Assembly: GCA_000388065.2 (NCBI GenBank)
Contig: KB932207.1
Length of the DNA: 61,188 nt
Origin: Fonticula alba ATCC 38817
Taxonomy: Eukaryota; Protista; Nucleariida
Reading direction: 5' to 3' (one strand)
Below the pieces are notes generated by a model that was not told the origin of the DNA, did not search any database, and saw only the letters and a list, made by a program, of their open reading frames with translations. Both the position numbers and the translations under genes were made by a program. Shown here piece after piece: positions 1 to 61,188 of this stretch (position 1 is the stretch's first letter; each line of letters begins with the position of its first letter).

Positions 1-178
1 CCCCCCCCCCTGCACAATAAAATACCGCACAGCCAAGAGAAGGAGAGCATGCCATCGTATTTGAGGTCGCATTCCACCAAGGGAAGGCCGCATCCGGGTC
101 CCGAGCATTTCGGAGGAGAGTGACCCACATGCACACACACACACACACAGGCACACGCACGTGAGGCATTTCCCCTTG

Positions 179-1673
179 CTAGTCATCCAGCTGCGGGATC
201 GGCGCGATCAGAGCCGTCGGGGTGGCCTCCGTGGTCTCACTCGCCAGCTGGCTGGTGACGAAGTTCGGCCGCTCGAGAGAGTACGTCTCGTCGAAGAGCC
301 GCTGGCGGGAGCTGCGCTCGTGAGACGCCTTCCGGCGCTCCTTCGGGTCTGCCGACTGGTCGGCCTGCCGCAAGTCCCACCCGTCGGTCCAGGCGATCAG
401 AGCCTCGGTGGCCAGGTTGGACCGCCGACGGGCGGAGATCTGCTTGTTCTGGGTGATCCTCTTGGACTTGAGGAGGCGAGTGTGCTCGGCGCCGCTCGGG
501 GCCCGGACCGACTCAGACGGCTGGTTGGGAGACATCATGGACACCAAACGCGCCGGCCCGAGGGCGGCTTCCATGCCGCGCGGATTGTCCGGACTCATGC
601 CCGATTGAATCAGGGTCCCGGTCTCGAGGTCGGGCATGGAGGAGCCCATGAGCGCGGCCCCGGGTGAGGCGGTCACATTTAGCGAGGCCAGCGTCTGTTC
701 CAGCAGGTGCCCCAGCTCCCGCCGCTGGAAGTTCAGCACCTCGGACGGCTGCATCCGCGAGTTCGACACGCCGGGGCCGAGGGCGGGATTGATGCTGGGG
801 GTGGTTGGTTGGTTGGTTGGTTAGTTGGTCGGATCGTGTCAAAGGCGGGCCGCCGAGTGGATTGTCATTTCAAGAGTCCCAGCACCGGCACGTACAGCAC
901 CGAAATGCTGGCCACATTTCGCACGAAGTTGAGTGTCTGGGGGTTGTGCGAGCGCTTGGCCGTGTCCAGCAGCATGAGTGCATTTTTGACTGAGGTCGCT
1001 TGAGTAAGCAGATATCCGGACATGCCTCAATCTAAGCATGTATGCGAGTGTGTGCGAGTGTGCGTGCGTGCGTGCGTGCGTGCGTGTGTGTGTGCGTGCG
1101 TGCGTGCACTCGCGGGGGCAATTGTGTACCTTCGCGAACACGCCGCGCAGCCGGGCCTGCCGGTGATGGATCCATCCGAGCCGCCGGATGGCAGAGGGAG
1201 GCGGCGATTGTGCGCGAGTGCCCCTCAACCGCACGCAGAAGCGATGCACTAGTGCCAGCAGCTCCTGGAACCAGGTGCGCCCCAGAGGTGCCCCACATCT
1301 CCGGCGACGAGGCAGGAATGTGCTTGGACAGCGTCTCCCCATAGGGGCCGTGCCCGGGAAGTTTCTTGCTGAGGGGTATGCCGCGCATGGACTGCGTAAA
1401 CCGATCATCGTCCTGCTTTTTCACGGGGAACCCCCGGGCCAGGCGTGAGATGCGCCGGTGGGCGGCCGGCATGGAGAAGCGCCAGCGCTCCGGTGGTGTC
1501 GACAGGGCAGGCTTCGGTTCCGGCGCCGACACCACAGGCTGGGAGGTCTCCGCGGCATCGTCCGGATTGCCGGCACTGGCTGACGAGAAAAGGGCTCTGC
1601 CGCCTGTCGAAAGTGCCCGGACTGGCGCTCTCCGGGAGAGAAGCGCGTGGGCAGATTGCATACCGGGGCGCAT
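179..1673 (-). CDS. Hypothetical protein with a mitochondrial-presequence-like N-terminus, about 3 exons
   Basis: ATG at 1673 opens MRPGMQSAHALLSRRAPVRALSTGGRALFSSASA, which is Arg/Ser/Ala-rich and acid-free like a presequence. A GTACGT donor near 893 and a branch site plus CCCAG acceptor near 799 join ...VASISVL to INPALGPG...QLDD* in phase. The first intron (across the CA/GT repeat, ~1005-1128) has an uncertain acceptor. No family recognised. Confidence 0.45.
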
Positions 1674-2297
1674 AGTGAGCACGGTTCGCTTCTCAGTGTG
1701 TGTGTGTGTGTATATGTCCGGGGAGGGGAGGGGGGGGGAGGGGAGGAGGCGGGGCGGCGACAAGGAGGAGCACAGGTGTGTATGTATGTATCCGTCTATG
1801 TGTCTATGTGTGCGAGCAAGATAGGCGCGGAGGGGGGATGAGGGGGGCAGAGGAGGGGAGGGACCGCGATCGACTTGCAGGCGGCGCTCCGACACCAACA
1901 CAGCATGCTGGCGGAAGGATGCATCCCCAGCTGGAGCGGCCATTCGTCAATCTGGGCCATGTGTACGTGTGTGCGTGTGCCATGTGCAGGGGGGGTGGGG
2001 CGGGGGCGACGGGCGCGCAAAAGGGGGCGACGGGACACGGGGGGAAGCACCTCTCGGCTGCCAACGGGAGGCGTCAGGGCGGGCCGCGCGATTGCCAACG
2101 CTTTGGGTGGGGATCTATTGCAGTGTATTTTTGAGGAAACGAGAAAGGGAGGCGGCAGCAGGGCCGGGGGGCTGTTCCGAGGGGGAAACAAAGGACAAGG
2201 GCAGTGTGAGAGGACGCGCATTGCAGGAGCGGCGCCGAGATCCGCCTCGGCCCCGGGAGCGAGGACCGAGGGGGGCGCACGCACTTGCACGTGCGCA

Positions 2298-3134
2298 TCA
2301 GTAGCGCTCGTTGCCCTGGTGGCGGAACTCGACACGGATCTTGCGCTTCTTGTACATGTTCTCGAGCTTGGAGCGCTTCTTGCGGTTCTTCTTGTCAATG
2401 TGCTTAATGTTGACGCCCTCCTGCGGGTCGAAGCCGAGGCTGGACATTCGCCCGAGGGGGGTGGGCGTGGGGGAGGGGGGGGGGAGCGGCGAGGGAAAAG
2501 CAGGCGACGAGGTGGACGGTCAGCAGGAGCGAGGCACCCATGCACATGTGAAACGGCAGCAGCCGGAGGAGGAGGAGAAGGGAAAGGGGGAAAAGAAGAA
2601 GAAGAAAGGAGACCACACTTGCGCCGAGACACACGCACCGGTACCAGTTCATGGCGGCGAGGAGCTTCTTACGCTGGTCGACGCGCATGCCCATGCGATC
2701 CAGGCCAATCTTGTCCATGGAGAAGAGGGCCTCCCAGCTCTCCATCTTCGGGAGGAAGCGATCAAGACCGGCACCAACATGCGTGACAAAGCGCTCGAGG
2801 GTGATGCCGTCTTCGGAGGTGAGGGGGGGGGGGCGAAAAGGAAGGCAGGCGAAGAGGAAGGAGTCAGGGTGGAAGTTGGCAAGAGGGTGATGGGGGAACA
2901 ATGAGGGCGGGTTGGCGGGCGCATGGAGCGGCACGCACTGCGCTGTTCGGGGACCGTGCGGCGGGTGGGCCCGGTGACCGGGGCAAAGGGCGAGGTGGCC
3001 GCAAAGCGACGGGGCTGGCTGTGAGAAGAGGGGATGACGGCGGCCGGAGCGACGCGCAGGGCGGCGGCGGCGGCGGTGACGGGGACACGCCCCATCAGGG
3101 CACGCCCGCTCAGCGAGGCGGCGGAGAGAAGCAT
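2298..3134 (-). CDS. FYV4: Mitochondrial small-subunit ribosomal protein mS41 / Fyv4 (IGR domain), spliced
   Basis: A presequence-like N-terminus (MLLSAASLSGRALMGRV) precedes an exon reading TLERFVTHVGAGLDRFLPKMESWEALFSMDKIGLDRMGMRVDQRKKLLAAMNWYR, matching the IGR/SAM-like Fyv4 pattern. The basic last exon reads LGFDPQEG...KKNRKKRSKLENMYKKRKIRVEF...Y*. Confidence 0.7.
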
Positions 3135-3535
3135 GGTCTCTCACAAATCGACAGAAGGGGAGCACTACAAGCCGGGGAAAAAAGCGGGCGGAGGTGGACA
3201 CAAGGTGAGCTTGGCGAAGGGACAGATTCGGGGCGGGGCGGGGGGGGGGGGGAAAGAAGAAGGCGCGCAAGGCCGCCAGAGGACGAGCAAATAATTGAGA
3301 GCAGCAGAGACGCCGAGAAAACGCGGCATGGGCGGGGCAGGGCGATAGAGACGGCAGTGGCAGTGGTGGCGATAGGAGTAGGGGAGGAGGGGGGGGGGAG
3401 GGGGCGAGACAGAGGGAGGCGGGGCGGAGCGAGCAGAGGAGGGGGCAGGGGAGAGATACATCTAGGAAGGCACGGGGATCTGCGATGGGTGTGGGTGCGG
3501 GACGCGACCCGGGGGTTCGCCCGTGCGAGGTGGCG

Positions 3536-3571
3536 TCGAAAAAAGGTAGGGCCCAAGCCACAGGACGCCCC
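3536..3571 (+). repeat. 36-bp direct repeat, copy 1 (tcgaaaaaaggtagggcccaagccacaggacgcccc)
   Basis: Identical to 5437-5472. Confidence 0.9.
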
Positions 3572-5436
3572 GGGGCCTCCCCGGCCCTCCCCCCCTTCTC
3601 CGCCGTGTGGCGGGCGAGGCCCGTGTGTCTGGCGCGCGCGCCCGCAAAAGAGGAGCCGACTTCAGAGGCAGCATTTAGGATATAGCGGTCTAATCACATG
3701 CCATCACATCATATCACGCCCAGGACACGCGTCACGTCGGCAATTGTGGGCGAACACCCCGCAACCCGCGGTCGCCCCCCGACCGACACCCTCGCCCCTT
3801 GGCAGGCAGACGCCCCGGGAGAGAGGGCCAGTGAGTGGGCCCTGCTAGCCCCCAACTGGCCTGACCCCACAATGGTCGCGCACCTGCCCCGAACAAGTCA
3901 ACAGGCCAAACGCACACACACACACACACACACCCGCGCATAAATATTCATCCTTGCCTTGCACCCTCCCCTGGGCCGGATGCACATCTCCTCCGGCGAT
4001 CGGGCGCTGCCAGATTCCCATGTTTGTGCGGGCGCGTGGGGAGCCGAGGCCTGCCCTGTCTTCGGGCTTTCGTTTTTGACCGGGCCCCTGGCTGCCCACG
4101 CGCTCAGACGGCTTGTCGATCGCCTTTGCCCTGCCCGGCCCCGTGCCCGGGCCCTATCGACTGCACGGTGTATGGCAAGCTAATTGGAGGGCTGCCGTCG
4201 CCTGGTGTTCGCCGAGCCATTGCGCATGCGGTCTCGGCAGCCTCGGGAGACCCTTCGACGCCTGGGCGAGGAGGAAGTCGTGGTTGGTATGCGTGTGTGT
4301 AGTCTGTGGCGTTGGGCGCCCACGAGAGGGAACGCGTGGACGCGTGTTCCCGGGGGCGCCTTCATCGGCGACAGCCAACCAGAACTCCCTGACACATGCC
4401 CGACCTTTGTTTGCGACCGGCCTGGGGCTCATCATCTGGCAGACGGTGCGAGTCATTGGGAAGGTGCCCCCTCCCCCCGGCAGGCGCCTCATCGGGTGCC
4501 AGGGCGGACGCCAGGAGGTCCTTGCGATGAGGAGCACGGGGGGGGGGGGGGGGCGGCGGCGACTGGGGGCGCCCCTCCACGAGGCATCGGCCGTTCGGCC
4601 CCCCTCGGCCCCCTGCCCTCCTGCATGGGCCCCCTGCCTTGGTGCGGTGAATGGCCCCCCTCCCNNNNNNNNNNNNNNNNNNNNNNNNNNNNNNNNNNNN
4701 NNNNNNNNNNNNNNNNNNNNNNNNNNNNNNNNNNNNNNNNNNNNNNNNNNNNNNNNNNNNNNNNNNNNNNNNNNNNNNNNNNNCGGTGAGCGCGCATGCC
4801 ACAGCCCGACAGAGCTGGCGCAGGGGCCGGGTGGCCCTGAGGGAATTCTATCGCGCCTCCCCCCGCTCCCGGCAAGCGGCGGCCAGCCGGGTGTCAGAGT
4901 CCGGCACCTCCTGCAGGCGGCCAGCGCTGCCATGCGCGCTCTCTGTCAGGGCAACTTACCATGGCAGGGATGCTGTAGTCGGCACGGGGGCATATGATCT
5001 CCCCACATTGGCATGATGTGCGTCCTCTGTCGCCGGAGCCGGCCTCGCTGCTGTGTCCGCGGCCGCCGCCCGTGTGGGCCCTTCGCCGGGCGCCGGAGCA
5101 GTCAGTCTCCATGCCCCGCCGCCTTCTTAATCCGGCGCCCCTCCGCGGCCCTGCCCTGGCCCCGGGCTCCGTGCCCCGCTTCCAGCCTGAAGCGGTATCA
5201 CTTCATGGTGTGCCACGCAGGCATGCTCCTTTCAGGGCAACAGGAGCCCCCCCCCCCTCCCCCCCGCCCCCGGCCTCGGTGTTGGTGCGGCTTCGCCGCT
5301 TCATGTCGGGAGGGCTCCACTTCATTAACTTGCCGTGGCGCCATCCCGCGCGTGTATAAGTACGGCCAACTTGGAAAAGGGCCTCTGCGCCATGGCTTCC
5401 AGCACACTTCCTCCCCGCTCTCTGTCTGCCCCCCCC

Positions 5437-5472
5437 TCGAAAAAAGGTAGGGCCCAAGCCACAGGACGCCCC
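5437..5472 (+). repeat. 36-bp direct repeat, copy 2 (abuts an N gap)
   Basis: Identical to 3536-3571 and runs directly into the gap at 5473. Confidence 0.9.
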
Positions 5473-5928
5473 NNNNNNNNNNNNNNNNNNNNNNNNNNNN
5501 NNNNNNNNNNNNNNNNNNNNNNNNNNNNNNNNNNNNNNNNNNNNNNNNNNNNNNNNNNNNNNNNNNNNNNNNNNNNNNNNNNNNNNNNNNNNNNNNNNNN
5601 NNNNNNNNNNNNNNNNNNNNNNNNNNNNNNNNNNNNNNNNNNNNNNNNNNNNNNNNNNNNNNNNNNNNNNNNNNNNNNNNNNNNNNNNNNNNNNNNNNNN
5701 NNNNNNNNNNNNNNNNNNNNNNNNNNNNNNNNNNNNNNNNNNNNNNNNNNNNNNNNNNNNNNNNNNNNNNNNNNNNNNNNNNNNNNNNNNNNNNNNNNNN
5801 NNNNNNNNNNNNNNNNNNNNNNNNNNNNNNNNNNNNNNNNNNNNNNNNNNNNNNNNNNNNNNNNNNNNNNNNNTCCCCCCCACTCGCCCTCCTCCGGACA
5901 GCCCCCGTTGCATGCTCCATCCGCCAGC

Positions 5929-6750
5929 ATGTCCGACGAAGTGGCTCACATTCACATTTTCGACCCTCAGGGCGAAGAGTGGCCCTCACCTCTTCAAATC
6001 GGCCTGCTGACAGTTGTATGCCTGTCAATCGCCTCGGTGGTGATCGGCGTGGCCTCTTACATTGTTGTGAGTGGCATTCGCCAGCGGCGCCTCCAGGCGG
6101 CCAAGGAGCTGGCCGAGAAGGAGGCCTACGACCGGCGTATGGCCAACTGGTCGAACCCCGGCGACCCGCCGAAGCCCCTGCCCCCGACCTCCTGCCTGTA
6201 TGGGGTATTCGACATGGAGGCCCAGCGCCCGGTGGTGGAGGCCAGTGCCGCGCGGGCGGCCGTCGCTCTGACCATCGGCCAAGGCCCCGGCATGGGGTCC
6301 GACACCGCGTCGGCTCCAGGCTCCGGTCAGCATCGGCACCTGGCCGCCCGGCCATCCATCGAAGCCGGCGCCGGGTGGAACTCCCCGCCGATGGCGGCCG
6401 CCGCCAGCATGAGCAAGGACCCTGTCGGGGGGCCCCCCTCGCCGAGCGGCTCGCTCCACGCTTCGGAGCCGGACTACAGCCAGACGGCCGCCCGGCTGCT
6501 GAGCAGTGGCGACTCCTCGGCCGCGGAGTACGGCGGCCCGGCGGCCGGGAACCCGGCCTCCTACACCCCGCCCTCGTACTTGGCCCCGCCGGCTTTCAGC
6601 GACGCGCTGCTGGAAGGCGAGCTGCTCGAGGCCGGTCCCAGCACCCACGATCTGGCCTATGGCCACCCGGAATCGTCGACCATCTACTTTGACGTGGCCT
6701 CCGGCCAGTCGGAAATCTCACTCGGTGGCAGCCGGCTACTGGCCCCCTGA
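5929..6750 (+). CDS. Single-pass membrane protein with a cytosolic PPxY motif (273 aa, intronless)
   Basis: ATG at 5929 (MSDEVAHIH). One hydrophobic segment (IGLLTVVCLSIASVVIGVASYIVVSGI) is followed by the basic stop-transfer RQRR and a disordered tail containing YTPPSYLAPPAF. Confidence 0.65.
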   Translation: MSDEVAHIHIFDPQGEEWPSPLQIGLLTVVCLSIASVVIGVASYIVVSGIRQRRLQAAKELAEKEAYDRRMANWSNPGDPPKPLPPTSCLYGVFDMEAQRPVVEASAARAAVALTIGQGPGMGSDTASAPGSGQHRHLAARPSIEAGAGWNSPPMAAAASMSKDPVGGPPSPSGSLHASEPDYSQTAARLLSSGDSSAAEYGGPAAGNPASYTPPSYLAPPAFSDALLEGELLEAGPSTHDLAYGHPESSTIYFDVASGQSEISLGGSRLLAP

Positions 6751-7125
6751 AGAGAGTCGCCCTCGGCCCGCGGACGCTTCACCAGCCCGGTACACACCCG
6801 ACCACCTTGCCAATGTACACCACGAAAATGGGAAAAGAAGGGAAAGAGTCCCCCATGTGCCCTGGCCTCGGGTCGGTGCTTCAGCCAGGGCGTGGCGGGT
6901 GGCCCGCCGATGCCGCACCCTGCCCTTCGGGCGGGAGTCTTCCTGGTGCATGTGCATGGGTGCTTGTGCATAGTCCTGCTCAGACATCCCCTTGAGGAGG
7001 GCCCAGGGGGAGGAGGGGCGAGAGAGAGAGAGAGAGAGGCAGATGGAGAAAGGGGGAAAAGTCTATATTTTGGGAGAAGAGCAAAGCGAGGCCGCCAGGG
7101 GAGACGCGTCCCAGCCATGTGGGAG

Positions 7126-10100
7126 CTACTTGGCCGCCACGCGGGCCGGCCGCGCGGGGGCTCCCAGCGGCGAGGAAGTCACCCGGAGGATGATCGCAAC
7201 AACGGCATCGGCGATGACATCCGCCAGGGCCCCGTTCCCGGTGGACCCGGCACCCGTCCAGCTGAGCTCCACACTTCCGAAGGCCAGATCCGGATCGGCA
7301 AGCAGGGCCTTCGAATCGTCGGCCGGAGGCGGGACATATGACAGCCGGACGGTTTCCATCACCTGCGAGTGCGATGGCGCATAGGGGCATGTGCGCGGCC
7401 AAGCCCACCACCCGACCGGAGGAGGGCATGATGGGAAGAGGAGAGGGAGGCATGAGGAAAAAAAAAAGGCCCAGCGTGAGTGTGAGCAAGAAAAGGGCGC
7501 GCAGAGCGCGAAAGGGAAGCCCCCCCCCACCCCCGCGGAATGTGCCAGGGCCCCGGCCCCGGCAAACCGGCCCAGGTGGATGGCCACATGCGCACCTCGA
7601 AATCCACCGAGTCCGGCAGTCGACGCATGTCCACCCCGCGATCGGCCGGGTCGACCAGAGGCCGAACCGAGTAGATGGCCGCCAGGGCTCGGACCACCCG
7701 GCGCCAGATCCGGCCACTTGCCGGCGGCTCGGCCCCCGGTTTGGACGGCGCCCCGAAGGAAGGGGGCCGGGTGCCAGCCGGCGGGGCCAGGGGCACGGTC
7801 AGCGACTGGGCCACCGCGCCGCCGATGTGCACCACGTGCGAGGTGAAGGCCTCCACGTCCTCCGGTGCCAGGAGGTGGGCCTGGTAGTTGCGCCGGACCA
7901 GGACCCCCTCCACCAGGACATTGTCGGCGTCGGGGCCGGCACGGGCCGAGGCGGTGCCGGGATCCCGGCCTTCGACCTCGCCATCGGGGCCCAGCTGCAC
8001 GGCCACCCGGTCGGCCAGCTTGCCAACCACCGTGGCCACTTGGGGCATCTGCACCCGCAGCGAAACTGCCTCCGTATTTTCCGGCGTGTGAATGACCATG
8101 TCCGGGCGCATGGGCCCGACGCCGGCCACCGAGAGGCTGCCCTCGGCCATGGCATGGAGCTGTGACGCAAGGCGGTCCATTTGACCCCGCTCGCCGTGCA
8201 CCAGGACCAAATGCGCCGGGGCCACCTGGGCAATGTACCCGGCGTTTTGGGTGAAGTCCACGTGTGCCGAGAAGGAGATCGACCGGACGTCCATCTTCAG
8301 GGGCTTCTGCCGGCCATCGAGGGTGGTGATGTCCGACCGGGACTTGAGGATGTGCTGAGGGCCGGGTGACCGGTGCGAGCACGCCCCACAGCCCGGCCCC
8401 ACCCGGTGGAGAGGGAATCCGGCCGAGGGGGCCCCAATGCACGTCCGATGGGGTCAGGGCAAAGACAGCGAACAGGCCCCGCGGCAACGGGCAAAGGTGT
8501 GGCAGCAGCGATGAAGCGATCGGGGGAGGGGGGCGAAAAAAAAAACAAACAACAAACAACCCCTGGCCCCAGCCAGGGGGGTTGCCCGTGTCGCACCTTG
8601 GCCAGAGTTCCCTCCACGCAGTAGCCCGCGATGATGACCATGTTCCGCTCGTCATCGCACCAGGCGTCGAAAAGCTGCCGCGAGAGGCCGCTCTGGAGCA
8701 TGCCCGGGCTGGCCACCACCACGCATGGCAGGCCGCCATCACGGCCGTCCAGCAGCTCGGCCGCTCGGTTGGTCAGCGAGGTAATGTGCCGGAAGACAAA
8801 GGGATTCCGACGCTCGACATTCATGGCCCGGCGAACGCGGTCGTTCATGGAGTTCGTCCAACGCCGGTACTCCCGGAGGCACATTTCCGCCAGCTCCGAG
8901 GCATAGTACACCGGCACATGGCGAAGCTCCGGATGCGAGGCCCAGTACTCTTCCAGGATGAGGAGAAGCTCCTGCGCACGGCCGCTGGCGAAGACCGGCA
9001 GCAAAACCCGGCCGCCTCGGTCCAGCACCGTGGTCCGGATGGCCGCGGTGAGGAGCTGCTCGCGCTCGGCGCGCGGCATGTGGTCCTGCTTGCCGTAGGT
9101 GCTTTCGCAAATGAGGACATCCACCCCGGGGGCGGCTCCATCGCCGGGGTTGCCTACCAGGGCCGGGAGCTCGGCCGCCGGCAGGTGGCGGTCCTCCTCG
9201 CGCGAGTAGTCACCCGTGTAGACCACCCGCACGCCGCCCGGGAACTCCAACGAGAAAACCGCCCCGCCAAGGACGTGCCCGGCGTAGGCCGCACTGAAAC
9301 GCACCCCGGCCACGGTGACCGATTGGTGGAAGTTCACCTCACGCGCGCGGTGGAAGCACCGGATCATGTCAGTCTCATTGAAGGGAAGCAGGTGCGAGGA
9401 GGATGACTCATCAGCATCATTGATGAGGCTCCCGCTGTGTGCGTGTGTGCGTGTGCGTGTGCGTGTGCGTGTGTGTGTGTGTGTGTATATGGGAGAGAGA
9501 GGGAGGGGGGGGGGGAAAGAGAGGGACAGACGGGCGAGTGGAGGGTGGGTCAGCAGGCGCTCGGGGTTGATGGGCAGGGCGAGAGGGGCGACCAGCCGTG
9601 CGCACCTGACACGCAGGTAATCCTTGATGAGTAGATGCCCGATGGCTTTGGTAGCATGAGTCATGTATACCGGGGCCTTGAAGCCCTTGGTCTGGACAGG
9701 TGGGCGCCGCCGGCCAAGTTGGAATGCGTGCAAACGTGTGCAGATGTGAGCATGCGCGCGTGGGTGTCGCGATCGCCGGGGAGGGGGGAGAAGAGTTCAG
9801 CCCCGCCGACTAGGTGTGGATATGTGCGCATGCGTGTGTGTGCGCGTGTGCGTGCGCGTGTGCGCATGCATGGGGCAATGGCCGATTGGGAGCTTGCCGC
9901 CTGCGTACCCGCTCGGTGAGATACGGCAGAGCGCCGATGTGGTCCAGGTGGAAGTGCGACACCAAGACCAGGTCAATCTTAGCCGGATTAATGTGGTCCA
10001 GATAGGGGAGACTCGCGGGGCCCTGGCGCCCAGGGTGGATACCACAATCCAGCAGAACCGAGCAGCCACGGAATTCCACCAGCACACAGGACCGGCCGAC

Positions 10101-10439
10101 TTCGCGTCCCGCTCCGAGAGGGGTCTACATGGATGATGGCCGACCGGGGGGTATGGTGATAGAGGTGGTCAGGCAAGGGGCGACTCATGAGCAGGGGGGG
10201 GGGGGGGGGGAGCCGAGACGGGGAGGCGGGCCAGGGCGTACGATCTTCAGGATGTCATCACCGAAGCTGAGGGCCGCCGGGGCCGAGCCATCAAGGGTCT
10301 CCCCGGGGCCGGTCGGCGCGCTCGGGTCCACCACCGAGATCCGGTGCCGGAGGAGGTGAGCCTGCTGGTTCTGGGCGTCGGAAGGGGCCGGGTCGCCTGG
10401 GTGCGGCCCGGCGCCGCCGGCCACAAGAGTGTCCTGCAT
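7126..10439 (-). CDS. CPSF3: Pre-mRNA 3'-end endonuclease CPSF73/Ysh1 (metallo-beta-lactamase/beta-CASP), multi-exon
   Basis: Motifs [22 protein letters not shown] (HxHxDH), [73 protein letters not shown] and LVLVHGE. The last exon resembles the CPSF73 C-terminus (VELSW...[13 protein letters not shown]). Confidence 0.95.
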
Positions 10440-10716
10440 ATTCCGGTGGAGAGGGGGAGGGGGGGAAGAAAAGAGGCGGGNNNNNNNNNNNNNNNNNNNN
10501 NNNNNNNNNNNNNNNNNNNNNNNNNNNNNNNNNNNNNNNNNNNNNNNNNNNNNNNNNNNNNNNNNNNNNNNNNNNNNNNNNNNNNNNNNNNNNNNNNNNN
10601 NNNNNNNNNNNNNNNNNNNNNNNNNNNNNNNNNNNNNNNNNNNNNNNNNNNNNNNNNNNNNNNNNNNNNNNNNNNNNNNNNNNNNNNNNNNNNNNNNNNC
10701 CGCTTCCCCTTCAACC
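10440..10716. promoter_or_regulatory. Probable bidirectional promoter of CPSF3 and LSM2 (mostly N gap)
   Basis: The two divergent ATGs are about 280 bp apart. Inferred from geometry only. Confidence 0.45.
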
Positions 10717-10937
10717 ATGCTTTTCTATTCCTTTTTCAAGACCCTCGTCGGGAAGCCCGTTGCCGTGGAGCTGAAAAATGGCGTTGTTATCCGTGGCGAC
10801 CTGACCAGTGTCGATCAGTTTACCAACCTCAAGCTGGAGAACATCCAGGTTGTCGATGACCACCTCTACCCTCACATGGTATGTTTGGACCTTTTCTCTT
10901 TCCATCTTCCCCTTCGGCTTTGCGCGCGCGCGCGCGC

Positions 10938-11001
<64 letters not shown>

Positions 11002-11090
11002 ACATGCAAATGCCCTTGGTTCCCCCTTGCCCACCTGCCTCCCGTCCATATCTTGCGGTCGCTCTTCCTCTTCTCTTTAGTCTCGCCCTT

Positions 11091-11127
<37 letters not shown>

Positions 11128-11426
11128 GCCCCTTTCGACACTCACCTCTCTTTCCTCCTCCCTGCCGCTCACTCCCTGCCCTCCGCTCCCGGCATTTCCG
11201 ACCCCCTCTGGCCGGCCTCTTCCCCTTCCCTCGCGTGATGCACGTGCAGTCCTCGGTCAGCAGCTGTCTCATTCGTGGCAGTGTTGTGCGCTATGTGCAC
11301 CTTCGCCCGGACGATGTGGACTGCGACCTGCTGCAGGATGCCACCCGTCGCGAGGCGGACCGCCACAAGCAGGAGGCCGCCGCGGCTGCTGCCTCGGCGG
11401 CGGCCCCGAGCGCCGGTCGCGCTTGA
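10717..11426 (+). CDS. LSM2: U6 snRNA-associated Sm-like protein LSm2, 2 exons
   Basis: MLFYSFFKTLVGKPVAVELKNGVVIRGDLTSVDQFTNLKLENIQVVDDHLYPHM, then a GTATGT intron, then SSVSSCLIRGSVVRYVHLRPDDVDCDLLQDATRRE. Confidence 0.96.
10921..11008. repeat. (CG)15-(TG)n alternating purine-pyrimidine tract in the LSM2 intron
   Basis: An uninterrupted 88-nt alternation is read directly from the sequence. Confidence 0.9.
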
Positions 11427-11825
11427 TGCCGTGTGTACCTCTCGCTGCGGCTCGTCTCTCTGGTCTTCTCCTGTTCTCGCCCAAAAATACACGGACCCAT
11501 TGCCGTCGGCCTGCCCCGGGTCCTCTGTGGCTCCTCTCCCGCATTTGAGCTGCCCCCCCCCCCCCCCCCCCCCGGTCGGGGAGAAAGCCCATGGTGGCGA
11601 GAGGGGACAAAGGAGGTGCCTCATTTCTCAAGGGTATGTGTGTATTCCATTGTGGAAGGGCAGAGACCTGCTCTGCATGGGTGGTGATGGGCTCTTGCCA
11701 GCGCGCGGGCATGGCGAATGGCCATGGATGTGTGTGTGAGAGAGAGAGAGAGGGAAGATGTCCTCCCTCCTCTCCCCTCCCGGGGCCCGCCTCCAGCGCC
11801 GCTCTCTGTCGGTGCTTACCGCGCC

Positions 11826-14800
11826 TCAAACCAGACGATGAAGACCCCGGTGCTGCTGGGGATCCACCCCATCGGAGTGGTCGGCCACATGAGGGCCCGG
11901 AGCGCCTGCAGGGTCCTTGGGCCAGGGGTGTTCGGCCTGACGGTATTGTTGCTGGTGTTGCAGGAGCAGGTGGTTTTGGTGGAGCTGCTGCTGCTGCATC
12001 AGATGGAGCTGCTGCTGCTGCTGCAGCAGCAACATCTGCTGCTGTTGTTGCAGCTGAACATGCATAAAGTGCTGCTGCTGCTGCTGCTGCTGCTGCTGAT
12101 AAAGATGGGGAGCCGGCCCCGGCGGGGGGGCTGCCCCTTCGTAGCCCGGGAGGAATGTGTTGGCCGCGGCGGCCAGGATGGCCGGATCCACCGGGCCATC
12201 CTGCTGGAGGGATGCCTGCAGCGCCTCCAGGTACTGTTGCTGCCGCAAGGCCTGAACATGCTGCTCATATTCGGCCAGCTGCCGGAGGTACTCGGCCCCA
12301 GGGTCGTAGTCCGCCCCGCCATGCGGGTCTCCGGCTTCCTGTCTATCGGCCCAGTACCACTGCTGATCGGGGTGAAGGGATTGGTGTGGGAGATGCTGTT
12401 GCAGCAGCAGCTGCTGCTGCTGATGCTGCTGTTGGGCGTGGTACTCTTGGTAATACTGCAGTTGCAGCAGCTGCTGCTGCTGCTGTTGGCTGACGTACTC
12501 GGGATAATGCTCTGCCGGCTGGGCCGACTGGTGGCCAAGAACCAGCTCCATCTCGAGGAGCTCCTCCAACGGCAAAGTGGCCGCCTCGTGTGGCAGCACA
12601 CCAAGTGACTCGACCACCGGGCCGGCCGTGCGTCCGGTCGTGGTGGCCTCATCACGAGCAGCAGCGGCCAGGGCCGCCGCATGCTCGGCTCGAGCGACGG
12701 CCCTTTGAAGTTCGTCGGCCGCCCGCCCGCGCGAGGGGTGCTCCTCGGCATCGGCCCCGGCGGGGGCCAGTGTGCCGCCAGGCCAGCCGGCCATCGGGTC
12801 CTCGTCAAGCCGCGCCGCTCGAGCAGGCCGCTGGTCCGGCTGACCTTGCCCGGTGTGCGACGAGTCTACCGGCGAGTCGAGGACCAGCGAAGAGGAAGAG
12901 CACTGCCCCAAGCGGCGATGGTAGTGCCGCGTGTCGATGGCAAACGAGTCCAAGGCCAGGGGATGGCCATCGCCACTGGGGCCGGGGGGGCCTGGAGTGG
13001 AGGCGCCCGAGGCCGGGGGCGCACCCGAGGCCGGACCATCGGGCACCGGGGATGCCGCGGGCCCGGGCGAGGTGGTGGCATCCAGCGCCGGGGACATGCC
13101 GGGCGAGCCGGAAGCCGCGACCGCCACCCCCCCGGCCGGGGAGTGGTGGTGCGCCCCGAAGCCACTGGCCCCGGCAAAGTGCTTTCCGGCGCTCGATCGC
13201 CGGGTGAGCGATGCCGACCGGACGGGCCGCATCGGGCCCCCGGTGTCCGGAGGCCCCGGGGGGAGGGGCGACAGCCGCCACCGGTCAGGCCCGACATGGC
13301 CAAAGGACGAGGCGGAGGGCGAAGACGACGAAGGGGGGATCGGAGGCCGGCTCGAGCCGGGCCCTCGTGTCAGGCGGGACTGGTCGAAGCTGTGGCCGCG
13401 CATGTGCATCGGGGCCCGGGGGTCATCGAATGCCGGCGGTCCATTGGAGATACCGGCCGGCGAGCGGGAGGAGGCCTGAAGGAAGTCCAGCGACGGGCTG
13501 AAGGACATCGATCGGGGGAGGACCCCAAAGGCCGAGGGGGGCAAGTCCCCGGGCGGGTGCCCGAGCAGCGGCGGCGATCCGCGGCCCAACGGCGCCGCCG
13601 TCGAATGCAGCGCCGGATACGGGCTCCCGGCCGAGGCAGCCATGAAGGCGGCCGCCGAGTAGTAGGGATCGTCGGCCGGCGGCAAGAGCGGCGGCAGGAA
13701 GGGCGACGCGCGGAACATCAGCCCGGGAAGACTGGTCGACCGATTGTGCGAGGGGGAGACCGTGGCAGCGACGGCCGCCGCGGCCGACAGGACCACCGGC
13801 GTCCCGGCCAAGCCCAAATGCTCGAGGGAGGGCGAGTCCCCGCGCGAGAAGGAGGGCGACCGCGCCCGGGGAGCCGGCGAATCAACCGCGGCCGTGGTCG
13901 TGGCGGTGCCAGTGGCGGTGGCGATGCCGGCGGCCGAGCCGGCCGAGCCGGCCGAGCCTGCGCCAATGTGACCAGGGGACGCCTCGGCTCGAGCTCCCCG
14001 CGACCCCGGGCCCAGTTCCCCGGTGCCTGGGGCCCACCCCAGGGGGCTAGGTCCTGTCGGGCCGAGAGAGGCCCTGCTACCGGGCCGGCTACCGGCCGTC
14101 GGCAGGGCACCCGACGCGGCCGCACCATGGGCACGCGCGTGTGCCGGGGCCGTGGAGCATGCATGCGCCAGTGGAGACTCGGCCGCGGTGTTCAGGCCCG
14201 CGGTGGCGGCCACCCCGGGCCCGGACCGTGACTGGGCCGCTAGGAACCCGGCCCATGTCCAGGACCGGAAGTGCACACACACCAGAGCCCCACTCCCATC
14301 GGGCGAGTGGCGCGTCGCCAGGCGCTCGAGGGTCAGGTCGTCGGCCGGCGGGCTGTGGTCCACCAGCCGGGGGAAGATCAGCCCAGACTCCCGGCAGTAT
14401 GACACGCTGGAGCACACGCCCGAGGGGTGGTCCTCGGGCGGCGCGGCGTACCCGGTCCCGGGCGAGGGGAAGTACGGTAGCCGGACCACCTCCTCAGGGT
14501 CATGCTGCTGGACATCGTCGGGCCCCGGGCGAGCGGGCAGGCGACGCCCCGGATCGCCGGGCGCCCCGGTGGCCGAAGTGCCAGGGGAGGGCATGTCGCC
14601 ATTGCGAGGGCCGGTGACGGCCTCGACCTCGGCCTCGACCTGGATCCTGGGTGCAGCCTCGGCCGCGGCATCGGCCGCATCGGCGGCCCCCTTGGCGATG
14701 GCTGCCCCGTCGGGGGCAGCCTCATGACCGGGGCCGAGATCGCCCGGCATGGCCGGGACGCCGGCCGATGCCGATGGCCCGGAGGCCTGGGTCACGGCGT

Positions 14801-17800
14801 GCCAGCTCCCTCGGACATTCGGATAGCGGGGCAGGCTGCCGAGCAATTGGTTGGCGCTCTTCGGCGATGAAGACAGGGGGATGTAATAGGAGGAGGTCAT
14901 GGAGGAGAGCGACGACGTGGAGGGGGAGGCGGACAATGCTGGCGACCCGGATTCCGGGGTGGCCCGGGCTGACCCGGGCCCCGGGCTGCCGGGATCCAGG
15001 CCGAGACTCCGAACGGCCGGAGCCCGGGGCGCGAGGCGCGACTCCACCGGCGAAGGGGTGACCAGTGCCATGTCGGCCGGCTGCTCGGGCGACCGGCCGG
15101 CGCTGGCACTCCCACCCGCCGACAGGGGAGTCAGCAGCATCGGCGAGGAGGCGGCCGCCGGCAGGGATCGCGAGGGCGAGGGCGCCGCCGGGTCCGATGC
15201 CGGGGGCAGGGACGCATGCGAGCGTGAGGCCAGCAACAATGGCTTCCCCGGTGTCCGAGAGCGCGGGGCCGTGCCCTCGGACGGGCCGAGCCCCGAGTGG
15301 CCGGGCCCTCCCCCGGCGGGCCCTCCCCCGCGGCCGGCCATGTCCGACGGCTCTGCCAGCGGGTTCGGGCCGGCGCCGGGTCCGGGGGCGGTCGGCCCGC
15401 CCGGGGCCCCAGCCACGCCGGAGGCGAAGGACAATTTGTGCAGCCGCGAGAAGGACAACCGCAGGCGCTTGCTCAAGCTGCTGAAGCGATTCCGGTATTG
15501 GGCCTTGGTGGCCGGGCTGCCGCTGTCGGCCGACGAGGACCCGCCGTCCGGGGTGAGGCAGCGCTCCGACCCCGGGCTCGGCGAGGGGGGGATGCTGCTG
15601 ACCGAGCGCATCCCCGGCTCGGAGGCGGTCTTCAGCAGGGTGCCCAGGGCGGGGGAGGCCCCCGGGGCCGGGGGAAGGCCGCCCAGCGACCGGGTGCTCT
15701 GGTTCACCGGGCTGGCTCCAGCCGAGAAGGAGGTCACCGGCGGCCGAGAGGCCGGAGCAGTGGCGCTGCCGGCCGCCGCCGGGGAGCCCCCGGCAGGCTC
15801 CATGCCGGAGGCCGAGGATGGCAATTTGCCGGGGCCCGGGCCCCGGGGGTCTGGCCCGGGCCCCGGCATGTCGGCTGGCCGAGGCACCGTCGGCACGCCG
15901 ACCACCAGCGTCGAGCAGGTCGGCATGGCCCGAGACTCGGGCGTCGAAAGGGCCGGAGGCCGAGCCTCGGGCCGGGCGTCCGGTCGATCATCTGCGCTCA
16001 GGGGGGCCTCGGTGCCGAGCGGCGACCGGCCGGGGGAGGTGGTGCGCATGTGCCCCGGGCCGCGGCCCGGCGAGGGGCTTGCCGATGGGCGCAAGCCTGG
16101 CACATCGGAAAAGGGCGATGGCGAGGTGAAGCAGCCCACTTGGAAGATGATGGGCGATGACCGGGGCGCATAGGCCGCCCGGATGTTGGCCATCAGGCGC
16201 AAGTGTCGCTGGGGGTCTGGACACGGCATGCGCCGGTGGCGAAGGCCAGACAGCCGGAAGGCAAGCCCCGGCATTGGCACCGGAAGGGGCAGCGCGCGCG
16301 CGCGGCAAGCAGGCCGGTTAGGCGGGGGAGGGAAGAACGGCAAAAGGGAGCGGGCCCGGGCCCGCGCCGGCTGGCAGCGGAGGGGGCGGCAAGCCAAAGG
16401 CACAGCACGCACCTGCCGTGAAGAAGATGATCCGGTGACAGCGTGTCATGCCGGGATCCACCACAAACAGCGCACACAGGGGATCCTCCTCGTGGGAGGC
16501 TGCATCCGGCAGGACCGGCCAGCGGGACTGATCGGCCGCGGCCTGGAGGTCCAGCCCGGTGTCGCTGCGCGGCGCGGCAAACACCTCGGGCACCACGCGG
16601 AAGAGGGACCCCGGGGTCAGGTAGACCCCGGACCGGGGGCCGGCCGGGTCGGCGGACCCCGGCGGCACGTCAGCCGCCTCCGAGGGGCCCGGCCGGGTCC
16701 ACTCCAGGGTGGACAAGAGCCACGGCCACCGGAGGCACACGGAGAAGGCCTCGAAGAAGACCGACGCCGTGGAGAGCGGAAGCGGCCGGGGGGCGGCCGC
16801 CGGGGTGCCCGTGCGCGGGGAAGTGGGACTCGGTGGCCCGGATGGCCCGGCCAGCCCGGTGGAGCTGCCGGTGGCCGAGCGCCCGGGCCCCGGCGGGAAG
16901 TCCAGCCGGTCGGGCGTCGGGGCGCCGGGGTGGCGCAGCCCGGTGGCGGGGCCGCCGCCGGCGCCCGGCCACCCCCCCGGGTGCTCCGGCGCCGACACCA
17001 ACATCCGCACGATCGAAGGCACCCCGATGGGCGGAGGGGTCGAGGACCAGGCGTCGCGGAAGGTGCGCTCGGTCAGCCCGCCAAACGGCGGGGCCGTGGC
17101 CGCCGCGAGGCACGGGTTGGCCGACGCGCCGCCCTGGGCCCAGCGCTGGCTGCGAGCTCGGAGGACCGCCGCCGCGGCCAGCCCGGCCGCCGCCGGGGCC
17201 GACATCCAGCTCAAGTCCGACCGGGTGGGCAGATGCTCGATGTTCAGCGGCAGGGGCGGGCTCATGCGCAGGTGAAAGCGGCTCGGCGGGCCCCGGTGCC
17301 CGGGGGGGAACCCCTGGTCGGGGGTGGTGGCGCCGCCGGCCGAATGGGCATCCTCGGCCCCGGGTGTCGGGGCCAGGTCGCCCACCGAATGGGCCAGCCG
17401 CAGTCCGGCCAGCAGGGGCGCCCCCTGTCCCGGGGGCAAGACAGGCCCGGTGCCGGGGCCACCGGCCCCGCCGGCGATGGGCCCCGGCGTCAGGTATCTC
17501 ATCGTGGGCGGCGCCTCGGCCAGCGGGGAGGGCGGCTCGCCTGCAGCATCGGCGCCCTGCATCCGGACGCCGATGGGCACCGACTCCGACCGGGCATGGC
17601 GGCTGCCGGGGCTCGGCTTGGCCAAACGCGGGAGCGGTGACAGGCGCCCGCCGGCCCCGGCGGCCGGAGAATGCCCGCCGGCCGTGCCAGCAGCCGGGCT
17701 CAGCGGCGACAGCGGACTGGCCGGGCTCAGGGAGTCGAGCCCGCTCCCACCGGACAGGAGATTCCCCAGGGACAGAGACCCCGCGAGGCAGCCACCGGCC

Positions 17801-18730
17801 TGCGCGGCCCCGGACCCACGCGGGCTGAACACACACCCGGCAAAGAGCGAGGCCACCAGGGCCGAGCGCAGGGAGGCCGCGATGATGGCCGTCGACAGGT
17901 CGGAGTCCGCGCGCAAGGCATCCAGCTGGCTGCCGGCCGCGGTGAAGAGGTCCGGTGCCGGGTCTGGCAGCGGCAAATCCGGCGACTGGCCGCCAAACAG
18001 CAGCCACCCAAGCACCGAGAGGGTGAACGGCCCGGACGGGGCGAAGATGACATTCGGCCGCGGCCCGGCGGACAGGGCCACCGGCCGGACCAGGCCCACG
18101 TCCTCCAGGGCCGAGAGGATGCGCCAATCGGTGGCCGTGCGGGTTTCATACTGGCCATTGGACAGCAGCCGGCTGAGGACCGCCACGCCGGGCTGCAGGA
18201 TCCCCGGGACCAGGGGGCCCCCGGCGGCCATCGCCCCGAGCCCGGGGCTGGTGACCGTGCTGCCGGGGCCCCCGCCGCAGGGCGGCGGTACCGAGCTCAG
18301 GAGGCTGGTCGAGGCCGAGTGAACCAGCCGCCGGCCGGGGGTCAGGGCCGAGGCCGGGGTGGTGGCCCCGGTGGCACGGGGGTCCGGCACCCGGCCCGGC
18401 GGCGTGCGCGCCAGAATCCGCACCACCGTGCACAGCGCCCGGCCAATGGGCAGGAGGGACGCCTCGCGTGCCAGCCCCAGGGAGGTTGTCAGCCAGAGCC
18501 GATAGCACACCCGTCCCGAGGTCGAGGGGGAGGAGGCGTCCCCGGTGCCGGCATCCCCCGCCTCCAGCAGGGTCAGGTCCGTGCCGGAGGAGCGCGAGTG
18601 CGACAGGAGGTGATCCGCCGGGCTGGGCGTCGGCGAGGCGGCCCGGCCGGCGGCGTCCACCCGGCGGAGGACATCGGCGCTGTGCGATCGCCCGAGGCCG
18701 CCGGAGGTGCCCGGGCTGCTGGGGTCCATT

Positions 18731-18771
<41 letters not shown>

Positions 18772-21622
18772 CCCGGGGGCGTTGGCCGATCCCGGGCCCG
18801 CCGCGGCGCTGCCCGCCCCCGAGGGATTCCCGGCCGAGCCCGGAGCCTGGGCGGCCCCGCCGCCGGCCGGACGCAGGGCCGACGCGGCAGCCGTCAGCAT
18901 CTGCACACAAGTGACCGCCAGCCCGGGGTGGCCACCAGTTCGGGCACAAATGTCCACGGCAATGGCATCGCCATCGCCAGGGAGCCCGAGCACCGGCGGG
19001 CGCTGGGGCCCGGCCGCGGGGAGGGCACCTCCGCCACCCCCATCCACCGCGGCGGGGGCCGGCGCCGACAGGCCTTCCCGCTGGAGCCCGGCATCCGACC
19101 GGAAGGACAGCATCGTCGTGGGGAGGGCCTCGGCCGAGGACCGGCCGAAGGTCCAGCCCCGGTCGTGGGACACCTGCTCCAGCAGGGCGGCCACCTGCTC
19201 CGGGCCCCACAGGCGTAGGCGCACGCGCGAGCCGGGAGGCCACACCCGGAGCAGAGCCAGGCGCGTCTGGGCGCACGCGGTGCACACCTTGCCCCGGGGC
19301 ACGGGGCTGGCCACCGGCGGGGGAGCCCCCCCGGAGCCGGGGTCCGTGGCAACCGGGATCGGCCGCTGCAAGTCGCACGCCAGCAGCCGGGCGCACGATC
19401 GCGGCGAGCCAAAGAGAACCACCGAGCGCAGAACCTGCCCCGGGTCCCCGGACCAGTGTGCCGAGCTGAGCGCCCGGGCAAAGCTCTCGATGACCGCCGG
19501 AGAGGCGCACCGCGACAGGGCATCCACCCCGTCGATGATGAGCAGCGTCCGAGCCGAGGCCGGGGGACAGGAGCAGGCCGCCTGCGGCCGGGCCATCCCC
19601 GGGGGCTGGACATCGTCCAAGGACCGCCAGGCCGGCCCGCGCCGAGCGCAACGTGGCGACGCCAGCGGCGGCCCCCCCGGAGCGCCTGCCAGCAGCCGGG
19701 TCGGCAGCTCGGAATCCGATGCCGCCCGTCGGAGACCGGAGGAGCCGCCCTCCGGGCCAGGGCCCGGCCCGGCCCCGGGCCGCCCGCCAGCAGGCTGGCC
19801 ACCTTGCTCGCAATCCGGCCGGTGCCAGCGCGACAGCTCGTCCTCCATGCCCAGGTCGCCGGGGCCCGGGGTGGCCAGCGACTCGGAAATGGCCCCAAGA
19901 GGCCCGCCCGCCGCGAAGATGGCCTTGAACCAGGCCAGGCTGGCCTCGAGCCCGGCCCCGGCCGCCGGCAACGTCGGCGACAGGAGAAAGGGCGGCGTGG
20001 CGGCCCCGGGCGGGAAGCCGGCCCCGGCCCCGGCCCCGGCCCCGGCCCCGGGCCCGGGCCCGGGCCCGGCCGCCGGGCCAGGGAACGACAGCCCCGGCGG
20101 TGTTGACCGCCCGGCACCGAAGGAGGCCGAACGGCGGAAGGCCGCAGCCGCGGCTGCCGGCCCGGGCGGCTCCTGCCCGGCCGGCCCATCGCCCCCAGAG
20201 GCATGGGCATCGCCCATGGCCATGGTGGTGCTGGTGGCAATCGCCGCCGGGTGAAGATGCTGGTGGAAGGATGCCTGGCGGCGTGGGTGCAGGGGGTGGT
20301 CGGACACGGGCCCGGGGACGGGCGACACCTGGCCCGGCGGGTGGAGCCCGGCAGCGACGGACCCCGGGGCCAGGTGAAGCATCGAGGCCGAGATGTGGGC
20401 ATTCAACTGTTGCCAGAAGACGGCCGGGTCGTGAAAGGCCCCGGTGGCGGTGCAAGCGCCGACGGACCCGGAGGGAGGGGCCCGGCCGGCCGCCGGCCGA
20501 CCCCCGCCGAGCCCCTGTGGCCCGGGGGAGGGGCCACGGCCGGACGCCGCCCCGGCCATCCCCTCGCCATGCAGCAGGGGCGACAGCGGCGACGGGGCCG
20601 CAGAGTCGCCGTCCGGCGGCTGGGTGCCAGCACTGGCGGGCGGACTGGGCGAGGAGGGCTTGAAGATGTGCTGCTGGCGGAGCTGTGCTTGGCGCCCGGG
20701 AGGGGCGCAGCAGCACCAGGATGAGGGAACCTGCGGGTGGAAGTAGCTCCCGAGCAGGGCATTTCCCCCGCTTTGGGGAAGGGTGATGCTGGGGACGCGT
20801 GCATCCGTGCGACCGCCCGTGCAGCAGGCAAATCCGTCGGGAGGGGGAGGGGGNNNNNNNNNNNNNNNNNNNNNNNNNNNNNNNNNNNNNNNNNNNNNNN
20901 NNNNNNNNNNNNNNNNNNNNNNNNNNNNNNNNNNNNNNNNNNNNNNNNGGGGGGGGGGCAATGCACAGGGTAGGTGTGAGGGAAGGCAGGCCGGCCAGGC
21001 AGGACGGCCGGACCGGAGCCACAGCTGGCCGGGGTAGAGGTCAGGTACGCACACAAGAGCCGGGCCGCGTTCAGACCACCAATGCGCCAGCGCCAGGGCC
21101 GATGTGGAGCAGCCACTCCCGCGCGGGCCGGTGACGATGGAATTCTGCCCGGCAAGGACACGCTCCTTGATGTCTGGGCATGCGGGGCAAGGGCCGTGGG
21201 TGTGGGCGTGGTCAGGTCAGCATGGGGCCGCGTCATGGTATGGCCGACTGTGAGGCGCTCCTCGTGCCCGGGCCGGTGGGTGGGGAAGGGAAAGGGGGGG
21301 GGGGGGGAAGGAAAGCAAGGGAGAAGCCCCCATCACACATCGACGGACCATCGATCATCGGCTCGATGTAGTAATAGTTGGATCTGCGGGAGGGCCGCAC
21401 CGGGCCATCGGTGCAGAAGGTCTTGCAGGTGTCCGGCCCGGCGCCGGAGGGGTGCCCGGGGGTGTAGGAGCTGGCCCCGGGCGGGGTGGTGGCCGTTGGC
21501 GTGGCCGACGTGCCGAAGCTCGGGATACGATGGTGGCCACCGCCGGACGGGGAGCTCCGGCCTCCCGGGAGCGGGTAATTCGAGCCCGGCGTCACGCCGG
21601 GCACCGCGATCGGCGTCACCAT
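11826..21622 (-). CDS. Giant (~3,000 aa) low-complexity protein with an N-terminal degenerate STAND/AAA-like P-loop NTPase module and a poly-Q C-terminus, at least 4 exons
   Basis: Three introns join in phase: 21174-21348 (GTCCGT..CAG), 20789-21052 (GTGCGT..CAG) and 16217-16412 (GTGCGT..CAG). They fuse the 1578-aa and 1528-aa ORFs into one gene. Motifs: FCTDGPV..YYYIEP, IVTGPRGSGCST (Walker A-like), LLIIDGVD (Walker B), LWGPEQVAALLEQ, ICARTGGHPGL and LEDVGLV. The start ATG (21622) is tentative. Confidence 0.72.
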
Positions 21623-23423
21623 GGGGCCCGATCGGACAGAGCGGGCGGGCGTCGGGCAAAGTGGGGCGCCGACGGCGGCGCCGGGCTCATGGCACGCACT
21701 GGCGAGGCCAAGCGACTGTCCACCCACCGCGGAGACCGCGGCCAGGGGGAAGGCAGGTGGTGCTAGGCGAGACGGCAGCGACCGGCCAGTCTACGCGGTC
21801 GCGGGAGCGGCCGGCGGCGGCGGCGGCGGCGGCGGCGGGATCGGAGAAGAAATGGGGGGTCGGGTGGCGGGGGGGGGGGGCGCGGAGGCGAAGCAGGGAG
21901 AGAGGGCAGGCGTGGTGGAGGGGAGTCGGGAGCAGAAGGTGAGCGCTGTTCCCGGAGGACTCAGCCCCCGATGTGACGGTCGGCTAACAATCGGCCAGAC
22001 AGGCGGTTCTCCGCAAGAGGGCGCCGGCGGGGTGTGGGGGCCCTTTCGCGACGCGGCCAATGCGTGTGGTCGGCGATCAGGCCGGCAGCCATCCCCGAGC
22101 CCCGCCCCCAAATTGATCGGCGTGCCGGGCACATCCCCACCACCCTCCGAGCGATCCGTCCAGCTGTCCCTGCCGGGGGGGGGGGGGGGCCAACAGGCAG
22201 GCATGTCCGTGTGTTGGCGTGCCCGCGCGCGCACTCGCGCGCGCCCGCGCATGGCGTTGTCGAGTGATCATCAGTGCATTTATTTTATTTGAATTTCCCT
22301 GGCTCCCGCGGCCCGCGGAAGGCCCCGGGGATGGGTCGGAGCCTGGAACGCCAGGCCCAGGGCATGGCGGGAACAAGCGAGCGCGTCCACTGCCCGNNNN
22401 NNNNNNNNNNNNNNNNNNNNNNNNNNNNNNNNNNNNNNNNNNNNNNNNNNNNNNNNNNNNNNNNNNNNNNNNNNNNNNNNNNNNNNNNNNNNNNNNNNNN
22501 NNNNNNNNNNNNNNNNNNNNNNNNNNNNNNNNNNNNNNNNNNNNNNNNNNNNNNNNNNNNNNNNNNNNNNNNNNNNNNNNNNNNNNNNNNNNNNNNNNNN
22601 NNNNNNNNNNNNNNNNNNNNNNNNNNNNNNNNNNNNNNNNNNNNNNNNNNNNNNNNNNNNNNNNNNNNNNNNNNNNNNNNNNNNNNNNNNNNNNNNNNNN
22701 NNNNNNNNNNNNNNNNNNNNNNNNNNNNNNNNNNNNNNNNNNNNNNNNNNNNNNNNNNNNNNNNNNNNNNNNNNNNNNNNNNNNNNNNNNNNNNNNNNNN
22801 NNNNNNNNNNNNNNNNNNNNNNNNNNNNNNNNNNNNNNNNNNNNNNNNNNNNNNNNNNNNNNNNNNNNNNNNNNNNNNNNNNNNNNNNNNNNNNNNCCCC
22901 CCCCGTGCCCGCTCTAACCCTCCCGGCCGCCCCGCGGTCTCGCGGCTTCAAAAGAACAGCCGCGCGCGTGACCTTTTCTGGGCCCGTGACAGGGATACCG
23001 TTGGCAGCAGCCGCCCCGGGCGCTTGCCGCTTGTCTCGGCCCGCGCATGCGACGAAGGGCGCCAGCTGGCTGGCTGGCTGGCTGGCTCCATCTGTGCGCC
23101 CGGCAGACAGGGCTGGCCGGCGGTGCGCCGCCTTCCCTGCCGCCGGACGCTGTGCATGCGGCACCCCTCCGCATACTGGGCCCAGAGGGAGAAGGGGGCC
23201 AGAGACACCCCGAGGCGCGGCCCGGCGACGGGCAGCCACCGGGTCCCGGAGGCGGCGGCCTTTTTCTCGGGCCAAGCCTGGGACCTGGCTAGTCCGGCCA
23301 AAGGCCATGCAAGGCTTCTTCCCTCCCTCCTGTTCATCACACCGCACGCGCCTCGCCCTCTCCTCGCGCCTTCCCCTTCCCCTCCCCCTTCCCCCCGGCA
23401 CCTGTCCCTATCCTCTTTGCGCC

Positions 23424-34464: not shown

Positions 34465-37400
34465 ACGACCTCCGGCCCCGGGGCCGCCACCGACGCCCCG
34501 GAGCCCACCTCCTCCGGGGCCAACTACCAGCCCATCTACGCCGATGGGGCGGTGGTCCTGGAGCCGGAGCAGCTGGCCATCCTGACCGCCGGCACGGTCA
34601 CCGACTGGGGCCGGCACCAGGCCCGGCGCCTGGCCGAGGATTTGACCCCGGCCGCGGCGGCCCACCTGGCCGGGGACTTCCTCGTGCAGGTGCTCCCGGT
34701 GCTGATCCTCGGCTTCCTCAAGGCCAAGGTCGACAACATGGCGTACATTGGCCTGCTCCGGGCCCTGGTCCGGGTTTTGTCCCTGCCGCGGGTGGTGGAG
34801 ACCCTGTGGCCGGGGGCCGAGGCCGCCACCGGTCCCGACACCTCGGTCCTGCCGCTGCGGCAGCTGGCGCAGGTGGTGCTGTCCACCCTGCCGGCGGCGC
34901 GGTTCTGCTTCGAGGTGCTGATCAATGGCAGTGACAGCGGCCTGGTGCCGGATGCCCCGTGCAGCCTCTTTGCCACGGATCGCCGGTCGCCCATGGCCTC
35001 CATCATGACCCTGCAGCTGGTCCGGCTGTTGGTGGATCTCCTGCCGACGGCCGATGAGCATGGGGTCCTGGCGGCGCGGCTGCGGGCCCTGGCCACCATG
35101 CCGGCTCCCGAGGGTGCGCCTTCCGACGCGCTGGCCATGGCCTTCCTGTGCCCCCCGCCCGGGGCGGTGGCCCTGCTGGAGCGCCGGCCCTTTGCGCAGT
35201 CCCTCCGCCGGGAGGGCGCGCTGCACACGCTGCAGCGCTTCCTCCAGAGCTCCTGCGTGCACCGGCCCGTCGGGCTGGGGCCGTACCTGGGGGCCTCGCG
35301 CGAGGTCCATGCCGGCCATCTGGCCGTGTGCCAGCGGCACATCACGGCCTGGTTCCACTTCCAGACCGGGTCCCTGCTGAATGTCCTGGAGCAGATGGCC
35401 ACTCAGCCGGCTGCCGGGGCCGCTTCGGCCAGTGCTGCTGCTGCTGCTGCTCGGCGTGCCGCCCGGGCCCTCTCCGGCGATGCCCTCATGTCCGATCCCG
35501 ATGGCAGCCCCATTGCCGAGGGCGGTGGGGCCGATGAGGATGATGATGCGCTGGAGGGCGCCGGGCCGATGGCCTTCGCGCTGCGCTTCCTGGCCGCCCT
35601 GCCGGCGGACATGGTCCCGGCCGGGCTGGCCACCTTCAGTCGCCTCGACACGTTGGACCTGCTGACCCATGTGGCCGGGGCCTTGGACACCACGCAATCC
35701 ATCCCCCTGCTGGTGGCCTACCTGGGGGTGGTTGCCTCGCTGCTGGTGGGCGAGGTGTTGCCCGAGGCCGGGGCCTGCGCGGCCGGCTCGGCCAGCAGTC
35801 CCGGGGCCGGGCCGGCGGCCGGTTCCCCCGGGTCCGGGTCGATGGCCGGCTGCCCCGGCAGCCAGGCCACCCTGCTGGGCCGCAGCGACTCGAGCGTCCT
35901 GAGCACCTTCGAGTTTACGCAGTCCGGCCTGGCCGAGCGCCTGGTCGACCTCTTCACCATGAGCACGAGCATGGCGGCCGATGGGCCGGCATCGGCCCCG
36001 CCGTCCAAGTGGCTGGCCCAGCTGTCGGCCTTTGTGTTTGTCTTCTTCGGGTGGCCGCTGTCGGACCACGTGTCGGCGGCCGATGCGGCCGTCATCCGGA
36101 CGTTGCCGGTCCCGCCGCCGGCGGCGCTCGAGCGTCTGCTGGGCCTGCTGCACAAGACCGTCGGCCGGCACTGCGCCGGCGCGCAAACCCAACTGCCGCT
36201 GCTCTTCCCGACGGACAATGACCCGGCGGCGCTGCCCTTCGTGCCGACGGTGCGCGAAGGCTCGGACCAGGACTACCCGGCCCCGGTGGATGAGGAGGCC
36301 AAGTCGCGCTCGCTCAAGTGTGCGTCTCCCTGTGCTGTTGCTGCCCGGCTTCTGCGGTTGGCCGGTTCCTTCGGCCCCTTTTCCGGCCCCGTCCTCCCTG
36401 TCTGACCGTTCTCCTGCCCTTGGGCCTGCTCGGCTCGGCTCGGCTCGGCCGCGGTGCTCTCCAGATGTCAAGCAAAAGGTCCAGGTCCGTGTGACCCTGG
36501 CCTCGGATTCCCTGCTGGCCGGGCATTTTGACGCCTTCGCCGATGGGACCATCAGCAAGGATGTCCTGCTGCCGGCGCAGGCCACCGTGGCGCAATTGGC
36601 CCAGGCCGTTCGCCGGATGCAGACCCACCAGTCGAGCATGATGTTCCTGGGGATCGGCCGGAATGACAGCATCGACAATGTGGTGTCCATCGATGTGGAC
36701 CCGGCCCCGGCCGAGACCTTCTCCTTCCCCTCGCCGTCGTTGGACTTCGATGACGAGGGCCACATTGCCCCGGTGTCGCCCTTTGGCATTCCCTTCTCGA
36801 AGCCCGGCGGCCACTCGGACCCGGCCGCCGGTGGCAGCGGCAGCGGCAGTAGCCGGTCATCGCGCGCCTCGCCGGACATGGCGCCGACCACCGAAGCGGC
36901 CGGCGGCCCCGACGAGGCGGCCGACCCGGAGACCTCGCGCACTTCGCGCACCCGGTCCGCCGGTCGGCGGATGCTCTCGCGCTCGAACTACCTGCTGAGC
37001 TCGCTCCGTCAGCAGGAGGCCCGGCGGCAGGCGGCCGCGGCCGCGGCCGCCCCCCCGGCCGACGAGGCCCCTGGCAACACCAGCGGCAACAACAGCAGCA
37101 GCAGCAGCGGCGGCGGCGGCAGCAGCAGCTCCGAGGATGACAGCAGCCCGGTCGGGCGCCGGCGCCGTCGCCAGAGCAGCCCCCCCTCGCGGAGTTCCTC
37201 CTCCAGCGAGGACACCGACAGCGACGAGCAGTCGGATGATCAGAGCGACAGCGAGCCCGACAGTGCCAGCATCCTGGAGCTGTTCTCGCGCGCGGCCGCT
37301 GCCCAGCCGAACATCATGCCGGATGAGGCCCAGGCGCTGATGCAGCTGATGTCCATGCTGGAGGGGGCGGCTGGCGGTGCGCGCCGCCGCGGGGGTGCCC

Positions 37401-39218
37401 CCGCGCGCCCCTCCGCCGGCAAGTCCCGCCGTGACATCATCCAGCTGGTTCACGATCGAGACACCCTGCACCGGCCGAAGCTGGACCGCTCGCTGGCGGC
37501 CTTCATCCGGAAGAGTGCCGCGCAGTATCCCTTCGCGCCGGACGCCGGCTCCGTCCGGCGGGCTGGCTCGTATCAGGGTACGCTCGCCTGGGGTCCCCTG
37601 CTGCGGGTCCTGAGGCCCCTCTTTCTTTGCTTGTGCCTGTGCCTCCTGCTAACTGACCCTTTTCTCGCATCCCCAGATGCCGGCGTCCAGGAGTATTCGC
37701 TCTTCCTCGGGGACCGGGCCCTGCCCTACTCGATGTCCTTCCTGCAGGTGCTGAACATCCACTCCCGCGGTGCGTCCCCGGGCCGTCTGCCTGCCTGCCT
37801 GCCTGCCTGTCCGATGCTGGCTCCCGTGAGAAGGAAACGGCCTCCACATGCTCGCTGACGTCCCTCTGCCCCCCCCCCCCCCCCCCCCCCCCCCCTCCCG
37901 TACCTGTGTGTCTCATCTCGCCCCGGCACAGCCCCCTCCATGTTCATGGCCCATCCGCTGCACATCGAGCTGGTCGTGCGTCCCTTCCAGCCATCGCACT
38001 ATGCCCCGGTCCATGAGGTCGCGGCCCTCGGCATCCCCGGGACCCTGCTGAATATGCCCTTCGATCCGGCCCACTTTGACGATACCCACACGTGGGTGCT
38101 TCCCGAGTCGGACCCCGCGGCCGATCTGGAAACCGCCAACCTCGATGGGGTCGAGCACTTCCTGGCCACACCGCAGGGTATGTCGCCATCGGCCTGGATG
38201 TGGGTGTCTTCTGTGTCCTTTTTTTTGTCTTCCCCCCTCCCTCCCCCCCCCCTGGGAGGCTGGGAGCGAGATATCGGGAGCGTATGCGGGCTCATTCTCC
38301 TGAGCACCGGTGCCCTCTTGCCTGCCTGCCATCTGACTTTGGACATCCCCCCTGCCGAACGAAGACCTCCTCTCGCGGAACATGCGTCTCCCCTTGATCA
38401 TCGACCCGAAGTCTGGCTCTCGGGCCATCGGCACGCAGCTGAAGTTCTCCCTGGCGCTGATCCATCTGATCCGGGCCCTGGCCTCGCGGACCTCGCGCTC
38501 GGCCTTCTTTGACATGAATCCCACGGTCGACAAGGTGCGCGCTGGCAAAGTGCCCCACGGGCAGCGCTGTCCCCTCGCTCGCTTCCCCTCCTGTCTCCCT
38601 CCCCCTCCCCCCCCCTCCCCCCCCTTCCGGTGAACTCACACATTGGGTCGACTTGCTTTGCCATCTCCGCCCCCCCTCGGCATGCAGGCCCAGCTTCCCA
38701 TCCCCTTCGTCATCTCGGATGCCGAGCTCCCCGGGCGTCGCCAGTACAATGCCTTCGCCAATGCCCACCTGTCGTCCATGCTGCTGGCCGACTTGAACCA
38801 GCTGGAGACCTGCCTGACGGCCTCGGTGTCGCCGGTGCTCAAGGCACTGGCCTTCGCCTGTCCGCATCTGTTCTCGGTCGAGTCGCGCTTGCTGCTGGTT
38901 CGCAACAACATCACCGGGCCCAAGATCGCCGGGCAGGAGCTTGTCACCCGGAACCCCGCCCTGGAGAGCCAGTACACGCACCTGTTCCCGTACACGGACA
39001 CCGGGTCGCGCTTTGCCGTCCACCGGCGGGGCCTGCGCGCCAGCTCGCAGCTCATCACCAAGGAGCTCAGCTCCTCCGGTCGCGCGCCGCACATTCGCTT
39101 CGACCAGGAAGTTGGCACGGGCTCGGTGCGCCTTTTTTTTTCCCTCTTCTTCTCCCCCTTTCCCACCCCGCCGTATTTCCGCGGCTTTTCCATGGCAACT
39201 GACATTCACACCCTGCGT

Positions 39219-39290
<72 letters not shown>

Positions 39291-40943
39291 ACAGGGCCCC
39301 ACGATGGAGTTCTTCCACAAGGCGTCGCGTGAGTTTGCTCGACGTGGACTCGGCCTCTGGCTCGGGGACGATCAGTTCGTCGAGCATGTCCCCCGGTCGC
39401 CGGACGCCATGGCCCCGGCCGAGGCCCCCAATCGGGCCCCCTACTTCGCCATGCAGTGGCTCTTCGCCCCGTCGGCTGGGCTTGGCCCGGACAGCGACCT
39501 GACCGATGTGCCCTTGACCATCGGGGCCGCCGACGCGGCTGGCCCCTTCGTCTCGGTGCCGGACGCCGGGCTCTATCCCCGGCCGACTTTGAGCCAGAAC
39601 GACGCCCGGGCCTTTGGGCAGGAGCACCTGGTGCACGCGCGCTTCTTTGCCCTGGGCCAGCTGGTCGGCTGCTCCCTGCTGAATGCCACGATCCTGGAGC
39701 TGCCCCTGAGCGCGGCCTTCTGGCGCGCGGTGGTCTTCGGGCTGGATGCGGATGTCCCGATGGCCGCCGGGCCGACCGGGGCCGCCACCTCCCCGGGCAA
39801 GCCCTGGGCCGATGCCGTGTCCGGCGTGATGGGGGCCACCCCGCGCGCGGCCGTGTGCATGGACCTCCTGGAGGAGGTGGACCCACGGCTGCACATGTCC
39901 ATGCAGCGGCTCTTCCGCTTTGTGTGTGACAAGCGCCGGATTTTGGCCGACACCGGCCTCTCGCGGGCCGAGCAGGACCGCCAAATCCAGGCCCTGACGC
40001 TGGACGGCCAGCCGCTTGAGGCCCTGGCCCTGGACTTCACCCTGCCCGGGGCGCCGCACATCGAGCTGCTCCCCCGGGGGTCGGACATCCCGGTGACCGC
40101 GCTCAATGTCGACCGGTATCTGGCCCTGGTCATCCAAAACCTCACCAAGCACTGGTCGATCGCGGCTCGTGTGGCGGCCTTCCGCGCCGGACTCGGGACC
40201 TTCCTCGTGGTGGAGGAGCTGATTCCCCTGGTGGCCGGTGGCCTCATGCGGTCGGTGGACGATGTCCCCGGCCAGGCGCCGATGGATCTGCTTCTTGGCG
40301 GTGCCACCGAATCGTGGACCTTGGAGTATCTGGCCGAGCACATCCGGCCGTCGTACGGCTTCACGGCGGACAGGTGCGTCGGGTGTGCCCATTGCTGGGG
40401 AGAGCCCCTGCTAGTTTGTTTGGGGGGGGGGGCATTTTTCCACACACACCCCGTCTCTCCGCCATTGCTGCTTGCTGACATGCGCCCTTATCCTCGACCT
40501 CCTCCCTCCTCCCCTTGCCCGGGTTGCTGGTGTTGCTGCCGCCACGCGTGCGCGCATGGGGCTTCGGCTCTCGCTCTGGCGGGGGGGAAAAAAACATCCA
40601 ACGATAAACAACCCACAGCCCCGCGTTCAAGGCCCTCCTGCGCGTGTTGTCCGAGCTTGACGACACACAGCGCGCGGCCTTCCTGGCCTTCACCACCGGG
40701 GCATCCCGCCTGCCGATCGGCGGCCTGGCCAGCATCCAGCCCCCGCTGAGTGTGGTCAATAAGACCTCCTCGCATGTTGCAAGTGACTCCAGCGCGGCCG
40801 GGCCCACCGATGACACGTCGCTTCCCAGCTCCATGACCTGCTCTCACACGCTGAAGATCCCGAACTACTCGTCCGAGGCGATCCTCCGCGAACGCCTCCT
40901 GACTGCCATCTACGAGGGCACCGGGAGCTTCCACCTCTCCTGA
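32305..40943 (+). CDS. TRIP12: HECT E3 ubiquitin ligase of TRIP12/UFD4/UPL3 type, multi-exon
   Basis: The N-terminus is ARM-like (DLESLYMLCEMLLLS; LLREQAMSMALK). The HECT domain reads HIRFDQEVGTG|GPTMEFFHKASREFARRGLGLW, LYPRP, FFALGQLVG, LALDFTLPGAPHIEL and AFLAFTTGASRLPIGG. The catalytic LPSSMTC (Cys at 40839-40841) is followed by KIPNYSS...EGTGSFHLS*. The 5' end could extend into the gap. Confidence 0.9.
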
Positions 40944-41814
40944 GGGGGAGCTGGTGCTGCCATGCGTCCTACTTCTGCCCCTTGTCTTCCCTGCTTTCCT
41001 TTTGCCTTGCCACCTGGTGCTGGCCCATCCTCTTCTTCCATACCAAATAGAGCTCATTACCCCCTGTCCCACCCCCCTTTTTTCCCCGATATCACTGTCT
41101 TTTCTTTTGGCATGTCCGTGCACACGGCCAAGCCGAGGCCGGGAGTGTGGGCTTCGGGTGTGCGTGCGTGCGTGCGTGTGTGTGTGTGTGTGTCTGAGGC
41201 AGAGAGAGACCCCCCCCCTCGCGTTCGATGTGTACGTGTCACCCAACGCCGGGGGGCCCTGGCTGCATCATGCTCCTGAGGGGATTTGTACTTTTGGCAG
41301 AGAACAAGGCCGACTTTTACCTCCCCACAGGTGGCAGGAGTGGCGGGACCCTGAATATATATAAAAAGATAAATATGGACCCAGCATAGAAAAGAGGGAA
41401 AGGGAACGGGCGATGAGGGGGGAGACAGAGAGACAGAGACAGAGACAGAGACAGAGACAGAGACAGAGACAGAGAGCGAGGGAAAAGGCAAGAGGGGGAG
41501 AGAAAGGCGGAAGCAGGGGCCGAAAGTGCAACGGACACAGAAGCAGAGACACCGACCAAGCAGGGCAGCTCCGCCGAATGCCGGGAAAAACTACCACCAC
41601 CGAGATACCAACGCACCTGTGTGGGAAACTCTCTGAAACTTAACAGACCCAGATCTCAGCCCGCCAGCCCGGCGCAGGGGACCACGGCACCGATCTTCCA
41701 CCACCTCCCCGGCAGCAGCCCTTTTTCCCTCCCTCCTCTCCCTCCGCCCTCCTCTCCCTCCGCCCTCGCTCTCGCCCCCTCCCCCCCCCCTCCTATCCAG
41801 GAATATTGGGTTTG

Positions 41815-43458
41815 ATGCCGGCCGTGCCGATTTTGCCGGCCCTGCACATGGACGAGCTGCATCACCATCCTCCGGATGGTGAGGAGCATGTCCCGCCGGT
41901 GACCCACATCGCCGAACCGACTGGCGCGCCGCACTACTCCCCGGAATCGTCGTCCTCCTCCTCCGGAGCAAGTGGCCCCCTTTCGCCTGGCGCGCTGCAC
42001 GGCGACCGGGCCGTGCTTGCCCCGAATGCTGCCCCCGGGCCCGGGGCCAATGACGCGCACCCGGTGCTGGCCAACCGGCCACGGCTGGCCCTTGCCTCCA
42101 ACTCATCTCTCCCATCCTCCGGCCGGGTCCGGCGCATGTCCCTCGACAGCGGGGCCGGGTCCATCTTTCACCAGCCACAGCCGTTGTCATTCTCCAATTT
42201 CTCGATGACCTCCATCGCCACCACCGGCTCGGGGGACCCTGGCGACCCGGGTGCCCATGAGGGTGCCGGTGTCGGGGCCTCGAGCGCCGCCCTGCACTCG
42301 GGCCTTGGCCCGGTGAGATCGGAAGAGCGTCGTGGTCCGGCGCATGTCCCTCGACAGCGGGGCCGGGTCCATCTTTCACCAGCCACAGCCGTTGTCATTC
42401 TCCAATTTCTCGATGACCTCCATCGCCACCACCGGCTCGGGGGACCCTGGCGACCCGGGTGCCCATGAGGGTGCCGGTGTCGGGGCCTCGAGCGCCGCCC
42501 TGCACTCGGGCCTTGGCCCGGTGCCGGCCTCCCCCCGGCTACCCGGGCATCCTGGCTCTCCGGCGGCCGGGCCCGGACCGATGTTTTTCACCTCCGCCCG
42601 GGACTACACCTACCGGGGAGATGTGTGCATTCGCTTCAGCACCGTCATGCCGGAAATCATGAGCGGACGAGTGCGTACCTCTCCCAACCCCTCCCGGCTG
42701 CTGACTCCTGCATCCACCTCGTGGCCAGGAAGGCCTCCGGCTCTTCCCGGGCGGCAGGGGCCATGCACCTGCGAATACTGACTCTCCCTGCCTCCTCGCC
42801 GTGTCGTGCCGCGCCGCGCCGCGCCGTCCCGCCCCCGCCCCCGCCCCCACCCCCGGTCCTCCTTCCCACCAAGCTTGACCCACTTGCCTTTGAGACGGTC
42901 ATCGACACACTCAATGCCCAGCTCTCCCAGCTGGACCACCCCTCCCCCTACTCCAATCGCCCGGCACTGGTCGAGGGCATCATGTCTCTGGCCACCTGCT
43001 TTACCTGGTACCCGTTGATGTCCTTGCTGGTGCCGTCCCCCTACCAGCCGGTGGCTCTGATCAACAGCCGGCCGGTCACCCCGGCCGATCAGCAGGAGCT
43101 TACCCCGCGCTTTGGCCCGCACGCCAGCTGGCTCGGCCGGTGGCTGCCCACCATGCTGACCAGCACCCACTATGAGCGCGTGCTGGCCCAGCTGGCTGTG
43201 CGCATCCACAATGCCAACCGCACGGTGTTCTTCCCGTCGGGCTTCCGCCTGCGCGATCCCGTGCACAATGGCCTGCTCCACTTGGAGTTTGACGACCTGC
43301 ACGCCATCGCCCTCAACCATGCGGGGCCTGGCCGGGGCCGGCCCGGGGGGGGAGGCACTCCCAGCCCTCCGGCCACCCCCGGCGCGGTGGCCATCCCAAT
43401 CGTCACCCCGGCCCCCTACTGCCCGTGCCTCGAATGCACGGTCCCCTCCATGGCGTAG
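41815..43458 (+). CDS. GOLGA7: ERF4/golgin-A7 family palmitoyltransferase subunit with a disordered N-terminal extension (apparent frameshift is an assembly artefact)
   Basis: RDYTYRGDVCIRFSTVMPEIMSGR|LDPLAFETVIDTLNAQL...EGIMSLATCF...THYERVLAQLAVRIHNANRTVFFPSGFRLRDPVHNGLLHLEF fits the Erf4/GOLGA7 pattern. The ORF is continuous once the 208-nt adapter-plus-duplicate insert is removed. Confidence 0.75.
42127..42523 (+). repeat. Artefactual 189-bp tandem duplication (42127-42315 and 42335-42523)
   Basis: The copies are identical and separated only by adapter sequence. Confidence 0.93.
42316..42334 (+). other. Illumina adapter sequence embedded in the assembly
   Basis: AGATCGGAAGAGCGTCGTG is the TruSeq/paired-end adapter read-through sequence. 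It sits exactly between two identical 189-bp copies. Confidence 0.97.
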
Positions 43459-43563
43459 TCCACCGGCTGGGATCACAATACAGGCCTTCCCTCGGGCGGC
43501 ATTACCACCTGTCCGCCTTTTGGTCCCTCCGATGAACGGGGGGGGGGTGGGGGGGGAGGGGAG

Positions 43564-43607
43564 GTGCGGTCGGCGTGCGGTCGGCGTGCGGTCGGCGTGC
43601 GGTCGGC
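43564..43607 (+). repeat. 11-bp tandem repeat (gtgcggtcggc)4
   Basis: Four exact copies lie between the convergent GOLGA7 and CDC5L stops. Confidence 0.9.
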
Positions 43608-43773
43608 CTGGCTCAAATGCACGTGTGTGCATGGGCTCGCGCGTGCGGGGTCCAGGAGTGTTGTGTTGAGCATGTATTGTGGCTTTCGGGAACAGGGAGA
43701 GGGGGTTGAGCGGACAGGGGGGAGAGGGGGCGTGTGAATGGCGGAAGCCCGGCCAAGAGCCCTCACAGCTGAA

Positions 43774-47626
<3,853 letters not shown>

Positions 47627-48545
47627 GGCTGCGGCAGGGCACCGGCGGTTTGGCGGGCGGAAGCGGAGAAAAGGAGGGCGATGAAGGGCAGGGAAAAGGC
47701 AAAGGCGTGGATGGGATGCGGGATGTAAGCAGGGCGAGGGGAGGAACAGAGAGGGTGTTGGTGGAGAAAACCCTCCGTGGCCGGGAGGGGTGCCATCTCA
47801 CACGGTTTCTCTTTGGACAGGCCCCCCCTGTGTGAGCCAGCCCGTGGCCGCGCGTAAACCGGTGAACTCGGCGGAATCTAACTCCAAGCCCCTCGCCCGG
47901 CCGGTGTATGCGCACACGGGAGGCGGGGGAACAGGGAGGCAGCCGGACAAAGAGCGGGAAACCGGCTCCCAGTTCTTCCCCCCGCCCCCTGGCAGCCCAG
48001 CTCCATCGACCGGAACCGGCTCACGTTCGGAGGGGGTGTGATATGCACGCACGTGGCTTCCGCCTCCGTCGGGAGTTGCGCGGGCATCATGGCTCGCTCC
48101 CGCCAAGCGGAGATCGCCCCCCCCCTGGCCACGGCGGCCCGGACGCGCGGGCGCACTGCCAGCGCGATGGCCGCGCCACCAGGACCGCGGCCCACGCACA
48201 TTCGAGTGCCACACCCGTGCGCCCCTCCGGGGCGATGCCCCGACAACACCCCTCTCCGCCTGCGCTCGCCTCCNNNNNNNNNNNNNNNNNNNNNNNNNNN
48301 NNNNNNNNNNNNNNNNNNNNNNNNNNNNNNNNNNNNNNNNNNNNNNNNNNNNNNNNNNNNNNNNNNNNNNNNNNNNNNNNNNNNNNNNNNNNNNNNNNNN
48401 NNNNNNNNNNNNNNNNNNNNNNNNNNNNNNNNNNNNNNNNNNNNNNNNNNNNNNNCCCCCCCCACACACACACACACACACATCCCCCCAACCTTGTACT
48501 CCCTGATCCAAGACCTCCCTGCCGAGTGGAACATCCGAACACAGC

Positions 48546-51500
48546 ATGTGCGTTTGGCTGCTTGCGCCCTCCGCTCCCCCCTTCTCCTCCTCCTCTCCTG
48601 TCCTGCTCACACCTCCCTCCAAATGCATGCTGCTGTGCTGACTACCTCCCTCCTCTCCACACGCACACACGCACACACACACACACACACACGCACACAC
48701 GCACCCTTTTCCATCAACCAGGTCTCGTCTCATTGTCAAGAACATTCCTCGCCATGTTACGGAGAAGCGCCTGCGCGAGCACTTCTCCAAGCAGGGCAAC
48801 ATCACCGATGTCAAGCTGATGCGCACGCCGTACGTCATTCCCGGCTTCGCGGCCATCCCGCCCTGCCTGATCCCAGACTGACATGCCGCCTTTGCCGGTC
48901 CCTTCGTCACTCGCGTCAGTGATGGCGTGTCGCGCCGGTTCGCCTTCGTCGGGTACAACTCCGATGCCGATGCGGCCGCCGCGCAGAAGTACTTCAACGG
49001 GACCTTCATCGACACCGGTAAAATTATCGTCGAGCTGGCCATGGCCGTACGTCCCGATGCGATGTGCCCCCCCCCCCTCCTCCCCTCCTCCCCGGCGAAC
49101 ACCCCCATTGACTTTGTTGCGCCCCCCCCCCCTCCCCCCTCCCCTCTGTCGAAATGTGTGCTCCAGGTCAATGACCCGAACAAGGAGCGCCCCTGGTCAA
49201 AGCACTCGGAGGGCTCCTCGGCATACGAGAAGCGCCATGGGTCTGGCCTCCGGAAGCCCGCTGCGGCCGACAAGCCGGCTCACGATCCCGAGGCTGCCCT
49301 GGCGCACAGCAGCGTGCCCAAGTCCATCGAGAGCGACGCCAAGTTCAAGGGTACGCCACTCGTGTGTCTATCTTCGCCGATGGGCGTGCGCACCTTTTCG
49401 CCGGCCCGGCAGCCCGCTGCTAACCTGGTGCGGGCCTTCTGTCGCAAACCCATCCACACATACGCCTGCGCGCAGAATTCTTCGAGGCCATGCTGCCCCG
49501 TTCCAAGCAGAAGCTTTGGTCCAACGTCGACGGCACCAGCACCCAGCAGTCGGCCACTGCCTCGGCCCCGGCGAAGGCCACGGCCGAGGCTGCGGCCGCC
49601 GAGGAGCCCGGCGCGGACACCGGCAGCAAGACCGGCGGCCTGGTGGCCAAGCATGTGAAGATCAGCGGCGTGCACTCGCGCAAGCTCGGCGGCTCGGCCG
49701 TTGTGCTGAAGCGCATGCACGTTGTCTTCGACAGCGATGATGACGATGACGACGACAATGCGGGCGGGCCGCCGGCCAGCTCCAGCGCCACCTACGACGA
49801 GGCGATTCCCCAGCAGCCGGCTGCCCTGACGGCCGGTGCCCGGCCTGGCGATGTGGTCTTCGACGATGATGACACCGATGCCAGCGACGATGATGACTAC
49901 CAGATGATCGGTGTCCCCCGGCCGGCCGGGGCGGCCTCCAGCTCCGACTCCGATTCCGACGGGGACATGGTCGAGAGTGATGACAGCGACAATGAGGAGG
50001 CGTCGCCCGCCCCCCCGGCGGCCGATCTGATCATGGGCTTCGATGATGAGGTGGATGAGACTGGCCAGCTGCGCGAGCCGGTCGCCGCCGATGCCGCCAA
50101 TGCCGCCAATGCCGCCAATGCCACCGCCCCGGAGGACGACCACATCGACACGGACAATGTGCAGGATGCCGCATCGGCCCATGCGCAGATCGCGGAATCC
50201 GGGCGCCTGTTTGTCCGGAACCTGGCGTACACCACCACCGAGGCGGACTTGCGCGGGCTCTTCCAGAAGTTCGGCCCGGTGGCCTCGGTGCACATCCCCC
50301 TGAGCTCGGGCGAGGCCCGCAAGAGCAAGGGCTTCGCGTACATCCTGTTCATGATGCCGGAGCACGCGCTCAATGCCTATGCCGAGCTGGACCGGTCCTT
50401 CTTCCAGGGCCGCATTTTGCACGTGTTGCCGGCGCGGCCGGCGCGTGACACCGCCACCGGGCCGGATACCACCGCCCCCGATGGCCGGCCCCTCAGCTTC
50501 AAGGAGAAGCGCCTGGCCGAGCGAAAGGCCAATGCCGGCGATGTGGCCACCTGGAACTCGCTCTTCCTCAACCCGGACACCGTGGCCTCGGCCATGGCCG
50601 ATCGCCTGGGCGTCAGCAAGGCCCAGCTGCTGGACTCGCATCGGGCCAGCGCCGGGACCGCCAATGCGGCCGTTCGCCTGGCCCAGGCCGAGGCCCAGCT
50701 CGTCCAGGAGACCCGGCAGTTCCTGGTGGACTGCGGCGTGTCGCTGGATGCCTTCCAGGGCGAGGCGTCTAAGCGCTCGGCCGGCCGGTCGGATGTCTGC
50801 ATCATCGCCAAGAACATGCCCTACGGGGTGGACGGGGCCCAGCTCCAGGAGAGCTTCGCCAAGTTCGGCCAGCTAACACGGGTGCGCATGTGTCTTCCCT
50901 TCCCCCCCCCCCCCCCCCCCGGGGGGCCCCCCCCCCCCCCAGGGCCCCGACGGGGGGAGGGGCGGAGGGAGGGTGGCCGTGTGCCGTGCCATCCTCCCGG
51001 CGCCACATGCCGCCGGTGCTGGCGCTCCGGCTTTCCCCCTCGTCTCTCGACTTTTTGCGCGCACCAGCACACCGCCCTTTTTCCACCCAGCGCTCCCCTG
51101 CCCTTGCCTCCATGTGTGTGCGTGTGTGAGTGTGTGGCCCGGAGGCCGCCGGGGGTCGGGTGCGTCGCCCGCACTCCCTGCGTGTTCATGCGCGCGTGTG
51201 TGCTTGTGGAGGGCCTGTCCAGGTCCCTGGCGGCTGCTGCCGGTGGTTAAATACTGGGCCGCTCTTGGCCCCCGTGCCTGTTGGCGCAAACGCGCGTGCG
51301 CTACGGGCCGCCGCTGGGGCCGAAGGGGCGGGAGGCGGGCCGCCACGCCCCCCCCCCCCCCCCCCCCCGGGGGGGCCGGCCGCCAGCCCGGTGGTTTGAA
51401 TTTCCCCTGGCCGACACGCTAACTTCCCCATGCAATGCACATACCCACATGTGCGCTTTGCGTCCTTCCCCTGCCGCATCCTTGACGGACGCTTGTAGTT

Positions 51501-51805
51501 CATCATGCCGCCGACCAAGACCGTAGCGCTGGTGGAATTCTCCGAGCCGACCGAGGCGCGTGCGGCCTTCCGTAAGCTGGCCTTCTCCAAGGTCCAGGAC
51601 ATGCCGCTGTACTTGGAGTGGGCCCCGGCGGGGACATTTACCGCCTCCGTGGTCCCTGGCGCCGGGCCGATGGTGGCCATCGGCAAGCTGGCACCCGAGG
51701 GTGCCGGCAGCGGGGCCACCGAGCCGGCCGCTGTCCGGACCACCTCCGAGTCGCTGGTCCTGGCTGACTCCTCTGGCACGGGGCAGCCAGCCGCCGAAGG
51801 CACCC

Positions 51806-51840
<35 letters not shown>

Positions 51841-52826
51841 GCCGCGTCGACGGTCGGCGATTCCGAGGGCTGCACGGTCTTCGTCAAGAACCTGAACTTC
51901 TCCACCACCGACGAGACCCTGCACACGGTGTTTGCGGCGGTTGGTCCTCTGCGCAGCGCGCAAACCACCAAGAAGACCACGCGCTCCGGAGAGAAGGTGC
52001 GTGTGTGTGTGGGTGTGGGTGTGTGTGTATCTATTCGCCGAGGGGGGAGCCGCGCACATGGCGCACGCCTGGCCATGTCACACGGCCGCATCCTTTGATC
52101 GCCATCCTTACTCGCCCGCTTTCCCCTTCATGACGCATCTAACCCGTGCTATGTGGTCATTTTGCAGCTCTCCATGGGCTTCGGGTTTGTGGAGTTTGTC
52201 CATGCCTCCGATGCCAGCAAGGCCATTCAGAATCTGCAGGTTCGCATGCTTATTCCCCCTTGGACTGCTCTTTGCCGTGCTTTCCCGCCCGTACTCACGC
52301 TGGCATACCACCACCACCACCACTACCACAGGGCACCACTCTTGACGGCCACTCTCTCCAGCTGAAGCTCTCTCACCGGAAGAGCGGCGCTGGCGATGGG
52401 GCTGAGAGCCGGAAGTCCGCCCGACGCCCCGATGCCCCGGCCGGCTCCGGAACCCCGTCCAACAAGCTGGTCATCCGCAACGTCCCATTCCAGGCCACCC
52501 GCCAGGAGCTTCGCCAGCTGTTCATCCCGCACGGCACCATTCGGTCTCTGCGCCTGCCGCGTAAGTTCGATGGCAACCACCGGGGTTTCGCCTTCATCGA
52601 GTTCGCCACCGAGTCCGAGGCGGCTGCCGCGCGCGCCGCCGTCGAGACCCATCTTTACGGCCGTCGTCTGGTCATCGAGTGGGCCTCGACCGAGGACGCG
52701 TCGGTGGATGCCGACGCTGCCATGCATCGCGCCGCCCGGGACTTCGAGAAGGCCAACGCCGTGCCCACCGGCCGGGGACCGCGCCAGCAAAGCAAGAAGA
52801 TCCGCATCAGTCGTGACGGCGAGTAG
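48546..52826 (+). CDS. MRD1: Multiple-RRM ribosome biogenesis factor Mrd1/RBM19, multi-exon
   Basis: (M)[36 protein letters not shown]|[32 protein letters not shown]...[72 protein letters not shown]...HRGFAFIEF and [13 protein letters not shown]. The start codon is split by intron 48548-48721. Confidence 0.95.
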
Positions 52827-53636
52827 GACATCGGCACACGCATGCTTCCTTGGGCCCCCCCCCCCCCCCCCCTGCCACGGGGCCAATCGCTCGCGGTGTT
52901 TGTTTCCCCTCCCTCGCCCTTGGGCTCTTGTTGTGGGCGGCTCCCCTTCCCCCTCGGCCGCCATCCTCCTGCCGGACGCGCGCGCGCTCTCCCTCACTTC
53001 CCCCTCCAGAACCGTGGGCCCGGCTCCACAATAGACTGTATATTAACTGTAACCGACCCTGAGTGGGCATGTGACATGGGGGCCTGAGCACGCCATCTTC
53101 CCGGGATCGACCAGATCTCCGTTGCCGTCCTCTGCCCGTGTGGGGGATCTCTCTCTGTGTGTGTGTGGCCCTTCGGCTCCCGGTCGGGCCACAGCCTCAC
53201 ACCGGCGGAAGGGCAGGCTCTCTTCACCCACGGCAGGGGACACGCCCAGGCCCCCCTGCCCTCCTCCGCCCTTCACCAGGGGGGGGGGNNNNNNNNNNNN
53301 NNNNNNNNNNNNNNNNNNNNNNNNNNNNNNNNNNNNNNNNNNNNNNNNNNNNNNNNNNNNNNNNNNNNNNNNNNNNNNNNNNNNNNNNNNNNNNNNNNNN
53401 NNNNNNNNNNNNNNNNNNNNNNNNNNNNNNNNNNNNNNNNNNNNNNNNNNNNNNNNNNNNNNNNNNNNNNNNNNNNNNNNNNNNNNNNNNNNNNNNNNNN
53501 NNNNNNNNNNNNNNNNNNNNNNNNNNNNNNNNNCCCCCCCCCCCCCCCCCCCCGCCACCACTTCGCCCCTTCGGTCCCCGGCCCACTTGCCTATCCAAGG
53601 GAGAGACGGAGGAAAAGAGAAAGCCCCACAGGAAAC

Positions 53637-54755
53637 ATGCTCTCGCGCCTTTCCGTGCAGCCCCTCGCACGCGCCTTGCGGCCCGGCTCGTCGCCCCTGC
53701 TCGGGGGAGCCGCCTTCCGATCGACCGTGCCCGCTCGGCCCGGGCCTCCTCGGCCCGGGGGCAAGCCCACGCCACCCGGTGCAAAGCCGCCCCACTCGAG
53801 GCCCGGCAAGGGGCCGACCCCGGCGGCGGCGGGGGCCAGGGCTGCGGCCACCGGCGCGGCCTCCCTCCCCCCAGGCCTAACCAGTGCCTTTACCCAGACC
53901 ACCGGCTTGGCGGTGAAGGCCGCGCGTCAGCGCTTCCCGGCCATGTTTGAGCCCCGCAACCAGGCCATCATCCTTGGCTCGCTGATTGCCTACGAGTCGG
54001 TGGGGTTCCTCCTCATTCGCTATGGGTTCTCCGTGTATGATGTGGGTGCCCCGCTGCTGGTCATCGGGGCTCGGCTCTCGGTCAAAACCCTGGTCACGGC
54101 CCTGTCGGCCGTGGCCACCACGGCCTACCTCCTGCCGAAGGGGGACGCCCGCGCGTCGCTCTTCACGCGCTTGCGCACCACGGTCGCCGACGCCGCGACC
54201 CGCATTGCCGGCCACATTTCCCGGCAGTCGGCCCCGGGGGTGGGCCTTCTCGGGCCGGCGGCCACGGCCACCACCGCCGCGGCCGATGCCCAGGCTCCCG
54301 GCACCAAGGCCAATCTGCTGGCGGCCACGCGCACGCGCTTGGGCTCCTGGTATCGGGCGGTCTTCACCACCACCAATGCCCAGCGTCTGTCGGGGTTGAT
54401 TGTCATCCGCCGCGGTGTGTCGATGCTGGTCCTGGCGCCGGTGCTGGCCGGGTTGTACATCCTGCCGGGCATCCCGCGCGACTATCTCTCCTGGGATCTG
54501 AGCCGGAATGTGGACCCGGCGGCCGTCGGCCTTGGTGGAGGGAAGCTGGCCATGGTGGCGGCCGAGGAGGTCGGCGCCCCGGGTGGGATTCCTCCCGGCC
54601 TCAGCGGCCACCTGGACGCGCTCCTGGATAACCCCATCGTCCAGGCGGCGGGTCGCGAGGCGCGCATCCTCTATGCCACGATCATTTCGCAGACCTTCCT
54701 GCAGCCATTCTACCTGCTTGGGGTGGCCCAGTGTCTGCGCCTGCTTCGCCGGTGA
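53637..54755 (+). CDS. Hypothetical mitochondrial membrane protein (372 aa, intronless)
   Basis: MLSRLSVQPLARALRPGSS is presequence-like. Hydrophobic segments include AIILGSLIAYESVGFLLI, APLLVIGARL..LVTALSAVATTAYLL, LIVIRRGVSMLVLAPVLAGLYIL and ILYATIISQTFLQPFYLLGVA. Confidence 0.62.
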   Translation: MLSRLSVQPLARALRPGSSPLLGGAAFRSTVPARPGPPRPGGKPTPPGAKPPHSRPGKGPTPAAAGARAAATGAASLPPGLTSAFTQTTGLAVKAARQRFPAMFEPRNQAIILGSLIAYESVGFLLIRYGFSVYDVGAPLLVIGARLSVKTLVTALSAVATTAYLLPKGDARASLFTRLRTTVADAATRIAGHISRQSAPGVGLLGPAATATTAAADAQAPGTKANLLAATRTRLGSWYRAVFTTTNAQRLSGLIVIRRGVSMLVLAPVLAGLYILPGIPRDYLSWDLSRNVDPAAVGLGGGKLAMVAAEEVGAPGGIPPGLSGHLDALLDNPIVQAAGREARILYATIISQTFLQPFYLLGVAQCLRLLRR

Positions 54756-54936
54756 GCCCCCCCCCCCCCCCCCCCCTGAGTAAGCACACATGCACGCACA
54801 AACGCACACAGGACGCAAAGGACGATCGTGTGTGCGCACATATTCGCGCCTGCCCCGTCCGCCACCCGCCAATCGGTGCACCGGGTGAATCACATAGATT
54901 GCTTTTTGCCGCGTTTTCCCCCTTTTTTTCGCATTT

Positions 54937-55848
54937 TCAGGCTGTTTATTGTTTGGAGAGGGGAGGGAACTGGGATCGTGCAGAAGAGGGGAGCCAAAAA
55001 AAAGGGAGGGGGCACGAGGAGGAGTGTGTGGGATATGTAAGAGGGAGAGGAAGAGACACACACCCATACGCATATACACATACGCACATACACACACACA
55101 CACACACNNNNNNNNNNNNNNNNNNNNNNNNNNNNNNNNNNNNNNNNNNNNNNNNNNNNNNNNNNNNNNNNNNNNNNNNNNNNNNNNNNNNNNNNNNNNN
55201 NNNNNNNNNNNNNNNNNNNNNNNNNNNNNNNNNNNNNNNNNNNNNNNNNNNNNNNNNNNNNNNNNNNNNNNNNNNNNNNNNNNNNNNNNNNNNNNNNNNN
55301 NNNNNNNNNNNNNNNNNNNNNNNNNNNNNNNNNNNNNNNNNNNNNNNNNNNNNNNNNNNNNNNNNNNNNNNNNNNNNNNNNNNNNNNNNNNNNNNNNNNN
55401 NNNNNNNNNNNNNNNNNNNNNNNNNNNNNNNNNNNNNGGGGGGCACGCATTGGGACAGGCGGGGCCAGGGAGGGGAAGCACGTACCGATGATGATGATAA
55501 GCAGGAGGATCACGATACCCGCGATGATGAGGTTGAGCTTGACGTTCTTCCACCAGAACTGCTTGCGGATCTTGGTGGCACCGGTGCGGAACTGGTTGGC
55601 CTGGTTCTGCAGCTGGTCTGTGGTGGGGGGCGATGAGCGCGCCAGGCGAAAGGGAGCGGGACGGGGGCCAAGTCAGCGGCGGCACCACAACAAGAGCGAG
55701 GGAGAGGCGAAGCAGAGGAAGGGCGTGCGAAGGGCAGGGCGAAAAGGGGGGGGGGGGGGGGGGGGGGGGCGGGGGGGGGGGGGGGGAGAGGGGGGGGGAG
55801 AGGAAAGGGGGGGGGGGGGGGGGGGGGGGAGAGGGGGGGGGAGGGGGG

Positions 55849-55884
<36 letters not shown>

Positions 55885-56629
55885 GGGGAGCCAGGCGGCA
55901 GGAACACGCACCAGTGCGCTCCTGGAGGTCGTCCAGACGCTCGCCGCGCTCCATCACCTTGCCCAGGTTCTGGTGCATGATGGACACCACCTCGTCCACC
56001 TGGGACTGTGGCTGTGGCAGCTTGTCCGGCTGGCCGGATCCATAGTAGTCGTTGCCGCCGTGGGACGTCGAGCCGTACGGGGCGTTGGAGTTGTAGGGGG
56101 AGGCCCTGCATGAACGGGTGATACGCATATACACATACGCACATACACACACACACACACACACGCCCCCCCTTTCGTCGCCGCTCCTTGTCTGACTGAG
56201 AGAGGAGGGGGAGAGGGGTGCTCCTGCCCGCCCACCAGGGGAAGGGAGAGGATTACCCAGAGGTGGCATGATGCATAAGCAGCATCATGCGTGCGCGTGA
56301 GTGTGTGTTTGTGTCTGCGTCTGACATCACACGCGCGCGAACACATGGACGCGACACAGGGCAGGCGGAGGAGCGAGGAAAAGGGGGGGGGGCACCTCGC
56401 TGGCTGCCTTGGTCCTGCGCCTTCAGGCACGCCCCTTCCCCGGCGGTGGAGGGAAAGGAGGGGAGAGAGAGAGAGAGAGAGAGAGGGAGGGAGGGAGNNN
56501 NNNNNNNGAGAGAGAGAGAGAGAGAGAGAGGGAGGGAGGGAGAGAGGGAGAGAGATGGGCATGACGAAGGCGGGCGGCTTAGCCGTGGTGGAGAGGGAGG
56601 GCGAGCGGGGAGCAAGAGGAGACGCACAT
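54937..56629 (-). CDS. Synaptobrevin/VAMP (Snc1-like brevin R-SNARE), spliced
   Basis: SQVDEVVSIMHQNLGKVMERGERLDDLQERT|DQLQNQANQFRTGATKIRKQFWWKNVKLNLIIAGIVILLLIIII contains the zero-layer Arg and the WWKN juxtamembrane motif. The start is AT|G (56629-56628 plus 56105). The 3' end is tentative because the last intron contains a gap. Confidence 0.88.
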
Positions 56630-58599
56630 GGCGGGAGCTCGGCTGGCAGTTGGCAAGCAACCGGGACACGGGACGGTGAGTGGGGACTGGTCGCAGGAGG
56701 GGACGCGCAAGGGAGCAGACAAAAGGCCGGGCGCTGACGTACGATCAGAGAAAGGGGGAAGAGGGATCGAACAGAGACCGCACTTGAGGGGGGGGGGGAT
56801 GGAGACGAGGCGGAGGACGAAGCGGCGGGGGGGAGGAGAGGGCAGATGGATGGGGGGCGGGGGGGAGAAGGGGGAAGAGAGGGGGGAGGGGATGGTATGG
56901 GAACTGTGCTGGGCCCCCCCACACGCGTGTCAGCCGGGGGCCATCCTCTTGTTGGCCGCTGGGAGAGGCCCGGCCGGGCAAGCCCCCGAGTGTGCCGATC
57001 CGGGCTTCCGGCTCCACTCGCAGACGCCCCGCGCCCGGCCCTCAGCCCATGCTCTCGCGGACGAGGGCACCCATGAATGCCGCCGCACCAGCGAACTTAC
57101 GCTTGCCCCTTTGCCCCCCCCCCCCCCCTGGCTGAGGCCCAGAGGTACATGCCGAGAAGAGGCTCCAAGTGGGCGCATCCTTCGAACGGAAGGAAAAAGA
57201 ACCGCCCGCGCCCCATCCCCAGCCGGGGGGGGGGGCGCGGCACACAGGCATCCGGCTCCCTGCAGCCATGGTCCTTGCTGGGGGAATCCACCCGGGGAAG
57301 CGGGCTGACAGAGGGGGGGGGGGGGCAGGGCGGGGGTGGCTGGCTGGCTGGCTGGGAAGGTCCGCGACATAGTGGGAGAAGCCTCCCGCACCCCGGGTCG
57401 CACGGCGGTGATGTGGCCCACCCACCCTCCGGTCCGCCAGCCAGGGAAGGAGCCGCTGGCGGTTGGACCCGCGGGGAGGGGGGGGGCGGCGGGTGCCGGG
57501 CGTGGGCCATGTATTCATGAGGCGCCTGTGTGAGCGCGCCCACGCCCGTCTACACCCGCCCGCGCAGCCTAATGGGGAGAGCAATCCCGAGGGCGCCTCT
57601 CCTCCGGCCGAGCCCTGTCTGCGCCGCTCTCTTTTTGGTCGGCGCTCTTCGGCACGCGGGGTGGCGGGCCGGGGGGGGCGGGGGGGGGGCCACCAGAACC
57701 GCTGGCGCTCCGGCGCCGCCCACCCAACCAGATGCCGGTCACTGATGCGCCAGAACCGCCATTCCCCGGGTGTCGCAGTCACAGAGACCGCCGTTGCCGG
57801 CGCCGGGGGAAGCCGCGACCGCCCTCCGCCGGTGATGAGGCAGCACCAGGAAATAAACAACAACGCGCCTTCCGCGGTGGACCCAGACGGAAAAGGGAGC
57901 CAGGGCTCCCCGCCCCCGGAACCCACCGCCCCCTGCCGGCGCCGAGGATCGGGCGAGGCCAACACGTTAAGACCCGGAAAGAGAAGGCGCAGGAAAGGGC
58001 AACCGTGGCCGCCTCTTGCCAATGCTCCGGCCGGCCGCAAGATGCCCCGGCCCCAGAGCCCCAGCCCCGGCCCCGGCCCCGGCACCCCGCCCCCCCCCCC
58101 CCCCCGATAGGCCCTGCTCCCCCTCCCCAGGCAGAGCCCCGCCGGGCCTGTCGGTCGAAACGCCCAGCCCGCGAGGCCGATCGTCCGCGGGGAGGGGGGA
58201 AGGGGGGGGGGGGGAAGTGACCGAGGTCGTGCGAGTGCCCATCCCTCGTCGTCACGCCGGTGAACTGAGACCCGCAGCATGGGCGAGACTTCCAGCGAAA
58301 AAAAAAAACGCCCGTCCGGTCAAATCCCGCCGGCAAATCGCAAACGCCCGGCTGGGGGACAGCACCCCGGCGGGAGGGCGGGAGTCCGATCGCGCGCCCT
58401 CCCGCCGGTGATCTGCCAGAGCTTGTCGCAATGCCCGGCGCCCTCCTTCTTGCGACCTGCCCCCCCCCCATTCACCCCGACTCAGGCTAACGGCCAAATG
58501 TGTCCCGCGGGCGGCCAGCCGTTTTCTAGTGGGGGATGCCGAACCAGCGCGCCCCTCGCCCCCCCCCCCGCCCCCCCCGCCAACAGCCGGGGGGCATGC

Positions 58600-60809
58600 C
58601 GGGACTATCTGCTCTTCCTTCTCCTGGGCCTGGAGAATGGGGATTCGACCACAAAAGGCGGCTCCAGAACCCGGGGGCAGGTGGGCAGTAGTAGCGTGCG
58701 GCCGCGCCGACCATCATCCGCGAGTATCCTCGAAAGAAAAATAAAAAGAAAAAGAACCTGCTTATGTGTCGCCGGAGATGGCGACGCAGGCCTGCCGGGG
58801 GGGTGGGGGGGNNNNNNNNNNNNNNNNNNNNNNNNNNNNNNNNNNNNNNNNNNNNNNNNNNNNNNNNNNNNNNNNNNNNNNNNNNNNNNNNNNNNNNNNN
58901 NNNNNNNNNNNNNNNNNNNNNNNNNNNNNNNNNNNNNNNNNNNNNNNNNNNNNNNNNNNNNNNNNNNNNNNNNNNNNNNNNNNNNNNNNNNNNNNNNNNN
59001 NNNNNNNNNNNNNNNNNNNNNNNNNNNNNNNNNNNNNNNNNNNNNNNNNNNNNNNNNNNNNNNNNNNNNNNNNNNNNNNNNNNNNNNNNNNNNNNNNNNN
59101 NNNNNNNNNNNNNNNNNNNNNNNNNNNNNNNNNNNNNNNNNNNNNNNNNNNNNNNNNNNNNNNNNNNNNNNNNNNNNNNNNNNNNNNNNNNNNNNNNNNN
59201 NNNNNNNNNNNNNNNNNNNNNNNNNNNNNNNNNNNNNNNNNNNNNNNNNNNNNNNNNNNNNCCCCCCCCCCGTTCGAGCCTGGCACCGGTGTGGCGCGGG
59301 GCCACAGGCGAAGGAGACACACGCACAGGTGCCGCTGCACGCGGCGAAGCGTCAGCCGGCTGAAACCGATCACAAACATGCGCATATCCGGCGACAGGCC
59401 GGCCGGCAGGGTGAAGGCCAGTTGGAAGTCCTCGGCCGCCGGCACGTCAGACTCGGCGCCCGGGATGGGGTCGGTGTCGGCGCGCGGCCGGCGACCACCC
59501 CCGGGCCCGGCTGCCGAGGTGGCCATGGTGCCCTCGTCATCGGGGCCGGCGCTCGCGACGCCGGCCGACCACGGGGGCGCGTCCGCCGCGTCCTCCTCGG
59601 TGTCGGAGCCGTTGCCATCGCCCAGCCCCGGGGCGAGGGAGTCCAACTCCTCCGGCCGGAGGAGACTCCCATCACCGTCCCAACTGAGCCAGAGCCGGGC
59701 CAGGTTGCGTAGCTGCCGCGGCGTCAGCCGGACCGGGGCCCTGGCTGCCTGGAAGCGCCCGTGGGGCCAGGAAAAGAGGAGCAAATCACACAGAGGCCGC
59801 GATCCATGGACGAGCATCAGCGGCAGGTGCACCACCAGGCCGGGGTGCTGCCCGGCTCCGGAGCCGGCGGCCGCCTCGCCGGCATCACCCGCTCCGCTTG
59901 GCATCGGGGCTGCCGAGACGCGCGCCATCGCCCGCGTCGCGGATTCCGGCGTCACGTCGAAGTCCCCGGCGGCCGGGTCGCGCAGGAGCAGCGCCGTCAC
60001 CGAGGTCGCCTCCGTTTGGGAGCCGATGTGGAAGTCCACCGACAGCCAGACGCCGGCCACTTGCGGGCGCTCTTGCTCGGCCGGCCAGATGCCCTCGCCG
60101 AAGTCCTCCGGCAGTAGCGCCCTCGGGCGCAGGTACAGCACCTCGACCGTCGCCCGGATGAGGACCCCCCCGGGGGGCAGGTGCCTCTCGACATGGTATG
60201 CCAGCTCCCGGCTCAGGCCCTGGCTCAGGGATTCCCCGGGCAAGGGGCCGGGCCTGGCGGAGATGCTGCCCGCCAGGTCCTTCACCTTCTGCGGGAGGGG
60301 GAAGTCCGCCAGGGGAGACACACGAAAGAGCGACCAAGTCCGCTTATAGAGGACTGCCCTTCCGAGGCCGAAGCCGGGCGTGGTTAGAGGAGGGCCGGGG
60401 AGGGGAGGGGAGGGGAGGGGGGGGCACGGAGAAGCTGGCGGATCGGGGCGGGAACAGACATTGGCGCAGTGTCGAGGGGGATGGCGCGCGCGGGAGGGGG
60501 GGTTTGCCGCGTACGATGCTGAAGCCGGCTGAAGAGTTGGTGCGCGGAGAAGATGTCCCGCTCCTCGAGGCCGGAGACCGCGGAGGGTGCGGAGCGCAGG
60601 CGCCCGCTGGCTGGGGGGCGCGCCCGGCGCGACTGGGATGAGGCGGGATTCTCGGCCAGGTCCGACAGGATGTCCACTGGGAGGTCATGGAGGAGGGCCT
60701 CCTGTGAGGCGACCGCCGCGAAGGCCGGCGTCACCGGCGTACCGGCCAACAGCCGGCGCCGGATGGACGCAAACTCGACGGACTCTTCCGGAGGCAGAGA
60801 CCCGGACAT
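58600..60809 (-). CDS. CENPL: Probable kinetochore CCAN subunit CENP-L (Fta1/Iml3-Chl4 partner family), divergent and gap-interrupted
   Basis: Spliced LQH|LLYKRTWSLFRVSPLADF resembles the CENP-L N-terminal W-x-x-x-x-x-[ST]PL motif. Also LPLMLVHGSRPLCDLLLFSWPHGRF..APVRLTPRQLRNLARLW and FQLAFTLPAGLSPDMRMFVIGFS. Both ends are uncertain, and a 5' exon may lie near 61030-61188. Confidence 0.6.
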
Positions 60810-61188
60810 GCGTGTGCTTGCCAATCGGGTCCAGGTGAGCAGGGGGGGGGCGGGGGGAGGGGGCGAGCCAGGAGAGGCAGGCGAGACGCCCGGCGAGAGG
60901 TGGCAAGCGAGAGCGACAACAGGAACAGCGGGGGGAGGGGGGGGGGGGGCTATCTACTGCCCCGGCGCCTGGGCCCCGCACCCCCATCGCGGGACCACAA
61001 AAGCAGGGCCCGATTGGCGGGAGATCGCAGGTACCAACGATCGGCGGGACGATCGGCGGCATGAGCCCTGGTGCCGGCGGATCGTCGCCCCTGGCGGAGC
61101 TCCCTCCACCCTGTCGGGGCCCCCCTCCTGGCGGCGAGCGTGCACAAGCGTCGGCAGCAGGCGTTGTCGGGGCGGGGCAGGGCGGGGG

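Follow-up and report, generated by a model that had tools for sequence, protein, structure and literature searches.

STAND-type NTPases have a characteristic layout, in which a GxP motif follows the NTPase core and a winged helix follows in turn, and a STAND-like switch is of the nucleotide-driven type known from immune and cell-death receptors. The family AAA_35 (PF14516) comprises bacterial 'AAA-like domain' STAND-type NTPases, mostly from cyanobacteria. Its members begin with a G-x-V..Y-[IV]-x-R/P strand, continue with a PRxxG-x-[ST][ST] P-loop and an hhhhD-x-x-D Walker B, and carry further downstream an 'L.L..f..eqv..L' segment, TGGHP-x-L and a C-terminal 'L...GLV' winged helix. The order of NOD, helical arm and winged helix is common to the NACHT and NB-ARC proteins of NLR-type receptors. 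The P-loop lysine interacts with the beta and gamma phosphates, and proteins without it have usually lost nucleotide binding and function. Crinkler effector modules have the order NTPase, HTH and REase (Zhang et al. 2016, cited through the summary in PMC5289972).

We analysed a window of 61,188 nucleotides from the eukaryote Fonticula alba (ATCC 38817, contig KB932207.1), in which a minus-strand gene is predicted to carry a diverged module in the AAA_35 order. Five of the six AAA_35 motifs Y[IV]xR, PRQxGK[ST]S, DxxD, QSPFNVG, TGGHPYLV and LxxxGL have a candidate counterpart, in order, in the predicted protein, with island P-values from 4e-6 to 0.6. Unlike AAA_35, the Fonticula module lacks QSPFNVG and has a cysteine in place of the Walker A lysine. 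It also spans ~1,000 residues, with disordered inserts, as against ~330 in the family, and is followed by a tail of ~2,000 residues. The likeness extends to NACHT and NB-ARC, as the Walker A, Walker B and beta5/helix islands are colinear with both, and LLIIDGVD at Walker B is similar to the hhhhDGhDE motif of NACHT. In contrast to those proteins, the Fonticula protein has lost the lysine, contains huge inserts and has no LRR, WD40, TPR or N-terminal effector; Pfam and NCBIfam scans of the four pieces found neither an effector domain nor any STAND sensor repeat (WD40, TPR, LRR, ANK), and the remaining sequence is of low complexity. A P-loop NTPase followed by a domain of helix-turn-helix type, in a eukaryote near the fungi, is also reminiscent of the Crinkler CR-NTPase + HTH + REase modules. 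Unlike these, the Fonticula protein is single-copy, has no ubiquitin-like header or detectable REase, and consists mostly of a giant disordered tail.

Predicted gene structure

The gene is predicted as four exons (21622-21349, 21173-21053, 20788-16413 and 16216-11826) on the minus strand, on which all features described below lie, and would encode ~3,053 residues. Two giant open reading frames were listed, at 11826-16412 (1528 aa) and 16318-21054 (1578 aa), the second of which runs, as listed, through an intron and an assembly N gap. At the local base composition, a stop-free run of ~1,460 codons is expected by chance with a probability of ~2e-8 per giant frame. Third-position GC (GC3) is 0.8-0.97 in the expected frame from ~20750 to ~11830, and equally high (0.8-0.97) in the exon 1 frame from ~21650 to 21350.

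All exon junctions are GT-AG and in phase. Exon 1 (21349..21622), delimited by the codon model and GC3 periodicity, starts with an ATG at 21622 and encodes ~65 disordered residues followed by FCTDGPV..YYYIEPMID. Its phase 1 donor G|GTCCGT joins the acceptor cccag|AC, creating the in-phase junction ..PMID-D-IKERV.. and removing intron 1 (21174..21348, 175 nt, GT..cccag), where coding signal is absent in either exon frame. Exon 2 (21053..21173, sequence DIKERVLAGQNSIVTGPRGSGCST..) encodes a helix, a strand and the P-loop. Its phase 2 donor GT|GTGCGT joins ccccag|C at 20788, and an alternative phase 0 junction runs from 21055 to 20730. Exon 3 (16413..20788, ~1,459 codons, stop-free, GC3 0.8-0.97) encodes the remaining NTPase module, the winged helix and long linkers, and its phase 1 donor G|GTGCGT joins tccag|AC at 16216. 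The intervening intron 3 (16217..16412, 196 nt, GTGCGT..tccag) coincides with a shift of the GC3 frame and leaves the in-phase junction ..IIFFTA-D-PQRHL... Exon 4 (11826..16216, ~1,463 codons plus the stop) is nearly all disordered, with a stop-free frame and in-frame GC3.

Intron 2 (20789..21052, ~264 nt as assembled) contains the N gap at 20854-20948, flanked by poly-C on both sides. Coding signal drops out at ~21050-20951 and resumes just past the gap. In Fonticula, the introns that Pfam-colinear Rap_GAP exons confirm use GTGCGT as donor and CCAG as acceptor, are 160-260 nt in length and contain long tracts of poly-C. Because of this likeness, the poly-C flanks, and the loss and return of coding signal, the gap most likely lies inside intron 2, its length being that given by the assembly alone. 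The original prediction of a single ~3,000-aa gene spliced from four in-phase exons is supported by the frames, GC3, codon model and GT-AG junctions, and the four exons would belong to one transcript, as the frames, in-phase junctions and splice signals suggest.

Islands of the putative P-loop module

We ran searches, profile tests and folding on separate exons, windows and excised islands, and profiles were also compared in an unbiased hhalign scan of 102 windows over the whole protein. All motifs quoted in the original prediction were found in the order it gave. In the scan, the best windows for P-loop and STAND profiles were the same islands that it had picked out, arranged in profile order, and the Walker A exon and the Walker B island led against all four P-loop profiles. 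Nine of the ten best windows were colinear with the AAA_35 profile, and the order was the same for NACHT and NB-ARC. Between 0 and 3 of 60 shuffles attained the observed scores across the islands, several of which individually reached P-values of only 0.03-0.6.

The N-terminal strand FCTDGPV..YYYIEP (21418-21359, exon 1) aligned weakly and colinearly to AAA_35 columns 2-40 (P 0.037). The Walker A exon, with GPRGSGCST at 21129-21103 in exon 2, matched AAA_35 (P 4.4e-6), NACHT (3e-6), NB-ARC (2e-5) and classical AAA (3e-6), at a score reached by none of 60 shuffles. Similarity to the family was absent from the ~400 residues that separate Walker A from Walker B. A segment just after intron 2 (ITLPQSGG..) was considered as the beta2 strand of the family and rejected, the likeness being by eye (hhalign P 0.63). 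Exon 3 then contributes the Walker B LLIIDGVD (19545-19522), a hydrophobic strand ending in Asp as expected of this motif, and a sensor-1-like strand, VVLFGSPR (19422-19399). The island formed by these two (19399..19545) matched NACHT (P 3-6e-4), AAA_35 (0.004-0.007), NB-ARC (0.008) and classical AAA (0.003), again with 0/60 shuffles reaching the observed score.

Further downstream, a beta5 strand and helix at 19174..19227 (SRVRLRLWGPEQVAALLEQ; quoted in the original prediction as LWGPEQVAALLEQ) resemble the STAND-type 'L.L..eE...L' segment. They align colinearly with both NB-ARC (columns 130-178, P 0.003) and AAA_35 (columns 212-230, P 0.03-0.04). The GxP motif TGGHPGL (18919..18939, exon 3) stands at the start of a helix ~200 residues downstream of Walker B. 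It matched AAA_35, in which TGGHPYLV is invariant, at P 3-5e-4, a value that is partly circular as the family set was gathered by that motif, and it fell at the NB-ARC GxP position with P 0.07. Finally, a winged helix that includes LEDVGLV was delimited by AF2 and VIA-align at 17977..18225 (exon 3 frame residues 877-959) and showed a weak colinear match to the AAA_35 C-terminus (P 0.05-0.08). In the single-sequence AF2 model, a pLDDT of 62-72 was attained nowhere else, the mean over the stretch from NTPase to winged helix being 39.5 and the NTPase part lying at about 30-50. VIA-align gave Z-scores of 7-8.1, middling on the scale of that tool, to dozens of wHTH proteins of MarR, PadR, ArsR and ribosomal types.

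These results support the proposal of a P-loop module whose putative elements stay in order across Pro/Gly/Ala/Ser linkers. The proposed STAND layout of a GxP motif followed by a winged helix is likewise borne out by the alignment of TGGHPGL to AAA_35 and NB-ARC and by the AF2 and VIA-align winged helix. The choice between STAND and an AAA+ protein of the ORC/Cdc6-like kind is more delicate. Classical AAA equals the STAND profiles at Walker A and Walker B, so that the STAND label would derive from the weaker downstream islands (P 0.003-0.08) and from one motif match that is partly circular. Membership of AAA_35 itself, which had also been suggested, found no backing, as the Pfam model gave no match and the core suits the NACHT and NB-ARC profiles to much the same degree.

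The replacement of the Walker A lysine by cysteine, already noted in the original prediction, is present in the assembled sequence as a TGC codon at 21111-21109 that differs from a lysine codon at all three bases. Compared with GxxxxGK[ST], the Walker A pattern of P-loop NTPases of the ASCE group, GPRGSGCST keeps the loop shape and the Ser/Thr, and the cysteine takes the place of the invariant lysine. It aligns with the lysine found in 23/23 AAA_35 sequences of our set, and with the GK[ST] lysine of a NACHT set that was itself chosen by that motif. The NACHT, NB-ARC and AAA sets were all selected by the lysine and therefore give no test of its invariance. With the lysine exchanged and the Walker B aspartate kept, the module is most likely a catalytically inactive pseudo-NTPase, a loss of catalysis that we infer from these motif residues.

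Searches for relatives

With exon 3 frame residues 405-960 as the query, phmmer had no hits among 1.84 billion representative proteins. Word-index homolog searches with exon 3 returned nothing, the public model of the gene itself included, probably owing to length limits. No match was found in a PDB sequence search or with PADLOC, nor were paralogs found in a search of the Fonticula genome. Across exons and excised islands, Pfam, NCBIfam and PADLOC yielded no significant curated family match, only sub-threshold P-loop hits, and no repeats or further domains. The best E-values were 0.078 to 0.39 for Pfam and 0.0034 for NCBIfam, all far below the curated cut-offs. Among these were weak Pfam matches of exon 2 to AAA_25 (0.078) and nSTAND3 (0.14), and of the Walker B island to AAA_22 (E 0.32).

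The Pfam model of AAA_35 matched none of the pieces, and a custom AAA_35 HMM run in HMMER with --max gave no signal (~0 bits). NACHT (PF05729) and NB-ARC (PF00931) were likewise without a Pfam match, their similarity being confined to local hhalign matches. The locus was not listed in six-frame genome searches with the Pfam models of AAA_35, NACHT and AAA_16 (E<=10). The P-loop/STAND likeness expected of the islands was seen in the colinear hhalign matches and not in HMMER, which gave no significant curated hit. Structure prediction gave a usable winged helix and an NTPase part of low confidence. ESM features of the part without Walker A had AAA_35, ATPase_2 and RNA12 as their only named neighbours (score 0.90-0.93). 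ATPase_2 (PF01637) and RNA12 (PF10443) were the nearest named language-model clusters at 0.90, a lead that has no Pfam match.

The protein appears to be lineage-specific, without detectable relatives, and, in agreement with the original prediction, none of the searches found a described protein of such architecture. With Pro, Gly, Ala and Ser making up 53% of the predicted protein, Lys 0.5%, and long inserts within the domain, the module was recovered only by island-by-island profile comparison together with colinearity. The case illustrates how, when a genome is very GC-rich, a conserved switch domain can go unseen by every standard annotation.

Competing readings, tail and composition

The reading that we favour, with modest confidence, is a single nuclear four-exon gene of Fonticula alba encoding a mostly disordered, lineage-specific protein headed by a very diverged STAND-type pseudo-NTPase. 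Its first ~1,050 residues would form the NTPase module, composed of the N-terminal strand, P-loop, Walker B, sensor-1-like strand, GxP helical arm and winged helix, which disordered inserts would stretch to about three times the normal length. Such a pseudo-NTPase would still have its fold, and might still self-associate or bind nucleotide weakly, but would not go through hydrolysis-driven cycles. It would then be the single folded unit for interaction or oligomerisation, placed ahead of a disordered Gln-rich tail of ~2,000 residues with a putative scaffold role. If it is a true pseudo-NTPase, it provides a eukaryotic case of a STAND-like domain that has lost catalysis and serves as a structural unit, and offers an entry point to one of Fonticula's numerous giant orphan proteins. 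The protein, whose function we infer, is unusual, yet it represents no new kind of system and opens no long-standing question. A bolder extension, possible though doubtful, is that this lysine-less, insert-split 'pseudo-STAND' persists as a self-associating core that nucleates a giant, disordered Gln-rich scaffold and seeds an assembly or condensate in this fungi-related social amoeba, without counterpart in any sequenced organism.

The module might instead still be a nucleotide-binding switch, with a cysteine P-loop that binds ATP, dATP or GTP, hydrolyses slowly or not at all, and gates oligomerisation as in a canonical STAND protein. In favour of this, the glycine-rich loop retains its GxxGxG-x-ST shape with the Ser/Thr that follows, and the module also keeps the Asp of Walker B, the sensor-1-like Arg of VVLFGSPR and the Pro of GxP; both giant frames are still open, too. 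We nevertheless consider this unlikely, given that the lysine is invariant in every AAA_35 sequence compared and that its loss usually abolishes binding and function. That the islands are short hydrophobic patches of a fully disordered orphan, resembling a P-loop fold by chance, would agree with the silence of HMMER and all curated libraries, the low AF2 confidence and the islands at P of only 0.03-0.6. This seems quite unlikely in the light of the unbiased scan, in which the predicted islands came out on top, nine of the ten best colinear with AAA_35 and in the same order for NACHT and NB-ARC. The scarcity of shuffles matching the observed scores (0 to 3/60), the family-coherent ESM neighbours and a winged helix at the expected place also argue against it.

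We regard as very unlikely that exons 1-2 and 3-4 belong to separate transcripts, or that the assembly lacks or misjoins sequence at the gap. The N gap between exons 2 and 3, whose length is that of the assembly alone, speaks for such an error. Against it, exon 2 holds Walker A and exon 3 holds Walker B and the remaining elements in the correct order, and neither half is a domain alone; there are two in-phase donor-acceptor pairs, and the gap flanks resemble an intronic poly-C tract. We give hardly any credence to a domesticated Crinkler-type NTPase + HTH + REase conflict module, the origin that the original prediction had entertained. The relatedness of Fonticula to fungi, and an order of NTPase, winged helix and further hydrophobic island that fits the NTPase+HTH+REase arrangement as outlined in PMC5289972, speak in its favour. 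Exon 1, however, is Pro/Gly/Ser-rich before the NTPase strand and has neither the ubiquitin-like Crinkler header nor any other Pfam match, and the third island matched nothing in Pfam, had no evident (D/E)xK motif of an REase fold and gave no confident model. Also against a conflict or effector origin are the absence of PADLOC hits and of paralogs in the genome, and neighbours that are housekeeping genes.

This third, hydrophobic island, delimited by the composition profile, lies at the end of exon 3 (16414..16776) and runs into the first ~40 codons of exon 4. It had no Pfam match, and its AF2 model reached a pLDDT of 38.9. ESM features suggested Rap_GAP (PF02145) as its identity (score 0.85-0.87), which we rejected, as Pfam and the genome search lent no support and two Rap_GAP alignments gave hhalign P-values of 0.2-0.74. 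Exon 4, in which Pfam and NCBIfam found zero matches, carries an in-frame CAG/CTG array and a Gln/Leu-rich tail at about 12545-11900. A canonical Rap-GAP of the same genome also has low-complexity inserts within its conserved domains, so the pattern of islands and linkers may reflect this genome in general and not any special adaptation.

A predicted four-exon gene on the minus strand

The minus strand of the window contains two frames free of stops, at 11826-16412 (1528 aa) and 16318-21054 (1578 aa). Given the local base composition, the probability of a run of about 1,460 stop-free codons is near 2 × 10−8 for each. GC content at the third codon position (GC3) is 0.8-0.97. It tracks the frame of exon 3 between about 20750 and about 16400 and then that of exon 4 down to about 11830; between about 21650 and 21350 the signal lies in the exon 1 frame. 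The same frames are favoured by a codon model trained on the central portion of the gene itself. ORFs of about 515 aa (maximum 516 aa) on the opposite strand, at 12681-14231, 17671-19218 and 18707-20254 (all plus), are most likely shadows of the GC3-rich coding frame of the giant gene and not genes.

The predicted gene comprises 9,162 nt, or 3,053 codons, in four exons with all three junctions in phase. Exon 1 would run from the ATG at 21622 to 21349 (donor G^GTCCGT, phase 1; ^ marks the splice boundary), followed by intron 1 (21348-21174), exon 2 (21173-21053; donor GT^GTGCGT, phase 2), exon 3 (20788-16413; acceptor ccccag^C, donor G^GTGCGT, phase 1), intron 3 (16412-16217) and exon 4 (16216-11826; acceptor tccag^AC). 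An alternative in-phase pair for intron 2 would place the end of exon 2 at 21055 and the start of exon 3 at 20730, for a total of 3,033 codons, but the codon model prefers the first pair (21053/20788) because coding signal is present directly after the gap of Ns described below.

For comparison, we used Fonticula introns positioned by Pfam-colinear Rap_GAP exons at two other loci (L150:1200-2050 and L148:1700-2150). Their donors read GTGCGT or GTACGC and their acceptors (A/C)CCAG; they span 160-260 nt and contain extended poly-C tracts towards the 3' end, and the predicted introns at 16217-16412, 20789-21052 and 21174-21348 show the same traits. The N gap at 20854-20948 is flanked by poly-C and most likely lies inside predicted intron 2, and no coding signal was found from about 21050 to 20951. 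A poly-C tract is a plausible cause of this gap, and such tracts may be behind many of the window's 13 N gaps. With the gap placed in the intron, the ORF reading through it (16318-21054) exists by chance, owing to the length assumed for the gap; a small exon may be concealed within the gap. The single gene of four in-phase exons proposed in the original prediction is supported in the sequence by GC3, the codon model, the junctions and the intron pattern.

The putative P-loop module and its active site

To compare the short hydrophobic islands of the protein with NTPase families, AAA_35 proteins were gathered from bacterial genomes via a DNA pattern for TGGHPYLV, and 23 non-redundant sequences were aligned, 20 of which match PF14516. 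Alignments of NACHT, NB-ARC and classical AAA proteins were built from five bacterial and archaeal genomes. The AAA_35 model was silent when run with HMMER, whereas hhalign, scanning 102 windows of 60 residues over all four pieces, gave matches to all four profiles. The Walker A exon was the best window for every profile (P = 4.4e-6 for AAA_35, 3e-6 for NACHT, 2e-5 for NB-ARC and 3e-6 for classical AAA), and the Walker B island was second (P = 3e-4 to 8e-3 across the four). The GxP island matched AAA_35 columns 234-255 (P = 5e-4), a partly circular result because the family was collected using TGGHPYLV. Further AAA_35 matches came from the exon 1 N-terminal strand (columns 2-40, P = 0.037), the beta5/helix island (columns 212-230, P = 0.04) and the winged-helix island (columns 326-342, P = 0.05). 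Nine of the ten best windows were colinear with the AAA_35 profile, and NB-ARC gave the same island order (beta5/helix P = 0.003, GxP position P = 0.07). Among 60 trials with shuffled islands, 0 to 3 scored as high as the real sequence. The islands originally singled out as an ordered P-loop module are thus the top hhalign windows, in profile order.

Because the non-STAND classical AAA profile fits Walker A and Walker B equally well, it is the weaker islands, together with the GxP motif and the winged helix, that carry the STAND label. The profile result agrees with two independent lines of evidence. For the part lacking Walker A, the named neighbours by language-model features were exclusively AAA_35, ATPase_2 and RNA12 (0.90-0.93). 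The single-sequence AF2 model was weak overall (pLDDT 39.5), but residues 877-959 of the exon 3 frame were better modelled (pLDDT 62-72) and align with dozens of winged-helix proteins at Z scores of 7-8.1, middling on the VIA-align scale, yet uniform. This predicted winged helix sits where that of a STAND protein is expected.

In the Walker A motif GPRGSGCST, a Cys aligns with the Lys found in every AAA_35 sequence of the set; the NACHT, NB-ARC and AAA sets were chosen by this Lys and show the alignment only, not its invariance. No position of the Cys codon, TGC, matches a Lys codon, which makes a base-calling slip unlikely. The module retains an Asp at Walker B and another three residues later, along with the GxP Pro and, in VVLFGSPR, a sensor-1-like Arg. 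P-loop NTPases that lose the Walker A Lys normally can no longer hydrolyse nucleotide and bind it more weakly, and thus the module is likeliest a pseudo-NTPase. The observation itself is confirmed in the sequence, and a giant STAND-like pseudo-NTPase is its best-supported reading, one that we hold to be somewhat more likely than not; membership of AAA_35, NACHT or NB-ARC could not be demonstrated for the protein.

Composition, relatives and genomic surroundings

Pro, Gly, Ala and Ser make up 53% of the predicted protein and Lys 0.5%. Hydrophobic islands are conspicuous in its first third, exon 4 is almost entirely of low complexity with a Gln/Leu-rich tail, and repeats are limited to short in-frame microsatellites (poly-Ala, Gly-Ala, poly-Gln). 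All searches and folds were run on single exons or portions of them. Exons 1, 3 and 4 had no match in Pfam or NCBIfam, and exon 2 had sub-threshold P-loop matches only (AAA_25, 0.078; nSTAND3, 0.14; PRK06547, 0.0034). Among the excised islands, the sole Pfam match was AAA_22 from the Walker B piece (E-value of 0.32). PADLOC returned no match, and phmmer with exon 3 frame residues 405-960 found none of 1.84 billion representative proteins at E ≤ 0.001. A word search limited to candidates no longer than 1.75 times the query recovered no homolog, the locus was not among the matches when the genome was searched in six frames with AAA_35, NACHT and AAA_16, and no paralog was found in the Fonticula genome. 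By these searches, the predicted protein is an orphan at the sequence level.

The proposed resemblance to Crinkler-type NTPase+REase proteins found no support, as no REase signature was seen in the third island (16414-16851, minus), the hydrophobic segment with which exon 3 ends. Its ESM-feature neighbours are all Rap_GAP clusters (0.79-0.87) and hinted at a Rap_GAP-like island (0.85-0.87), but this lead failed against Pfam and two Rap_GAP profiles, in a genome search and with AF2, and is rejected. By eye, some of its motifs are Rap_GAP-like (F.EF..L.WP).

A conflict or effector origin was likewise unsupported. The surrounding genes are housekeeping, with no signs of a conflict locus among them: Pfam identified a mitoribosomal mS41 SAM domain (2404-3561, minus), a Beta-Casp/metallo-beta-lactamase protein of the CPSF73 or Integrator-11 type (8297-9733, minus), an RRM protein (23555-24595, plus) and a HECT ubiquitin ligase (39304-40749, plus). 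Other long ORFs (maximum 1,021 aa), at 33886-36951 (minus), 33910-36405 (plus) and 30083-31594 (plus), had no Pfam match.

About 400 residues separate Walker A from Walker B here, compared with about 85 in the AAA_35 family, and this stretch bears no likeness to that family. In a canonical Fonticula Rap_GAP domain at another locus (L149, G000:C16:191074-191553, minus), about 35 residues rich in Pro/Ala/Ser interrupt the conserved sequence. Folded domains encoded in the Fonticula genome may therefore commonly contain low-complexity inserts, perhaps as a genome-wide habit.
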